Shown: in pieces, positions 1-57,114 of the stretch | Layout: every line of letters starts with the position of its first letter | How positions within the stretch are numbered: the stretch's first letter is position 1 | Notes under the pieces: model-generated | Databases searched by the model: none | Told to the model about the DNA's origin: nothing | The model's input: the letters and a program-made list of their open reading frames with translations, nothing else | Position numbers and translations under genes: made by a program | Assembly: GCA_039799085.1 (NCBI GenBank) | Contig: JBDLTL010000002.1 | Coordinates: 1-57,114, forward strand | Direction of reading: 5' to 3' | Source of the DNA: Candidatus Parcubacteria bacterium | GTDB lineage: Bacteria > Patescibacteriota > Minisyncoccia > Phycocordibacterales > UBA918 | DNA: 57,114 bases

Positions 1-528
1 CGTGGTGAACTTGATACGAGCGTGGCACAGATTGCAGCTGGTGCAGCTGCACAGGGAATGGATACAACTGATCCAGAACTCTCAGCGCAGATTCGTTCTC
101 AGGCTGTCGATATGCTTGTAAACACCGAGCTTCTCATGCAAGAAGCTGATAGTCGTGGTATCGTCGTAAGCGACGAGGATGTCGATGCGCGTATCAATAC
201 ACTTCGTGATGATATCGGTGGAGAAGAAATACTGGCTGAACGTATGAAGGAGTTTGGTATTGACGAGAAAACGCTTCGCCGTGACGTGAAGAATGAACTT
301 ACCATCAAGGCACTTCTCGACGCTGTGTTTGCTGAAAAGGGAATCGAGATTACTGATGAAGAGGTGAAGGAATTCTACGCACAGGCGGGTGGGGCTGAGG
401 CTGGACTTCCGGCGCTTGAAGAAGTGGCTGAGCAAATCAAGGCCCAGATTCAATCTACAAAAGAACAAGAACAGGTTACAACACTCATTGAGGAGCTTCG
501 CGGAAAAGCGACAATTGAAATGCGATAG
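1..528 (+). CDS. SurA-N-like chaperone/PPIase-family protein, 5-prime partial (runs off window start)
   Basis: Frame 1 is open from base 1 to TAG 526-528. Acidic helical sequence (LVNTELLMQEA, KTLRRDVKNELTIKALL) resembles SurA N-terminal chaperone modules. A strong terminator follows. Confidence 0.45.
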   Translation, partial: RGELDTSVAQIAAGAAAQGMDTTDPELSAQIRSQAVDMLVNTELLMQEADSRGIVVSDEDVDARINTLRDDIGGEEILAERMKEFGIDEKTLRRDVKNELTIKALLDAVFAEKGIEITDEEVKEFYAQAGGAEAGLPALEEVAEQIKAQIQSTKEQEQVTTLIEELRGKATIEMR

Positions 529-538
529 AGATATGCAC

Positions 539-586
539 AAAAGCCGCCCCGTCTTGCACAGCAAGACGGGGCGGCTTTCTGTTTTG
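539..586 (+). terminator. Rho-independent terminator
   Basis: 18-bp GC-rich stem aaagccgccccgtcttgc / gcaagacggggcggcttt with a 3-nt loop, followed by a T-run. Confidence 0.85.
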
Positions 587-606
587 TCTTGCTATACTTT
601 AGAGAC

Positions 607-1860
607 ATGCAGCACACAATGAGTACAACTGCTCGTTCCTTGACCTATCGTCCTGAAGAGAGAATGATGCTTTTTCGTGCACTTGGCAGCACTGAGCGGA
701 GTGACGCGTTCCTTGAATTATCGCCCCACCTTCAACAGTCCATACTTCGTCAGATGACGATTACTGAGATTGTTAACATGCTCGACAACATGGACATGCT
801 TCAGGTTGAGCATGTGCTCTCGCGAGTTCCTAATGTGAGATATAGGCAGCGGATTGTTGAAAAGTTGAAAGCCGAAATCAGAGAAAAAGTCGATCACTTC
901 CTCCGTTTCCACCCTCAAGCCACACTCTCACTCATCAACTTTAATTACCTCTACCTTCCAAGTTCACTTACGATTGGGGAAGCTGCCAATATCATTGATG
1001 AACACTATGAAGAGACTGGTAAGTACCCAGAAATCCTCATTCAAGAGAAAGGGCAGCTTCTTGGTGAGGTGCCGTTTGCGGCACTCGTGCGTGAGCGGAA
1101 TTCCGCTCAACTCAAGAAGTTTGTGCAGCCAATTGCAATGATTTCGTATCAAGCTGAAGTCACTGAGATTATCGACATTCTTACGTCGACCAAGCGTAAG
1201 AAAATAGTAATGCTTGATCATGACACAAGTGTACTTGGTGTCATCTATGGCGATGCTGTCCGTTCTTTGTTTGACAAACTTCCGGCCGAATCACTCTACG
1301 ATTTTGCCGGCGTTATGGAGAGTGAGGGAGTTAAGGATGGTGTGTGGAGTAAGGTTCGTCACCGGTATAAGTGGCTCATCATCAACTTAGGAACCGCTTT
1401 TCTTGCTGCGGCTGTCGTGAGTCTCTTTGAAGACACGCTCGATAAGTTGGTACTTTTGGCTATTTACATGCCAATCATCGCAGGGATGGGAGGTAATACC
1501 GCAACCCAGACACTCGCTGTCATGGTGCGAGGTATTGCTGTGGGGGATGTAAAGTTGGCGAATAGTCTGAAACCGATTATGAATGAAGTGGGAGCCGGGC
1601 TTGTGAACGGACTTATAAATGGAGTCCTTGTTGCAATCATTGCTACCTTCTGGAATCAGAGTCCTATGCTCGGATTGGTTTTGGGTATAGCAATGGTTTT
1701 CAATCTTATCATCGCCGGATTCTTCGGCGCCCTTGTCCCGCTTGTTATGAAAGAATTAGGTAAGGATCCTGCCACTTCGGCCACTATATTTATCACCACG
1801 GCCACTGACGTCTTTGGCTTCTTCATCTTTTTAGGACTCGCGACACTTATCTTGCTCTAA
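607..1860 (+). CDS. mgtE: Magnesium transporter MgtE
   Basis: MgtE-N/CBS-like region plus TM domain with PIIAGMGGNTATQT and ATDVFGFFIFLG motifs. The track ORF starts at TTG 589 inside the upstream terminator, so ATG 607 (or 619) is more plausible. Confidence 0.9.
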   Translation: MQHTMSTTARSLTYRPEERMMLFRALGSTERSDAFLELSPHLQQSILRQMTITEIVNMLDNMDMLQVEHVLSRVPNVRYRQRIVEKLKAEIREKVDHFLRFHPQATLSLINFNYLYLPSSLTIGEAANIIDEHYEETGKYPEILIQEKGQLLGEVPFAALVRERNSAQLKKFVQPIAMISYQAEVTEIIDILTSTKRKKIVMLDHDTSVLGVIYGDAVRSLFDKLPAESLYDFAGVMESEGVKDGVWSKVRHRYKWLIINLGTAFLAAAVVSLFEDTLDKLVLLAIYMPIIAGMGGNTATQTLAVMVRGIAVGDVKLANSLKPIMNEVGAGLVNGLINGVLVAIIATFWNQSPMLGLVLGIAMVFNLIIAGFFGALVPLVMKELGKDPATSATIFITTATDVFGFFIFLGLATLILL

Positions 1861-1878
1861 GTGATATACTGAGCCTGT

Positions 1879-2427
1879 ATGAAAATTGCTGAACGAATAG
1901 TAATGGTGTGCATCGTGCTTGCGCTTGTTGGTGGGGGAGTGTGGCTGTACTTTTCAGTGCAGTATAAGCGACAGGCGGTTCGTGATGCTGTCGCGCGAGG
2001 GGAATATGAAATCCGGCCAGATGAAAATAAAAAGGAAGAGGATGTTTTTGCACTTCATTACCCTGAGCTCATACCTATTGCCTTAGGATCAACGACAGTA
2101 AGTGCCTCAGTCGCTGACTCAATGCCAGAGAGAATTAAAGGTCTCTCCGGTACCCCCTACTTACCTGAGGGTGTCGTTAAGCTTTTTGCGTTTGGCACGG
2201 AAGGAGAGCACTCAATTTGGATGAAAGATATGAACTATCCGATTGATATTATTTGGGTTGCAAAAGAGGGAGAGATTGTACATATTGAAGAGCGTATTTC
2301 TCCAGAAACGTATCCAAATTCGTTTGCCTCACCGACTCCTGCCTGGTACGTCATAGAGGCGAATGCTGGATTTGTCGCGAGCTCGTCGATTAAGAAGGGC
2401 GATGAGGTAGTTGTTTCAGGTCGCTGA
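1879..2427 (+). CDS. DUF192 domain protein with N-terminal membrane anchor
   Basis: N-terminal TM helix followed by an IWMKDMNYPIDIIWV...GEIVHIEE pattern typical of DUF192. Confidence 0.7.
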   Translation: MKIAERIVMVCIVLALVGGGVWLYFSVQYKRQAVRDAVARGEYEIRPDENKKEEDVFALHYPELIPIALGSTTVSASVADSMPERIKGLSGTPYLPEGVVKLFAFGTEGEHSIWMKDMNYPIDIIWVAKEGEIVHIEERISPETYPNSFASPTPAWYVIEANAGFVASSSIKKGDEVVVSGR

Positions 2428-2463
2428 GTGTACTTGTTTTAAATAAAATACTGTTGCATAATG

Positions 2464-2825
2464 CTTTTGCACGATGGTCGCCCTGCGCAAGTTAGCAAGG
2501 GGAGGAAAGTCCGAACACGCCCACCTAGTTCGGTGGAGGATGGTAGCGGGTAATGCCCGTCGGCTAGAAATAGCCAGAGGTGCGAGCAGAGACGTCGGCG
2601 CTGAAAAGCAATGAATTCCCTCGTTGGAATAGTCTATATAGCAATATATGGGGTGAAACGGCTAAATCCTTATCTGCGTGCAAGGCCGTGCTTCTGCCGG
2701 ATTTTTGCTGAAAGATTTCAGCAAAAATCCGGCAGAAGAGAGCCGCAAGAGGTGGTTGGTAACAACCATCCTAGGTATATGATCATCCGGGCTTGCCCCG
2801 ACAGAATTCGGCTTATGTGTACAAG
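2464..2825 (+). ncRNA. rnpB: RNase P RNA (bacterial type A-like)
   Basis: P4 strands GGAGGAAAGTCCG (2501-2513) and ACAGAATTCGGCTTA (2801-2815). P1 pairs 2464-2472 with 2817-2825, and P2 pairs 2473-2480 with 2780-2787. Only implausible ORFs are present, and a terminator follows. Confidence 0.85.
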
Positions 2826-2854
2826 AAAACCCCGCAAGGGGTCTTTTTGTTTTA
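2826..2854 (+). terminator. Terminator after rnpB
   Basis: acccc-gcaa-ggggt hairpin followed by ctttttgtttt. Confidence 0.6.
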
Positions 2855-2894
2855 TGATACAATGAACCAATATTTATAGGGAATAGCATTGTAT

Positions 2895-5411
2895 ATGTCT
2901 GGAAGTTTATTTACGCCGAGGGTTTATCAGCCGGAACCGCAGCCACAGCAGCCGCACTACGAGCCACCACGAAAAAATAGCTTTGATAGAATCGGTTCCA
3001 TGATTCTGAAAGTGGAACAATCTCTGATTGTCGGTCTCATTTTTCTGATTCCAACATTCTTCGTTCCTGGTTTGCCAGCATCACTTGGGTTCGATAAGGC
3101 AATTTTGGCCGCAACCATTGGCCTTGCTGTGGTCGTTTTAGCCGGACTCTCGTCACTTCGGTACAGTCAGGTTTCAACCGTCATGCCACGTCCACTTATC
3201 GCGTTTTGGATTTTTGTGGTTGTCGCGTTTTTGAGTGGGATGCTTTCGGGAGATATTCAAGATTCACTCCGGGGAAGTGTTCTTGAAGCGCAGACAGCTG
3301 CTTTCTTTGCCATCATGGCACTAGTCATGACTACACCGCTTATTTTGCAGCGTTCAAAGATCATGAGTCTCAAGACGCTTATTGCACTTGGCGCAGCCTC
3401 TGGAGTTACTATACTCTACACGCTCATTCGGTTGGTGGTCGATGCAAAGGTGCTTGCGCTTGGAAGTTTTGGGTCGCTCACGGTCTCACCTGTGGGAAGT
3501 TTTAACGATCTTGCTATTTTAGCTGCACTCAGTGTCATCATTAGTTTGGTTACACTCTTACAGCTTCCGCTTAAGCAGTCATACCAGGCCGGTCTCTCAG
3601 TGTTGATACTCTTGTCACTTGTTATCATGGCGGTGGTTAATTTCTTCAATCTTTGGATTGTGGTCGGATTCTTTGGATTACTGCTTCTTGTGTACATCTT
3701 TGCTCGAGACACGCTCTTTGGTCGAGTGGGAGAGCAGGACAGAAATCAAGTTTCAGCAATTGTAATCGCGACAACCATGATTGTCTGTGTTGTGAGTATT
3801 CTCTTTGTGGTTGCTGGGGACTACCTTGGTGCTCGCATCAGTAATGTCACTCAAGTTAACTACATTGAAGTTCGTCCTTCTGTAACGGCTACGATTGATG
3901 TTGCTCGCGGTGTATATAGCGATGATATTCTCCTTGGAACAGGACCAAATCGGTTTGCCGATGCGTGGCGTCTCCATAAGGATAGAAGTATTAATGAGAC
4001 TATTTTCTGGAACACCGACTTCAATGCTGGTTTTGGATTTATTCCAACCCTGTTCATCACTATCGGAATCCTTGGCGGTATTGCTATTTTGGCATTCCAG
4101 GGACTCTACCTCTACCTCGGGTATCGTATGCTCTTGCGAGGAGATTCGGCTGATCCGTTCTGGTACTACTTTGGCGTCGTCACGTTCCTCGGAGCATTAT
4201 TTCTTTGGGGTATTTCATACGTTTATGTTTCAGGGCCTGTTATTCTCCTTCTCGCGTCACTTCTCACAGGACTTTCATTCGTAGCCTACCAAGCTCTTGT
4301 TCCAACAGCTTCTATCACCGTTCCGCTTGTCAGTAGTCGTCGTCGTGGATTCTTTCTCATGACGATTGTCATCGTCGCAATCACTGCATCTGTGAGCGCA
4401 CTCTTTACTGTAGGTAAGCAGTATGTGGCTCAAGCAGAATTCACAAAGGCTCGTACCACCGCAACCTCAGTTGAAGAATTCCAGCAGATGACTTCATCTG
4501 CATTTGGTCAGTACAAGGATGATGTCTTTGCAGGTTCAATGGCTCAAGCAAAACTCACAATGCTTCAGTCTATGCTTGGTATCAAGGAGCCTACTAAGGA
4601 AGATCAGGATAAATTTATCGGTCTCGCAGCTCAGGCACGTCAGGACGCTCTGGTTGCAATTGAGCTTGATCCATCAAGCCCCGAAGCTCATGCGACGCTT
4701 GCAAATATTTACATCCTTCTCTCGGGGGTAGGTTTTGAAGACGCCGAAAATCTTGCCAACGGAAAGCTTGAAGATGCTAAGTGGCGTGATCCACTCAATC
4801 CAAGCTACCCGATGCTCGCTGCGTACCTATCTAATCAGCTCGACGATAATGCTCGTGCGAGAGAGAACATTCAAAAGGCGCTTGAACTTAAGAGTAACTT
4901 ATCTGAGGCACTCTTCCTTCTTGCACAGATTGATGTAAAAGAAGGTAATATCCAATCTGCTGTCGATACGACTCGTAAGATTATTACTCTTGAACCAAAC
5001 AATCCAACTCGTTATTACCAGCTGGGAGTACTCCTTGCTGCCAACAAGGATCTTGATGGCGCTGCCGTAGCATACGAATCTGCAATCAAAATTGATACAA
5101 ACTATGCTAATGCTCGCTACATGCTCGCACTCACATACCTTGATCAAAAACGTCTTGAAGACGCGCTTACACAGCTTCGTATCGTCCGTGAGGCTAATAG
5201 GGAAAATGAGCAGCTGAACAATCTCATTACCCAGCTTGAGACAAATGGCCTCCCACTTGTTCCAGCTCAAGGTCTTGAAGGTTCTGTGAACGAACAGCAA
5301 CCAACTCAGCAAAATGGTGAAAACGTAACCACTCAAACTGATCCAAACACTAATCTCGTGAGTCCAGTAAACACTGCTCCAGCAGAGTCGCAAGAACAGC
5401 CTGCTCAGTAG
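2895..5411 (+). CDS. O-antigen ligase/polymerase-like polytopic membrane protein with C-terminal TPR repeats
   Basis: About 12 predicted TM helices with a LLGTGPNRFADAW loop typical of Wzy_C/O-antigen-ligase proteins. The C-terminal ~300 aa are TPR-like (NPSYPMLAAYL, NNPTRYYQLGVLL, NYANARYMLALTYL). The track start is TTG 2889; the ATG is at 2895. Confidence 0.7.
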   Translation: MSGSLFTPRVYQPEPQPQQPHYEPPRKNSFDRIGSMILKVEQSLIVGLIFLIPTFFVPGLPASLGFDKAILAATIGLAVVVLAGLSSLRYSQVSTVMPRPLIAFWIFVVVAFLSGMLSGDIQDSLRGSVLEAQTAAFFAIMALVMTTPLILQRSKIMSLKTLIALGAASGVTILYTLIRLVVDAKVLALGSFGSLTVSPVGSFNDLAILAALSVIISLVTLLQLPLKQSYQAGLSVLILLSLVIMAVVNFFNLWIVVGFFGLLLLVYIFARDTLFGRVGEQDRNQVSAIVIATTMIVCVVSILFVVAGDYLGARISNVTQVNYIEVRPSVTATIDVARGVYSDDILLGTGPNRFADAWRLHKDRSINETIFWNTDFNAGFGFIPTLFITIGILGGIAILAFQGLYLYLGYRMLLRGDSADPFWYYFGVVTFLGALFLWGISYVYVSGPVILLLASLLTGLSFVAYQALVPTASITVPLVSSRRRGFFLMTIVIVAITASVSALFTVGKQYVAQAEFTKARTTATSVEEFQQMTSSAFGQYKDDVFAGSMAQAKLTMLQSMLGIKEPTKEDQDKFIGLAAQARQDALVAIELDPSSPEAHATLANIYILLSGVGFEDAENLANGKLEDAKWRDPLNPSYPMLAAYLSNQLDDNARARENIQKALELKSNLSEALFLLAQIDVKEGNIQSAVDTTRKIITLEPNNPTRYYQLGVLLAANKDLDGAAVAYESAIKIDTNYANARYMLALTYLDQKRLEDALTQLRIVREANRENEQLNNLITQLETNGLPLVPAQGLEGSVNEQQPTQQNGENVTTQTDPNTNLVSPVNTAPAESQEQPAQ

Positions 5412-5422
5412 AGAGTAACCAT

Positions 5423-7099
5423 ATGGTACGAAGAGTCTTCAACTTTATGTATCGAGAAGTACGCGGCCTTCATCAGGCCGCGTATATTCTTGCACTGTTT
5501 GCGGTAGGCTCCCAGATACTTGCTGTTGTCCGTGACCGACTTCTGGCACACCTTTTTGGAGCGGGGAGTGAGCTCGATCTCTACTATGCAGCGTTTCGAA
5601 TCCCTGACCTCATGTATGTGCTGTTTGCATCAGTGCTTTCGGTGTACGTGTTACTTCCGTTTGTCAGTCGATATACAGAAGAGGGAGGTACCAAGGCTGG
5701 AGCCGCTGTAATATCACAAGTGTTCACTATTTTCTTAGTGTTTTACAGTGTTGTGGCCCTGGTGTTGGCACTTACGGCACACTCCTATGTCCCTTGGTTG
5801 TTTCCGGGTTTTACAGAGCAGGCAGGACTTCTTAGTACGCTGACACAAATACTGATGTTCCAAGCCTTCCTGCTTGGTGTTTCAAGTTTGTGTGGCGTCG
5901 TGACACAGATTAGTCATCGATTTGTCCTCTATGCAATCTCTCCACTGCTCTACAACCTCGGTATCATTTTTGGTGTAGCGGTCCTTTATCCGTACTTCGG
6001 ACTCGCTGGTCTTGTGGTAGGGGTTGTTATCGGAGCACTGGGGCATCTTGTCATTCAGCTTCCATTTGTTATCCGAAGTGAGTATCGCTTTGGGGTGACC
6101 AAGATCTTCGACAAGACACTACTTCGTGACGTACTCTTTGTTTCGGTTCCTCGAGCACTCACCCTTTCAGTAAATCAAATTGTTCTCCTTGTTCTCACCG
6201 GTATGGCTACCACGATGGCAGTTGGTTCGGTGTCAGTGTTTCAGTTCGCATTCAATCTCCAATCGGTGCCACTGGCTGTTATCGGGATGAGTTACTCTGT
6301 CGCGGCCTTCCCGACGCTCTCAACCCTTCTTGCCAAGAACATGGTGAAAGAATTTAATCACCAACTCCTCACGGCGCTCAGGCACATTATCTTCTGGTCA
6401 ATTCCAATCACTGCACTTGTGATTGTACTTCGTGCTCAGATTGTTCGCGTACTGCTTGGTACCGGTGCTTTTGACTGGGGTGACACGAGGCTTACAGCCG
6501 CCGCTTTGGCGCTCTTTGTGATTTCGCTTATTGCACAGGCAGTATTGCTACTTATTATTCGGGCCTTTTACGCCGGTGGCCGTACAGTGTTGCCACTTAT
6601 TGTCTCGGTTACATCCTCAGTGCTTTCAGTTGGACTCGCTCTTTATTTGCAGGCCGCCTACCAGGCAAGTGAGTCATTCAGATACTTTATTGAGCAGTCG
6701 TTTCGTCTTGAAGGTGTGGTAGGTACTGAGATTCTCATGCTGATTTTAGCGTTCACTATTGGACAGTTTGTACAACTTTTCATTATGATGGGGCTCTCAA
6801 TCAAAGAGTTCTCAATCAGTTTCAGACCACTGGTCCGACTTTTGGCGGAAGCATTTGGGGCTGCTTTAGCTGGAGGGTTCTCTGCGTACGCTGCGCTAGT
6901 GTTTGTTGTGGATGGCGTTAACCAGGACACCTTCATCGGTATCACGCTCCAAGGTCTCGTGGCTGGTGTGATGGGAATGACAGCTATCATTTTGGTTTAT
7001 CGTCTCGTGAAGGCACCTGAACTCTTTGAAATCTACCGATCATTCCACTCCAGAATCTTTAAAACGGACATCATTGCACCACAGCCAGATACTATGTAA
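5423..7099 (+). CDS. murJ: Lipid II flippase MurJ (MviN family)
   Basis: 14-TM-like protein with an N-terminal SQILAVVRDRLLAHLFGAG..LDLYYAAFRIPD signature of MurJ. Confidence 0.85.
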   Translation: MVRRVFNFMYREVRGLHQAAYILALFAVGSQILAVVRDRLLAHLFGAGSELDLYYAAFRIPDLMYVLFASVLSVYVLLPFVSRYTEEGGTKAGAAVISQVFTIFLVFYSVVALVLALTAHSYVPWLFPGFTEQAGLLSTLTQILMFQAFLLGVSSLCGVVTQISHRFVLYAISPLLYNLGIIFGVAVLYPYFGLAGLVVGVVIGALGHLVIQLPFVIRSEYRFGVTKIFDKTLLRDVLFVSVPRALTLSVNQIVLLVLTGMATTMAVGSVSVFQFAFNLQSVPLAVIGMSYSVAAFPTLSTLLAKNMVKEFNHQLLTALRHIIFWSIPITALVIVLRAQIVRVLLGTGAFDWGDTRLTAAALALFVISLIAQAVLLLIIRAFYAGGRTVLPLIVSVTSSVLSVGLALYLQAAYQASESFRYFIEQSFRLEGVVGTEILMLILAFTIGQFVQLFIMMGLSIKEFSISFRPLVRLLAEAFGAALAGGFSAYAALVFVVDGVNQDTFIGITLQGLVAGVMGMTAIILVYRLVKAPELFEIYRSFHSRIFKTDIIAPQPDTM

Positions 7100-7145
7100 C
7101 CTACTAGTTTTTTCCTAAAACTCAGGTACAGTAGGGCAACTATTC

Positions 7146-8930
7146 ATGAAGCAGATTCGAAATTTTAGTATCATCGCGCACATCGACCACGGGAAGTCGA
7201 CCTTGGCTGACCGTATGCTCGAAGCGACCAAGACAGTTGAGCAGCGCAAAATGAAAGAACAGGTACTCGACTCAATGGAACTCGAGCGAGAACGAGGCAT
7301 CACTATTAAGATGCAGCCAGTTCGTATGCACTACCAGCATGGTGGCGAAACGTACGAACTCAACCTCATCGATACCCCTGGGCACATCGACTTTTCGTAC
7401 GAAGTATCGCGAGCTCTCAAAGCAGTTGAAGGAGTCCTTCTTCTTGTCGACAGTACTCAGGGTGTGCAGGCGCAGACACTCACAACACTTCAGATGGCGA
7501 AAGACCAAAACCTTACTATCATTCCAGTCCTCACGAAGACAGATGTTCCCCATGCGCGAATTGAGGAGGTGGGAGATGAGGTGATTAATCTTTTGGGGTG
7601 TCAGCGAGAAGATATCATGCTCGTCTCTGGTAAGACTGGTGCCGGTGTCTCGGATTTACTCGAAGCTATCTGTGTGCGCGTACCACAGCCAAAGGAAAGC
7701 AAGGGAGACGTCTATCGTGGACTTATCTTCGACTTCCAGTATTCCAATCACCGAGGGATTATTGTCTTTATGCGTGTAATTGATGGTGCGGTAAAGAAGG
7801 GCGACACACTGAAGTTCGCAGCTAGCAAAAAGTCGTTTACCGCACTTGAGGTAGGAGTAGTAACACCGCAAGAGACGCCACAGGATGCGCTTGGAGCGGG
7901 GCAAATTGGCTATATCGTGACTGGCATCAAAGAGCCTGGTGTGGCGTACGTGGGCGATACTCTCATTCCCGACAAGTCTGTTGCAGAAGCTCTACCAGAC
8001 TTCCAGCATGCCAGACCGGTCGTGTGGTCGTCTATTTTTCCAGAGAATCAGGATGAGTTTACACAGCTTCGCCAAGCACTTGATAGACTTCGACTTTCAG
8101 ATTCATCACTTTCATTTGAAGAAGAATCTTCTGGTGTGCTTGGGCGCGGATTTCGTTGCGGCTTCCTTGGGATGCTTCACATGGAAATTATCACCGAGCG
8201 CCTCAGGCGGGAGTTTGATATTGAAATTATTATCACGGCGCCGTCAATTTCATATGAGGTAACCTGGTCAGATGGCAAGATGGAAAACATCTACGCCGCC
8301 AATCGTTTCCCAGAACATGGTGAAAAGGTGACGGTACGCGAACCGTGGGTATTGGGCCAAGTCATTCTTCCGGGAGAGTATATGGGAGATGTTCTTACGC
8401 TCCTGTATGAGCACGAAGCAAGTGTTATAGATACCGAGCTCTTCGGAGACGGGCGCACACTTCTCGCTGTTGAGATGCCACTTCGTGAACTCATGCGAGG
8501 TTTCTTCGATAAGCTCAAGAGTGCCTCAAGTGGCTACGCGTCACTTTCGTATGAGATTGCAGAGATGCGTCCTGCTTCTGTGACGAAACTTGATATTTTG
8601 GTCGCGGAAGAGTTGGTGCCAGCCTTTTCTCGCGTTGTTGGTATGGCTAGGGCAGAGACTGAAGCTAAGATGATTGTCGAGAAGCTGTACCAATCTCTTC
8701 CGCGACAACAGTTCGTGGTGAAGATTCAGGCAAAAGTCATGGGACACCTCACGGCTACAAAGAAACTCTCATCAGTAGGGAAGGATGTAACGGCGCACCT
8801 CTATGGTGGAGACATTACTCGCAAGATGAAGCTTCGTGAGAAGCAGAAGAAGGGTAAGGCGAAAGCACTTGAGCGTGGCAAGGTCCACATTCCTCAGGAT
8901 GTCTTTATGAAGATGATGAGGAATGAATAA
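7146..8930 (+). CDS. lepA: Translation elongation factor 4 (LepA)
   Basis: IRNFSIIAHIDHGKSTLADR G1 motif, DTPGHIDF G3 motif, and the LepA-specific C-terminal domain (YGGDITRKMKLREKQKKGK). Confidence 0.95.
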   Translation: MKQIRNFSIIAHIDHGKSTLADRMLEATKTVEQRKMKEQVLDSMELERERGITIKMQPVRMHYQHGGETYELNLIDTPGHIDFSYEVSRALKAVEGVLLLVDSTQGVQAQTLTTLQMAKDQNLTIIPVLTKTDVPHARIEEVGDEVINLLGCQREDIMLVSGKTGAGVSDLLEAICVRVPQPKESKGDVYRGLIFDFQYSNHRGIIVFMRVIDGAVKKGDTLKFAASKKSFTALEVGVVTPQETPQDALGAGQIGYIVTGIKEPGVAYVGDTLIPDKSVAEALPDFQHARPVVWSSIFPENQDEFTQLRQALDRLRLSDSSLSFEEESSGVLGRGFRCGFLGMLHMEIITERLRREFDIEIIITAPSISYEVTWSDGKMENIYAANRFPEHGEKVTVREPWVLGQVILPGEYMGDVLTLLYEHEASVIDTELFGDGRTLLAVEMPLRELMRGFFDKLKSASSGYASLSYEIAEMRPASVTKLDILVAEELVPAFSRVVGMARAETEAKMIVEKLYQSLPRQQFVVKIQAKVMGHLTATKKLSSVGKDVTAHLYGGDITRKMKLREKQKKGKAKALERGKVHIPQDVFMKMMRNE

Positions 8931-9026
8931 ATGTCCGAAGGACATATTATGAATTTCGTTCCGAATTTGCCTAAACCCTAGGGCAAATTCCTGGAACTAG
9001 TCGAACGCTTACAAAGTATTGTGAAC

Positions 9027-9060
9027 AAAAAGAGCGGCGCTGTAGGCGCCGCTCTTTTCT
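9027..9060. terminator. Bidirectional terminator
   Basis: agagcggcgc / gcgccgctct 10-bp stem with loop tgtag, flanked by an A-run and a T-run. Confidence 0.8.
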
Positions 9061-9066
9061 TACCTT

Positions 9067-9201
9067 CTACGCGAACAATCTCGCGATAACGGTTGGTCCA
9101 CCAGAGTAAGCAAACACCATGCTGATTATGATAAGGATGGCCACAGTGCCCCAAATCCACTTGATTGCTTTCTTGGTTCGTTCATCAAATAAAAAGCTCA
9201 T
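9067..9201 (-). CDS. Possible 44-aa single-TM micro-protein (absent from the ORF track, below its size cut-off)
   Basis: Manual translation gives MSFLFDERTKKAIKWIWGTVAILIIISMVFAYSGGPTVIARLFA*. It has one clear hydrophobic helix and ends 6 nt before the bidirectional terminator. No SD sequence is evident. Confidence 0.3.
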   Translation of the reverse strand: MSFLFDERTKKAIKWIWGTVAILIIISMVFAYSGGPTVIARLFA

Positions 9202-9224
9202 GGGGGCTATTTTAGCACATCTAA

Positions 9225-9233
9225 TGATATACT
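9225..9233 (+). promoter_or_regulatory. Extended -10 promoter element (TGaTATACT)
   Basis: TGATATACT lies about 175 nt upstream of the ftsB-like start codon, and no ORF lies in between. Confidence 0.45.
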
Positions 9234-9261
9234 AGCCACGAGTGACCAGTCGACTGAATGG

Positions 9262-9316
9262 GCAGCTCGCTACAGCCTATTTCTCCCTTGGGGGTCCAAA
9301 TATGCTAAGCGCCTGC
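9262..9316 (+). repeat. 55-nt conserved leader element, copy A
   Basis: 53/55 nt identical to the reverse complement of 53452-53506. It lies in the 5-prime leader of the ftsB-like gene. Confidence 0.8.
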
Positions 9317-9408
9317 TGTCACGTTGCGTACGGAAAATATATTCGCTGTCGCTTATTATTTTCCAGCAATTTTCGCAATAGTCGCGCTACGCGCTCGTTT
9401 GCTCAAAC

Positions 9409-9792
9409 ATGTTCGATTTCTATCAACGCCGCAAATTAAAGACATTCTTCACTTCTCCGTTGACCCGGGGTATTTTAGCCTTGCTCGTTATTCTTATGGG
9501 CTGGAGCGCCTTTACACGCTTTCAAATTGCAGAAGATATGGCAGGTAGAAGGGGCGAGGCAGTGCGCGAGGTGGAGAAGTTAAAAGAGCAAAAATCAGCT
9601 CTTGAGAAACAGGTGCAGTACCTCAGTGACGATAGAGGAATTGAGGCGGAAATGCGCCGACAGTTTGATGTGGCGCTGACCAACGAGCAGGTGGTGGTAA
9701 TTGTGGAGCCAGAGAAGGGGTCTGAAACAAACGTCGCGACCTCAACGTATCAAGAGGAGTCAGAGCCAGCTTGGTATGAGTTTTGGCGCTAA
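9409..9792 (+). CDS. Septum formation initiator family protein (FtsB/DivIC-like)
   Basis: N-terminal TM helix, then a coiled coil (EVEKLKEQKSALEKQVQYL), then SDDRGIEAEMRRQF typical of FtsB/DivIC. Confidence 0.7.
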   Translation: MFDFYQRRKLKTFFTSPLTRGILALLVILMGWSAFTRFQIAEDMAGRRGEAVREVEKLKEQKSALEKQVQYLSDDRGIEAEMRRQFDVALTNEQVVVIVEPEKGSETNVATSTYQEESEPAWYEFWR

Positions 9793-9834
9793 ATTTGTTA
9801 TACTATAAGAACGTTAATGTAATTAAAAATAAAC

Positions 9835-10068
9835 ATGAATACCGTTATCATTTACAGTACCCCCGTATGTCACTTCTGCCATGCTGCTAAGGATTTCTTT
9901 AAGGAGAATAATGTTGCTTATACCGAGCATGATGTCGCCTCAGATCTCGAAAAGCGTTCTGAAATGATCGATATGACCGGTCAGATGGGAGTGCCTGTGA
10001 TTCGTATTGGGGATGACGTCATCATTGGTTTTGATGAGCCAAAGCTTAAAGAGCTTTTGTCACTTTAG
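9835..10068 (+). CDS. Glutaredoxin-like protein (NrdH/YruB type)
   Basis: 77 aa with a CHFC redox motif at residues 12-15 and GVPVIRIGDDVIIGF matching the thioredoxin-fold GVP..f..g pattern. Confidence 0.8.
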   Translation: MNTVIIYSTPVCHFCHAAKDFFKENNVAYTEHDVASDLEKRSEMIDMTGQMGVPVIRIGDDVIIGFDEPKLKELLSL

Positions 10069-10086
10069 GTTGGGTCATTTTGACGC

Positions 10087-10118
10087 AAAACCACCGCTCG
10101 TTGTGAGCGGTGGTTTTA
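10087..10118. terminator. Bidirectional terminator
   Basis: ccaccgctc / gagcggtgg stem flanked by aaaa and tttt. Confidence 0.8.
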
Positions 10119-10130
10119 TAATAGTTTCTC

Positions 10131-10331
10131 TTACGGGAGTTTCGTTTGCGGGTTGTCTTGGTCGATTCTCATCACGAGAGCATCAAGACGTTTGTCGAGC
10201 TCTCCCATAATTGTGTCCAAGTTTCCTGTGATAACATCCGTCACTCTCGCAAGGTCAAAAAATTCTGCCTCAAAGCGATCGAGTCTTTCTCCCATCTCAT
10301 CACCACCTAAGGTCTGAGGCTCATACTCCAT
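10131..10331 (-). CDS. Hypothetical small acidic protein
   Basis: 66-aa ORF, helical and acidic, ending next to the bidirectional terminator. No recognisable family. Confidence 0.45.
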   Translation of the reverse strand: MEYEPQTLGGDEMGERLDRFEAEFFDLARVTDVITGNLDTIMGELDKRLDALVMRIDQDNPQTKLP

Positions 10332-10566
10332 AGATAAAATTCATTACAATGCGTTTGTCTTAAAGATTAAATTCGTTGCTCTACGTTTTTTGAGACAGCG
10401 AAGCTTTAAATCCTATCATGAGGGTTGTGCCAACTTGACTCTCGCTGGGGATAGGGTACTTGGGCACTGGCAATTAAGCGTTGTACGAACACTTCATGTA
10501 TTGTGAGCATTAAGTAGCAGTTTTTCTAGCGAAGGAAAGAAAAACATGTCTCCGCTTCGCGAATCT

Positions 10567-10590
10567 AAAACTATGCTTAGGCATAGTTTT
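10567..10590 (-). terminator. Terminator downstream of tRNA-Arg
   Basis: aaaactatgc / gcatagtttt 10-bp stem with loop ttag. Confidence 0.6.
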
Positions 10591-10601
10591 CTTAACGCTT
10601 G

Positions 10602-10673
10602 TGCCTCCACCAGGAATCGAACCCAGATTTTTTCCTTAGGACGGAATCGTTCTATCCATTGAACTATGAAGGC
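10602..10673 (-). tRNA. tRNA-Arg (anticodon CCT)
   Basis: Manual cloverleaf: GCCTTCA TA GTTC AATGGATA GAAC G ATTCC GTCCTAA GGAAA AAAT CTGGG TTCGATT CCTGG TGGAGGC A. CCA is not encoded. Confidence 0.9.
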
Positions 10674-10727
10674 GGTTGTCGATAGGGTAGCAGAAAAAGA
10701 GAGCGGTGGGTAGGGTATAATTACGTG

Positions 10728-11018
10728 ATGGAACCAAATAGCGGACATTCAGAACTTAAGGCACTTATCCTCGAAAATCAGCGCCTTTTGGCTGAAAATA
10801 ATGAATTGTTAAAGAAGATGCAGCGAAGTGCGAGGAGGCACTTTTGGCTTAATATGGTATACATCTTCGTCTTTCTCGGTCTGCCCGTGGTTGTATATTA
10901 CTATTTTCTTGCGCCGTACCTTGAGACGTTTGAGTCAATCGTGCCCCAAATGGACGCAGTGCCAGAGCTTAAGGCACTACTTGAGCTTCAGGGCGCAGCG
11001 TGGCGGGGTGTAGAATAG
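10728..11018 (+). CDS. Hypothetical membrane protein (coiled-coil N-terminus, one or two TM helices)
   Basis: 96-aa ORF. TATAAT at 10716-10721 sits 6 nt before the ATG, so the mRNA may be leaderless. Confidence 0.55.
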   Translation: MEPNSGHSELKALILENQRLLAENNELLKKMQRSARRHFWLNMVYIFVFLGLPVVVYYYFLAPYLETFESIVPQMDAVPELKALLELQGAAWRGVE

Positions 11019-11078
11019 GCGTTGATATTATTATAAAAATAGGTACAATATCGCCACCAATCACGAAAGTGAATGATC

Positions 11079-11151
11079 GCTTGGATAGCTCAGTTGGTAG
11101 AGCACTCCCCTGAAGAGGGAGGGGTCAGCAGTTCGAGCCTGCTTCCAAGCA
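11079..11151 (+). tRNA. tRNA-Phe (anticodon GAA)
   Basis: Manual cloverleaf: GCTTGGA TA GCTC AGTTGGTA GAGC A CTCCC CTGAAGA GGGAG GGGTC AGCAG TTCGAGC CTGCT TCCAAGC A. Confidence 0.95.
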
Positions 11152-11152
11152 C

Positions 11153-11192
11153 AAAAGAAAAGACCGGTCGCATAGCGACCGGTCTTTTCTTG
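11153..11192. terminator. Bidirectional terminator (tRNA-Phe / hsp20)
   Basis: agaccggtcgc / gcgaccggtct stem flanked by an A-run and a T-run. Confidence 0.8.
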
Positions 11193-11195
11193 TTC

Positions 11196-11717
11196 CTACT
11201 TATGAATGATATTTGATTTAACTCGGAGCTGCGTAGAACGGTGCTTGTCTAGCTTAGGAAGACGGATTTCAAGAAGTCCATGCTTCTCTTGCGCCTCTGC
11301 TTCGTCAATCGCTACTTCTTCAGGAAGGACGAGAGTACGAGAGAAGCTGCCCCAGAATAGTTCACGGTGGTAGTAGCCGTCATCGTGGGTTTCTTGAAAT
11401 TCTTCACGTACACCTCGGATGGTCACCATGTCACGTGTAATGGAGATTTCTAGGTCAGTTGGACTGACACCAGCAACAAGTGCGCGAATAACGATAGCAT
11501 CGTCAGTCTGGAACATGTCGACAGGGAGTTCACCATCTTGTGATGAGCCTGACTGTTGTCCTTGGTCCCATTCATCTTCCTCTTCTTCTTGGTAGGTATC
11601 TTCTTGTACTGCCAAGTCATCATCTTCGCCGAAGTGACGCTTATCGTCGAGAATACGGTCGTATTCATCGCCCTGGCCACCGCCGGTGAGTCGATCTAGA
11701 AATGAAGGTTTTTTCAT
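11196..11717 (-). CDS. Hsp20/alpha-crystallin family small heat-shock protein
   Basis: Alpha-crystallin domain (VDMFQTDDAIVIRALVAGV...LPEEVAIDEAEAQEKHGLLEIRLPK). ATG 11717 overlaps the prsW stop as ATGA. The track start 11729 is a TTG. Confidence 0.9.
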   Translation of the reverse strand: MKKPSFLDRLTGGGQGDEYDRILDDKRHFGEDDDLAVQEDTYQEEEEDEWDQGQQSGSSQDGELPVDMFQTDDAIVIRALVAGVSPTDLEISITRDMVTIRGVREEFQETHDDGYYHRELFWGSFSRTLVLPEEVAIDEAEAQEKHGLLEIRLPKLDKHRSTQLRVKSNIIHK

Positions 11718-12421
11718 AGTATTGGACAAGATTTAGGATTATGGGCGCATTCAAGTTGCTTTATCTTCTCAAACAGAAGAAAGAGTACGATTACTCCCAT
11801 CCAGACAAAGAGGAATACTCCGAGAATGGTTTCTCCGCTTGCATCCATTATAAAAAAGTTAAATAGGGCATGCAATACAATCGCAATGAATAACCCGACG
11901 GTTCCGTAGGTGAGTTGTGCGAGTTTTGGCTTGTAGTAACTGAGTGCGAGCATGACACCAACAGTGCCTGAGGCAAGAATGTGGAGAAGGGTGGCACCAA
12001 GGAAGCGGAAACTTCCGGTGAGCGCTGAGTTCACGAAATCTCCAGAGACAAGTGGATTGAAGATGAAGAGAGCATTTTCAAGGGCTGCAAAACCTAGTGC
12101 AATGGTAATCATGTAGATGACCATGTCGATAGGTTCATCAACTTCACGGTTCCAGAAGATCAGAATAAGAGCCGCGGCATATTTGAGGAGCTCCTCAATA
12201 ATGACCCAAACGAGAATAACATTGGAGCCAGTATAGATTTCGATGGCTGCCTTCTGGAGAGGAAGAGTGAGTGGTACCACAGCCATGCCAGCTATGAAGC
12301 TTATGGCGATAAGGAGGTAGGGTTCTGGATGCGAATTGTCTTCACGAAGCCAAAACCATAGCCAAAAGAGCGCGGGTGTGAGACCGGCAAGAAACGCAAT
12401 GGCAAAGTACGTCGATAACAT
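11714..12421 (-). CDS. PrsW family intramembrane metalloprotease
   Basis: Polytopic protein with EELLKYAA and HALFNFF motifs characteristic of PrsW. Confidence 0.8.
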   Translation of the reverse strand: MLSTYFAIAFLAGLTPALFWLWFWLREDNSHPEPYLLIAISFIAGMAVVPLTLPLQKAAIEIYTGSNVILVWVIIEELLKYAAALILIFWNREVDEPIDMVIYMITIALGFAALENALFIFNPLVSGDFVNSALTGSFRFLGATLLHILASGTVGVMLALSYYKPKLAQLTYGTVGLFIAIVLHALFNFFIMDASGETILGVFLFVWMGVIVLFLLFEKIKQLECAHNPKSCPIL

Positions 12422-12436
12422 TTAACTCTATTGTAG

Positions 12437-12473
12437 CAAAAGACGGCCAGAGCTTTGCTCTGGCCGTCTTTTA
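12437..12473 (-). terminator. Terminator of valS
   Basis: agacggccagagc / gctctggccgtct 13-bp stem, with a T-run on the minus strand. Confidence 0.8.
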
Positions 12474-12490
12474 AAAGGGGATTATTCTGC

Positions 12491-14662
12491 TTATTTATCT
12501 TGCGGCCATTTTGCCACCATCAGAAGCTCACTATCTTTCATTGTTTCTGGGAGCTCTTGCCAGATTGTCTCGGTGACAAATGGCATGAATGGATGGAGGA
12601 GCTTGAGAGAGGTGGTTAGACATTCGATTAGTAATTTCTGTCTAGCTTGGCGAGCGTTTCCTCCACCATCACTTTTTATGTAGATTTTTGAGTCCTCAAT
12701 TATATCGGAAGCGAATTTATCCCATACAAAGTGATAGATTTTCTCAGCAGCCAGGTCAAAACGGTCTTTATCCATTAATGCATCAATCTCTTGAGTAGTC
12801 ACCTCGAGTTCATTTCTTAATATAGTGTCAACTGCCCCCGGCTCAGGATTATTTAGATAGTCGTGGTCAGTTGTCGAATCAAGCACAAACCTAGTGATAT
12901 TCCAAAGTTTATTTGCGAATTTCTTGTACGCGTTTACTTTATCAGGATCAAGGTTCATGTCAGTTCCTGGTACGTTGTTTACCATAAGTGCCATACGGAG
13001 AGCATCGGTTCCGTACTTTTCTTGAATTTCGCTTGGGGCAATCACATTTCCTTTACTCTTACTCATCTTTTTACCATGCTTATCTCGTACCATTCCGTGT
13101 AGGTAGATTTTCTTAAACGGCACTTTTTGGGTGCGGTAAAGTCCAAGCATAATCATGCGCGCCACCCAGAAAAAGATGATATCTTTTCCTGTTTCCATCA
13201 CAGAAGTAGGGTAGTAGTTTTTGAAGTCATCGCTTTCACCACCAAAGTCAGTAACACAAAGCGGCCATTGCCCAGAAGAAAACCAAGTGTCAAACGTATC
13301 AGGATCTTGGTGGACATTGCCACCACACTTCGCGCAAGAAGAAACATTATTTTCGATATCTACCATCCCGTGACCACAGTCATCACATACTTTGGCAGGG
13401 ATCGAGATACCCCACGCAATTTGTCGCGCGATTGGCCAGTCGTCGATGTTGGTAAGCCAGTGCCGGAAGACACGTTCGTCTCGTTCAGTTACAAATTCAA
13501 ACTTCTTAGCGTCGAGTGCACTCAGTGCTTTTTCAGCCAGCGGCTTCATGTTTACAAACCACTGCTCTTTAATTTGTGGTTCGATTTCACGGCCACACTT
13601 ATAACAACAGGGAACAGAGTGATTATATTTTTCATCAATATGGTCCAGCAATCCTTTAGCTTCAAGTTTTTCAACTATCTTCTTACGAGCATCGCGAATA
13701 TCCATGCCAGCAAATTCTTCCGCAATCGGGAGCAGCTTTCCGCGCCAGTCGATAATTTGCTCATAGTCTAGATTGTGGCGCTTGGCGATTTCGAAGTCGA
13801 TACCAGAGTGCCACGGAGTGATAGTCATCACACCAGTACCCATTTCAGGGTCACCAGCTTCATCTTTAATCACGGTTGCTGTAATCGGTCCGTTAATCCA
13901 TTCAAGTTCAATTTTTTGTCCGTGTTCGTATTCGGCGTAACGGGCGTCATCGGGGTGCATCACCACGTACTTGTCACCGAATTTTGTCTCCGGACGTGCG
14001 GTACCAATTACAAACGGTCCGTACTTGAAGTAGTAGAACGGCTCGGTTCGTTCCTCGTGTTCTACCTCAAGATTTGAAAAAGAAGTCTGATGTTTCGGAC
14101 ACCAGTTGCTTGAACGAGCGCCGCGATAGAGCAGTCCATCAGTTTCGAGCTGCTTAAAAGTGTCATAGACAATCTTGACCACCTTGTCATCAAGGGTGAA
14201 GAGTTCGCGCGACCAATCGCAGGATGCTCCAAGGGAACGAATCTGGCCTTCCATGAAAGACTTGTTGGCAAGGGTGAAGTCGAGAATTTCTTTATATAGT
14301 TCCTCGCGACTCATTTGGAAGCGAGAACGACCTTCTTTTTCAAGTTTCTTCTCATACACTACCTGTGTCTCAAAGCCAGCGTGATCAGCTCCAGGGAACC
14401 AAACAGCTTTCTTCCCGCGCATACGCTCAAAACGCATCATGATGTCTTGGACGGTCACAAAAAGCGCGTGGCCAGCATGGAGTGAACCATTAGCATTAGG
14501 CGGAGGCATCACAATAGAGAATTGCTCAGTCCGCTCACCAGGTAGATTGTCAGGGTTAAAATACCCCGATTTTTCCCAAAGCTCATAGATGCGATTCTCA
14601 TGATCTTCGGGGCTGTAGGGGCTTAAAAAAAGCTTAGGAATATTGGTTTTTTCGTCACTCAT
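12491..14662 (-). CDS. valS: Valine--tRNA ligase (short form, 723 aa)
   Basis: Class I aaRS with PPPNANGSLHAGHA (HIGH region) and KMSKSKGN. The ValRS-like N-terminus is YSPEDHENRIYELWEKSGYF. There is no long C-terminal coiled coil. Confidence 0.9.
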   Translation of the reverse strand: MSDEKTNIPKLFLSPYSPEDHENRIYELWEKSGYFNPDNLPGERTEQFSIVMPPPNANGSLHAGHALFVTVQDIMMRFERMRGKKAVWFPGADHAGFETQVVYEKKLEKEGRSRFQMSREELYKEILDFTLANKSFMEGQIRSLGASCDWSRELFTLDDKVVKIVYDTFKQLETDGLLYRGARSSNWCPKHQTSFSNLEVEHEERTEPFYYFKYGPFVIGTARPETKFGDKYVVMHPDDARYAEYEHGQKIELEWINGPITATVIKDEAGDPEMGTGVMTITPWHSGIDFEIAKRHNLDYEQIIDWRGKLLPIAEEFAGMDIRDARKKIVEKLEAKGLLDHIDEKYNHSVPCCYKCGREIEPQIKEQWFVNMKPLAEKALSALDAKKFEFVTERDERVFRHWLTNIDDWPIARQIAWGISIPAKVCDDCGHGMVDIENNVSSCAKCGGNVHQDPDTFDTWFSSGQWPLCVTDFGGESDDFKNYYPTSVMETGKDIIFFWVARMIMLGLYRTQKVPFKKIYLHGMVRDKHGKKMSKSKGNVIAPSEIQEKYGTDALRMALMVNNVPGTDMNLDPDKVNAYKKFANKLWNITRFVLDSTTDHDYLNNPEPGAVDTILRNELEVTTQEIDALMDKDRFDLAAEKIYHFVWDKFASDIIEDSKIYIKSDGGGNARQARQKLLIECLTTSLKLLHPFMPFVTETIWQELPETMKDSELLMVAKWPQDK

Positions 14663-14763
14663 GTAGCGTCGATAATAACATATTTCTATATTAAATTAAA
14701 ACCGTGTTATATAATTTTAGAAATCTCACTTTAAGATAAAAAAGTAATTAAATTCTTGTAGCA

Positions 14764-16932
14764 ATGAATGTAAAAAATGAAATTATAACAATCAGAGCCT
14801 GTGGGTACCCCTATCTAGTTGAAAGGTTGGTCATTTCTATTTTATCGAATATTAAAAGTTACGGAATGCAGCGTGACTGTGTAATTATAAATATAATAAA
14901 TGACACAAAAACAAAGGATTCAGTAAAAGTTTTTGAAACTTTAGTTTCTCGACTTAATTCTGTAACATTGAGTAATGTTGTAATAGATTTGTATCACATA
15001 CATGACAAAAACAGACTCTTAAAAAAACTTGATGATTACAGAGGTAACACGATCCCAAAAGAAGAGTTAAGGATGATAATTTCTCAAGAGTTTCAAAATC
15101 TCGGAGGTACAGTAGGGGCTTATAACTATGCATTACTTGTAAGTCAGTACACAATCGGAAAGTATAATTTAAATGAGATAGAAACAATTGCAACTTTCCA
15201 CGATGACGATGTTCATTATAGTGTATTAGAAAAAAGTAAAGATGGATACAAAGTAAGTAATTTTGATTTTTTTAGAGAGAGACAGACATTATTTCTTGAT
15301 TCAAGATGTAAGGCCATCTCAGGCAGGTATACTCATCATACAGGATCTCCTTATAAAATGCTCCTAAATTTTTTTTCTGTTCTAGAAATAATGGTCAAGT
15401 TATCTGTTAATAAAAAAAATGACAGGACAGTCCTTCACACTTTTGAGAATGAAGAAAATCAAATTATTACGAGTGGTAATATCAAAAATAATGTAACAAA
15501 AGTACTCAATAGTTTCATACAGAGAACACCAGTAGCGGGACTCTATACTGTAGAGGGGAACGCCAGAGAAGCAGATCAAGAAAATTTTACAATCAATGGC
15601 GGCATTTTAAGTATTAGAGCAACCGAACTTGAAAATCTGTTGATAATTCCGTTTTCCCTTCAAGATTTAGTGTTAACTGCACAAATAAGGAACGAACTTG
15701 GTCAGGGTAGTCTTTTTGTTTGTACAGGATTAAGGCATATACGAAACCCTAAAGAGACAGGTCTTGCCGCAAGTCCTCATCTTTTGATAGATGCTGTCTT
15801 GCGTGAAGATGATGCAAAATTATACATGTGTCTAAAGAAGCTTTTGGTTGATAAAAAAGAGATTTTAGGTAAAAAAATGAAGGACATATCAGTCAACAGA
15901 TACAATGAACTTAGGAAAGCGTTTTCACAGTTGAAAAAAAATTCTCATAATCTAGAAAACCTAAAAGTAACGAGTCCATATTTAGCACAGACTTATAAAG
16001 AAGTCTTATCCTGCGAAAAGACTTTGTTGAATCTGGTTTCTTACTCAAATTCAGATGCTGCTCTCTATCGAAGAAGTGAATATCTTTGGAATCTTTACAT
16101 TAATGTTTATCCCTACAGAAAAGAAATACATAAACTTTTTAAAGACTTGGGATCTCATGATTTAGTTTCTAAAAAATTCAAAGCGGCACATCTAGCCCTT
16201 GGGGCGGAAGTCCCCGTGCTTTTCTCGTTTGATTTGGATGGTACTCTACGATCAGGGGAGACGGGTCCATTAAGGAAAGGTTCAGATACGTTGACTTCTC
16301 TGATAAAAAAAATCAATGAGAATAATATAACTGTATTAAATACTAATAACAGTATTGAGTCGGCGCTGAGTGCTAATGAGATTTTGCGATTTGATTATGT
16401 TATCTGTGAGAACGGTTCTCTGATTTTTGATTGTAAGTCAAAAGAGTTAGTAGTTGTCGCTAAAACAAGTTATTTAACTGAACAGAGAGAGATTATTAAT
16501 AAGCTAAAGAGAGCAAATATTAAGTTTTTTCATCAAAGAAAAGCAACTATTTATATACGTGATGGAGAAAAATTTTTACTTTTGTTAAACTCATTAAATA
16601 TAAATCTTGAAAATTTAGGAGTACAGTGTTTTTTTTCAAGAAATGGAAACTATAAAATCCAACTCGGTCCGCCGAACGTTAATAAATTTACCAGCATAAA
16701 TTACATCCTTGATTATAATCAAGCAATCGAAAACGCCTTTCATTTTGGAGACGATGTACTGGATGTACTTCCAGAGGATTGTGTGAGTAAAAAAATTAAG
16801 ACAATTGGAATCAAAAACCATAGATTAGAGGAAGGGTCTAATTCTCGATTTGACCATATTTTGGCACATGAAGATATTCACGGTATAATAAATTTTCTTA
16901 AAATCTTGGATTCTAGTAGAATGTTTTTATGA
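14764..16932 (+). CDS. Fusion protein: N-terminal GT-A-like glycosyltransferase-type domain plus C-terminal HAD-IIB phosphatase domain
   Basis: N-terminal part has ITIRACGYPY beta1, GGTVGAYNYALL and a HDDDV (DxD-like) motif. C-terminal part has FSFDLDGTL (HAD motif I), VLNTNNS (II), NVNKFTS (III Lys) and FGDDVLDV (IV). Confidence 0.55.
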   Translation: MNVKNEIITIRACGYPYLVERLVISILSNIKSYGMQRDCVIINIINDTKTKDSVKVFETLVSRLNSVTLSNVVIDLYHIHDKNRLLKKLDDYRGNTIPKEELRMIISQEFQNLGGTVGAYNYALLVSQYTIGKYNLNEIETIATFHDDDVHYSVLEKSKDGYKVSNFDFFRERQTLFLDSRCKAISGRYTHHTGSPYKMLLNFFSVLEIMVKLSVNKKNDRTVLHTFENEENQIITSGNIKNNVTKVLNSFIQRTPVAGLYTVEGNAREADQENFTINGGILSIRATELENLLIIPFSLQDLVLTAQIRNELGQGSLFVCTGLRHIRNPKETGLAASPHLLIDAVLREDDAKLYMCLKKLLVDKKEILGKKMKDISVNRYNELRKAFSQLKKNSHNLENLKVTSPYLAQTYKEVLSCEKTLLNLVSYSNSDAALYRRSEYLWNLYINVYPYRKEIHKLFKDLGSHDLVSKKFKAAHLALGAEVPVLFSFDLDGTLRSGETGPLRKGSDTLTSLIKKINENNITVLNTNNSIESALSANEILRFDYVICENGSLIFDCKSKELVVVAKTSYLTEQREIINKLKRANIKFFHQRKATIYIRDGEKFLLLLNSLNINLENLGVQCFFSRNGNYKIQLGPPNVNKFTSINYILDYNQAIENAFHFGDDVLDVLPEDCVSKKIKTIGIKNHRLEEGSNSRFDHILAHEDIHGIINFLKILDSSRMFL

Positions 16933-17540
16933 GTCGAGTCCATTCTCCCAAAAGTCTAATTTTAGAAGGTGTTTCTGGCTCTGGAAAGACGACGATATAT
17001 CAAAATTTAGCCAGATACGCGATTGAGCATTCTATTAAATCAGAATTTGTTTCTGAGGAAAGAACTGTTTTAAAAATGTTGGATTCCACTGTACTTTCTG
17101 ACAATGTAGTGTATTTATTAAATTTGTTAGATATAACTTACTTAGATCAAAAGGATTTAACTGTTTTTGACAGGTTTCATTTTACACACACAATCAAAAC
17201 GAACGCAGGTCTTGATGATTTCAAAGAGGTTGAAGATATTCTTTTAGCCAAGGAGACGATTATTTTGTTTCTGCGCGTTTCTAAGAAGGAAATGTACGAT
17301 AGATTTAATAAAGCCTTAAAGTACAAATCAACAAAGTGGGTTAATTACATGAGGAAAGCTGGATTGGTTAGCACTGAAGATCTTGTGGAATATCATTTCG
17401 CACGCCAAAATTATTTCGAGAATTTATTAAACTCCACTCGATTGGAGCATTCTATTTTAGATGTCGCCGATTATAATTATATAGATTTGACTTACAAAAT
17501 TATTGATATTCTCCAGATAGAACCTGGTCAACTTTTGTGA
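16929..17540 (+). CDS. P-loop kinase-like protein (dNK/NMP-kinase fold)
   Basis: Walker A LILEGVSGSGKTT and a DRFHFTH segment. The start overlaps the upstream stop as ATGA. Confidence 0.55.
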   Translation: MSRVHSPKSLILEGVSGSGKTTIYQNLARYAIEHSIKSEFVSEERTVLKMLDSTVLSDNVVYLLNLLDITYLDQKDLTVFDRFHFTHTIKTNAGLDDFKEVEDILLAKETIILFLRVSKKEMYDRFNKALKYKSTKWVNYMRKAGLVSTEDLVEYHFARQNYFENLLNSTRLEHSILDVADYNYIDLTYKIIDILQIEPGQLL

Positions 17541-19257
17541 GCAGGTAGTCTCCGATTGCCAAGTATTTCAAGTCGCTGTTAATAAAAGTTTTGACTGCGT
17601 CTAAGGGACTCTCTACAATAGGTTCCCCGTGTAAGTTAAAACTTGTATTCAATATTACGCTTTCGCCAGTGATTTCTTTGAAGTATTTTATTAAATTATA
17701 GTACTTACTATTATTTTCGTAACTAACCATTTGAGGTCTGCAGGTTTTATCGCTTGGGTGAATGGCGGCCTGCATAGATGATTGTTCGCTAAGTTTTGTA
17801 TGAAAACCAAGTGCCATATAAGGAGAAAAATAGCCTCTTTCATTATATAAGTATTTCACACTGTCTTCTAAAAGAATGCTGGGCGCAAAGGGCATCCAGA
17901 AATCTCTACATTTTATAGAGTCGTTAATTTTTTGCACAATTCCAAATATGGAAGGATTCGCTAATATCGACCTGTTTCCTAATCCTCGCGCACCCCACTC
18001 CATTCGGCCGTTAAATCGCGCGACAATCTCTCCGACTGATAACAATCTTGCAATTTCCTTTTCAATTTTTAAATTTTCGTCAAAAAAAGTAATCGATACT
18101 TTTTGATTTTGAATTGAACTTATACACTTAAAAATATCATTATTGTTGTATTCTGTTCCTAAGTATAAGTCATTAATCCTCCGCGGTGTAAAACCGTTTG
18201 TTGCATGAAAACCATAGTATGCTGCACCAATTGCTAGCGATTCATCCCCGCAGGATGGTGTAACCTGAAAATCTTCAAGATCTAGGGTCTCTAATAGTCT
18301 CTGGTTCATTTTAATGTTCATGAAGACGCCGCCACTTACAGATATTTTTTTACAATCGTATGTATTTATAGTTTCTGATAGTAATTCGAGAACAGTTTCT
18401 TCTGTAAAATTTTGAATAGCCAGTGCCAATTCATCAAATCTATAATTCAAAAAATTCTGCACTAGCATATCCAAGTGTGCGAATTTCATATCGAAATTAC
18501 TACTCAATGAAAGGGTTTTTCTATTGACTCTAAGAATTTTACGGAAATACTCGAGAGGTTCTCTGTCAGAGCCCTGTCTGGCGTATGGAGCCATTCCCAT
18601 TACCTTAAATTCATGTTCGTTTTCTCGCATGGCTAGCAATTGCGTTACCTTTGAATATAAAATTCCAAGCGATGATTTTTTGTCTGTTGTGGCCAGCCTA
18701 ACTAGCTTGTTATTCTGAAATGATGATATTGATCCTGATTCACCATCGCCCTCTCCATCGAGTGTGATAATAAATCTGCCATCTCTATCATCAGTAAAAG
18801 CTAACGCCGTCCATGCATGTGAGTCGTGATGATTGAGGTTAATGATGGGTGTGCCTGGAAAAAGCTCGCCCAAAATTAGCGATATCTTTCTGTGCAAAAT
18901 GAAACCTCGAAAGTATTTATAGAACCCCCTTACTTCATCGTATAATTCAGTCAGTCCGATCTTGTAAAATAGAACAGAAGCAAAATACTTTTGCTTTCTG
19001 CGTTTTCTCAGATTTATATTTTTGTCTATACTAAACAGTGCAGTTTTATACTTACCATTAGCAGATACGGTTACTACTTTATCAAAGTTACTGATTTTGT
19101 ATTTTTCTTTAATATAGTTTACTGACAAGTAGGGAATGCCACGATGCCCTTTTTGTCTAGAAAACCTTTCTTCGTTTATTGCTTCTATTAATAAATCATC
19201 ACATAGAAGAGCTACACCTGCATCGTGACCAACATTAACACCTAAAATATATTTCAT
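17500..19257 (-). CDS. Carbamoyltransferase (NodU/CmcH family)
   Basis: N-terminus ILGVNVGHDAGVALL..EAINEERFSRQKGHRGIP, and a C-terminal LNTSFNLHGEPIVESPLDA motif typical of the family. Confidence 0.85.
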   Translation of the reverse strand: MKYILGVNVGHDAGVALLCDDLLIEAINEERFSRQKGHRGIPYLSVNYIKEKYKISNFDKVVTVSANGKYKTALFSIDKNINLRKRRKQKYFASVLFYKIGLTELYDEVRGFYKYFRGFILHRKISLILGELFPGTPIINLNHHDSHAWTALAFTDDRDGRFIITLDGEGDGESGSISSFQNNKLVRLATTDKKSSLGILYSKVTQLLAMRENEHEFKVMGMAPYARQGSDREPLEYFRKILRVNRKTLSLSSNFDMKFAHLDMLVQNFLNYRFDELALAIQNFTEETVLELLSETINTYDCKKISVSGGVFMNIKMNQRLLETLDLEDFQVTPSCGDESLAIGAAYYGFHATNGFTPRRINDLYLGTEYNNNDIFKCISSIQNQKVSITFFDENLKIEKEIARLLSVGEIVARFNGRMEWGARGLGNRSILANPSIFGIVQKINDSIKCRDFWMPFAPSILLEDSVKYLYNERGYFSPYMALGFHTKLSEQSSMQAAIHPSDKTCRPQMVSYENNSKYYNLIKYFKEITGESVILNTSFNLHGEPIVESPLDAVKTFINSDLKYLAIGDYLLTKVDQVLSGEYQ

Positions 19258-19539
19258 GATATTGAAGAGAATAGACCAATATATTGTAATGTATTAAAAA
19301 GCAGAAGTTGTGTATTTGTGTAGATAATCTAAAACAAATAAGTGACGGATACTAAAATACCTCTGGAATATTGGGTGTTTGCTCGTTCATATGTAAGGGC
19401 GATGGTATCACGAAATAGGGGATTTAAAAAACGTCCGGGCCGCTCTATTTCTCTTGCGTTGTGTGAGCAAAGGAGTACAATTTTGTAAACGTTGAGCCTG
19501 CTGTGCCCCGGTAGCCACCCTTATAAAAATCGTAACAAA

Positions 19540-20151
19540 ATGCTTATGTCAGAGATAATTCTTTATCCGACAGAGACGGTGTATGCGCTTGGGGTCAATC
19601 CCTTCGATCGCACCGCATGGCACGACCTCTGTGAACTCAAAGGTCGTCATGGTGATCAGACGGCAAGTTGGCTCCTGCCATCGATTGAAGATATTAGTTC
19701 TTATGCTGAGGTGACTCCCAAAGCAAAGGAGCTTATAGAGCGCTACATGCCGGGACCGTTTACTATTGTGCTCAAAGCCAATAGCTACATTCCGCGCTCC
19801 ATGCAAGCACTTGATGGAACGGTGAGTTTTAGGGTGTCATCAGACCCCGTTGCCAAGCAACTCATTGAAGAGTACATGGCAGTTCATAATGTACCGCTCA
19901 CCTGTACTAGCGCCAATCTTCACGGTCAGCCGACAATGGGCACGCCACAAGATATTGCTCGGCAATTTGGTGATAAGGTGCAAATGATTACCAAGATTAT
20001 CGACGACGGTCCTAGAATGGGTCGCCCATCAACTATTGTGCGATGTGTCGACAATCAGGTGTCAGTACTTCGTCAGGGAAGTGTGAAGATTAATATAGAA
20101 GAGGCAGAATCAGTGGTTAGATCAAGCTATCTAGTCAGGGTGGAGTTGTAG
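19540..20151 (+). CDS. tsaC: L-threonylcarbamoyladenylate synthase (TsaC/YrdC/Sua5 family)
   Basis: YPTETVYALGVNPFD, KGRHGDQ and LTCTSANLHGQP motifs. The track start TTG 19492 was replaced by ATG 19540. Confidence 0.85.
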   Translation: MLMSEIILYPTETVYALGVNPFDRTAWHDLCELKGRHGDQTASWLLPSIEDISSYAEVTPKAKELIERYMPGPFTIVLKANSYIPRSMQALDGTVSFRVSSDPVAKQLIEEYMAVHNVPLTCTSANLHGQPTMGTPQDIARQFGDKVQMITKIIDDGPRMGRPSTIVRCVDNQVSVLRQGSVKINIEEAESVVRSSYLVRVEL

Positions 20152-20176
20152 CGACTTCGGTCGAGAGGGTTTGTAT

Positions 20177-21352
20177 TTACGCGAGTGATTTATTGCCATC
20201 TGCTCTTATAACATCACTCCCTCTTGGTGCAAAAGCATTTCTAGCACGAGCATGGCCTGCAAGTGCAATCATGATGCTGTTGTCGGTTGAGAGTTTTGGT
20301 TGCGGGAAGTAGACAGTCATGTCGGGGTGTTCGGAGAGGAATTTTGCTTCGAACATTCGCTTGAGGTGTTGATTGGCGCTCACTCCACCACCGACAATGA
20401 GAGTCTTGGCGTTGTGTGCTTCGACCGCCAAAAGTGACTTCTTTAGAAGGACAGCCGTAACTGCGTCTTCAAAGTCGCGTGCAATCGCGCAGACATCTGT
20501 TTCGGTGAGTTCCTTATTTTGCACTGCATAGCGCACAGCTGTCTTCAGTCCAGAAAAAGAAAAGTCCAAGTCACCAGAATTGAGCATCGGGGTCGGGAAG
20601 TCAGCAAATTTCGGAAGTTTTTCTTTGCGTGCCTTTTCAGCTCGTTTGGCGATTTCAGGTCCACCTGGGTATTGCAGGCCAATGAGACGAGCGACTTTGT
20701 CGTACGCTTCACCAACAGCATCATCTCTCGTCTGACCAATCTTTTCGTACTGACCCCAGTCTTTCATGAGTATGAGTTCGGTGTGTCCTCCAGAAATGAG
20801 AAGCGAGATGGTCGGGAAAGAGATATCAGAGAGCATGTCATCGCGTTCGATATCAAACACGCTTGAGAGAACATGGCCTTCCATATGATTGACTGGAACA
20901 ATCGGTACGTTCCAGAGAAGAGCAAGGGCGCGAGCGAAGTTCACTCCAACCCAGAGTGCTGGCTCAAGTCCAGGGCCGCTCGTAACCGCAATGAGGTCAA
21001 TCGCGTACGCACCGTGTTCACGGTGAAAGGTGAGGAGTTCGTCAGCGAGTTCGCGTTCGCGTGAGAGTACGGTACGGATTTCTTCCTCCTGCTGTATCGT
21101 GAGGCCGGGAGTGTAGTCATGGGGCTCTAGGCCGGATTCTTCGACAGCTTTCTCAAGCATCGGGACGATAGTCACGACATGTTCGCGTTTCGCGAGCATG
21201 GGGAAGACGCCACCGTACTCGCGGTGAATGTCAATTTGTGACCAGAGTGCATTACCGTGAATCTCGTACGTAGCATGTGGGAATTCCCCCGTCGCTTCTA
21301 CAAGACTGATAGCGGTCTCGTCGCAGGATGTTTCAATACTCAGAATAAGCAT
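20177..21352 (-). CDS. tsaD: tRNA N6-adenosine threonylcarbamoyltransferase TsaD
   Basis: MLILSIETSCDETAISLV, VNHMEGH, SGGHTEL and VGGGVSAN motifs. ATG 21352 is preferred over 21388. Confidence 0.9.
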   Translation of the reverse strand: MLILSIETSCDETAISLVEATGEFPHATYEIHGNALWSQIDIHREYGGVFPMLAKREHVVTIVPMLEKAVEESGLEPHDYTPGLTIQQEEEIRTVLSRERELADELLTFHREHGAYAIDLIAVTSGPGLEPALWVGVNFARALALLWNVPIVPVNHMEGHVLSSVFDIERDDMLSDISFPTISLLISGGHTELILMKDWGQYEKIGQTRDDAVGEAYDKVARLIGLQYPGGPEIAKRAEKARKEKLPKFADFPTPMLNSGDLDFSFSGLKTAVRYAVQNKELTETDVCAIARDFEDAVTAVLLKKSLLAVEAHNAKTLIVGGGVSANQHLKRMFEAKFLSEHPDMTVYFPQPKLSTDNSIMIALAGHARARNAFAPRGSDVIRADGNKSLA

Positions 21353-21411
21353 GATGGTTACTATATCCAAGATGTTGTCACTTGGCAAAAGTGTGGTATT
21401 TTCATTTTATT

Positions 21412-22281
21412 ATGTATACGGTAGTTACACACGATGGACGTTTTCATGCAGACGATATCTTTGGAGTGGCGGTAGTGCAGCTGCGCTTTGGTGCCGAGAA
21501 TATTCATCTTATTCGGACACGAGAGCAGGCTCATATTGATGAGGCTGATATTGTGCTCGATGTTGGTGGTATCTATGACTCATCTCGGATGCGTTTTGAT
21601 CATCATCAAAATGGCGCACCAGTCCGCGAGAATGGTCTCCCGTACGCTGCGTTTGGTTTGCTTTGGAAGGAGTTTGGACCTGCTATTACCGGAAGTGAAG
21701 TAATCGCAGAGAAAATTGAAAAGAAACTAGCGCAGCCAATCGATGCTGGCGACAACGGCATTATTTTGTACAACACGACTGAGCACGACATTGCGCCTGC
21801 AGAAGTCTATGATTTGGTGGAATCATTTATGCCACCGCTTGGCTCGCATGGTGATGCTAACGAAGCATTTATGAAAGCGGTAGAGGTGGCGCGTGCGTAT
21901 CTCGAGCGTGTCATTGAGCGAGCTAAAATAAAAGAAGCGCTCCGAGAGAAGGCTCGTGCTGGGTATGATTCAGCTGAAGATAAAACAGTCATCGTTTTTG
22001 ATGTTCCGATGAAGCGAGATTTGCTCATGGAGTTTCCCGAGGTAAAAATAATCGTGACGCCAGACGAGGAGGGGAGTAAATGGTCGGCACTTGCAGTGCC
22101 GACCGAAGACGGTACCTTTGAGACGCGAGTGTTATTTCCGTCAGATTGGGCTGGACTTCGTGATGAAGAGCTTGCAGAGGTGAGTGGAGTTCCTGATGCT
22201 ATCTTTTGTCACAAGAATCTTTTCTTGTTTGTAGCAAGGAGTAAGGAGGGGGCGGTGGAGGCGGCGAAGAAGGCTGTGTAA
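21412..22281 (+). CDS. MYG1/UPF0160 family metal-dependent hydrolase
   Basis: VTHDGRFHADDIFG, DVGGIYD and FDHHQ motifs. ATG 21412 is preferred over TTG 21382. Confidence 0.8.
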   Translation: MYTVVTHDGRFHADDIFGVAVVQLRFGAENIHLIRTREQAHIDEADIVLDVGGIYDSSRMRFDHHQNGAPVRENGLPYAAFGLLWKEFGPAITGSEVIAEKIEKKLAQPIDAGDNGIILYNTTEHDIAPAEVYDLVESFMPPLGSHGDANEAFMKAVEVARAYLERVIERAKIKEALREKARAGYDSAEDKTVIVFDVPMKRDLLMEFPEVKIIVTPDEEGSKWSALAVPTEDGTFETRVLFPSDWAGLRDEELAEVSGVPDAIFCHKNLFLFVARSKEGAVEAAKKAV

Positions 22282-22500
22282 TTTTGTGGTCACGAATCAC
22301 TAAGTATATTTGTTTACACACAAGGGGTACTTCTTGTTTTCTAATTCGCAAGCTCATAAGAAAACAATGTCGCGTACGTTCCAAATCTACTAAGTGTTCT
22401 CGACCCCGTCTCGCAGTTCGTTGCGGCGGGCTAAAGCCGCAACTCACATTGCTCCGACTCGCACCAAGGTCCGAAAGTGGCGCAGGCCACTTTCTAAAGA

Positions 22501-22535
22501 AAAACTCCAGTTCTTAAGAACTGGAGTTTTTCTTT
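22501..22535. terminator. Bidirectional terminator
   Basis: actccagttc / gaactggagt 10-bp stem with loop ttaa, an A-run before it and a T-run after it. It serves tRNA-Val on the minus strand and plus-strand transcripts from the MYG1 side. Confidence 0.85.
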
Positions 22536-22539
22536 ACCT

Positions 22540-22614
22540 TGGTGCGCGATGGAAGGATTGAACTTCCGGCCTCTTCAATGTCAATGAAGCGCTCTACCAC
22601 TGAGCTAATCGCGC
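22540..22614 (-). tRNA. tRNA-Val (anticodon GAC), CCA encoded
   Basis: Manual cloverleaf: GCGCGAT TA GCTC AGTGGTA GAGC G CTTCA TTGACAT TGAAG AGGCC GGAAG TTCAATC CTTCC ATCGCGC A CCA. Confidence 0.95.
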
Positions 22615-22702
22615 GTATGTATACACGCCAGCTTCGATGGATATGGTGAAGGGTGTGGGACACCGTTCACCGCTACCACTCGGCTATCCGCGCAGTTGCA
22701 CC

Positions 22703-22730
22703 AGTATACTGAATATTGTCTCGGTTGCAA
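22703..22730 (-). promoter_or_regulatory. Sigma70-like promoter reading toward tRNA-Val
   Basis: On the minus strand, TTGCAA (22730-22725), a 16-nt spacer, then TATACT (22708-22703). It lies about 90 nt upstream of the tRNA 5-prime end. Confidence 0.6.
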
Positions 22731-23642
22731 TTATTCATCTCCATCATTGATTGCAAACATTCCTAGTCCCTTCACTAGGGCATCGTCTGCTCTGCGGTTT
22801 TTTGTGTATTCTGATTGCTGTAATCGAACTTCTGAATCTAGTCTCTCAACTAGGTCATGAATGAAATCGGCAGCACGTTGTATTGGTTTTGTTGCGGCAG
22901 GGTTCTTTTGTTCTGCATATCGTAAGAATACATCAAGTTGGTGTTGTATTTCGAGTAGTGTGATGTGTCGTGAAATGTGCGTATGTAATGATTGTGGATC
23001 TTTTGTTCCTGTCATGTCTTTTAGCATAGGCAAGTCAACGGCAATCACCGCCCTTACCAGGTTGTTTAATTCACCGCGCGTGCCCGTGTTTGGGGAGTCG
23101 AAGTATTTGACACGAGCTAAGCGATTTTTGTCGCCATCGTAATTGTCTATCTCATCTTTAATTCGTTTGAATTTTTTCTCCACGTTGTGTGAAAACGTTA
23201 TGTCCACACCAAGACCGAGTTGTCCAAAGTTTTTACCTTCTTGAATTTCCAAAACAACATCAACGCCGTTTGCAATATCATCGAATTCAGAAGTTTTGTA
23301 GGCACCGACTCCCTCAAACCACTGGCCGACATTAATGCCGCGGATCACTTCATACTCGACTCGTTCGGAAAGTTCTTTGACATCTCTTTCTGTTAGACCT
23401 TCAATAACTTCGTGTCTTGAAGTTTGATCGAAGAGTCTGTTCATATTTTCTACATAGCGCAAATCATTCTCGACACCTGCCTCTGTGTATAGATCTTCGA
23501 ATTTTTGAGGATCAAACGCAATCTCATCCAAGCGCTCACGGACCTTTTCGGCATTTTTAAGGAGTGTGGCCGCGACCTCTTTTATTTCCTCTGGTCGAGT
23601 GCGTCGATCTAAATTTCGAATGGCTTGGTTTTCTGGACTCAT
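22731..23642 (-). CDS. Hypothetical protein (303 aa, soluble)
   Basis: Long ORF with coding-like composition. No family recognised. Confidence 0.6.
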   Translation of the reverse strand: MSPENQAIRNLDRRTRPEEIKEVAATLLKNAEKVRERLDEIAFDPQKFEDLYTEAGVENDLRYVENMNRLFDQTSRHEVIEGLTERDVKELSERVEYEVIRGINVGQWFEGVGAYKTSEFDDIANGVDVVLEIQEGKNFGQLGLGVDITFSHNVEKKFKRIKDEIDNYDGDKNRLARVKYFDSPNTGTRGELNNLVRAVIAVDLPMLKDMTGTKDPQSLHTHISRHITLLEIQHQLDVFLRYAEQKNPAATKPIQRAADFIHDLVERLDSEVRLQQSEYTKNRRADDALVKGLGMFAINDGDE

Positions 23643-23748
23643 ATTCTTAAGGATAATTACAGTTTATGCATAATACCATGATGCTCTAAGTATGGATTGG
23701 TCTCCAGGTAAGGTAATATAAGGAGATTTTCTACGTCATATTTAAAAT

Positions 23749-25527
23749 ATGCCCCAAAAACAAGATAAAATGCCACATATTCCTAATACGCCACTGAAGT
23801 ATCTGTGGTTTTTAACCCGTCCGTACAGATTCAAGGTTTTCCTTACGTTTCTTGTCGTCACAGCGGCGCAGTTACTAGGAACAAGTATTCCACTTCTTTT
23901 TAAAAAGATAATTGATACGGCTGGCAAGGTTGATGCGGGAACACTGACTCAGGCTGATGTGTGGTTTTGGGTGTTGGCGTATCCGGCAGCTATTGCTGTG
24001 ATGTTTGGGCTCTGGAGAACAAGTGGCTTTCTTGGTATGCGGTGGATGTCAGGAGCTGTTGCGGACTCATACCAGACACTTTTTGCCTATTTGGGAAGAC
24101 ATAGTCACACGTACTTTTCTGATCGCTTTGCTGGTTCGCTTTCTAGTAAGGTAACTCATGCGAGTGAAGGTGCCGAGTCTCTCTATGAAGCTTTTGTCTG
24201 GAATTGGTATCCGGGAGTTTTGGCGCTCGTGATTACGTTCGTATACATTACGCATGCAAGCCTCATCGCAGGAGGTATATTCTTCCTGCTCCTGTGTGTG
24301 CTCATTCCAGGGAATATTCTTTTGGCAAAATATCGACGGCCGCACGTGGTTGCGTTTGTTGCTCAGGCAACAAAGACTCGGGGGCGCTTGGTTGATACCA
24401 TAACCAACATTGGTGCTGTGAGACAGTACGCTTTATACGATTTTGAAAATAAGGCATTTGGAGAGGAGGCAAATATACGTCGTCGTCTCGATCTCAAGCA
24501 GTGGATGATTAGTGAATGGGGTCTTCTCCTTAACAACATTTTGATTGTACTGTTTGAAGTGTTGCTCATTATTGTAATCGTCACCAAATGGACACACGGT
24601 ACTCTAAGTACAGGTTCATTGGTTATGCTTATTACGCTCCTTGTCAATGTGAACGGAACGCTCGTATTTATTGGAAGTAGCATCAACGGTTTTATTCGTC
24701 GGTATGCCGATGTTGAAGAAGGCTTGTCTGATATTTTGCTTCCGTATGAAGTTTCTGATGTGGAAAATGCGACAGCGCTCGTGACAGATAGGGCTGGCAT
24801 TGAATGGAAAAATGTTGGGTTTGAATTTGGGGACAATAAAGTTTTCAAGGACTTTAACCTCACCATAAAACCAGGAGAGCGAGTGGGGCTTGTCGGGCAC
24901 TCTGGGGCGGGGAAGACGACATTTGTGTCGCTACTCTTGCGTCAGCATGATGTGACGAATGGCTCAATAGAAATCGACGGACAAAATATCTCACAAGTGA
25001 CACAGGATTCACTCAGGCAGGCAATTGCGGTTGTGCCACAAGAGCCGCTCCTGTTCCATCGCACAATTCGAGAAAATATTGCCTACGGAAAGTCAGATGC
25101 AACCGATGAAGAGATTGTTGCGGTGGCTAAGAAGGCGCAAGCGCATGATTTTATTGTGGCACTCCCAGAAGGATATGAGACGCTTGTGGGTGAACGAGGT
25201 ATTAAGCTCTCTGGTGGTCAGAAGCAACGCGTCGCAATTGCACGCGCAATGCTTAAAGATGCGCCAATTCTTGTGCTTGATGAAGCAACGTCTGCACTTG
25301 ATAGTGAAAGTGAAGTGGCGATTCAGGAGGCGCTTCATAAGCTCATGGAAGGAAAGACAGTGGTCGCGATTGCGCATCGTCTCTCAACGCTTCGCGAGAT
25401 GGATAGAATTATTGTGCTTGAAAACGGACAAATTATTGAGGATGGAACACACGAGAAGCTTGCGCAAGCCGGAGGCGTGTATCAACGACTCTGGGAGCAT
25501 CAGGCGGGAGGTTTTTTGGTGGAGTAG
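23749..25527 (+). CDS. ABC transporter, fused permease/ATP-binding exporter (MsbA/ABCB-like)
   Basis: Six-TM N-terminal domain, Walker A GHSGAGKTT, signature LSGGQKQR, Walker B ILVLDEATSALD. Confidence 0.9.
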   Translation: MPQKQDKMPHIPNTPLKYLWFLTRPYRFKVFLTFLVVTAAQLLGTSIPLLFKKIIDTAGKVDAGTLTQADVWFWVLAYPAAIAVMFGLWRTSGFLGMRWMSGAVADSYQTLFAYLGRHSHTYFSDRFAGSLSSKVTHASEGAESLYEAFVWNWYPGVLALVITFVYITHASLIAGGIFFLLLCVLIPGNILLAKYRRPHVVAFVAQATKTRGRLVDTITNIGAVRQYALYDFENKAFGEEANIRRRLDLKQWMISEWGLLLNNILIVLFEVLLIIVIVTKWTHGTLSTGSLVMLITLLVNVNGTLVFIGSSINGFIRRYADVEEGLSDILLPYEVSDVENATALVTDRAGIEWKNVGFEFGDNKVFKDFNLTIKPGERVGLVGHSGAGKTTFVSLLLRQHDVTNGSIEIDGQNISQVTQDSLRQAIAVVPQEPLLFHRTIRENIAYGKSDATDEEIVAVAKKAQAHDFIVALPEGYETLVGERGIKLSGGQKQRVAIARAMLKDAPILVLDEATSALDSESEVAIQEALHKLMEGKTVVAIAHRLSTLREMDRIIVLENGQIIEDGTHEKLAQAGGVYQRLWEHQAGGFLVE

Positions 25528-25542
25528 TGGAGAAGAGTGCAT

Positions 25543-25598
25543 GTGCGGCGCCGAAGGCGCCGCACGAGAAAAGGTCACGAGCTTGCTCGTGACCTTTT
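25543..25598. terminator. Two tandem hairpins between convergent genes
   Basis: gtgcggcgcc-gaa-ggcgccgcac, then aaggtcacgag-cttg-ctcgtgacctt followed by a T-run. Confidence 0.75.
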
Positions 25599-25599
25599 C

Positions 25600-25923
25600 T
25601 TATTTTTTCTTCTTTTCTGAGACCACCTGCGCAGACATTGCTGAAAGTGTTTCTCCGACGAACTTCGCAAATTGGTCAGTGGTTTGCGGCGGATTATCCT
25701 CGATGTATTCAACTAGCTTAGCTACCAATTCTTTGGGGGGAATCTGCACTCCCTCATCAGTTACAAATTTATTTTTGAAGAGAACCGCCAATTGGTCGTT
25801 GTCTAGCATGAGAGGGTAGTTTCTTGCTTCCTCAAGTGCTGCAACAATGAGTTCGTCCATAGAAACTTCAACTAGCTTCTTCGGCATGAATGGTAGTCGT
25901 AATTTTTTTAGTTTTTGGAACAT
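25600..25923 (-). CDS. Hypothetical protein (107 aa)
   Basis: ORF with a lysine tail. No family recognised. Confidence 0.5.
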   Translation of the reverse strand: MFQKLKKLRLPFMPKKLVEVSMDELIVAALEEARNYPLMLDNDQLAVLFKNKFVTDEGVQIPPKELVAKLVEYIEDNPPQTTDQFAKFVGETLSAMSAQVVSEKKKK

Positions 25924-26022
25924 ACGAAGTAACAGCTATGGAAACATCTTGAAATCAGTTTACAATAACCAATATGGCATCAAGATAGTTATCAGTAATT
26001 GTAGCAGGTAATGTAAGTATAT

Positions 26023-27837
26023 ATGTGTGGAATCTTCGGTTATGTAGGAACAAGAACAGCAGCTCCTCTTTTGCTTGAGGGACTTCGGACGCTCGAGTAT
26101 CGTGGTTACGACTCCGCTGGTATTTTTATTCCCGGACAGGAGGTGGTGAAGGCGGTGGGTCCAATCGACGAACTTGCCAAGAAAATTACCACTACTATTC
26201 CTGGTACTACCGGCATTGCGCATACTCGCTGGGCGACACATGGTGCACCGACCGAAAAAAATGCTCATCCGCACCTCGACATGAGCGGTACGCTCGCTAT
26301 CGTACACAATGGCATTATCGAGAACTACCGTGAGATAAAGGAAGGTCTCACTATGCGAGGGATTACCTTTGAATCAGATACTGATACCGAAGTGCTAGCA
26401 AAGCTCATCGGCACCTTTTACACTGGCGACCTCATTACCGCTGTGCGCCAAGCGCTTCAGACAGTGCGTGGTACGTATGGTCTTGCGGTCGCTTCTCACA
26501 AAGAGCCGGGTAAGATAGTCGTTGCTCGCATGGGAAGTCCGATTGTTATTGGCTTGGCCTCCGATGGTAATTTCGTGTCTTCTGATCCTTCAGCGCTTCT
26601 CGTGCACACAAAAGACGTTATCTTTCTTGAAGACGGTGAGTGTGCGGTATTGAAAAAAGATGAGTACAAAGTCATGACTATAAAGGGAGAGTCTCGTACA
26701 AAAGAACCAGAAAGAGTCTATTGGGATGTTGAGTCAGTGCAGAAGCAGGGGTACGACCACTTCATGCTGAAGGAGATTTTTGAAGCCCCGCAAGTAATTG
26801 AAATTGCTATCCGAGGCAGATTACAGACAGACAAAGGTCGAGCCAAGCTCGGTGGGCTGGAGCCGGTCCTCGACCGATTGGCAGCGCTTAATCGACTTAC
26901 TATCATTGGGTGCGGCTCAGCATACTATGCTGGCTTGGTAGGTAAGTACATGATTGAAGAATATGCCGGATTACCTGTTGATGTTGAGCTTGGGAGCGAG
27001 TATCGGTATAAGCGAAATCTGCCCGATAAAGACAGTGCGGTGTTGGCTGTCACACAATCGGGAGAAACTGCTGACACACTCGCATCAATTCGTATGGCGA
27101 AACGCGATGGACTTCTTACACTTGGGGTGGTGAATGTTGTCGGTTCTACCATCGCGCGCGAAACAGATGCGGGTATCTACAACCACGCTGGTCCAGAAGT
27201 GGCGGTAGCTTCTACCAAGGCTTTCATTTCACAACTCACTGTGTTTGTGCTCCTCACACTGCTCATTGGTCGTGAGCGCGGTATGTCGATAGAGGAGGGA
27301 GAACAGATTGCAAAGGAGCTCGAAGCACTCCCAGGTATTATTGAGCAGTACCTTAAGAAAACTGATGAAATAAAAAAGGTGGCAGAAAAGTACGCAAAGT
27401 ATCGAGATGTGATGTATATTGGACGCAAATTCCATACGCCGCTTTCGTATGAAGGAGCACTGAAGCTCAAAGAAGTAACCTACATTCACGCCGAAGCATA
27501 TGCTGGTGGAGAATTGAAGCATGGCTCGATTGCAATGCTTGATGAAAACTTCCCGATTGTGGCACTTGCACCACAGGATGATGTGTATGAAAAAATGGTC
27601 TCAAATATCGAAGAGGCCAGAGCACGCAAGGCGCCAATTCTTATGATTACCACTGAAGGCAACTACAAAGCCACAGACTTCGCAGACGATGTCCTCTTTA
27701 TTCCAAAAGTACATCCGACTCTTCAGCCGATTGTGTCGACAATTCCACTGCAACTTCTGGCGTATCACATTGGTGTCGCCAAGGGGCTTAATGTTGATAG
27801 GCCAAGGAATCTGGCGAAGTCAGTCACGGTGGAGTAA
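26023..27837 (+). CDS. glmS: Glutamine--fructose-6-phosphate aminotransferase
   Basis: N-terminal MCGIFGYVG (Ntn Cys), two SIS domains, C-terminal DRPRNLAKSVTVE. Confidence 0.95.
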   Translation: MCGIFGYVGTRTAAPLLLEGLRTLEYRGYDSAGIFIPGQEVVKAVGPIDELAKKITTTIPGTTGIAHTRWATHGAPTEKNAHPHLDMSGTLAIVHNGIIENYREIKEGLTMRGITFESDTDTEVLAKLIGTFYTGDLITAVRQALQTVRGTYGLAVASHKEPGKIVVARMGSPIVIGLASDGNFVSSDPSALLVHTKDVIFLEDGECAVLKKDEYKVMTIKGESRTKEPERVYWDVESVQKQGYDHFMLKEIFEAPQVIEIAIRGRLQTDKGRAKLGGLEPVLDRLAALNRLTIIGCGSAYYAGLVGKYMIEEYAGLPVDVELGSEYRYKRNLPDKDSAVLAVTQSGETADTLASIRMAKRDGLLTLGVVNVVGSTIARETDAGIYNHAGPEVAVASTKAFISQLTVFVLLTLLIGRERGMSIEEGEQIAKELEALPGIIEQYLKKTDEIKKVAEKYAKYRDVMYIGRKFHTPLSYEGALKLKEVTYIHAEAYAGGELKHGSIAMLDENFPIVALAPQDDVYEKMVSNIEEARARKAPILMITTEGNYKATDFADDVLFIPKVHPTLQPIVSTIPLQLLAYHIGVAKGLNVDRPRNLAKSVTVE

Positions 27838-27853
27838 ATGAAAATGTAAGTGT

Positions 27854-27890
27854 AAAAAACGCGGCGACCTCCGGTCGCCGCGTTTTTTAT
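27854..27890. terminator. Bidirectional terminator
   Basis: acgcggcgacc / ggtcgccgcgt stem flanked by an A-run and a T-run. It overlaps the stop codon of the convergent gene. Confidence 0.85.
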
Positions 27891-28792
27891 TTTGGAAACT
27901 CTACGAGGAGTTCATCAGAGTGGTAAAACGTTGCGCCGAGGTCACCGAAGCTGTACTTCTGACCACCGATGGTAATCGGGGCGCCGGCCACTTGAGGATT
28001 TATCTTGGGTTCTGACGCATCAAACCCGAGGTTGAACAGCGTGACCAACACATCCGGCCGGCGCCCCACATCATACCCAGCTCGCTTCCACTGCGTTTCA
28101 ATTTCTTTGAGATAGATTGCGGTGTAGAGGTATGAGTAGTAGTGGTCTTTTTCATTGGTGAGCCGATTAAATAATTCGTTGTCTTTGTCAGTCGTACTAG
28201 AACTGTACGCAATAAGATTTGCGAACTCTGGTCCAGGATAAAAAGATGAAGTTGTGTCAGTAATGTGTCGCTCTACTTCCTCGGCAGTTTTCTGCTTCAT
28301 GCCAGAAACACCAAGTGAGAACTGTGAGAGGGAAGCGAGGATTTTGAGTGGTTCGAAGTAGCGTTTGAAGACTTCACGGTTTTCATCTTGCGCAAAGAAT
28401 CGCATTTGCTCTGGCATCACTGCCGCGGCAATCATGCGTGCTGGAACACCTGTCTCACTTGCGACTCTGGCGATAACTGCTTGGTCCTTTTGGAGTCCTC
28501 CTTTCACTACTTCCCACTGTACCGTCTCGTGCCATTCGCATGGTTTTGTTTGATCAAATCCTTCCACACAGCCATTACCAACCGGTCCGCTCTCCACATC
28601 TTCGCGTGTAGAGCTGCTGGTATTGAGGTTGAAGGTCGGTACTTTTCCGAAGAATGAATTGCGCTCCTCGATACTTCCGCGCACATTGGTGAGTCCAAAC
28701 TGCATACCAACAAAGACTGCCGTAAACGCCATACCGATGAGCGCGAAAATAAGAATGATGGTGATGATTATATATTTAAGAGCTTTTTTCAT
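27887..28792 (-). CDS. Hypothetical membrane-anchored/secreted protein
   Basis: MKKALKYIIITIILIFALIG signal-anchor taken from ATG 28792. No family recognised. Confidence 0.6.
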   Translation of the reverse strand: MKKALKYIIITIILIFALIGMAFTAVFVGMQFGLTNVRGSIEERNSFFGKVPTFNLNTSSSTREDVESGPVGNGCVEGFDQTKPCEWHETVQWEVVKGGLQKDQAVIARVASETGVPARMIAAAVMPEQMRFFAQDENREVFKRYFEPLKILASLSQFSLGVSGMKQKTAEEVERHITDTTSSFYPGPEFANLIAYSSSTTDKDNELFNRLTNEKDHYYSYLYTAIYLKEIETQWKRAGYDVGRRPDVLVTLFNLGFDASEPKINPQVAGAPITIGGQKYSFGDLGATFYHSDELLVEFPK

Positions 28793-28852
28793 GGCACTAG
28801 TGTAGCAAAGAGAAAGGGGTGGCGCACTCACGTGCGCCACCCCTTCATTCCG

Positions 28853-29278
28853 CTAGCCTTTCTTCCACTCCTGATATCGCTTATCGAGTGTCGGTGCGTA
28901 TGTGTCGTATGATTCCCAAGTATTAGGGGCATGGTAGGGAGATTGTTCGATCTCACCAAATACAGCAAGGTAGTCCGCCAAGAATCTCTCGCCACCATCT
29001 TCGCCTTCGTAGTAAGCTAAAGCAAAAGCATTTCCTTCTTCGTTTAAGTCTTGATCAGAGAGCATGCCGTCATTCTCCCTATCGAAGTATTCTGCTGGTG
29101 TGATCTCGTGAGCTTTTAGTTTTTCCAGAGACCGCGTTTGCGATAGATGTTCTTCACTTGAAAGATTATTAAAAATTGCCCACGCGAAGAACATTCCCGG
29201 CATCACAAATGCCTGAATCTCCGGAAGTCCCTGTGGAAACTGGTTTTCATAGTGCCAACTGGCGTCGTCGTATTTCAT
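28853..29278 (-). CDS. Hypothetical protein (141 aa, MKYDDASWHYENQFP N-terminus)
   Basis: Compact ORF with coding-like composition. Family uncertain. Confidence 0.55.
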   Translation of the reverse strand: MKYDDASWHYENQFPQGLPEIQAFVMPGMFFAWAIFNNLSSEEHLSQTRSLEKLKAHEITPAEYFDRENDGMLSDQDLNEEGNAFALAYYEGEDGGERFLADYLAVFGEIEQSPYHAPNTWESYDTYAPTLDKRYQEWKKG

Positions 29279-29309
29279 ATAAGAAATTGTAGCACCCCCC
29301 TCTTCGTAC

Positions 29310-29618
29310 TTACGGAAGTGTAAAGAGCATTACCACAAATACAATCGCTGTAAACGCTGCGAAGATACCGACAGTTTTGAGGAATAAATCGAGGGCTTTC
29401 TTCTGCTCGTTTTGGAAGAGCATGAGTGTGGGTTGATAGAAGAAGATGTAGGCCATGGTGGATGCTGATAATACGAGGAGTGAGAGCATGGCAACCGGTG
29501 CGAGGAACTCATTGTCTGGCTTGTCACTGGCAAAAATTTCCAGAAAACGAATGATGCTCACCACAAACACAACGTACATAAGCGCCGCAGCCGCGTTGTA
29601 AAAAGGGTTTTTTGTCAT
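29310..29618 (-). CDS. Hypothetical 3-TM membrane protein
   Basis: Hydrophobic ORF. ATG 29618 (MTKNPFYN) is preferred over 29675. Confidence 0.5.
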   Translation of the reverse strand: MTKNPFYNAAAALMYVVFVVSIIRFLEIFASDKPDNEFLAPVAMLSLLVLSASTMAYIFFYQPTLMLFQNEQKKALDLFLKTVGIFAAFTAIVFVVMLFTLP

Positions 29619-29692
29619 ACTAAATATAACTACGGTGGAGTAGATAGGGTTGTGATGTAGGAAAAAGTCTCGCATAAGGAGCGAGACTTTCC

Positions 29693-30025
29693 CTACATTG
29701 CTTCAATAATTTCCATCACCTCAATGTAGCTGTCCTGAAACTCTAAGTGTGGTGAATTCTTGAGAAGTTCCACAGCATCATCCATTGAGTCGGCTGTTAT
29801 GATCGAGTAGCCGCCGACCTCGTTTGGCACGGACATGCCACCGCCAGTTTTTATTCTCGTGTTCTTGCCGACGGGGTTACCTTCGTCTAAGAAGTTGGCA
29901 CTGTGGCTATCCATCCACTTCTTCCACTTTTCCACCTCATCTCTCTGTTCGGAGAAGGGTTGCTCAGCCATCATCTTTGCCATCGCTTCACTCGGCATGT
30001 TGTACAAGATTAAAAATTTTTTCAT
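29693..30025 (-). CDS. YCII/DGPF-like small protein
   Basis: About 110 aa with a GGYSIITADSMDDAVELLKNSPHL...IEVMEI pattern resembling the YciI-like fold. Confidence 0.5.
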   Translation of the reverse strand: MKKFLILYNMPSEAMAKMMAEQPFSEQRDEVEKWKKWMDSHSANFLDEGNPVGKNTRIKTGGGMSVPNEVGGYSIITADSMDDAVELLKNSPHLEFQDSYIEVMEIIEAM

Positions 30026-30199
30026 ATTGTGCATGGTGCTTGTGATTAAGGGCTAGTAATGCTGATAATACTTGTATGGTACTCCTCTGATAATGGAGGT
30101 CAAATATGTGCAAACGTTATTCGACGTGCGGGCAATGATTTCGGTAAGTTAGGTAAAAACCAGACAGAAATGCCATATCTTCCTGTCTGATTTTAATTC

Positions 30200-30361
30200 T
30201 CACCTACTTCGTGTAAGTCTATATTCACCCCAGACACCAAGCGCAACAATAACCACTCCCAGTCCCTGGGCCCCCGGACTATCGTCATATCCTCCATATA
30301 TAAATAGGAATACACCAAAAGCGACAACGACGCTTAAGCCAAGCATTTTGATAATTTTCAT
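30200..30361 (-). CDS. Hypothetical 2-TM micro-protein
   Basis: MKIIKMLGLSVVVAFGVFLFIYGG...VVIVALGVWGEY. A terminator hairpin lies downstream. Confidence 0.4.
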   Translation of the reverse strand: MKIIKMLGLSVVVAFGVFLFIYGGYDDSPGAQGLGVVIVALGVWGEYRLTRSR

Positions 30362-30441
30362 ACACCAAATATAACTGACATGGTCGTGTGGTAGTTGTGA
30401 AGTGGTTTCAAAAAACATTAGTAAAAAGGCAAGCATATAAA

Positions 30442-30479
30442 GAAAAAGTCCGGCGCACGTGTGTGCGCCGGACTTTTTC
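30442..30479 (-). terminator. Terminator
   Basis: gtccggcgcac / gtgcgccggac stem flanked by an A-run and a T-run. Confidence 0.8.
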
Positions 30480-30518
30480 TTTATGCTGTGAGCCGAATCG
30501 TGATGGAACCAAATGATT

Positions 30519-30719
30519 TCATTGCCCTGTAAGGCTTTTTTGACTATTCATATCTGATTCACTTCGACCCTTCTCGAGAGGAGCATTTTTATACAAATCA
30601 GGGTTCTGTTTCTTGTCTTCCTTAAGTAGCCAAGTAAAGACATTTACCACTCGCTCTCGCTCTTCATCTGTCCAACCACTTATATTTTTAATATCCATAA
30701 AAAGTGACAAAAGTGACAC
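30519..30719 (-). CDS. Hypothetical small protein
   Basis: 66-aa ORF. No family recognised. Confidence 0.4.
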   Translation of the reverse strand: MSLLSLFMDIKNISGWTDEERERVVNVFTWLLKEDKKQNPDLYKNAPLEKGRSESDMNSQKSLTGQ

Positions 30720-30756
30720 ATATCACAAGTTAAAAGTTACAATCGTGTGTAACTTT

Positions 30757-30966
30757 TTATGGCGTAGTAATTAATTGTGTCAGCACTGAAATCAATACAA
30801 GACTGGCTATGATTGCGACTACCTTGCCATAGATACTCTTAAATATATCTTGGAAGAATCTACATGTCATTTTAAAAATTAGCCTAAATAGACCAATAAC
30901 TATTTGCCATAGAACAGTTACTATAATCAGCAATATCTCCAAGAGATTTTCTAAGAAATTTTTCAT
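30757..30966 (-). CDS. Hypothetical 2-TM membrane protein
   Basis: 69-aa hydrophobic ORF followed by a 10-bp inverted repeat (30732-30757). Confidence 0.45.
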   Translation of the reverse strand: MKNFLENLLEILLIIVTVLWQIVIGLFRLIFKMTCRFFQDIFKSIYGKVVAIIASLVLISVLTQLITTP

Positions 30967-31125
30967 AAATAAAGAATTTTAATAAACAGCAAAGCACCCG
31001 AAGGTGCTTTGTGAGCAGGTGCATCTTCTGATCGCCGTTATGCGTGCCATTCTGAAATGAACTGAGTCCTGAGTACCTATATCAAGCAAGCAGGCTCTAT
31101 CTTTCTCGAAGCGTTTGCCAAGTAC

Positions 31126-31332
31126 CTATTTTTTGCGGTTGTACGGCGACTGGTTAGTTGGTCGCAGACTTACGTCTAGCTGACTCGCTCTGGAGCGTAC
31201 CGCATCCTCGGTTCTTCCCAGTTTAAGGCCAATTACGCGCGTCGGTGTATTCTGTTTGGCTAGTTGACCAAGCTCACGCTCTTGCTTTGGTGTCCATGCT
31301 GTTCCAGAATTTCTGATGTAGTGTTTTGTCAT
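31126..31332 (-). CDS. Small basic protein with putative SANT/Myb-like helix-turn-helix
   Basis: MTKHYIRNSGTAWTPKQERELGQLAKQNTPTRVIGLKLGRTEDAVRSRASQL. It starts 4 nt after the upstream gene stop. Confidence 0.45.
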   Translation of the reverse strand: MTKHYIRNSGTAWTPKQERELGQLAKQNTPTRVIGLKLGRTEDAVRSRASQLDVSLRPTNQSPYNRKK

Positions 31333-31336
31333 ACGA

Positions 31337-31603
31337 TTAGTGATTATTGAGCCATTTGGCTGTGTTGGGCAGGTTGTAGGTTGCCCATACTTTAGTATTA
31401 ATGTTAATGACCAGAACCTTGTCATTTGAGTCAACGAGCTTCTGGAGGTCGTTTAGGATATCTTCTGCCGAGCGAGCTGACTGGATAAGATACACAGTCT
31501 GTAGGGGTTTCATCCTATCGGTGTATTTTTCCATGTAGTCGTACACGGGCTGGTAGTTTCTTCCTGGGCTAACCAGGTCGAAGCTGATCAGGTAGCTATT
31601 CAT
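31337..31603 (-). CDS. Hypothetical 88-aa protein (predicted beta-alpha-beta-beta-alpha-beta pattern)
   Basis: MNSYLISFDLVSPGRNYQPVYDYMEKY...DKVLVININ. First gene transcribed divergently from the XRE repressor gene. Confidence 0.5.
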   Translation of the reverse strand: MNSYLISFDLVSPGRNYQPVYDYMEKYTDRMKPLQTVYLIQSARSAEDILNDLQKLVDSNDKVLVININTKVWATYNLPNTAKWLNNH

Positions 31604-31696
31604 TGTTCTTGTTTTAGTTATACTGATAAGTGAATAATGGGTGAGCGGTAGCGAAGCGCTCCCAAATATGATACTCTCATCCAGTAACATGTAAAC

Positions 31697-31770
31697 GTAA
31701 CAAATTGTTACCAATGTAACTGTAAGTTACATAGATGTAATCCTAGATAACATTTGTAACGAATCGTTAC
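31697..31770. promoter_or_regulatory. Three GTAAC-N5-GTTAC palindromic operators in a divergent control region
   Basis: gtaacaaattgttac (31697-31711), gtaactgtaagttac (31716-31730) and gtaacgaatcgttac (31756-31770). Confidence 0.7.
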
Positions 31771-31795
31771 CTGTTGCCCACATCAATATCAACTT

Positions 31796-32161
31796 ATGCC
31801 CAAGAAGAAGGCTACACTAATAGATGAGCAGTCAAACGCTGAGGAAGCGGTGAAAAAATGCGTCGGCAAGAAAATCAGTGAGATGCGCAATCGCCTGAAC
31901 TTCAGTGCACTCACTGTGTCTGAACATCTAGGTATTTCCCGTGTGGCGGTGACCCAGATTGAGACTGGTAGAAACAACATCACTGCCGTCAGTCTCTGGA
32001 AATTGGCTACATTGTTTGGTTGTGAGGTTTCAGATTTTTTCCCTGATGTACCGGATGGATATGCGCTTACAAAAGTCGATATCCATAAGGTGGCTCAAGA
32101 AGACGAAAAGGCCGCAGTGTGGGCCGAAAAGATTTTCATAAAGAAAAAACATGATAAGTAG
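31796..32161 (+). CDS. XRE-family HTH transcriptional regulator (ImmR-like repressor)
   Basis: LNFSALTVSEHLGISRVAVTQIETGRNNITAVSLWKLATLFGCEV, a canonical XRE HTH. Confidence 0.85.
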   Translation: MPKKKATLIDEQSNAEEAVKKCVGKKISEMRNRLNFSALTVSEHLGISRVAVTQIETGRNNITAVSLWKLATLFGCEVSDFFPDVPDGYALTKVDIHKVAQEDEKAAVWAEKIFIKKKHDK

Positions 32162-32645
32162 AATTGAAAAAATAGCCGAGGACGTACTCACACATTTCAA
32201 ATTAGATGTGACTCCTGTTCCTGTAGAAGAGGTGGCGAGTCGTCTACAGATAAAAATCGGCAGAGAGCCTAGTGAAGATTTTTCTGGAATCCTTATACGT
32301 AAAGATGGTAAGGCGTTAATCGGTGTAAATAGTAATGAGTCTTTTGTTCGCCAACGATTTACAATTGCTCATGAATTAGGTCATTTTATTCTTCATAAGG
32401 AGAAGGAAACTTTTGTTGACTACCGTGATAATCAAAAGGAAATTATGAGAACACCTCGTGAGAAGCAGGCAAATGCTTTTGCCGCTGCTTTACTTATGCC
32501 TAGAACTAGACTTATTAAAGATGTAAAAGCTAAGTTTAAAGATGGTATATATGAAGAAGATCTTGTCGAGTTAGCAGAATTGTACGAAGTGAGTACAGAA
32601 GCAATGAAGTATAGACTAATGAATTTAAATTTGATTCACTCATAA
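32151..32645 (+). CDS. ImmA/IrrE family metallo-endopeptidase
   Basis: HELGHFILH zinc motif, overlaps the XRE gene end, and ANAFAAALLMP is typical of the family. Confidence 0.85.
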   Translation: MISRIEKIAEDVLTHFKLDVTPVPVEEVASRLQIKIGREPSEDFSGILIRKDGKALIGVNSNESFVRQRFTIAHELGHFILHKEKETFVDYRDNQKEIMRTPREKQANAFAAALLMPRTRLIKDVKAKFKDGIYEEDLVELAELYEVSTEAMKYRLMNLNLIHS

Positions 32646-32655
32646 ATTTCAGACT

Positions 32656-33072
32656 ATGGATTACAAGATTGAAGCAAAACCATTTGTCCATAAATCAGGA
32701 CAGAAGTATCTCACTTTAGAGATTACTGACATGGCTTTTCATTCTAGTAATCCGAGAGAGACCGTGAAGATCGGTAAAAAGATGGAAGAAGCAATTGCCG
32801 AGAAGCGGGCTGGACGTTTTTACAAACCCTTAACAAGTCCGCCTCCATTGGATCGTGCTTCGATTAGGCAATATATAATAGAACAACTTCAACAGAATGA
32901 AGATTTTGTACGTCTGGTTAAGGAGCAGGAGGAACAAGGTGTAAAAGTTCTCATCGCCATACCTGAAGACTATATTCCTGTCGGCCTAGGGGCTGATGCC
33001 GTTGAATTTATGAATAGTAAGAATGGTAAACGGTTAATAAGAGGGGTTGCAAAGGAAAAAAGAGAGGAATAG
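32656..33072 (+). CDS. Hypothetical protein (138 aa)
   Basis: Third gene of the XRE/ImmA operon. No family recognised. Confidence 0.55.
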   Translation: MDYKIEAKPFVHKSGQKYLTLEITDMAFHSSNPRETVKIGKKMEEAIAEKRAGRFYKPLTSPPPLDRASIRQYIIEQLQQNEDFVRLVKEQEEQGVKVLIAIPEDYIPVGLGADAVEFMNSKNGKRLIRGVAKEKREE

Positions 33073-33235
33073 AATTACAAGTACAACTTTGCGTAGTAAA
33101 AAGTAGAGTAGCGTATCGCCTTAGGCCATGCCTACTTCGCGCAAGAAATAAGTAGTCTTTCGACCAGCTTATTTCGTGTGTGGAGTAGGCATTTTCTATA
33201 TCCATACATTTTATTGAATTTAATTCACTAAAAGT

Positions 33236-34519
33236 ATGCAAAAGCTACAATGGGCAACTGTCCAGAAGAAAGTAGACGATCTTGTTCCGCAGGAAATTAA
33301 TCCTCGCAAGATCACCGACGCTCAGATGAAAGCTCTCACAGAGAGTCTGAAGAAGTTCAATCTAGTAGAGATACCAGCTATAGACGCAGATGGCACAATC
33401 CTTGCTGGTCACCAGCGTATTAAGGCACTTCAGCTCTTAGGTCGGGGTGAAGAATTAATCGACGTACGGGTACCAAACCGCAAACTCTCTGACAAAGAGT
33501 CTAAGCAATACCTCATAGGTTCAAACAAGCTCGGGGGCGACTGGAATTATGATCTCCTCAAAGCGTTCGATATGGACACTTTGTCTTTCGCTGGCTTTGA
33601 ATCAATGGAGCTAGCGAAGTTTTGGGACGAGGACAGCGCTACTAAAGAAGATGACTTCGACGTAGAAAAGGAACTAAAGAAAATCTTCACCCCTAAGACG
33701 AAACTCGGGGACGTTATTCATCTCGGGCGACATAAGCTTATTTGTGGCGACTCCACTAAACCAGAAACGCTTACTCGACTACTCGGCACTGAGCGAGCCT
33801 CGATGATCTACTCAGACCCTGTATATAACATTCAGGTGAACTATGACGGTGGAATCGGTGGTAAGAAAGAGTACGGCGGAAATGTAAATGACTCTCGTAC
33901 CTTTGAAGAATACCAGACGTTCATCAAGGATAGTCTCAGTGCCGCCCTTGCTGTATCAGAACCTAACACGCACGTCTTCTACTATTGCGACCAAATCTAT
34001 ATTGGACTGATTCAGGAGGTATATCGCTCACTGGGTATCGCAAATAAGCGAGTTTGTTTATGGCTTAAAAATTCGCAAAATCCCGTACCGAAAGTGTTTT
34101 GTAATAAGGCGTATGAGCCTGCTGTGTATGGTGTGCGAGGAAAGCCCTATCTAGCTGAGAGTATGCAGGATCTAAATGAAGTACTTAACAAAGAATTTAG
34201 TACAGGTAACGAGCTGATCACACAGGTTGATGATTTTATTGAAATATGGACCGCTAAGCGACTGTCTGCCAAAGACTACCAGCACGCCACCTCAAAACCA
34301 TTCACACTCCACGAAAAAGCGATTAAACGTTGTACCAAGCCAAATGACATTATCCTCGATAGTTTTCTTGGCTCTGGTAGTACGCTCCTAGCGGCTGAAC
34401 AGCTAGGACGACGAGTCTATGGTTGCGATTTAGAACCTCGGTTTTGCGACCTCATTATCAACCGCTTTGAAGCTATGACAGGCACCAAAGCAATCGTTGA
34501 ACGGTATGAAGAAAAGTAA
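33236..34519 (+). CDS. ParB-like nuclease domain fused to N4/N6 DNA methyltransferase
   Basis: N-terminal INPRKI...ILAGHQRIKAL (ParB/Srx motif). C-terminal SDPVYN (motif IV-like) and DSFLGSGST (motif I). Confidence 0.85.
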   Translation: MQKLQWATVQKKVDDLVPQEINPRKITDAQMKALTESLKKFNLVEIPAIDADGTILAGHQRIKALQLLGRGEELIDVRVPNRKLSDKESKQYLIGSNKLGGDWNYDLLKAFDMDTLSFAGFESMELAKFWDEDSATKEDDFDVEKELKKIFTPKTKLGDVIHLGRHKLICGDSTKPETLTRLLGTERASMIYSDPVYNIQVNYDGGIGGKKEYGGNVNDSRTFEEYQTFIKDSLSAALAVSEPNTHVFYYCDQIYIGLIQEVYRSLGIANKRVCLWLKNSQNPVPKVFCNKAYEPAVYGVRGKPYLAESMQDLNEVLNKEFSTGNELITQVDDFIEIWTAKRLSAKDYQHATSKPFTLHEKAIKRCTKPNDIILDSFLGSGSTLLAAEQLGRRVYGCDLEPRFCDLIINRFEAMTGTKAIVERYEEK

Positions 34520-34907
34520 GTCTGCTAAGCAGTTTCTTCTTGAACTGACTAAAGTACCGATTGTGCAGGTAGCGTGTGAGAAAGCTGGTCTGTCTCGTAA
34601 TACCGTCTATCGCTGGCGGAAGGAGGATAAGGAATTTGAGAAGAAAATGGATCAAGCCATCACTGATGGTGTGGCTTTAGTGAACGACATGAGCGAAAGC
34701 CAACTCCTCACCCTTATAAAAGAAAAGAACTTTCAAGCGGTACGATTTTGGCTCAATAAGCGCCACCCAGCCTACAAGGACAAGATTGAAGTAACAAGGG
34801 TAGGAACTATCGAAGAACTGACGCCCGAACAGGAAGTTACTGTGCGAAAGGCACTAGAAATGGCTCGCATTATTCCATCTAAAAAACATGATCATGATAA
34901 ACAATAA
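34506..34907 (+). CDS. Terminase small subunit-like HTH protein
   Basis: VACEKAGLSRNTVYRWRKEDKEFEKKMDQA HTH, located immediately upstream of the large terminase. Confidence 0.6.
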   Translation: MKKSKSAKQFLLELTKVPIVQVACEKAGLSRNTVYRWRKEDKEFEKKMDQAITDGVALVNDMSESQLLTLIKEKNFQAVRFWLNKRHPAYKDKIEVTRVGTIEELTPEQEVTVRKALEMARIIPSKKHDHDKQ

Positions 34908-36477
34908 CCCAATTTCAGAAGAACTATTTAACTCAATGAAGAAAGACCGTGTGGTACGGCAACAGATTATGAGTGGGAGCTTCAACTACTTCTTTCATTT
35001 CTACTTCGCTCACTACGTACAGTTTCCGACCGCTGCGTTCCAACGAGACCTTATCGGCAAGCTTGAGAATGAGCCTGACGAACACCTGTTTGTGGTGGCG
35101 TTTCGTGGGTCGGGCAAATCGACGATTGTAACGACAGCTTTTCCGATTTGGGCGATTCTCGGTAAACAAGAAAAGAAATTTGTTGTTATCTTTTGCCAGA
35201 CCCGAGTGCAAGCCAAACAGCACATGATGAATATTCGTAACGAACTAGAAAATAACCAATTACTCAAGAATGACCTCGGTCCCTTTAGTGAAGAGTCTGA
35301 CGAGTGGGGATCACATTCGATTGTGTTCTCAAACACTAAGTCTCGTATCACGGTCGCTTCGACTGAACAAAGTATTCGTGGACTTCGCCACCACCAACAT
35401 CGTCCAGATTTATTTATCTGTGATGACGTCGAGGACGTAGCCTCTACCAAAACCCGAGAGGGACGCAACAAGACCTATCAGTGGCTCACGGGTGATGTGA
35501 TACCAGCTGGTGACCAAGGCACACGACTCATAGTGATTGGTAACTTGCTCCATGAAGATTCTCTCCTCATGCGGTTGCGAGAGCGAGTCTTTAAGAAAGA
35601 ATTAGACGGAACCTTTATGTCTTGTGCAATTGCCGATGCTAAGGGAAAGTCTAATTGGCCAGGCAAATTCCCGAACGCTAAAGCTCTTGATAAAGAGCGA
35701 AAGAAAATCGGCGACGAAGTGGCATGGCAACGTGAGTATTTGCTTAATATTATTCCTGATGATGATCAGGTCATTCACCCTGATTGGATTCAGTACTATC
35801 ATGCCGACAAGTTGCCAGAAATTAATACGAAAGCCTATCGAGCGACGTATTCTGGCGTAGACTTGGCGATTTCAGTCAAAGACACGGCAGATTGTACGTC
35901 GATGGTATCGGCTCGGATTTATGGCAGGAACGAGAAACTCCGAGTTTTTATCATGCCTCAACCGTACAATCAGCGACTAACATTTCCGCAACAGGTGGAG
36001 TTGATGAAAGTCCACAAGAAGACTGTTCTTAATCGCAGTACCGATAAACTCATTATTGAAAGTGTTGGCTACCAAGACGCACTTGCTCAGATGCTTGACT
36101 CGCAAGGAGTCGATGCTGAGTCGGTAAAACCACATAACGATAAACGAACCCGACTGGCTCTTACGTCATCTATGATCCGCAATGGTACCGTTCTCTTCCC
36201 AGACAAGGGGTGCGAGCAGTTACTTCAGCAGATGATTGGGTTTGGTGTAGAAAAGCACGATGACTTAGCTGATGCATTCTCACTCCTTGTTCTCAAAATC
36301 GTTGAAGACTTTACTCATGAAAGTACTTTCCTCATGGCGTGGCTCGGTGACGGTGATATGGATGATAATGTCTTGTGGTACAACGACTACCGTGACGTTC
36401 TCCAAGACGTTGACTGCTTGCTTCCAAAAGCTAAAGAACAGATCGAGATAATTTTTACCAAGGATAGACGACGTTAA
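34888..36477 (+). CDS. Phage terminase large subunit
   Basis: Walker A VAFRGSGKST, Walker B LFICDDVED, and a C-terminal RNaseH-like nuclease region (GVDLA...DD..DA). Confidence 0.8.
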   Translation: MIMINNNPISEELFNSMKKDRVVRQQIMSGSFNYFFHFYFAHYVQFPTAAFQRDLIGKLENEPDEHLFVVAFRGSGKSTIVTTAFPIWAILGKQEKKFVVIFCQTRVQAKQHMMNIRNELENNQLLKNDLGPFSEESDEWGSHSIVFSNTKSRITVASTEQSIRGLRHHQHRPDLFICDDVEDVASTKTREGRNKTYQWLTGDVIPAGDQGTRLIVIGNLLHEDSLLMRLRERVFKKELDGTFMSCAIADAKGKSNWPGKFPNAKALDKERKKIGDEVAWQREYLLNIIPDDDQVIHPDWIQYYHADKLPEINTKAYRATYSGVDLAISVKDTADCTSMVSARIYGRNEKLRVFIMPQPYNQRLTFPQQVELMKVHKKTVLNRSTDKLIIESVGYQDALAQMLDSQGVDAESVKPHNDKRTRLALTSSMIRNGTVLFPDKGCEQLLQQMIGFGVEKHDDLADAFSLLVLKIVEDFTHESTFLMAWLGDGDMDDNVLWYNDYRDVLQDVDCLLPKAKEQIEIIFTKDRRR

Positions 36478-36503
36478 GCCAGTACCGAGTATGTGACGTT
36501 TTT

Positions 36504-36531
36504 CAAACCCTGCATAGCTATGCAGGGTTTG
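36504..36531. repeat. 28-bp perfect palindrome upstream of the serine recombinase gene
   Basis: caaaccctgcatag / ctatgcagggtttg. This could be a terminator hairpin for terL or a recombinase/regulator site. Confidence 0.7.
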
Positions 36532-36553
36532 TGGTTCTGTCATTAATTAACCT

Positions 36554-37831
36554 ATGACAGAGGTATTACAAAGCGACTATAAATACGTCCTATACGCACG
36601 TAAGTCGACCGAAGGCGATGAAAAACAAGCTCTTTCAATTGATTCACAGATTAAAGAAATGACTCAAATTGCTGAACGAGAGAAGCTCAATATTGTTGAG
36701 ATAAGACGAGAGTCTCACTCAGCTAAAGAATCAAGTCAGCGTCCTGTATTTGAGGAAATAGTACGAGATATCGATAACGGCATTTTTAATGCCGTTATCA
36801 CATGGGCTCCTGATAGACTTTCTCGTAATGCAGGCGACCTAGGCAAGCTTGTAGACCGAATGGACCAGAAGAAACTCATAACGATAAAGACTTTTGGACA
36901 AAACTTCACAAATTCACCAAGTGACAAGTTTCTCCTCATGATCTTGTGTTCGCAAGCCAAGCTCGAGAATGACAATAAAAGTATCAATGTGAAGCGTGGT
37001 ATGAGAACGAGGTGTGAGATGGGCTTGTGGCCAGCTCAGCCACCAACGGGGTACCGAAAAGTTGATGGGCGACTTGCAAAATGCGAGGTGGAAATTGATC
37101 CTGAAAGAGCTGATATTATACGGCAAGTCTTTGAAAAGATTGCCTATGAGAAATGGAGTGCTTCCAAGGTGCATGCGTGGCTTAAATACGATCTAAACTT
37201 CCGTACTTTACGTGGTTATCACTTAAGTATTGGGAATGTCTTCAAAATCATTAATAACACTTTCTACTATGGCAGATTTGAGTTCCCTCAAGGTTCTGGT
37301 ATCTGGTATGACGGCAAGCACACACCCCTTATAACCAAAGAGCTATTTGATGAGACCAGAAACTCAATCAAATCACAGGTCATAAAGTCACAAGGCAAGG
37401 AATTTGCCTTCACTCGAATGATGAAGTGTGGAGTTTGTGGATCGGGTATTACGGCTGACGAGAAATTCAAGAAACTCAAAGCTGGAGGAGTGAATCGTCA
37501 TGTCTACTATCGTTGTACCAAAGCAAAGGACAGAAGTTGCAAGAATCCAGCAATTAATGAGCCCGACTTAATTACAGCCATGACAAAAATGCTCGATACT
37601 ATCAGTCTTGATCAAGTGAAGCTAAACACCAAGCTGAATGCTGAAATTCAGAAGTTTAAGAAGCTTCAGGCGATGTTTCTAGGAAAGAAGAAGACTGAAA
37701 AGATCGAATCAATTGATGTGCGTGATTATGCAAGATTTGTACTCACTGAAGGAAGCGTACTTGAGCAGAGGTCTGTATTGGAGTGTATTAGCAGTGAATT
37801 GATTTTAAAAAATTCAATTATAAAAATTTAG
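36554..37831 (+). CDS. Large serine recombinase (integrase)
   Basis: Resolvase catalytic N-terminus YARKSTEGDEKQALSIDSQ, a recombinase domain, and a zinc ribbon CGVCGS...YYRC. Confidence 0.9.
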   Translation: MTEVLQSDYKYVLYARKSTEGDEKQALSIDSQIKEMTQIAEREKLNIVEIRRESHSAKESSQRPVFEEIVRDIDNGIFNAVITWAPDRLSRNAGDLGKLVDRMDQKKLITIKTFGQNFTNSPSDKFLLMILCSQAKLENDNKSINVKRGMRTRCEMGLWPAQPPTGYRKVDGRLAKCEVEIDPERADIIRQVFEKIAYEKWSASKVHAWLKYDLNFRTLRGYHLSIGNVFKIINNTFYYGRFEFPQGSGIWYDGKHTPLITKELFDETRNSIKSQVIKSQGKEFAFTRMMKCGVCGSGITADEKFKKLKAGGVNRHVYYRCTKAKDRSCKNPAINEPDLITAMTKMLDTISLDQVKLNTKLNAEIQKFKKLQAMFLGKKKTEKIESIDVRDYARFVLTEGSVLEQRSVLECISSELILKNSIIKI

Positions 37832-38817
37832 GTTTTCTTTTGGTAGTATTTATCCAGTTCCTTGAATATTTCAGGACTGTAATACATTTTTTTATTTTTC
37901 TTTGTGTCTAAATCTAGATACCTTGGTCTAGCATATTTGTAACCACCTATAGACTCAAGTGTCCTTTTTATGGCATGAAATTTTGGATTTGGCTTGAAAT
38001 CAATGTACCTCTCTTTACATGTTTCTTGTAACTTTTTAAAGGACAGTGGATATTTTGTCTGGAAAACATTGTCTTCTTCAACCTTTACCGGTACAGCTTT
38101 TGGATCGTCAGTATATCTAACTGACATAGCGGAGGTTGAATTACTCTTGACGAATTTAGTTTCGAGAGCCAGTCCAATATTGTGTGTCTTGCTTTCGTCC
38201 GATGGATATTTCTTTTCTTTCCGTTTAATAAAAGAGAGAATATTTTTAATCTGGATTGGAATTTTATTAAGTGAGTGACTTTCGAATTCAAATGGATGAA
38301 AGAAAGAAAGTGGCATCAAATAAAAATTGTATCTGCTCAGATCTTCTTCAAACCAGTCACGATTTATTGCTACGTAACTTCTAAGAGTTGCTGTACCAAT
38401 TTCCAACACCTTTTTACTAAATGATTTATCATCATTTGTGAAATGTACTGCGTTATCTCTGATCTCTACAAGCAACTCAATATTTTCTCGTAAGATTTTA
38501 TCCGGATTTGTTTTATCAAGTGCGGTATATATATCTATGGTTTGAGGATTGCCGCTTCGGTTAGTTGCTGGAAAAAATCTTTTCAGTACTTTGTTATCTT
38601 TAGTTCTTGTTTTCCCAGGTTTATAAATTGATTTTAGTACATTCTTGTTATCTTTTAATACTTTTGCTTTAAGAAGAAGTTCCCATGCATTTACCATTAA
38701 GATCGCAAAAGTTTCTTCACGATAATGGAAATCTGGTTTGTTGTATATTTCAATTGCTGAGACGGCAGCGGCAAGTGACTTATCAAGGAGATTCTTGTAT
38801 TTTTGTCGCTTTGCCAT
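37828..38817 (-). CDS. Uncharacterised 329-aa protein, last gene of the Type III R-M operon (N-terminus reminiscent of DUF3644; recalled, unverified)
   Basis: N-terminal AAAVSAIEIYNKPDFHYREETFAILMVNAWELLLKAK. It starts 6 nt after the res stop and overlaps the recombinase gene stop by 4 nt. Confidence 0.6.
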   Translation of the reverse strand: MAKRQKYKNLLDKSLAAAVSAIEIYNKPDFHYREETFAILMVNAWELLLKAKVLKDNKNVLKSIYKPGKTRTKDNKVLKRFFPATNRSGNPQTIDIYTALDKTNPDKILRENIELLVEIRDNAVHFTNDDKSFSKKVLEIGTATLRSYVAINRDWFEEDLSRYNFYLMPLSFFHPFEFESHSLNKIPIQIKNILSFIKRKEKKYPSDESKTHNIGLALETKFVKSNSTSAMSVRYTDDPKAVPVKVEEDNVFQTKYPLSFKKLQETCKERYIDFKPNPKFHAIKRTLESIGGYKYARPRYLDLDTKKNKKMYYSPEIFKELDKYYQKKT

Positions 38818-38822
38818 ATTTT

Positions 38823-41738
38823 TTAGAACAATTTACCTCCGGCCATAGCTTCACTAACTTTTGCCAGCTCGCAAATCTCACTTATTGAAGCATTATTACT
38901 CTTAAGACTATAGAAGTTATTTTCACCAAGTAACACGTATGACCACTCTCTACTCATTCTTTCTTCTGGTGGTAGTGAATTAGTTCGCTTCACCCAATCA
39001 ATTGTAGCAAGTTGTTTTTGCTTAACATTTTGATCATTCAGATCTTTGTCTGCTTTTGTTTCAACCAAGTAGATTTTATCTGTCGTCTTTATAATAAAAT
39101 CAGGAGAATACAAAGAAAGAAGACCGTCTGCACGAATGTATGAGATTGTTGCGAATGAGTGATAATACTCATTTACTTTAATAAGAGATTCAACATTTGA
39201 ATCTGAGTCTGCGTATTCCAGCAGGTTTTTTTCGAACTCACCTTTGTTAGACGGGTACGGTAAACGTTCGTATATAGTTTTTGCAATCTCTAGGGAGTAA
39301 TTTTCACGCATTCGAAGCTCTGTAACTTCGGAAAAATATCTCTTTTCAACTTTTGCCTCCGTAGGTTGAATTGACTGTTGCATGCTGAAAATAGCTTTAC
39401 CAATTTCCTTAACAATATGGTCTGTAATTAGACCGTTTTTAAGTAGCAGTACCTTCCAATTATTGTCTGCAAAAGGGTTAAAGTTGTCACCAAACAATCT
39501 GCTTCGAACATAACGATCTACTGTGCCAGCAATAGCTACCGTGTTTACTTGGAGAGACGGAAATACTTTATTCTTTCTCTGACTAATTCGATCAAGACGA
39601 TTTACAACGACTGAGACAATCTTTTGGAGGTATTCGTTGTAGCTTTGTGACTTAAACAATGCGCCATCTACTACATATTCTCCAAAACGTGTCTTTACTG
39701 TCATTTCTTCGGATACGAATTTTTCACCATCGGCAGCAAAAAACTTCCTCAGCTCTTCAAGAGGATACAATGTAAAAGGTTCAAGTGAAGTAACATCAAT
39801 TTCAGTCTCAACTAGTTCCTCATCAGCATCACGTACTATAAATGGCCAGAACAAGTCGTATTGAGGATAGTTTTCTCGTAGACCAACTTTGATAATGTCA
39901 CCTAGCACACCTTTACTGTCTTGAGGATCATCTCCAATCTCACCAAGTAATCCTTCTTTAAGGAGATCTTCATAGAATTGAATGAAGGCTGGGTGTTCAA
40001 TAATTGTTAAGATATCAAGATAGTTACTTGGCTCTCGTTTTTCCGAAAGAAGACGCCTACGATTATCTGCTTTGATTTCTAAAAACTCCGGCTCACGCCA
40101 CATCAAGCGAAGCCCTCGACCAATTGTTTGTTCAAGCAATATTGGGGCGGAAGAGGAGCGCAAAGGTACAACTACACAAATGTTACTTACATCAAAGCCT
40201 TCACGGAGCATAAGTACAGAAACAATAACTTTTGGATGTTCATGTTTGTCTACGTTGAAGAGTTTTTGCTTAACCTCTTTCCACTCATCTTCAGGAAGCT
40301 CTCCTTTACGGTTTGAATCAATACGCATTACATCATCATCTGAGAGACCCTCTGTTTTGAGAAAATCTTCAATAAATGGTGTCACTGTCGTATCTTCACA
40401 CATCACAAGCATCTTAGGATGTTTATTTGAAGCACCATTCTTATCCGCGGTAAAAGAGGTGAAGTGCTCCTCTAAAATACGGAGCTTGTTGAGTCCTGCA
40501 CGGAGCATCATTTTTTGTCCCTCTGACAACCCAACAACCACAGCATTTTCTCGGATAGCATTGTATTCAAGAGGTAAATCAACAAGCTCCTTTCTTTTAT
40601 CAATGACTATTGTCTTTACTAGACCACCACGGATTGCTGTCTTAAGATCAAAATCAACAATAACGTGTGGGAAATAGTGTTTTACTCGATTTTGCCCACT
40701 ACCAGTTACCTCGTACGGAGTTGCAGAAATGTCAATTTGAATAAAGCTAGATCCCTTTGAATGCGAGATAGCATTAAGACTCTTTTGCCACTCTACTTCT
40801 TTAATTTCACCATATGATTTGTTTTCATGAATGTGGTGAGCCTCATCATTCATTACCATTAAATCTGGAAGGTCTTTAAGAAATTCGATTTCCTTACCAC
40901 TTTGGTACTGCGAGTCGAGTGTGTCTAGACTATTTCCACCAGAAGTTCCTGGACGAACAGGAAAAACATCTCGAATAACACCGCCTATGTCATCCATGGG
41001 CGCACTGTCTTCAGTTATATCCTCATCAGTGATAAAGAGGTGCCAGTTTGCGATGGCAATTATTCCATCTCCAGTCACTTTTGTTCCGATTTCTTGTTTG
41101 CGAGCTACTGAGTTTTGTATAAAACCAAATATGTCATCCCGATAGCTTGGTGGTATGAAGGTCTCTCTAAATAAATATAGATCAGAGGTCTCAAAGTCAC
41201 GGTCACCAGCTGGTTTTTCTTTACCAAGATAAGCATCAAGGAGTCGCTCATACACGATGAGACCCGGGGCAACAAGAAGAAAGTTTTTTGTAAATTTACC
41301 AGTCTTTTGTTCCTCATATCGTGCGTTTAGGTATTGCCATACCAGTAATGCGTGCATGACCCACGTCTTACCAGTACCAGTTGCCATCTTTATGGCGTAT
41401 TTTGGTATCTCGTATTTCGACTTCTTGAACTCAGTCATGTCCATTTCAGACATGAGTTCAAATTCAGTAGTTTCGTATATCTCTCGTACTGACTTCACTC
41501 CGATTACTTCATGGAGATAGACCGTATTCAAGATAGCTTGTCGCTGACCTTCATGAAAGTTTGCATATCGTGTTTCAGTATGAGGAGAGGTAAACCAAAA
41601 TGTTAGTAAATCACGAGTTACAGGAGTGACTTTAGAGAGCAATTCACTATTTGCCCATGACTCATTTACCTTGTCCGTGAGTGAGCGTGCTAGCTTAAGT
41701 GGTATGTCACGTGTACCAATGTTTATTGGAGTTGCCAT
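38823..41738 (-). CDS. res: Type III restriction endonuclease Res subunit (SF2 helicase plus PD-(D/E)xK nuclease)
   Basis: MATGTGKTW (motif I), MNDEAHH (DEAH), ISATP (III), and C-terminal SPDFIIKT...YLVETKADKD nuclease motif. Confidence 0.85.
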   Translation of the reverse strand: MATPINIGTRDIPLKLARSLTDKVNESWANSELLSKVTPVTRDLLTFWFTSPHTETRYANFHEGQRQAILNTVYLHEVIGVKSVREIYETTEFELMSEMDMTEFKKSKYEIPKYAIKMATGTGKTWVMHALLVWQYLNARYEEQKTGKFTKNFLLVAPGLIVYERLLDAYLGKEKPAGDRDFETSDLYLFRETFIPPSYRDDIFGFIQNSVARKQEIGTKVTGDGIIAIANWHLFITDEDITEDSAPMDDIGGVIRDVFPVRPGTSGGNSLDTLDSQYQSGKEIEFLKDLPDLMVMNDEAHHIHENKSYGEIKEVEWQKSLNAISHSKGSSFIQIDISATPYEVTGSGQNRVKHYFPHVIVDFDLKTAIRGGLVKTIVIDKRKELVDLPLEYNAIRENAVVVGLSEGQKMMLRAGLNKLRILEEHFTSFTADKNGASNKHPKMLVMCEDTTVTPFIEDFLKTEGLSDDDVMRIDSNRKGELPEDEWKEVKQKLFNVDKHEHPKVIVSVLMLREGFDVSNICVVVPLRSSSAPILLEQTIGRGLRLMWREPEFLEIKADNRRRLLSEKREPSNYLDILTIIEHPAFIQFYEDLLKEGLLGEIGDDPQDSKGVLGDIIKVGLRENYPQYDLFWPFIVRDADEELVETEIDVTSLEPFTLYPLEELRKFFAADGEKFVSEEMTVKTRFGEYVVDGALFKSQSYNEYLQKIVSVVVNRLDRISQRKNKVFPSLQVNTVAIAGTVDRYVRSRLFGDNFNPFADNNWKVLLLKNGLITDHIVKEIGKAIFSMQQSIQPTEAKVEKRYFSEVTELRMRENYSLEIAKTIYERLPYPSNKGEFEKNLLEYADSDSNVESLIKVNEYYHSFATISYIRADGLLSLYSPDFIIKTTDKIYLVETKADKDLNDQNVKQKQLATIDWVKRTNSLPPEERMSREWSYVLLGENNFYSLKSNNASISEICELAKVSEAMAGGKLF

Positions 41739-41740
41739 AT

Positions 41741-43612
41741 CTATACTTTCTTAATTACGACACTTTCAAACCCAAATACATCAACTGCCTTAACGCATAC
41801 CGTACGGTCTTCTTTTTTCGGAACGAGAAAATCCACCTCATAAAGAACTCTCATAGAGTCTCCATCTTTTTCAGTATTTCCACGGTAATCTTGCCAGCGA
41901 CTTCGGAAAGTTACTCCGTCGTAGTCAGGATCAATGCTCCAATACTCAATGAGTGCCAATGAGTCTTCCGCAAGGATGTCTGATAGCTTTTCTTTATCCT
42001 TCTCATCAAGTGGCAAAATGTCTGCAGATAGAAGGGCGTAATAATCCAACGCAACTTTAATTCGTTCATCATCTCCATGATCACCTTCAGTTTTTTCAAT
42101 AGATTTTAGTACGAGATATTGAGGAGTAGAGAATCGAATTTTGCCACTATCGATAAGCTTTTTGTAACTAGCTTTTGTTTTAAGACGATCAATAAGGTCT
42201 GGAGGTATTACTGCCACATCGAGATTCTCATCATCAAGAGAACCCTTAGCATCTACAATGTCATGTGAAAAGTTCCAGCCAAGCACTACCACTTTTCGCC
42301 AACCACCCATGAATGTATTTCGTAATTCCTGTGCTTTCTTGAGTGTTGAAAGACCAGTTACTTTATTTGGCGAATCAACGTACACGAGTGTTTTTGATTC
42401 CTTGATGTATCCAAGATTTCGTTGACTTGATTCAGAGTCAGGGAAAGGAATCGCACCATATAGTTGCATTACCACTTGTGACAAGTCACCGATACGTTTA
42501 AATAACTTACTTCCAGCAATTGCTTCTTTTTGATAGTCACCGACTGATTGGTATAGAAAAGGTTTTGCATTTTGATCTATAAGTCGTTTTCGTGTGACCA
42601 TGCAAGCAGGTTTACCAAGATCGGACATTATCCATTTACGTCCAAGTCTTTCAGCAACAGCTCCAGTTGTACCCGAGCCCATAAAAAAGTCTGCCACAAC
42701 ACCACCTTCAGGGCATGATGAATCAATGATCCTTTGAAGTAACTTCTCGGGCTTCTGGGTATTATAGTTTACGAGTTCATTTCTAGACTTTACGTGACCT
42801 ATGGTCCATACATCATCAGATAATTTTGTATCACTCTTTAAATACTCCGCTTTATCACTATTGAATCCTGCAGCGTACTTGCTTCTATTTATCGTGCCCT
42901 CAGCATATTTCTCTCGAACGTACTCTGAACCGGAATTAAAATAAAAATTGTTTGCATTCTTTGCGTATCGGAATATGTTGTCATGTTTTCGTGGGAAAAA
43001 CGATTGCGTTACAGACATCGAGGGATAATGCCATATGATTTCGTTGATGAAATTTTCCTTGCCAAAAATTTCATCCAACAAAATTTTTGCATAATGTCCG
43101 ACATGCCAATCAATATGTACATATATTGATCCAGTGTCAGAAAGTAACTCTTTCATCAATGCAAGACGAGGATATAACATTTTAAGATAGGAAACAGTAC
43201 CGTCTTTCCATGTGTCTGAATATGCGAATTGTTCAATTACTGTTGGCTTTTGTTCAAGATCAGCGCCTGGAAGTACCACCTTTGAACGATAATCAGCTTT
43301 TGAGTCGAATGGAGGATCGATATAGATGAGATCAATCTTACCTCGCATTGAAGGCAGGCCAGTGGCAGGATCGCCAGCGAGGAGTGATTGCATCACTAAA
43401 AGATTGTCACCATAGACGAGTCGGTTCATCCAATCTGAAAATTGCGGAACCTCACCCATGAACATTCCTGCCGTTTCTTTTGACGGAAGTACCAGCTCGT
43501 TTGTCTGCAGACCAAGCTTGTTTGTGCTTGAGAGTCGCTCAAGTATCTCCTCAACTTCTTTTCGTCCATCTGCGACAATCTTTGGAAGTTCTTCTATCAA
43601 TGATTTTTTCAT
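41741..43612 (-). CDS. mod: Type III Mod DNA methyltransferase (beta-class N6-adenine)
   Basis: [10 protein letters not shown] (motif IV) followed by [21 protein letters not shown] (motif I). It ends 3 nt upstream of res. Confidence 0.85.
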
Positions 43613-43614
43613 AT

Positions 43615-43821
43615 TTATTTCAAAAGCTCGGCGGCTGTGACCCCAAGTACTTTGGCTAAGCTGGTAATTGTTGAAAGAGTAGGGTTTGTCTTGCCGTTCT
43701 CAATGTTGCTCACGAACGATTTATCTACACCAATTAGCTCGGCTAGCTGACTCTGGGTAATATTCTTATTAGCACGAAGCGTTTTAAGATTAGTACCCAG
43801 TTTTTTTGACTCCTCTTGCAT
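43615..43821 (-). CDS. XRE-family HTH protein, probable R-M controller (C) protein
   Basis: 68 aa with [32 protein letters not shown]. Its stop lies 3 nt before the mod start. Confidence 0.75.
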
Positions 43822-43868
43822 AGACAGAGTCTACCACAGTTAGTTGTATTAAACTACAACTTGTCTAC
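43821..43868. promoter_or_regulatory. Nested palindromes at the C-gene start (candidate C-boxes/operator)
   Basis: tagac-aga-gtcta (43821-43833), gttgta-ttaaac-tacaac (43843-43860) and gtctac (43863-43868). Confidence 0.45.
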
Positions 43869-43892
43869 ATGGTTTACCTCAGAAAAAAGTTG

Positions 43893-43898
43893 TATAAT
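43893..43898 (+). promoter_or_regulatory. -10 box (TATAAT) for the retron-like non-coding transcript
   Basis: A consensus TATAAT preceded by TG. It is followed within 4-8 nt by the a1 repeat. Confidence 0.5.
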
Positions 43899-43901
43899 TT
43901 C

Positions 43902-44095
43902 ATTGCTTACAAATAGAGCCACCTTTGTTTTTGTCTTTTAATCAAAAAGACTTCAGGGTAAAGACAGTAAGACCTGTTAATGCGTAACTGATGAGCTCCG
44001 CTCGACAGGTACGCACCACCAGTTAGTACCACCTTTGCTTTGTCCCTTGAGAGGTAGGTAGTCGAATACCAACAATAACAAAATTTGTAAGTAAT
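43902..44095 (+). ncRNA. Candidate retron msr-msd non-coding RNA
   Basis: a1 attgcttacaaat (43902-43914) pairs with a2 atttgtaagtaat (44083-44095), giving 13 bp with one G-U. AGAGC follows a1 directly. There is an internal 7-bp hairpin at 43933-43951, no credible ORF, and the region lies 5-prime of the RT gene. Confidence 0.45.
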
Positions 44096-44206
44096 CTGAG
44101 GTGGCCCCGTTATTGTCCACTTCAAAATAGTCACTATGGAATTAATTATTTCATTGTTGCTTATTTGGCTTATCGCAAGAGAAACCAAATAGGGACTAAG
44201 ACCTTA

Positions 44207-45088
44207 ATGGATAAAGTAGATATTTTTGCATCGAAACAATCCTTACTAAATCTCCTAGGCATTAGAGACAATTTTTTATATTCTGACTTTGCAAGTAAGT
44301 ATTCCGAAAGGGATTTTCCCAAAAAGAATGGTGGTGTAAGAAAAATTAAGCCACCAGCAAAACGCCTCAAAACTCTTCAAAGAGAGATTCTCGATAAAAT
44401 ATTAGTACATACAGATCAACTGGATTGCGTGTACGGCCTTTCAAAAGCAAGAGATTTAAAAGCAAACGCTTTATTACACATAAAAAGTTCTGATCACTTT
44501 TTATTAAATCTTGATATAGAAAACTTTTTTCCTAGTTTAAGTCGAAAAAGAGTTCTTAATCTATTTCGACAAATTGGCTTTTCAAAAGAAAATGCAACTA
44601 TACTCACAAAGTTTAGTACTGTTGATAATTCATTACCTCAAGGCGCTCCTACTAGCCCTTATTTAGCGTCTCTAGCCTGTCAGAAAATGGACAGAAAACT
44701 ATATAACTACTGTCGTAGGAGAAACCTAATTTATTCAAGGTACTTTGATGATATTAGTATTTCAGGGGAGGTTGTTACTGAATCCAATGTTCAGGATATT
44801 AAGAATATGATCTCTGATTCTGGACTGACTTGTAATGAACAGAAAACTCATTTGTACTCATCTCTTGATAAGGAAAAGATAATTAATGGGGTCTTGATCA
44901 AGTCAGGAGCACTGTCTGTTCCAGAGCCTTACAAATCAGAGATAGAAGCCTGCTACAAGAAATATGTTTCTGAAAAGACTCTACAGTTGCAGAGAATATA
45001 TAAAGGTAAGATTGGTTTTTACATTTATATCAACAGAAAAGAAGCTCTTCTATTTGAAAAGGGTCTTAAAAATAAATACGGTGTTTAG
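44207..45088 (+). CDS. Retron-type reverse transcriptase
   Basis: GGVRKIKPPAKRLKTLQREI (RT1), VYGLSKARDLKANALLH (the NAxxH signature), LNLDIENFFPS (RT3), LPQGAPTSPYLAS (RT4), YSRYFDDISISG (RT5) and IINGVLIKSG at the VTG position. ATG 44207 is preferred over TTG 44165. Confidence 0.8.
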   Translation: MDKVDIFASKQSLLNLLGIRDNFLYSDFASKYSERDFPKKNGGVRKIKPPAKRLKTLQREILDKILVHTDQLDCVYGLSKARDLKANALLHIKSSDHFLLNLDIENFFPSLSRKRVLNLFRQIGFSKENATILTKFSTVDNSLPQGAPTSPYLASLACQKMDRKLYNYCRRRNLIYSRYFDDISISGEVVTESNVQDIKNMISDSGLTCNEQKTHLYSSLDKEKIINGVLIKSGALSVPEPYKSEIEACYKKYVSEKTLQLQRIYKGKIGFYIYINRKEALLFEKGLKNKYGV

Positions 45089-45131
45089 GTTTGATTTGAG
45101 CCTTCTCGAGTGCTCGAACCTGCTCTCTCTT

Positions 45132-45206
45132 TGGTGATCCTACGGAGAATCGAACTCCGATTTCCAGGATGAAAACCTGGCGTCCTGACCGTTAGACGAT
45201 AGGACC
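45132..45206 (-). tRNA. tRNA-Glu (anticodon TTC), CCA encoded
   Basis: Manual cloverleaf: GGTCCTA TC GTCT AACGGTCA GGAC G CCAGG TTTTCAT CCTGG AAAT CGGAG TTCGATT CTCCG TAGGATC A CCA. Confidence 0.9.
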
Positions 45207-45670
45207 AAAAATGCCGTGTGACATTCCGCCAGCCAGAGCATGTCTGGGACCTGACTCGTTTTGCAGGGCGGTAGTGCTTGCCAGCATGTCCGCAAAACGT
45301 GACCGAAATAATAGCAGACTTTTTAAAAAATGCTAGTCCTGTGACTTTTAAACAGGGAAGTTACCAGCTACTTTAGGCTTGGTGCTATACTGACAAAGTA
45401 TCGATTTGAGCCTAAAAATAAGCTTTAAATCAGACTTTCTCACTAATATTTTTCCACCTAGTTACACCCACGGTTTTCCTCATAGTTATACCTATGTTAT
45501 GCACAGAGTTGTGCACATTTGCTCTTTTCAGGGCTATTTTTGTATGTATTGACTATTTTTACCCATATGAGACCCTAGTAGTAGGTTTGCGCGGTGGTGA
45601 AGTATGTTAATACTCAAGTCCGAGGCTACGGACAAATGCGCGCAGACCGAAGCTCTACGTTGTACAAAGC

Positions 45671-45694
45671 AAAAGCGCCCTACGGGGCGCTTTT
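45671..45694 (-). terminator. Terminator of the methyltransferase/trxB operon
   Basis: aaaagcgccc / gggcgctttt stem with loop tacg. Confidence 0.75.
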
Positions 45695-45705
45695 GTGTTT
45701 TTGGT

Positions 45706-46341
45706 TTATGGAAGCTGTACGATATACCATCGCCAGATGGCTTTTGAGTGGTAGCCATCCATTACTCCTGACTTTACTATTTTCCAATTTCGCTTTTTTA
45801 GAATTGCACGTTGTTCTTCTTCACTAAGAATCGTTACATGTCTCGTGTCGTCTTCGTATACACCCGGATGACCAAAGGGGAGTGAAATGACGCCAATGGA
45901 TTGGGGTTTACAGAGAGATTCAAGGTTGGTAAAAGTCTCGTCCCAAAGCTCAAACGGTATGTGATGGAGGGTCGATTGGCACCAAAAGCCATCGTACTTT
46001 TTCTTAGGTAGAGAATCTCCGTCTGCTATATTTCCTTTTGAAAAAGAGAGCTGAGGATATCGACGCTTTGCTATCTTCAGGAATGATTTGCTGATATCAA
46101 CGCCTTCATATTTGAGGTTTCTTCCCATACCTAGAAATAGGGGGACATGAATACCAGATGCACAACCGATATCAAGAATGCGACCCTTTTCCGGCCATAG
46201 CTTTACCGCTTTTGCAAATGTATCTTCGTGGTAGAAAGCATTTGTTTTTTGGGTTGTCCAAATAGAAAAATACTTATCGTAGAATTTTTCTGTTTCTTTT
46301 ATTTTCTTAGTGTGCGCGGAGCGTAACATAGATGTCTTCAA
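45706..46341 (-). CDS. Class I SAM-dependent methyltransferase
   Basis: ILDIGCASGIH motif I. It overlaps the 3-prime end of trxB by 35 nt (23 nt if it starts at 46329). Confidence 0.75.
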   Translation of the reverse strand: MKTSMLRSAHTKKIKETEKFYDKYFSIWTTQKTNAFYHEDTFAKAVKLWPEKGRILDIGCASGIHVPLFLGMGRNLKYEGVDISKSFLKIAKRRYPQLSFSKGNIADGDSLPKKKYDGFWCQSTLHHIPFELWDETFTNLESLCKPQSIGVISLPFGHPGVYEDDTRHVTILSEEEQRAILKKRNWKIVKSGVMDGYHSKAIWRWYIVQLP

Positions 46342-47236
46342 GGGCGCGGACGGCGTCGCCGGCTGCGATGTTGTTTTGGTGGTACTTCACATTCGTGCAG
46401 TCACCAGCGGCCCAGATGTTGGAAGCAGATGTCTTCTGGGTCCACGGGTCGATTACGATGCGGTTGTAGTCGTCGCGTTCTACTATGTCGGCGACGAAGT
46501 CGGTGTTGGGGAGCATGCCGATTTCGATGAAGATACCATTTACGGCAAGCTCATGGAGTTCTCCCGTAGATTTGTCTTTGTAAGTGAGGCCAGAGACGAA
46601 CTTTTCACCTTGTACGGCTATGGTCTCGGTATTGGTGACGCTTCGCATGTTGGGGTGGGCAAGTACCTTTTCTACGGTTACGGGATCTGCTTTATATGTT
46701 TCGCTGTTATTGAGAAGTGTAACGCTCTTGGTGTAGGCAAGGAGCTGCGCTGCTGTCTCGAAGCCGGCATTGCCGCCACCGATGACGGCAACATCCATTC
46801 CAGAGAACATCGGTCCGTCACAGCTCGCACAGTAGGTAACACCCTTGTGTTCGAAGGTGTCAGCATTCTCAGCTTGAAGGCGGCGACGAGTTGAGCCCGC
46901 GGTGATAAGCACTGCTTTAGTAGTGTGAGTGCTTCCGTCAGAAAGGGTGGCAGTGTAGGTACCGTCGGCTTCCTTGGTGAGATCGGTAACGATTTGGTTG
47001 CCGATGATATCGACGAATTCTCCCGCGTAGGTTTCTAGGTGGGTGCGAAGACTCTTGGCGAGTTCGTCACCACTGATGTGCGGGGTACCAATCCAGTTTT
47101 GGATGTCGGTTGAGACGGTGCTTTGTCCACCCCATTCTTTGGTAACAAAGAGGGTTTTGAGCTGCTTGCGTGACGCGTAGACACCTGCTGCGGTACCGGC
47201 TGGACCTCCTCCAATGATCAAAAGTTCGTACATCAT
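46307..47236 (-). CDS. trxB: Thioredoxin-disulfide reductase
   Basis: LLIIGGGPAGTAAGVY (FAD), redox CASCDG, VIGGGNAGFETA (NADPH) and IWAAGDC. ATG 47236 is preferred over 47371. Confidence 0.9.
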   Translation of the reverse strand: MMYELLIIGGGPAGTAAGVYASRKQLKTLFVTKEWGGQSTVSTDIQNWIGTPHISGDELAKSLRTHLETYAGEFVDIIGNQIVTDLTKEADGTYTATLSDGSTHTTKAVLITAGSTRRRLQAENADTFEHKGVTYCASCDGPMFSGMDVAVIGGGNAGFETAAQLLAYTKSVTLLNNSETYKADPVTVEKVLAHPNMRSVTNTETIAVQGEKFVSGLTYKDKSTGELHELAVNGIFIEIGMLPNTDFVADIVERDDYNRIVIDPWTQKTSASNIWAAGDCTNVKYHQNNIAAGDAVRALEDIYVTLRAH

Positions 47237-47281
47237 TTCAATTCTTAAACTTAAAAGTCCGACTATCATAGCAGATTGTGC

Positions 47282-47310
47282 TTGACCTGTATACCCCCTG
47301 GGGGTATACT
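47282..47310 (+). promoter_or_regulatory. Promoter with embedded palindromic operator
   Basis: TTGACC (47282-47287), a 17-nt spacer, then TATACT (47305-47310). The palindrome ataccccctgggggtat (47291-47307) spans the spacer and the -10 box. The ATG lies 6 nt after the -10 box. Confidence 0.75.
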
Positions 47311-47316
47311 CTACAT

Positions 47317-47550
47317 ATGGCAAGTAAAAGTATGGAAAATAGACTGCGTCGCCTCGAAGGGCAGGTGGCAAGTCTTCGCGCGAGTATTATGAAAGATACT
47401 GCGTGTGAGGTGGTGGTACCACAGTTTTTGGCGGTGAAGGGAGCGTTTAATGCTGCCTTTGAGCAGTACGTTAAAGAGTCACTCGCGGATTGTTCCTCGA
47501 AGGATACCAAGAAGCGTGACCAGCTCATTAGTATGTTAATTAAGAAGTAG
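47317..47550 (+). CDS. CsoR/RcnR/CstR-family (DUF156) transcriptional repressor
   Basis: RLRRLEGQVASLRASI followed by two Cys residues 29 positions apart (TAC...LADC). Confidence 0.8.
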   Translation: MASKSMENRLRRLEGQVASLRASIMKDTACEVVVPQFLAVKGAFNAAFEQYVKESLADCSSKDTKKRDQLISMLIKK

Positions 47551-47553
47551 GAT

Positions 47554-48123
47554 ATGTTTGAACGTTTGAAGCAGTATGGATTTTTTATGTATGGAAGGGT
47601 GATTCCAGGGCTTACGATACATGGACGGCCGGCGCCGTACCCGGTCCTAAATGAGCGAGCGATTCGTGCCGGCGCCGGCCTTGTCTTCGCTATAGGATTC
47701 TTTTCATTTTTCCAGGCGCTCTATCTCGGGAATTTTTTCTTTTTGAAATTACTCGTACCGTTCCTCTTGTTTGATTTTCTTATGAAGGTGGTGGTGGGTA
47801 TCAAGTTTTCACCAATGTCTCGCTTAGCAAATCTCATCGTGGCTAATCAAGCACCAGAATGGGTAGGAGCTGTGCAGAAGCGCTTTGCATGGTCGATTGG
47901 TCTTGTGCTCTCAGGCACTATGTTCATCTTGCTTTACGTCTTTGAGGTGCGTGGGTGGCCAAATCTTACGATTTGTAGCATTTGTCTCACCTTCATGTTT
48001 ATGGAAAGTGCGTTCGGGATTTGTGTCGGATGCAAGATATACAACTATCTTCTGAAGGTGGGAATTATCCCCGCTCCAGAACACAAGCCGGCCTGTCCGG
48101 GGAATGTGTGTGCGATAGAGTAG
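47554..48123 (+). CDS. DUF4395-like integral membrane protein
   Basis: 4-TM protein ending in FGICVGCKIYNYL. Family assignment is from memory. Confidence 0.5.
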   Translation: MFERLKQYGFFMYGRVIPGLTIHGRPAPYPVLNERAIRAGAGLVFAIGFFSFFQALYLGNFFFLKLLVPFLLFDFLMKVVVGIKFSPMSRLANLIVANQAPEWVGAVQKRFAWSIGLVLSGTMFILLYVFEVRGWPNLTICSICLTFMFMESAFGICVGCKIYNYLLKVGIIPAPEHKPACPGNVCAIE

Positions 48124-48133
48124 AGCTTATTGC

Positions 48134-48166
48134 AAAAGCCCCGCGACCTTCGGTCGCGGGGCTTTT
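48134..48166. terminator. Bidirectional terminator
   Basis: gccccgcgacc / ggtcgcggggc stem flanked by aaaa and tttt. Confidence 0.85.
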
Positions 48167-48182
48167 GAATCGAGAATTGATT

Positions 48183-49445
48183 TTACTTTAATTTCGAACG
48201 GCGGAGGAAAGCAGGCACTGCCCCCCAATCATCCTCATCATCACTTTCTTCAGTGACATCAACTGGCTTTGGATCACGACGAGGAATATCGTTGTGAATT
48301 GCGTTTGGAGTAGAGGCTACGGTTGGGGCGGGTGTTGGTTCCTGGCGCTCTTCTGTCTTTCGGCTTGGAAGTGAGTTGAAGATTTTGCCACGAGGCGCGA
48401 TTTCTTCTTCTGGCTCACGCTCAGGTACTGGCTGTTGCATCGGAGCCTGACGGGTGATGTGGCTTCGGCTCATTCCGGGTACGACTGACTCCTCTGGGAA
48501 TCCGGTTGCAATAACAGTCACTTTAATTTCGTTCTTCTTCAATTTGTCATCACGGATGGCTCCGAAGATTACCTTCGCGTGTGAGTCGATAGATTCGGTA
48601 ATCACACGAGCAGCATCTTGGATTTCGAGCATTCCGAGGTCGTCTCCACCGGCGATAGCAAAGAGTACACCCTTAGCTCCTGTGATAGAGACTTCAAGGA
48701 GAGGTGAGTTGATAGCAGAACGAGCTGCTTCTTCAGCGCGCTTCTCGCCTGAAGAGACTCCGACACCCATGAGTGCTGAACCAGCGTTCTCCATCACTGA
48801 ACGGATGTCAGCGAAGTCGACGTTGATGATACCTGGCATAGTGATGAGGTCTGAGATACCTTCTACCGCTTGCTTAAGGACGTTGTCACACATCTCAAAC
48901 GCATTCTTCACCGTTGTCTCCTTGTCGACGATAGCGAGCAGGCGATCGTTTGGAATGGTGATGAGCGCGTCTACTTCCTTCTTGAGCTCTTCGATACCTT
49001 GAAGGGCGAGACGCATGCGTTCCTGACCTTCAAAGAGAAATGGCTTAGTTACAACACCAACTGTGAGTGCGCCGCTTTCGCGAGCAATCTTAGCGACTAC
49101 TGGTGCTGAACCGGTACCGGTACCACCACCCATACCACCAGTCACGAAGATCATGTCTGAACCTTTGATGGCGTTCGCAATTTCTTCACGAGTTTCTTCA
49201 GCTGCTCGACGACCCATATCTGGGTTACCGCCAGCACCGAGACCGCGAGTGAGGTTCTTTCCGATGTGGATTTTTTTCTTGGCAAGTGAATGATGAAGGT
49301 CTTGTGCATCGCTATTGATGGCGATGAACTCAACACCCTTCACTTTTGAGTTGACCATGTAGTTCACGGCGTTATTACCTGAACCACCGACGCCAACTAC
49401 ACGAATACGTGCGAATGACTCAACGTCTGACTTAATTTGTTCCAT
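48183..49445 (-). CDS. ftsZ: Cell division protein FtsZ
   Basis: [11 protein letters not shown] and the GGTGTGSAP tubulin signature, a disordered linker, and a C-terminal [12 protein letters not shown] peptide. Confidence 0.95.
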
Positions 49446-49606
49446 ACTAAAAATTACTTTGTTCTTCTACAACCACCCACCCCTGAGTCGATGTAGCTGA
49501 TAACAGAGCTATCATACATAAGGAAAAACTATCTGTCACGATATTGACATTGCTACGTTTCGTGCGATTGACACACTGTTCAAATGGGTTGAAATGGAGG
49601 CTCTAT

Positions 49607-50782
49607 TTAAGGAAGGAATTGAGAAAGCCAAGAAAGAAATGTGTGTTTGGTGTGTTTGACAATACCAAGTGTTGAGGTCTCTTCAGTATCGCTTGCTCCC
49701 CACATACAGAGACCGTACGCGACTGCCCAAGAGGCGTCTTTGACTTTGGTGTTCTTGCTAATTTCAAGAGCGGCTGTGCGGGCTGGAAGCTCAAGTGTGT
49801 TCTTGGCTACGTCAACAGTCTGGGCGAGATTGGCACCACCACCAGTGAGAATGACACCAGCTGGCAAGAGACCGTCGCGTTTTATTTTCTTTAAGTGGTT
49901 ATCAATCAAATCGAAGATGCCCTTGAGGCGTTCGCCGACGATTTCTTCGACACGCTTGCGTGAGAAGGTTGCACTCGTCATAGCGCCACGTTTAATCTTC
50001 TCAGCGTCTTCAAGCGGAATGCGGAGACCAAGAGCGAGGTCGTTGGTGATATCACTTGAACCAACCGGAAAGATTTTTACTGATATAGGGGTGGTGTCTT
50101 CAAAGACGACGATAGAGGTTGTTTCAGCACCAATGTTCACAAGGACACAGCCAGCCCGTTTCTGGGCCTTTGAGAGGAGGACAAAGCTCGCTGCCAGCGG
50201 AGAAGCGATGACGTCTTCCACGTAAATACCGAGACCTTCGATGGTCTTAATCAGGTCGCTCACATGCTGCTCATAGGTGGTGATGAAGAGGCTGTCCACT
50301 TCGAGTTTGGTGCCCTTGAGTCCCTGTGGTCGGCCCATCACTTCGGCACCATCAATGGTGTAGCGCAGTGGAATACCGTGAAGAATGCGGCGGTTTGGAA
50401 TACGGTCGAGGATGCGCTCCTCGCTGTCTTGCATGAGCTTCTCGAGGTCTGCTCCAGTAACCTCAGAGTCAGCGCGGCTAGGGATGATTTCGCCGTGTGA
50501 GTACATCTCTTCGAGGCCGATGCTGCCGATAGCTACGTGGGCACGCTTCACAATGATGCCGGCTGCTTTTTCTGCCTGCATGACAGCGCTCTTGATACTT
50601 CGGGCCACGTCAGAGTCATGCATGATGTAGCCACTGCGAAGACCACGACTCTCAGCGAGTCCAGTGCCGATAATTTCAGGCTTGGCTCCTGGGGGAGCGT
50701 TCTTGGGGATACGAGCAATCGCCACCTTCACGTGGAAGGTGCCAACATCGATACCGGTGATGATGTGTTCTGGATTTGCCAT
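49607..50782 (-). CDS. ftsA: Cell division protein FtsA
   Basis: Actin-fold ATPase (GIDVGTFHVKVAI, VNIGAETTSIVVF, LTGGGANL) located immediately upstream of ftsZ. Confidence 0.9.
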   Translation of the reverse strand: MANPEHIITGIDVGTFHVKVAIARIPKNAPPGAKPEIIGTGLAESRGLRSGYIMHDSDVARSIKSAVMQAEKAAGIIVKRAHVAIGSIGLEEMYSHGEIIPSRADSEVTGADLEKLMQDSEERILDRIPNRRILHGIPLRYTIDGAEVMGRPQGLKGTKLEVDSLFITTYEQHVSDLIKTIEGLGIYVEDVIASPLAASFVLLSKAQKRAGCVLVNIGAETTSIVVFEDTTPISVKIFPVGSSDITNDLALGLRIPLEDAEKIKRGAMTSATFSRKRVEEIVGERLKGIFDLIDNHLKKIKRDGLLPAGVILTGGGANLAQTVDVAKNTLELPARTAALEISKNTKVKDASWAVAYGLCMWGASDTEETSTLGIVKHTKHTFLSWLSQFLP

Positions 50783-51159
50783 TATGTGATGTTGAACTGA
50801 CGCACGTACTTCTGCTCCAATTTGTCCATTGTATCGCCATGGTCATGGCCTTTCAAATGCACACAACCGTGGATAAACAAGTACGCCATGTATCCGTCCA
50901 CAGACAGATTAAAATCTTTTGCTTGTGTCTTCGCTACGTTGGGGCAGATGATGATTTCTCCGTGACTTTCATCAAGTGGGAAAGAGAGAACATTCGGCGT
51001 ATAGTCCTTGTTTCGGTACTGTACGTTAAAGTGCTGTGCACGGGTGGGACCAACAAAGCTGAGTGAGAGTTCGTACTTCTTACCAAGAACAGCGTCCTTG
51101 ATGGCTTCATATGGCCACGTAGGGTACCGTTTTACGGTGCTTGAGATAGAGAGATTCAT
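50782..51159 (-). CDS. ybeY: rRNA maturation RNase YbeY
   Basis: HGCVHLKGHDH zinc motif in a protein of about 125 aa. Confidence 0.9.
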   Translation of the reverse strand: MNLSISSTVKRYPTWPYEAIKDAVLGKKYELSLSFVGPTRAQHFNVQYRNKDYTPNVLSFPLDESHGEIIICPNVAKTQAKDFNLSVDGYMAYLFIHGCVHLKGHDHGDTMDKLEQKYVRQFNIT

Positions 51160-51188
51160 GTGTGTCTATTATACATATATACCGTACA

Positions 51189-51220
51189 CAAAAGGCCCCG
51201 GTATGCACCGGGGCCTTTTG
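51189..51220 (-). terminator. Terminator after rpsU
   Basis: aaaggccccggt / accggggccttt stem with loop atgc. Confidence 0.8.
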
Positions 51221-51231
51221 CAGATTGTGGT

Positions 51232-51474
51232 CTATCGACGAGAGCGGTGCTCTGCGACTTTTCCGAGCTTTACCATCTTTTCGTAGTTGTCTCGCTTTGC
51301 AAGCTTCTTGAGCTTAGCAAAACGCTGAACGTTGCTACTCTTGATGCGGGTGAAGTACCGACCGCCACGCACCTTTGGAATGATGCCTGCGCCCTGTACG
51401 CGCTTAGTAAAGCGACGAATCACATTCGCGCTACTTTCGTTGTTATTCTTTACCACTTGAACGTTGGTTGCCAT
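51232..51474 (-). CDS. rpsU: 30S ribosomal protein S21
   Basis: 80-aa basic protein with a VKNNNESSANVIRRFTKRVQGAGII...FTRIKSS pattern similar to bS21. ATG 51474 is preferred. Confidence 0.7.
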   Translation of the reverse strand: MATNVQVVKNNNESSANVIRRFTKRVQGAGIIPKVRGGRYFTRIKSSNVQRFAKLKKLAKRDNYEKMVKLGKVAEHRSRR

Positions 51475-51521
51475 ATGTGGGCATGAGCATACCATGTCCA
51501 CTATTTCTGCGCAAGGGCGAT

Positions 51522-52688
51522 TTAGGACACTGCGACGCCTTGTTTTTTGAGTTTTTTGACCACTGCTGATTGATCGACAAATTCTTGGTTGCGGATGTTC
51601 AAATCACGAAGAATGACAGTGTTTTCGACGAATTCTTTCTGTCCGATGATGACTGCGTAGCGTACGCCTTTTGCTTCAGCGTCACGAAGTTGAGCTGAGA
51701 GTGAGTCACTCGCAAGGTTGTGCATGACAGGGATGCCAGCAAGGCGCATCTCGTCGATGAGCATAAGACTCTTGATCTTTGGACCAAAGCCAAGATGGAT
51801 AACGTAAACCGAAGGGATAGTTGATTTTACACGCGGAAGGCGACTTGGGATTTTGTTATCCTTCAAAATAGCGATAGCGCCGACTACGGGCGTACGACTC
51901 TTGGTGTTGCGCTGCATGTACTCATTGAAGCGACCGCCGCGAATGGTGAGTGGAGAAGGAGAGCCATCTTCGCTTGCGATATCAAGTGAAAAGATAGCAT
52001 CAGAGTAGTACTCGTGATGACCAAGCATTTTTGGATCAATTTCATACGGAGTTTCGCTCATGTCTAGGTACTCGATGATTTCACGGAAGTGCTTGCGGCT
52101 ACCGTCTGAGAGGAATTCTAGTGGGCTGGGGCTGCGGTGCGCGAGTTCGTGATCGACATCAACGAGATTAGAAAGAGCTGAGAGCGGGTGCTCTTTCATG
52201 AGCTCGCGTGCTTGTGGTGGCATGTGGTCGAGACGTTTTTTGAGGTAGTTGGTGATTTCACGAGTGTACCGCGTGACTGAGTCGCGGTCTCCAAGAGAAT
52301 TGATGCGTACAGTGTGGTCTGTGTGGCCGAGTTCGTTCGCGAGCGCACGTGACACTTGAATCAGAATCGCTTCTGCGATACTGCGCTCAACATTGAAAAT
52401 GTGAAAGGTCACGGCTGGTTCGCCAGTTTTTGGCATCTGGTCGACAGAGTATAGGAGGACAGGTTCACCAAGTGCGTGTAGCTTTTCTTCACAATAAGTC
52501 ACGACGCCATTACTAAGAAGGCCGCCATGCGAGTCGATTTTTTTGTTGGTCGCCGTTACTGTGTGTGGGAGCGTGACTTCACACTCTTTGCATGCCGGAT
52601 GTTTCCGCAACTGTTCAATGGTCTGAAACCCGTAGTGTTCAGCGGTTTGGTGTGCGACCTTCAAAAATTCAGTTGGTGAATATGACAT
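51522..52688 (-). CDS. Histidyl-tRNA synthetase-like protein (HisS/HisZ family) with degenerate N-terminal catalytic motifs
   Basis: RINSLGDRDSVTRY, IRGGRFNEY (motif 3-like) and a C-terminal anticodon-binding-like domain (VRYAVIIGQKEFVENTVILRDL). No clear RPEGT or motif 2 was seen by eye. Confidence 0.65.
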   Translation of the reverse strand: MSYSPTEFLKVAHQTAEHYGFQTIEQLRKHPACKECEVTLPHTVTATNKKIDSHGGLLSNGVVTYCEEKLHALGEPVLLYSVDQMPKTGEPAVTFHIFNVERSIAEAILIQVSRALANELGHTDHTVRINSLGDRDSVTRYTREITNYLKKRLDHMPPQARELMKEHPLSALSNLVDVDHELAHRSPSPLEFLSDGSRKHFREIIEYLDMSETPYEIDPKMLGHHEYYSDAIFSLDIASEDGSPSPLTIRGGRFNEYMQRNTKSRTPVVGAIAILKDNKIPSRLPRVKSTIPSVYVIHLGFGPKIKSLMLIDEMRLAGIPVMHNLASDSLSAQLRDAEAKGVRYAVIIGQKEFVENTVILRDLNIRNQEFVDQSAVVKKLKKQGVAVS

Positions 52689-52698
52689 GAATATGTAA

Positions 52699-53322
52699 TT
52701 ACAACTCGCTTATAAGTGGACTTGCGGCTCCTGGAAGGTGATCAATAACTGTTGGCGGGAAGAGGCGAACCCAAGCTCGTCCAACAATACGTTCTTCTTG
52801 TAGCACGCCCCAGGTCCGTGAGTCAGAGCTTTCGTCACGATTGTCGCCCATCACGAAGTATTCGCGGTCGCCGAGAGTCTCGGTGAGCTTTGGTGCTGGG
52901 GGCATTGCTTCAGCGTACGGTTCTTCGAGGGTGAATCCGTCTAGGTGCTGCTCATTGGTAATGGTTACGATACCATCTTCGATAGTTACGGTGTCACCAG
53001 GAAGTCCGATGATGCGCTTAATAAAGAACTTTGAGGGGTCGCGGGGGTAGCGGAAGATGATGACGTCACCTCGCTTTGGTTCGTGGAGGTAGTAGCTTAC
53101 TTGGTCGACAATGAGATACTCACCGCTATGGAAGGTTGTTTCCATCGAGGCACCAGAGACAATAAATGGCTGGGCCACAAACATGCGGATCGGCACGACA
53201 ATAAGAATCGCAATCAGCGAGAAGCGGACGATTTCAGCAAGAGGGTGCTCTGCATTCTCAAGAACAGTTTCATCAACGTCAGAGTGAGTAATATCTGTTT
53301 TTTTGTTTGAGAAGAATGACAT
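52699..53322 (-). CDS. lepB: Signal peptidase I
   Basis: SGASMETTF (catalytic Ser box), KRIIGLPGD (Lys box) and GDNRDESSDSR. ATG 53322 is preferred over TTG 53337. Confidence 0.9.
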   Translation of the reverse strand: MSFFSNKKTDITHSDVDETVLENAEHPLAEIVRFSLIAILIVVPIRMFVAQPFIVSGASMETTFHSGEYLIVDQVSYYLHEPKRGDVIIFRYPRDPSKFFIKRIIGLPGDTVTIEDGIVTITNEQHLDGFTLEEPYAEAMPPAPKLTETLGDREYFVMGDNRDESSDSRTWGVLQEERIVGRAWVRLFPPTVIDHLPGAASPLISEL

Positions 53323-53451
53323 AGCACTACGATGCAAAGCATTATACGAAAATTAAAATACGAACACAAACTTTTATGAAATTTTTCTTCATTGCGCCAC
53401 GACTTTTAAGCAAGCCAAGGAGAAGCTGGCTTCGACTATGGTTTTGCTTAC

Positions 53452-53506
53452 GCAGGCGCTTAGCATATTTCGACCTCCAAGGGAGAAATAGGCTGTAGCG
53501 AGCTGC
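53452..53506 (-). repeat. 55-nt conserved leader element, copy B
   Basis: The reverse complement is 53/55 identical to 9262-9316. It lies in the 5-prime leader of lepB. Confidence 0.8.
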
Positions 53507-53541
53507 GTCATGTATCGTAAGTTATTGACTTTTAGAAAAAA

Positions 53542-53547
53542 ATTATA
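53542..53547 (-). promoter_or_regulatory. -10 box (TATAAT, minus strand) upstream of the lepB leader
   Basis: A consensus TATAAT directly after the terminator-like hairpin of the upstream gene, about 30 nt before element copy B. Confidence 0.45.
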
Positions 53548-53576
53548 AAGGTACGTAAAATAAAGAAAAGGGGAGG

Positions 53577-54026
53577 TCATGTGCTGACCTCCCATAGTTT
53601 CTCCGTCGTGTGATAGACGGTGCCGGGGTATACCCCAGTCGTGGTGAAAAATGCTTCTTCGACGAGCGTGTCCATGATGCGCATCATATGTCCAGTCGTC
53701 AGGCGCTTGGTGTAGACCTCTTCCGGAAGAAGAATGTCCGGCTTCCGCACCACTTCGTCGCTGTCAGCGGTGATTTTGCTCGGCGGTACGGGCTTCTCGT
53801 AGAAGAAAAGGTAGATGCCAAGCGTGGCGATGGTAGCGGCTCCGCTCAAGAACTGCGCGCGTTGATAGTACGCAAAACGCTGGATATTCTCGAGGTGGAG
53901 ACGCTGGTAAAAGTGCTGATTGTCGTTGATGTGTGCGGCGAGTTCGTGAAGAGAGAAGTATCCCTCATCTTCAGCCATAATCTTGGCGATTTTGATGAGG
54001 AGGATTTTGGCTTCCTGGTCGTTCAT
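53577..54026 (-). CDS. Hypothetical protein with one central TM helix
   Basis: 149-aa ORF. No family recognised. Confidence 0.5.
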   Translation of the reverse strand: MNDQEAKILLIKIAKIMAEDEGYFSLHELAAHINDNQHFYQRLHLENIQRFAYYQRAQFLSGAATIATLGIYLFFYEKPVPPSKITADSDEVVRKPDILLPEEVYTKRLTTGHMMRIMDTLVEEAFFTTTGVYPGTVYHTTEKLWEVST

Positions 54027-54103
54027 GGTCGGATCCTTCGTGCTGTCCTGTCGCTATTTATACGTTTCTTGGTGTTTCTGTCAAAGGTTGTACAATATTT
54101 AGT

Positions 54104-54691
54104 ATGTTTTATATCGTCGGTCTCGGTAATCACGGAGAGAAGTATCAGAACACGCGACATAATGTCGGGTGGTCGGTCTGTGACTATGTGCGAGAGAAGG
54201 GTGGACTACCGACACTTGCTCCTGATAATTCTATGAGTGGACGAGTCACCGAAGGAAGTATCTCTGGCGTCGCGGTGCGTATGCTCTACCCAGACACTTT
54301 TATGAATAATTCTGGTAGTGCGGTGGCGAAGTTTGTGCCGAAAGCAGAGTTAGAAAACCTTATCGTGATTCACGACGATATCGATCTACCGCTTGGTGAG
54401 ATTAAGCTTGGGAAGGGGCGTGGCGATGGTGGCAACAACGGCATTAAGTCAGTCATTGAAAAACTTGGCACGAAGGATTTTATTCGGATTCGAATTGGTA
54501 TTGCGCCGCGAAGCTTTTGGAGTGGGGAAGTGAAACGACCGAAGGGTGGCGGTCCGCTCGAGCGATTTGTCTTAAAGCCATTTACGCGGAGTGAGGAAGC
54601 GAAGCTCGAAGAAGTAAAGGAGCGCGCCTACGGCGCGCTCCAAGAAACCCTCCTCCGTGGCCTCGAAAGCGCGATGAATAAATATAATTAA
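54104..54691 (+). CDS. pth: Peptidyl-tRNA hydrolase
   Basis: IVGLGNHGEKYQNTRHNVGW and VIHDDIDLPLGEIKL motifs. Confidence 0.95.
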   Translation: MFYIVGLGNHGEKYQNTRHNVGWSVCDYVREKGGLPTLAPDNSMSGRVTEGSISGVAVRMLYPDTFMNNSGSAVAKFVPKAELENLIVIHDDIDLPLGEIKLGKGRGDGGNNGIKSVIEKLGTKDFIRIRIGIAPRSFWSGEVKRPKGGGPLERFVLKPFTRSEEAKLEEVKERAYGALQETLLRGLESAMNKYN

Positions 54692-54767
54692 CCCAAGAAG
54701 CAGACGCAGTGCTTTGTTCGACACGCGTTCAATTTTTTCTTGGAAGGAAAAAATCGTCGCTATGCTC

Positions 54768-54811
54768 GAAGCAGAAAATCCCGAAGCCTAGGCTTCGGGA
54801 TTTTCTGCTTC
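54768..54811 (+). terminator. 44-nt perfect palindrome (probable terminator hairpin downstream of pth)
   Basis: gaagcagaaaatcccgaagcct / aggcttcgggattttctgcttc, with 22-nt arms and no mismatch. Confidence 0.6.
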
Positions 54812-54933
54812 TGCGCAATGTCTCACAAAACACCGCGGCTGCTTCTGATATGGTTAGACTTTTGAATATTTCTGTGATTTAGTGTGATTAGTTCGTTCAC
54901 GGGTTTCACCCATTTTGAGGAAGGATATTTGAC

Positions 54934-55722
54934 ATGCTGCAACTTAGCGTAGCAGAAGTTTCTGCAATCAACATCGTTGTTCGCTCCGTTCGGAATACTG
55001 CTCATCGTCAAACTCTAGCCGCCCGGCGTAGAGATGCTGCTGAAGCTGAAAAGCAAAAGAATCTGCAGCGCCGAACGGCTCTCCATCAAGAACGGTTTTT
55101 GGGTATCATAAGTCGTGCAGAGAAGGGTTGGCTCAGTTTGCTGACTGCTCTGCGCACTCCCAAATTGCAGGAGTTGTTTTCTCATACCCCTTACTTCGAG
55201 CTGTATTCGGCAGCTGATGAGGCAACCAATGTCGCTGTTGCGATCGTTGGCAACAAGATTGAGTTATCAATCACCGGCACACGCGTGTCTTCGTGCCAAG
55301 CTGCTGGAATGGCGACCTCATACAGGGATTGCCATACGACTCGCCGATATATCATTATTGACGATTTCGTGCCGGTGGCTTTCTTTCGAAGTATCTTCGC
55401 TGAAAATTTTGACTACGAGTGGTTCGATTGGCTTGAATCCGGCGAAGACTGGTCGGATGAATCTTTTGCTGAAGAAAGAGCTCGTGGTGTTGATTCACAT
55501 GCGCTCAAACAGTTCTTCAGCTTCAGTTCGACTTCAATCTTTTCCCAAACCCAAGAAATGATTGAAGATAATGACAATGCATCTCGTGAGGGTTTTCAAG
55601 TACTTCGAGCTTGGGAGGAGATGCATATCAGTCCAGGTTGGGTGCTGGTGCGATTCTTCCATGATTGTGCTGACCCTGAAGTGCTCGGGAGGCATCTGTC
55701 CGACGCGCTGAAGCGGTTGTAA
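54934..55722 (+). CDS. Hypothetical protein (262 aa)
   Basis: ORF preceded by the SD-like sequence GAGGAAGG. No family recognised. Confidence 0.5.
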   Translation: MLQLSVAEVSAINIVVRSVRNTAHRQTLAARRRDAAEAEKQKNLQRRTALHQERFLGIISRAEKGWLSLLTALRTPKLQELFSHTPYFELYSAADEATNVAVAIVGNKIELSITGTRVSSCQAAGMATSYRDCHTTRRYIIIDDFVPVAFFRSIFAENFDYEWFDWLESGEDWSDESFAEERARGVDSHALKQFFSFSSTSIFSQTQEMIEDNDNASREGFQVLRAWEEMHISPGWVLVRFFHDCADPEVLGRHLSDALKRL

Positions 55723-55744
55723 TCGCTATTCATCATCGTCCTTC

Positions 55745-55813
55745 ATGGCCGCCCCCTCAAAGGGCGGCCATTTGCTTTGTTACAAAAAATCCGCTCTCAA
55801 GAGCGGATTTTTT
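55745..55813. terminator. Two hairpins between convergent genes
   Basis: atggccgccc / gggcggccat, then aaaaaatccgctc / gagcggatttttt. Confidence 0.8.
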
Positions 55814-55830
55814 GTGCTTTGTATTTTTTA

Positions 55831-56922
55831 TTACGCAGCTTCGTTGGCTTCTTTGAATGAGAGGGTCATCTTCTGGTCGTTTGGTTCGAAGAGAGTAATC
55901 TTGAACTTGTAGACACCACCGAGAGAGAGGGCTGTCTTGAGCTTCTCTTCAGTTTCGAATTCAGAAACGTGAACGAGACCAGCTACACCTTCTTCGATTG
56001 AAGCAAGAGCGCCGTGCTTGTTGTACTTGATGACAACAGCATCAACAACCTGTCCCTTTTCGTACTTCTTGCCAGCTGCTTGCCATGGGTTTTCACGGAG
56101 CTGCTTGATTGAAAGAGAAACCTTGTCATCCTTCACTTCGATAATCTTCACATCTACCTTGTCGCCAACCTTGAACATACTCTTCGTGTCTTCCACGAGA
56201 CCCCAGTCGATTTCTGAGATGTGAACGAGACCTTCAAGACCTGGTTCGAGCTTAACGAATACTCCGAAGTCTACGGCGCCAGTCACTTCACCCTTCACAA
56301 TCTGACCGACTTCGTACTTGTTCATCTTTTCACCCTTTTCTTCCTTTTCTTGGAGGCTCTTCTCAGAGAAGATGAGCTTGTGTTCCTTCTGGTCGGCAGT
56401 AATCATGACGACAGAGAGACTCTTACCAATGAGATCGTTGAGGGCAGTGAGGATCTTGTCCTTGTCACCATCTGATACACGTGGGTAGTTTTCTGCTGAA
56501 AGCTGTGATGCAGGAAGGAATCCCTGGATACCTTGCCATTCGATGATAAGACCACCCTTGTTGGCGTCTTTTACAACGAGTGAGAGGACAGTTCCTCGCT
56601 TGACTGCTTCCTCAGCGTCTGACCAGATGAGAGCCTGACGAGCTTCCTTGAGAGAGAGTTCGATGTAGCCGTCTTCGTTTTCTGGCATAACCACCTTTGA
56701 AGCGATGGTGTCACCAGGAGACACTTTGCGAAGAATATCGCGAGCGTTCATGTATTCACGACCGTAGATGATACCGGTTCCGTGGGGAAGAATATCGATG
56801 TACACGCGAGCACGACCGATAGCTGAGACAACACCTTCAACAATCTGGCCTTCTTTTAATGGTTCTGGAGTCTGCGCCACGAAGTGGTGCATGATTCCTG
56901 AAACTACTGGAGTTTCTGACAT
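55831..56922 (-). CDS. rpsA: 30S ribosomal protein S1 (four S1 domains)
   Basis: Repeated S1 OB-fold motifs (G.IVEGVV, GFLPASQLS, GLVHISEI, GLVHVSEF). Confidence 0.9.
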   Translation of the reverse strand: MSETPVVSGIMHHFVAQTPEPLKEGQIVEGVVSAIGRARVYIDILPHGTGIIYGREYMNARDILRKVSPGDTIASKVVMPENEDGYIELSLKEARQALIWSDAEEAVKRGTVLSLVVKDANKGGLIIEWQGIQGFLPASQLSAENYPRVSDGDKDKILTALNDLIGKSLSVVMITADQKEHKLIFSEKSLQEKEEKGEKMNKYEVGQIVKGEVTGAVDFGVFVKLEPGLEGLVHISEIDWGLVEDTKSMFKVGDKVDVKIIEVKDDKVSLSIKQLRENPWQAAGKKYEKGQVVDAVVIKYNKHGALASIEEGVAGLVHVSEFETEEKLKTALSLGGVYKFKITLFEPNDQKMTLSFKEANEAA

Positions 56923-57114
56923 ATATTTATATCTTTTATTCCGACGACACGCGTCCGCTCAACTGTGTCTCGTGGCCATGTCCATGAGAGCGGGGTTAAA
57001 CGTGTGTCGCTAGAAGCTGTTAATTACCTATAAGGTGCGGCAAATATAATATAGAAAGGGTTTTTTGTCTATGTTTAAAAAGAAAAGCCGGCGCCTGGGA
57101 AATTCTTGAGAATT

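Follow-up and report, generated by a model that had tools for sequence, protein, structure and literature searches.

The locus studied here lies at positions 43893–45088 on the forward strand of a 57,114-nucleotide stretch of DNA from a Candidatus Parcubacteria bacterium (the window). It consists of a single promoter, a structured RNA, an 18-codon open reading frame (mini-ORF) for a hydrophobic peptide, and a gene for a reverse transcriptase (RT) whose start codon is buried in RNA structure. When the window was compared with locus L107, which has different flanks, DNA similarity began at 43892 and stopped at 45081. These limits match the −10 box and the RT stop codon, and they are essentially the element boundaries given in a preliminary description of this DNA. 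At ≥41% identity the RT family comprises about 58 proteins, all from Patescibacteria MAGs or metagenomes, the exception being a 3-kb contig assigned to Rhizobiaceae by binning; the viral contigs searched contained no relative of the RT. Groundwater is among the sources of relatives (the Hainich ERZ1292xxx assemblies). We aligned and folded 20 loci (the window and 19 relatives), and L114–L116 were added later to give 23 family loci. The ~300 nt upstream of the RT gene share 72–87% DNA identity among relatives in which RT protein identity is only 50–82%. An nhmmer profile of this RNA matched only, and always, upstream of RTs with at least 41% identity; it did not find the RNA next to more distant CPR RTs (35–41% identity), and the upstream region of L117 (RT 39% identical) is unrelated. 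The conserved non-coding element extends over about 300 nt (43905–44206), and conserved RNA spans the −10 box to the RT start, considerably more than the ~190-nt region ending at a 3′ repeat, a2, that had been described. Searching Rfam at E-values up to 10 gave no family for this RNA; the matches were confined to the neighbouring tRNA and chance hits.

The RT gene (44207–45088, forward strand) encodes 293 amino acids from ATG 44207. Its sole Pfam match is RVT_1, and both the gene model and the absence of a fused domain agree with the earlier description. In a PADLOC scan the best 25 of 68 matches were all retron RT models (top E=4.6e-65), and these models match all 33 family members examined. 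RT_III-A (218 bits) and RT_II-A (205 bits) outscored RT_VI (195 bits), which aligned almost end to end (positions 7–274 of 279, 96% of the model), an order of profile scores and not of branches in a tree. The NCBIfam model retron_St85_RT gave 179 bits, under its cutoff of 235. The best relatives with solved structures are the Ec86, Ec67, Ec83 and Ec78 RTs, of which Ec86 RT is the closest (E=6.5e-50, full-length alignment). E-values against retron RTs were about 1e-50 to 1e-65 and those against Drt2/Drt3 only about 1e-10 to 1e-13. Judged by these comparisons the RT is a member of the retron clade and not of the Abi, UG/DRT, DGR or group II enzymes, which bears out the initial assignment. Region X reads NALLH (residues 87–91), previously taken as the retron NAxxH signature; N87 and H91 are invariant among 33 relatives and the Ala is present in 31 of them. 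The Tyr and both Asp residues of YFDD, at the catalytic position, are also invariant. The segment IINGVLI does align with KVTGLVI of the Ec86 RT, as had been suggested, but the VTG triplet itself is replaced by I-N-G in the window and by (I/L/V)-N-(G/S/N) across the family (G in 18, Ser in 11 and Asn in 4 of 33 members).

The −10 box TATAAT (43893–43898, forward strand) proved to be conserved, with a TAtAAT-like hexamer in the same place in all 20 aligned loci. It is mostly of the extended type (TGnTATAAT), and in most loci a G lies 7–8 nt downstream; G43905 is the presumed transcription start. A simple promoter scan of the window did not list the box because it has no −35 element. The next element is a1 (43902–43914), the 5′ arm of a terminal inverted repeat, of which 43905–43914 is probably the transcribed portion. 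It is complementary at 12 of 13 positions to the 3′ arm a2 (44083–44095), both on the forward strand. MAFFT mis-registers a1/a2 as well as two elements described below, cc5 and H5. For a1/a2 and cc5 we therefore used an alignment-free comparison of own versus foreign partners across loci (the cognate test) in place of pair counting on the alignment, which covered H3, H6 and H2′. Two of three negative controls for the cognate test were not significant, and the third gave p=0.02 at negligible energies. The a1 arm pairs with its own a2 in 20/20 loci, forming duplexes of 7–14 bp with compensatory change; in L036 and L038 the two sequences are entirely different yet complementary, and L114–L116 show the same pairing as judged by eye. 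Within-locus duplexes averaged −12.3 kcal/mol versus −7.7 kcal/mol between loci (permutation p≤0.0002), and the inverted repeat first recognized in the window is thus kept by co-variation in homologous loci. The a1/a2 helix was absent from full-length MFE folds of relatives, and it crosses two other pairings, H6 and cc5/GGTGG. Directly after a1 the window has AGAG, with G residues at 43916 and 43918, where the branching guanosine of a retron had been placed. These residues do exist in the window; in 13 of 23 related loci, however, the interval from a1 to CCACC contains only A or T, and a canonical 2′-OH priming site can therefore not be named. An opposing G 5′ of a2 is not conserved among the family loci either.

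Several further helices of the same strand are conserved. The GGTGG box TGAGGTGG (44097–44104), with an invariant T, G and G in its core, pairs with either of two partners, the 5′ CCACC box cc5 (43918–43923) or the 3′ CCAC box cc3, CCACTTCA (44117–44124). For cc5/GGTGG the cognate energy was −12.9 versus −11.0 kcal/mol (p≤0.0002), and compensatory variants were seen as CCAUC/GAUGG in L002 and L036, CCACU/AGUGG in L007, and AAUCACACA/UGUGUGAUU in L115. GGTGG/cc3 had 99% of cells paired and one compensatory pair (p≤0.0004). The two arms of H6, h6a (44072–44079) and h6b, GTTATTGT (44109–44116), form an inverted repeat with 97.5% pairing, compensatory changes in 6/8 pairs and a cognate test of p≤0.0002; h6a is directly 5′ of a2, at the spot where the template of a canonical retron would begin. 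Each of these pairings, like a1/a2, passes the cognate test at p≤0.0004. The 7-bp hairpin H3 (43933–43951; arms 43933–39 and 43945–51, loop AATCA), which had been noticed in the preliminary description, is real and msr-like: 96% of cells are paired, and its closing pair is G-C in 13 loci, A-U in 6 and G-U in 1. Hairpin H5 (44057–44070) has a GGTA/TACC stem with compensated variation (GAUAG/CUAUC in L037, GUGUUU/AAACAC in L116) and an AGTC loop motif in which G and T are invariant and A and C nearly so; only 78% of its cells pair because of its poor registration by MAFFT. Three other candidate pairings were rejected. Pairing of h6a with the core of the mini-ORF showed no co-variation (p=0.68), pairing of the second TTGAGAGGT box with cc3 gave no signal (p=0.81, one side never varying), and an H-type pseudoknot of H6 with GGTGG/cc3 is, by our own reasoning, sterically implausible with a connecting loop of 0–1 nt.

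The view that no long msd stem is present was too pessimistic. In the MFE fold of the window, positions 43954–44046 (forward strand) form a long imperfect hairpin, H4, that is the candidate msd template. Equivalents of 87–156 nt, variable in sequence and length, occur as long imperfect stem-loops in 20/20 folded loci, as a single hairpin in 16 and with one internal branch in 4, and their interior cannot be aligned. In all 19 aligned relatives, and in L114 and L116, two GTCCYTTGAGAG repeats are found 16–23 nt apart, and the pairing partner of the RT start region in the relatives is formed by the first repeat together with the spacer. The resulting long-range helix H7 was found by RNAalifold. 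Its 3′ strand (44192–44220, forward strand) comprises GGGACTAA, GACCTTA, the ATG and codons 2–5 of the RT gene. Pairing was observed in 95% of cells versus 18–55% in slid controls, 4/4 pairs of the inner helix are compensatory, and the cognate test gave −15.3 versus −9.0 kcal/mol (p≤0.0002). Full-length MFE folds of six relatives have H7 as the closing helix of the 3′ domain; the fold of the window has it too, in a shifted register.

The region 43822–44206 had been described as lacking a credible ORF, which was wrong. The mini-ORF MELIISLLLIWLIARETK (44136–44192, forward strand; 18 codons plus TAG) has its ATG in 23/23 family loci, its product is 16–23 aa long across these loci, and its indels are multiples of three. 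Pairwise differences at codon positions one to three were 0.41, 0.19 and 0.52, a coding-type pattern in which position 2, a T in 60% of codons, is most conserved and Leu codons change synonymously. The peptide motif occurs once in the window and, across 117 loci, only upstream of the RT with one exception. It is kept in a lineage with an RT only 32% identical and an unalignable RNA, and in the L079 lineage the peptide has 33 aa. Pfam gave no match to five of the peptides. The start codon of the mini-ORF is sequestered in a local hairpin, H9 (44129–44161, forward strand), by pairing of AUGGAAU with AUUUCAU. H9 is predicted in most loci and passes the cognate test (−7.6 versus −5.1 kcal/mol, p≤0.0002); both sides of the stem have changed in L111, L004 and L034, one within codons and the other within the leader.

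We consider the mini-ORF a candidate for a small hydrophobic effector, a coupling leader, or both. The peptide has only about 12–13 hydrophobic residues, a short stretch for a membrane span, and it could be a coupling leader only. On that account the mini-ORF would be a mere uORF, its translation would unwind H7 to free the RT start, the peptide would have no function and cDNA would be the sole output. Its stop codon precedes the RT start by 6–19 nt and falls within or adjoins the 3′ strand of H7, the RT start is mostly GTG across the family, and no gene in the source genome is preceded by a Shine-Dalgarno sequence, all of which would suit such a leader. A pure coupling leader does not, however, require a conserved peptide sequence, whereas here codon position 2 is the most conserved and changes at Leu are synonymous, and the peptide motif has outlived both the RNA sequence and the divergence of the RT. 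We regard a functionless peptide as rather unlikely and favor a putative effector.

The window differs from its relatives at the foot of H4. The segment 44034–44054 (forward strand) holds the foot itself, a remnant of the 5′ strand of H7, TTTGTCCC (44039–46), and a lone TTGAGAGG box (44047–54). A 16-nt deletion has left one repeat, and among the 20 aligned loci a single TTGAGAG box is found only in the window. H7 is weakened from about −15 to −10 kcal/mol because 16 nt present in every close relative are missing; the duplex energy with the RT start is −10.4 kcal/mol against a family mean of −15.3. The deletion between the GTCCCTTGAGAG repeats, having taken the 5′ strand of the helix that masks the RT, might mean that the allele in the window is decaying or has been re-wired, and is mis-regulated or inactive even in an otherwise functional family. 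Against this, the RT, mini-ORF, a1/a2 and all other helices are intact, L115 also has one box, and in the full-length MFE fold of the window a shifted 12-bp helix (44034–45 with 44209–20) continues to bury the RT start. We hold decay or re-wiring of this copy to be unlikely. A direct repeat shared by the msd and the RT start, TAAGACCT, was also considered as a general antisense target but found no support; it is partly present in a few other loci and significant only in the window, L104 and L105.

We then considered the neighboring genes. Neighborhood clustering of the family loci revealed no conserved protein-coding neighbor except a serine recombinase, and the HTH gene, the Type III R-M genes and other neighbors were accordingly rejected as conserved effectors. 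The HTH and Type III R-M genes adjoin the window copy as local features only. No PRTase-like (III-A) or NDT-like (II-A) effector gene was found beside the window or at least 20 related loci. With no domain fused to the RT and no conserved protein neighbor, the mini-ORF is the sole effector candidate. A canonical tripartite retron would instead have msDNA primed at G43916 or G43918 and, as effector or regulator, the neighboring 68-aa HTH protein (making it a regular type VI retron) or a Type III R-M partner. The G residues directly past a1 in the window, the near end-to-end alignment with RT_VI, and the PADLOC scores of the HTH protein (HTH_VI best at 56.5 bits) speak for this arrangement, as do the retention of the HTH gene beside the cassette in L104 and L105 and a half-site of an HTH-type palindrome, AAGTTGTA, that overlaps the −10 box. 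But the G is missing in the 13 relatives noted above, and the HTH gene is present in just 3/23 family loci, the same ones that share a mod gene or mod remnant. Moreover, HTH_VI aligns only over the generic HTH part of the model, and its lead over capH (49.9 bits) and models of R-M control proteins (45.1 bits) is small. The gene is also divergent and abuts the mod start codon, as an R-M controller would, whereas type VI HTH genes (Cro/C1 type, cl2_1) encode 91–110 aa and sit between the SP and RT genes on the same strand, ahead of the RT gene or overlapping it. We consider a canonical tripartite retron improbable here.

Retrons are generally recognized (Mestre et al., 2020, PMC7736814; Khan et al., 2024, PMC10849725) by an a1/a2 repeat of more than 8 bp at an adjacent ncRNA with an msr of 1–3 hairpins and a long, stable msd stem-loop. 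The 12/13 complementary repeat in the window together with H3 and H4 corresponds to this description, and the core of the initial retron reading stands, although the branching G, the VTG triplet and an RNA ending at a2 do not hold family-wide. Other general traits of retrons are msDNA linked to RNA through a 2′-5′ bond and an effector encoded by an associated gene or a fused domain. Among classical retrons, Retron-Eco1 (Ec86, type II-A3) is similar in its RT, which aligns end to end and has NAxxH, and in the a1/a2-closed RNA immediately ahead of the RT gene, which holds an msr hairpin and a long hairpin for the msd. In contrast to Retron-Eco1, the cassette has no conserved branching G or opposing Gs, I-N-(G/S/N) in place of VTG, about 110 more conserved nt past a2, and no NDT-type effector gene.

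In its architecture the cassette resembles the non-canonical ‘hybrid RNA’ retrons of type VI more than the classical msr-msd-RT layout, and Retron-Vpa2, Retron-Eco12 and Retron-Sen3 are the closest known designs. In type VI, a hyRNA contains the msr-msd and an embedded coding sequence for a small toxin with a masked start, IR1 at the 3′ end of the long stem-loop pairs over a long range with IR2 past the SP stop, and the SP has a hydrophobic core (bioRxiv 10.1101/2025.10.22.683967; 10.64898/2026.04.27.721009). The SP of type VI is a small helical protein, and type VI RTs form a monophyletic lineage (RT clade 3). The cassette shares the single structured transcript (here presumed, with mini-ORF and RT probably expressed together from the conserved promoter) that joins msr/msd-like RNA to a small ORF with a hydrophobic core upstream of the RT. 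It also shares a (candidate) effector start sequestered in stem-loops (the mini-ORF AUG lies in H9), a long internal stem-loop whose center is not conserved, and pairing of the 3′ end of that stem-loop just past the small-ORF stop (IR1–IR2 there; here H7, between the base of H4 and the region of mini-ORF stop and RT start). Short conserved direct repeats, a small RT of about 280–300 aa, and the XRE-type HTH adjoining the window copy are further points in common. The differences are considerable. The peptide, although at the position of the type VI SP between ncRNA and RT, is 3–4 times shorter (16–23 versus 55–79 aa), the RT profile score is 195 bits for VI versus 218 for III-A, and it is the RT start codon itself that lies within the long-range helix. 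The interval from the peptide ORF to the RT gene contains no HTH gene, and none at all is found in 20/23 loci; about 22% of published type VI entries also have no HTH. Hosts are limited to Patescibacteria. Mestre-729, the single CPR representative of type VI in the Khan census, was considered as a possible match and rejected, its predicted ncRNA having no similarity to any locus here. We conclude that 43893–45088 is probably a compact, autonomous Patescibacteria retron-family cassette with the architecture of a miniature type VI ‘hybrid RNA’ retron. In design it looks like a cousin of these retrons without the regulator.

Small hydrophobic toxins of Type I toxin-antitoxin systems such as Ibs, Fst/Ldr, TisB and similar are very short hydrophobic peptides with a charged C-terminal tail, and their starts are masked by local and long-range RNA structure. 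The mini-ORF peptide resembles them in size, hydrophobicity, charged C-terminal tail and RNA-masked start; unlike those systems, the cassette has no antisense RNA gene and no sequence similarity to the toxins (no Pfam match), and the gating element would be the RT and its cDNA. A mechanism can be proposed in which a single transcript would begin at about G43905, taken as the first base of a1. The first ~190 nt would fold into an msr/msd-like structure in which the terminal a1/a2 helix is joined by the small hairpin that is conserved, the long hairpin that varies and is the presumed template, and a conserved module on the 3′ side, and the same RNA would then code for the 16–23-aa hydrophobic peptide and the RT. 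Both start codons would be masked by RNA, the mini-ORF AUG by the local hairpin and the RT start by a helix of 19–20 bp between the 3′ foot of the template hairpin and the sequence beginning at the mini-ORF stop codon. The RT would bind this RNA and copy the hairpin region into cDNA; we infer this synthesis and its start site, as well as the toxicity of the peptide and a role in defense. The long-range helix might be opened either by reverse transcription through the hairpin foot or by ribosomes that terminate at the end of the mini-ORF. If Retron-Vpa2 is a guide, growth arrest would be the task of the peptide as effector, its translation being gated by RNA and cDNA. A point against this model is that type VI retrons assayed in E. 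coli yielded little or no msDNA at baseline.

A bolder and decidedly tentative reading is that this is the smallest retron design yet, a two-gene, single-transcript system of ultra-small CPR bacteria whose sole effector is a membrane-active peptide of 16–23 residues, with RNA pairings and cDNA gating its translation. It would fall outside the 13 retron types, have no HTH antitoxin and prime without a branching G. Three co-varying, mutually exclusive RNA pairings, together with cDNA synthesis, would on this reading time the translation of peptide and RT. Descriptions of retrons in Patescibacteria are scarce, DGR RTs being the dominant kind there, and our literature search on retrons in this group found no dedicated paper. 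The family would show that Patescibacteria with reduced genomes carry a stripped-down retron on serine-recombinase islands beside R-M systems, and a priming nucleotide other than G would alter a long-held rule of retron biochemistry. The RNA is unusually informative in that all functional elements lie within about 300 nt and co-vary cleanly, which makes it a tractable model for how an RT and RNA refolding control translation of an embedded toxin, an open question for type VI. For the production of DNA with retrons, a 1.2-kb unit of RT and RNA whose template hairpin is variable has practical interest as well.

Lastly, the cassette was compared with DRT2 (UG2), which likewise combines an RT with a structured upstream RNA containing short repeats and has no separate effector gene; the two RTs are no more than distant relatives (NCBIfam Drt2 E=2e-10), and the DRT2 template is conserved, repeat-bounded and protein-encoding, whereas the candidate template here is a variable hairpin. 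A non-retron use of the RNA (cleavage followed by self-priming from the 3′ arm of H6, repeat-mediated template jumping as in DRT2, or a cis-regulatory leader with the template elsewhere) could draw on the non-conserved branching G, the pairing by H6 of the would-be template start with RNA identical to the first cDNA bases, the direct repeats (CCACC twice, TTGAGAG twice) and the missing effector gene, but it is highly improbable given an RT far nearer to retron RTs than to Drt2/Drt3, a non-conserved hairpin in the inter-repeat region, and the retron signature of an a1/a2 helix with a long variable stem-loop. A longer direct repeat, 43914–31/44024–41, is present in the window; the recurrence of ccacctttg reported earlier is real there, but its second copy is conserved only in the nearest relatives.

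The reverse transcriptase (RT) at 44207-45088 (plus strand) is, as the preliminary description held, a 293-aa protein without a fused domain, RVT_1 being its only Pfam match. Searched against PADLOC, it matched 68 families, and the best 25 of the 68 were all retron RT models. The top scores were obtained with RT_III-A (218 and 212 bits), RT_II-A (205 bits) and RT_VI (195 bits, with an alignment spanning 96% of the model), and the ranking of models was identical across all 33 aligned relatives. The NCBIfam model retron_St85_RT reached 179 bits, which is below its cutoff of 235, and the NCBIfam Drt2, Drt3 and group II models were far weaker (merely E=1e-10 to 1e-13). The best solved structure for the family profile was the retron Ec86 RT (E=6.5e-50, full length), followed by Ec67, Ec83 and Ec78. 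Asn87 and His91 of the NAxxH motif and the Tyr, Asp and Asp of YFDD are invariant in the family alignment. The IINGVLI sequence at the VTG site fared less well, since the triplet is indeed I-N-G in the window RT but its Gly is retained in just 18 of 33 members. Taken together, the profile scores, the similarity to Ec86 and the motif conservation argue that the RT belongs to the retron clade, yet is claimed by no single type profile.

The DNA from the −10 box through the RT start is 72-87% identical between loci, and the proteins there are just 50-82% identical. A profile of this stretch found matches solely upstream of family RTs, and a search of Rfam returned no family for the RNA, which is longer and richer than first described. 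The TATAAT box (43893-98) was confirmed and is conserved, mostly as an extended −10, in relatives; transcription presumably starts at 43905, the G 7-8 nt downstream. The terminal inverted repeat a1/a2 (43902-43914 / 44083-44095, plus strand) is 12/13 complementary. On the 3' side of a1 follow a conserved A-rich linker and CCACC box (43918-23), the conserved 7-bp, msr-like hairpin H3 that had already been recognized (43933-39 / 43945-51), and H4 (~43954-44046), a long imperfect stem-loop present in all 20 folded loci. It spans 87-156 nt, its interior defies alignment, and in 16 of the 20 loci it is a single hairpin. No long msd stem had been seen before; because a fold of 43895-44110 (z-score −2.55) retains a1/a2, the small hairpin and the long hairpin at ~43954-44046, a candidate msd stem is present after all. 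Conserved GTCCYTTGAGAG boxes come next, and then hairpin H5, which has an AGTC loop. The conserved elements continue with h6a (CAACAATAAC) between H5 and a2 and, 3' of a2, with a GGTGG box, h6b (GTTATTGT) and a CCAC box (cc3), in that order. The recurrence reported at 43919 and 44029 is an 18-nt direct repeat in the window (43914-31 / 44024-41). Another direct repeat, TAAGACCT, has one copy within the long hairpin's 5' arm (43968-43975) and one just before the RT start (44197-44204), such that cDNA made from the former would be antisense to the latter. About 8 of 20 loci have AAGACC at the corresponding place, and only the window, L104 and L105 (its two closest relatives) have a TAAGACCT match that exceeds shuffles.

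Because MAFFT mis-registers some helices, we used an alignment-free test that asks whether a segment is a better duplex partner within its own locus than in other loci. Own pairings were favored over foreign ones for a1/a2 (−12.3 vs −7.7 kcal/mol), CCACC/GGTGG (−12.9 vs −11.0 kcal/mol), GGTGG/cc3 (−11.1 vs −9.4 kcal/mol) and H6, formed by h6a and h6b (−8.8 vs −6.2 kcal/mol), all with p<=0.0004; the proposed a1/a2 pairing is thus upheld across homologous loci. Two of three negative controls were not significant, and the third gave p=0.02 with energies that were negligible (−2.4 vs −1.9 kcal/mol). Alignment pair counts agreed with this test for H3 (96% of cells paired), H6 (97.5%, with compensatory changes in 6/8 pairs) and GGTGG/cc3 (99%). 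Since a1/a2, CCACC/GGTGG, GGTGG/cc3 and H6 cross one another, they must be alternative states or pseudoknots. The suggested branching G at 43916 or 43918 did not prove to be a family feature, as in 13 of 23 loci the stretch from a1 to CCACC consists of A and T alone, and no conserved G was found 5' of a2 among the related loci compared. The window could use its own G at 43916/43918, to which the comparative data lend no support.

The region upstream of the RT had been thought to hold no credible ORF, a view overturned by a conserved mini-ORF at 44136-44192 (plus strand) with a coding-type substitution pattern, which encodes MELIISLLLIWLIARETK in the window. An ATG-initiated ORF of 16-23 codons lies between cc3 and the RT in every family locus. 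Its indels come in multiples of three, its stop codon varies in position, its Leu codons vary synonymously, and codon positions 1, 2 and 3 show pairwise differences of 0.41, 0.19 and 0.52, respectively; position 2 is T in 60% of codons. The peptide motif occurs once in the 57-kb window and, in six frames across all loci, at this site only, plus one stray match. It is also found in a 33-aa ORF (MDVFQLLVILLILKELNKLL...) upstream of RTs that are just 32% identical. This ORF directly precedes the RT in three loci (L023 ~5778, L079 1048, L080 5117) and agrees with the mini-ORF consensus over its first 20 residues (MDVFQLLVILLILKELNKLL); the lineage has its own 12-bp a1/a2 (ACATTCATAAAG / CTTTATGAATGT) and an otherwise unalignable RNA. 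A Shine-Dalgarno-like sequence is absent upstream of all 11 genes inspected at 37.8-51.2 kb, including ftsZ and ftsA. The genome appears to initiate translation without such pairing, which makes the missing site at the mini-ORF uninformative. We consider it quite probable that the peptide is translated and selected as a peptide; that it is a toxin is a tentative reading, to which we incline slightly less than to its opposite.

Both start codons are predicted to be masked by RNA helices. In the local hairpin H9 (44129-44161, plus strand), the mini-ORF AUG pairs with codons 5-7 (own vs foreign −7.6 vs −5.1 kcal/mol, p<=0.0002). The long-range helix H7 was proposed by RNAalifold and confirmed by two tests. 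Its 5' strand in relatives, 5'-UUGUCC-U-UUGAG-AGA-UUAGUCCC-3', comprises the first box and spacer, at the 3' foot of H4; its 3' strand, 5'-GGGACUAA-GAC-CUCAG-U-GGAUAA-3', runs from the mini-ORF stop region over the RT start codon into the codons that follow. Pairing was seen in 95% of cells, vs 18-55% with the partner slid, the inner helix has compensatory changes in 4/4 pairs, and own duplexes were favored over foreign ones (−15.3 vs −9.0 kcal/mol, p<=0.0002). The 8-10 bp cores are perfect yet different between loci, in one relative (L115) the two strands have gained matching insertions, and the full-length MFE folds of six relatives have their 3' domain closed by H7. Membership in H7 accounts for the near invariance of the non-coding 'CTAAGACCTCAGTGGATAA' and 'TTGTCC'. 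The window has a single TTGAGAG box, against two in each of the 19 aligned relatives and in L114 and L116. A clean deletion of 16 nt between direct repeats of 12 nt accounts for this and takes out the proper 5' strand of H7. In the window TTTGTCCC (44039-46) is still able to pair with GGGACTAA (44192-99), and in the full-length fold the RT start remains buried, via 44034-45 / 44209-20. Intact apart from this deletion, the window copy is atypical of its family.

The RT family numbers ~58 proteins at >=41% identity, nearly all unnamed, from Patescibacteria MAGs (Nomurabacteria, Paceibacterota, 'Saccharibacteria' bins) and groundwater and soil metagenomes; no members were found in viral contigs. 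Among the 117 loci gathered for comparison, the genes flanking the cassette vary. When flanking ORFs were compared all-against-all, the sole recurrent neighbor was a large serine recombinase, in six loci and within a few kb of the RT; the window has one at 36554-37831 (plus strand). An XRE HTH gene with Type III mod and res recurs in the two closest relatives only, with mod truncated in one. Between the window and L107, a related locus, DNA similarity spans 43892-45081 despite unlike flanks, which argues that promoter, RNA and RT, and nothing beyond them, are inherited as a unit. The cassette occupies one end of a low-GC island (36554-45206; 35-41% GC vs 43-52% in the flanks) delimited by the recombinase and a tRNA-Glu (45132-45206, minus strand). 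More distant Patescibacteria RTs (loci L008-L017, L043, L055, L064; 35-41% identity; ORFs of 304-333 aa with unrefined start codons) are stand-alone, have variable and partly housekeeping-looking neighbors and mostly follow a stretch without a long ORF; these loci showed no similarity to the cassette RNA and no mini-ORF.

Two recent preprints describe type VI retrons as SP-HTH-RT operons whose 'hybrid RNA' combines msr-msd and the CDS of a small toxin with a hydrophobic core in a single structured transcript; the toxin RBS and AUG are located in stem-loops, the template is a long stem-loop with a variable center, and the SPs have 55-79 aa (bioRxiv 10.1101/2025.10.22.683967; 10.64898/2026.04.27.721009). 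According to the same preprints, msDNA induced by phage de-represses toxin translation in Retron-Vpa2, and in the Sen3 lineage the sequence that directly follows the toxin stop codon is joined through an inverted repeat with the long stem-loop's 3' end. At the sequence level, the cassette shares the embedded small ORF, masked AUG, variable long stem-loop and long-range pairing. It differs in that its ORF has only 16-23 codons, its long-range helix extends over the RT start, its RT shows no preference for the type VI profile, and no HTH gene lies between mini-ORF and RT (HTH is absent in 20/23 loci). The 68-aa XRE HTH of the window (43615-43821, minus strand) could be taken for a type VI partner, its best PADLOC match being HTH_VI (56.5 bits). 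Because capH (49.9 bits) and R-M control-protein models (45.1 bits) score close behind, and because the protein is short, divergent and contiguous with the abutting mod, with a palindrome that looks like its operator, we treat it as an R-M controller; cross-talk between HTH and retron seems rather unlikely. The perfect palindrome, AGTTGTA-N6-TACAACT (43842-43861), is located in the region of the divergent promoters and is the probable operator of the HTH; L104 and L105 conserve it. In the window alone, another half-site, AAGTTGTA (43887-43894), overlaps the −10 box of the retron.

The cassette is a real feature, and the retron-like assignment was right in substance and wrong in several details. 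At the sequence level, the comparisons support the placement of the RT in the retron clade, conservation of the promoter, co-variation in a retron-like RNA whose long hairpin varies, a coding role for the mini-ORF and RNA masking of both start codons, with no conserved partner gene, and we interpret the cassette as a new, CPR-specific minimal form of the retron/hybrid-RNA theme. We somewhat favor a mechanism in which one transcript would bear all cassette parts and the RT would copy the hairpin region, starting near a2. H7 would be opened by copying of the H4 foot or by a ribosome terminating on the mini-ORF, and the peptide would be the effector, released as cDNA accumulates, as in Vpa2.

A defense cluster adjoins the retron (37828-43821, minus strand). 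It encodes a DUF3644 protein matching the PADLOC candidate system PDC-S19 (386 bits), the Type III restriction proteins res (971 aa) and mod (623 aa), and the 68-aa XRE HTH next to mod. Two more genes lie just outside the recombinase (33236-36477): one encodes a second DNA methyltransferase (N6_N4_Mtase, 427 aa), and the other is an ORF of 529 aa that matched nothing in Pfam or PADLOC. At 45663-45791 (minus strand), the Rfam model STnc130 scored 28 bits, under its threshold of 55; this weak hit stems from a strong terminator hairpin rich in GC, AAAAGCGCCC...GGGCGCTTTT, situated downstream of a methyltransferase gene.
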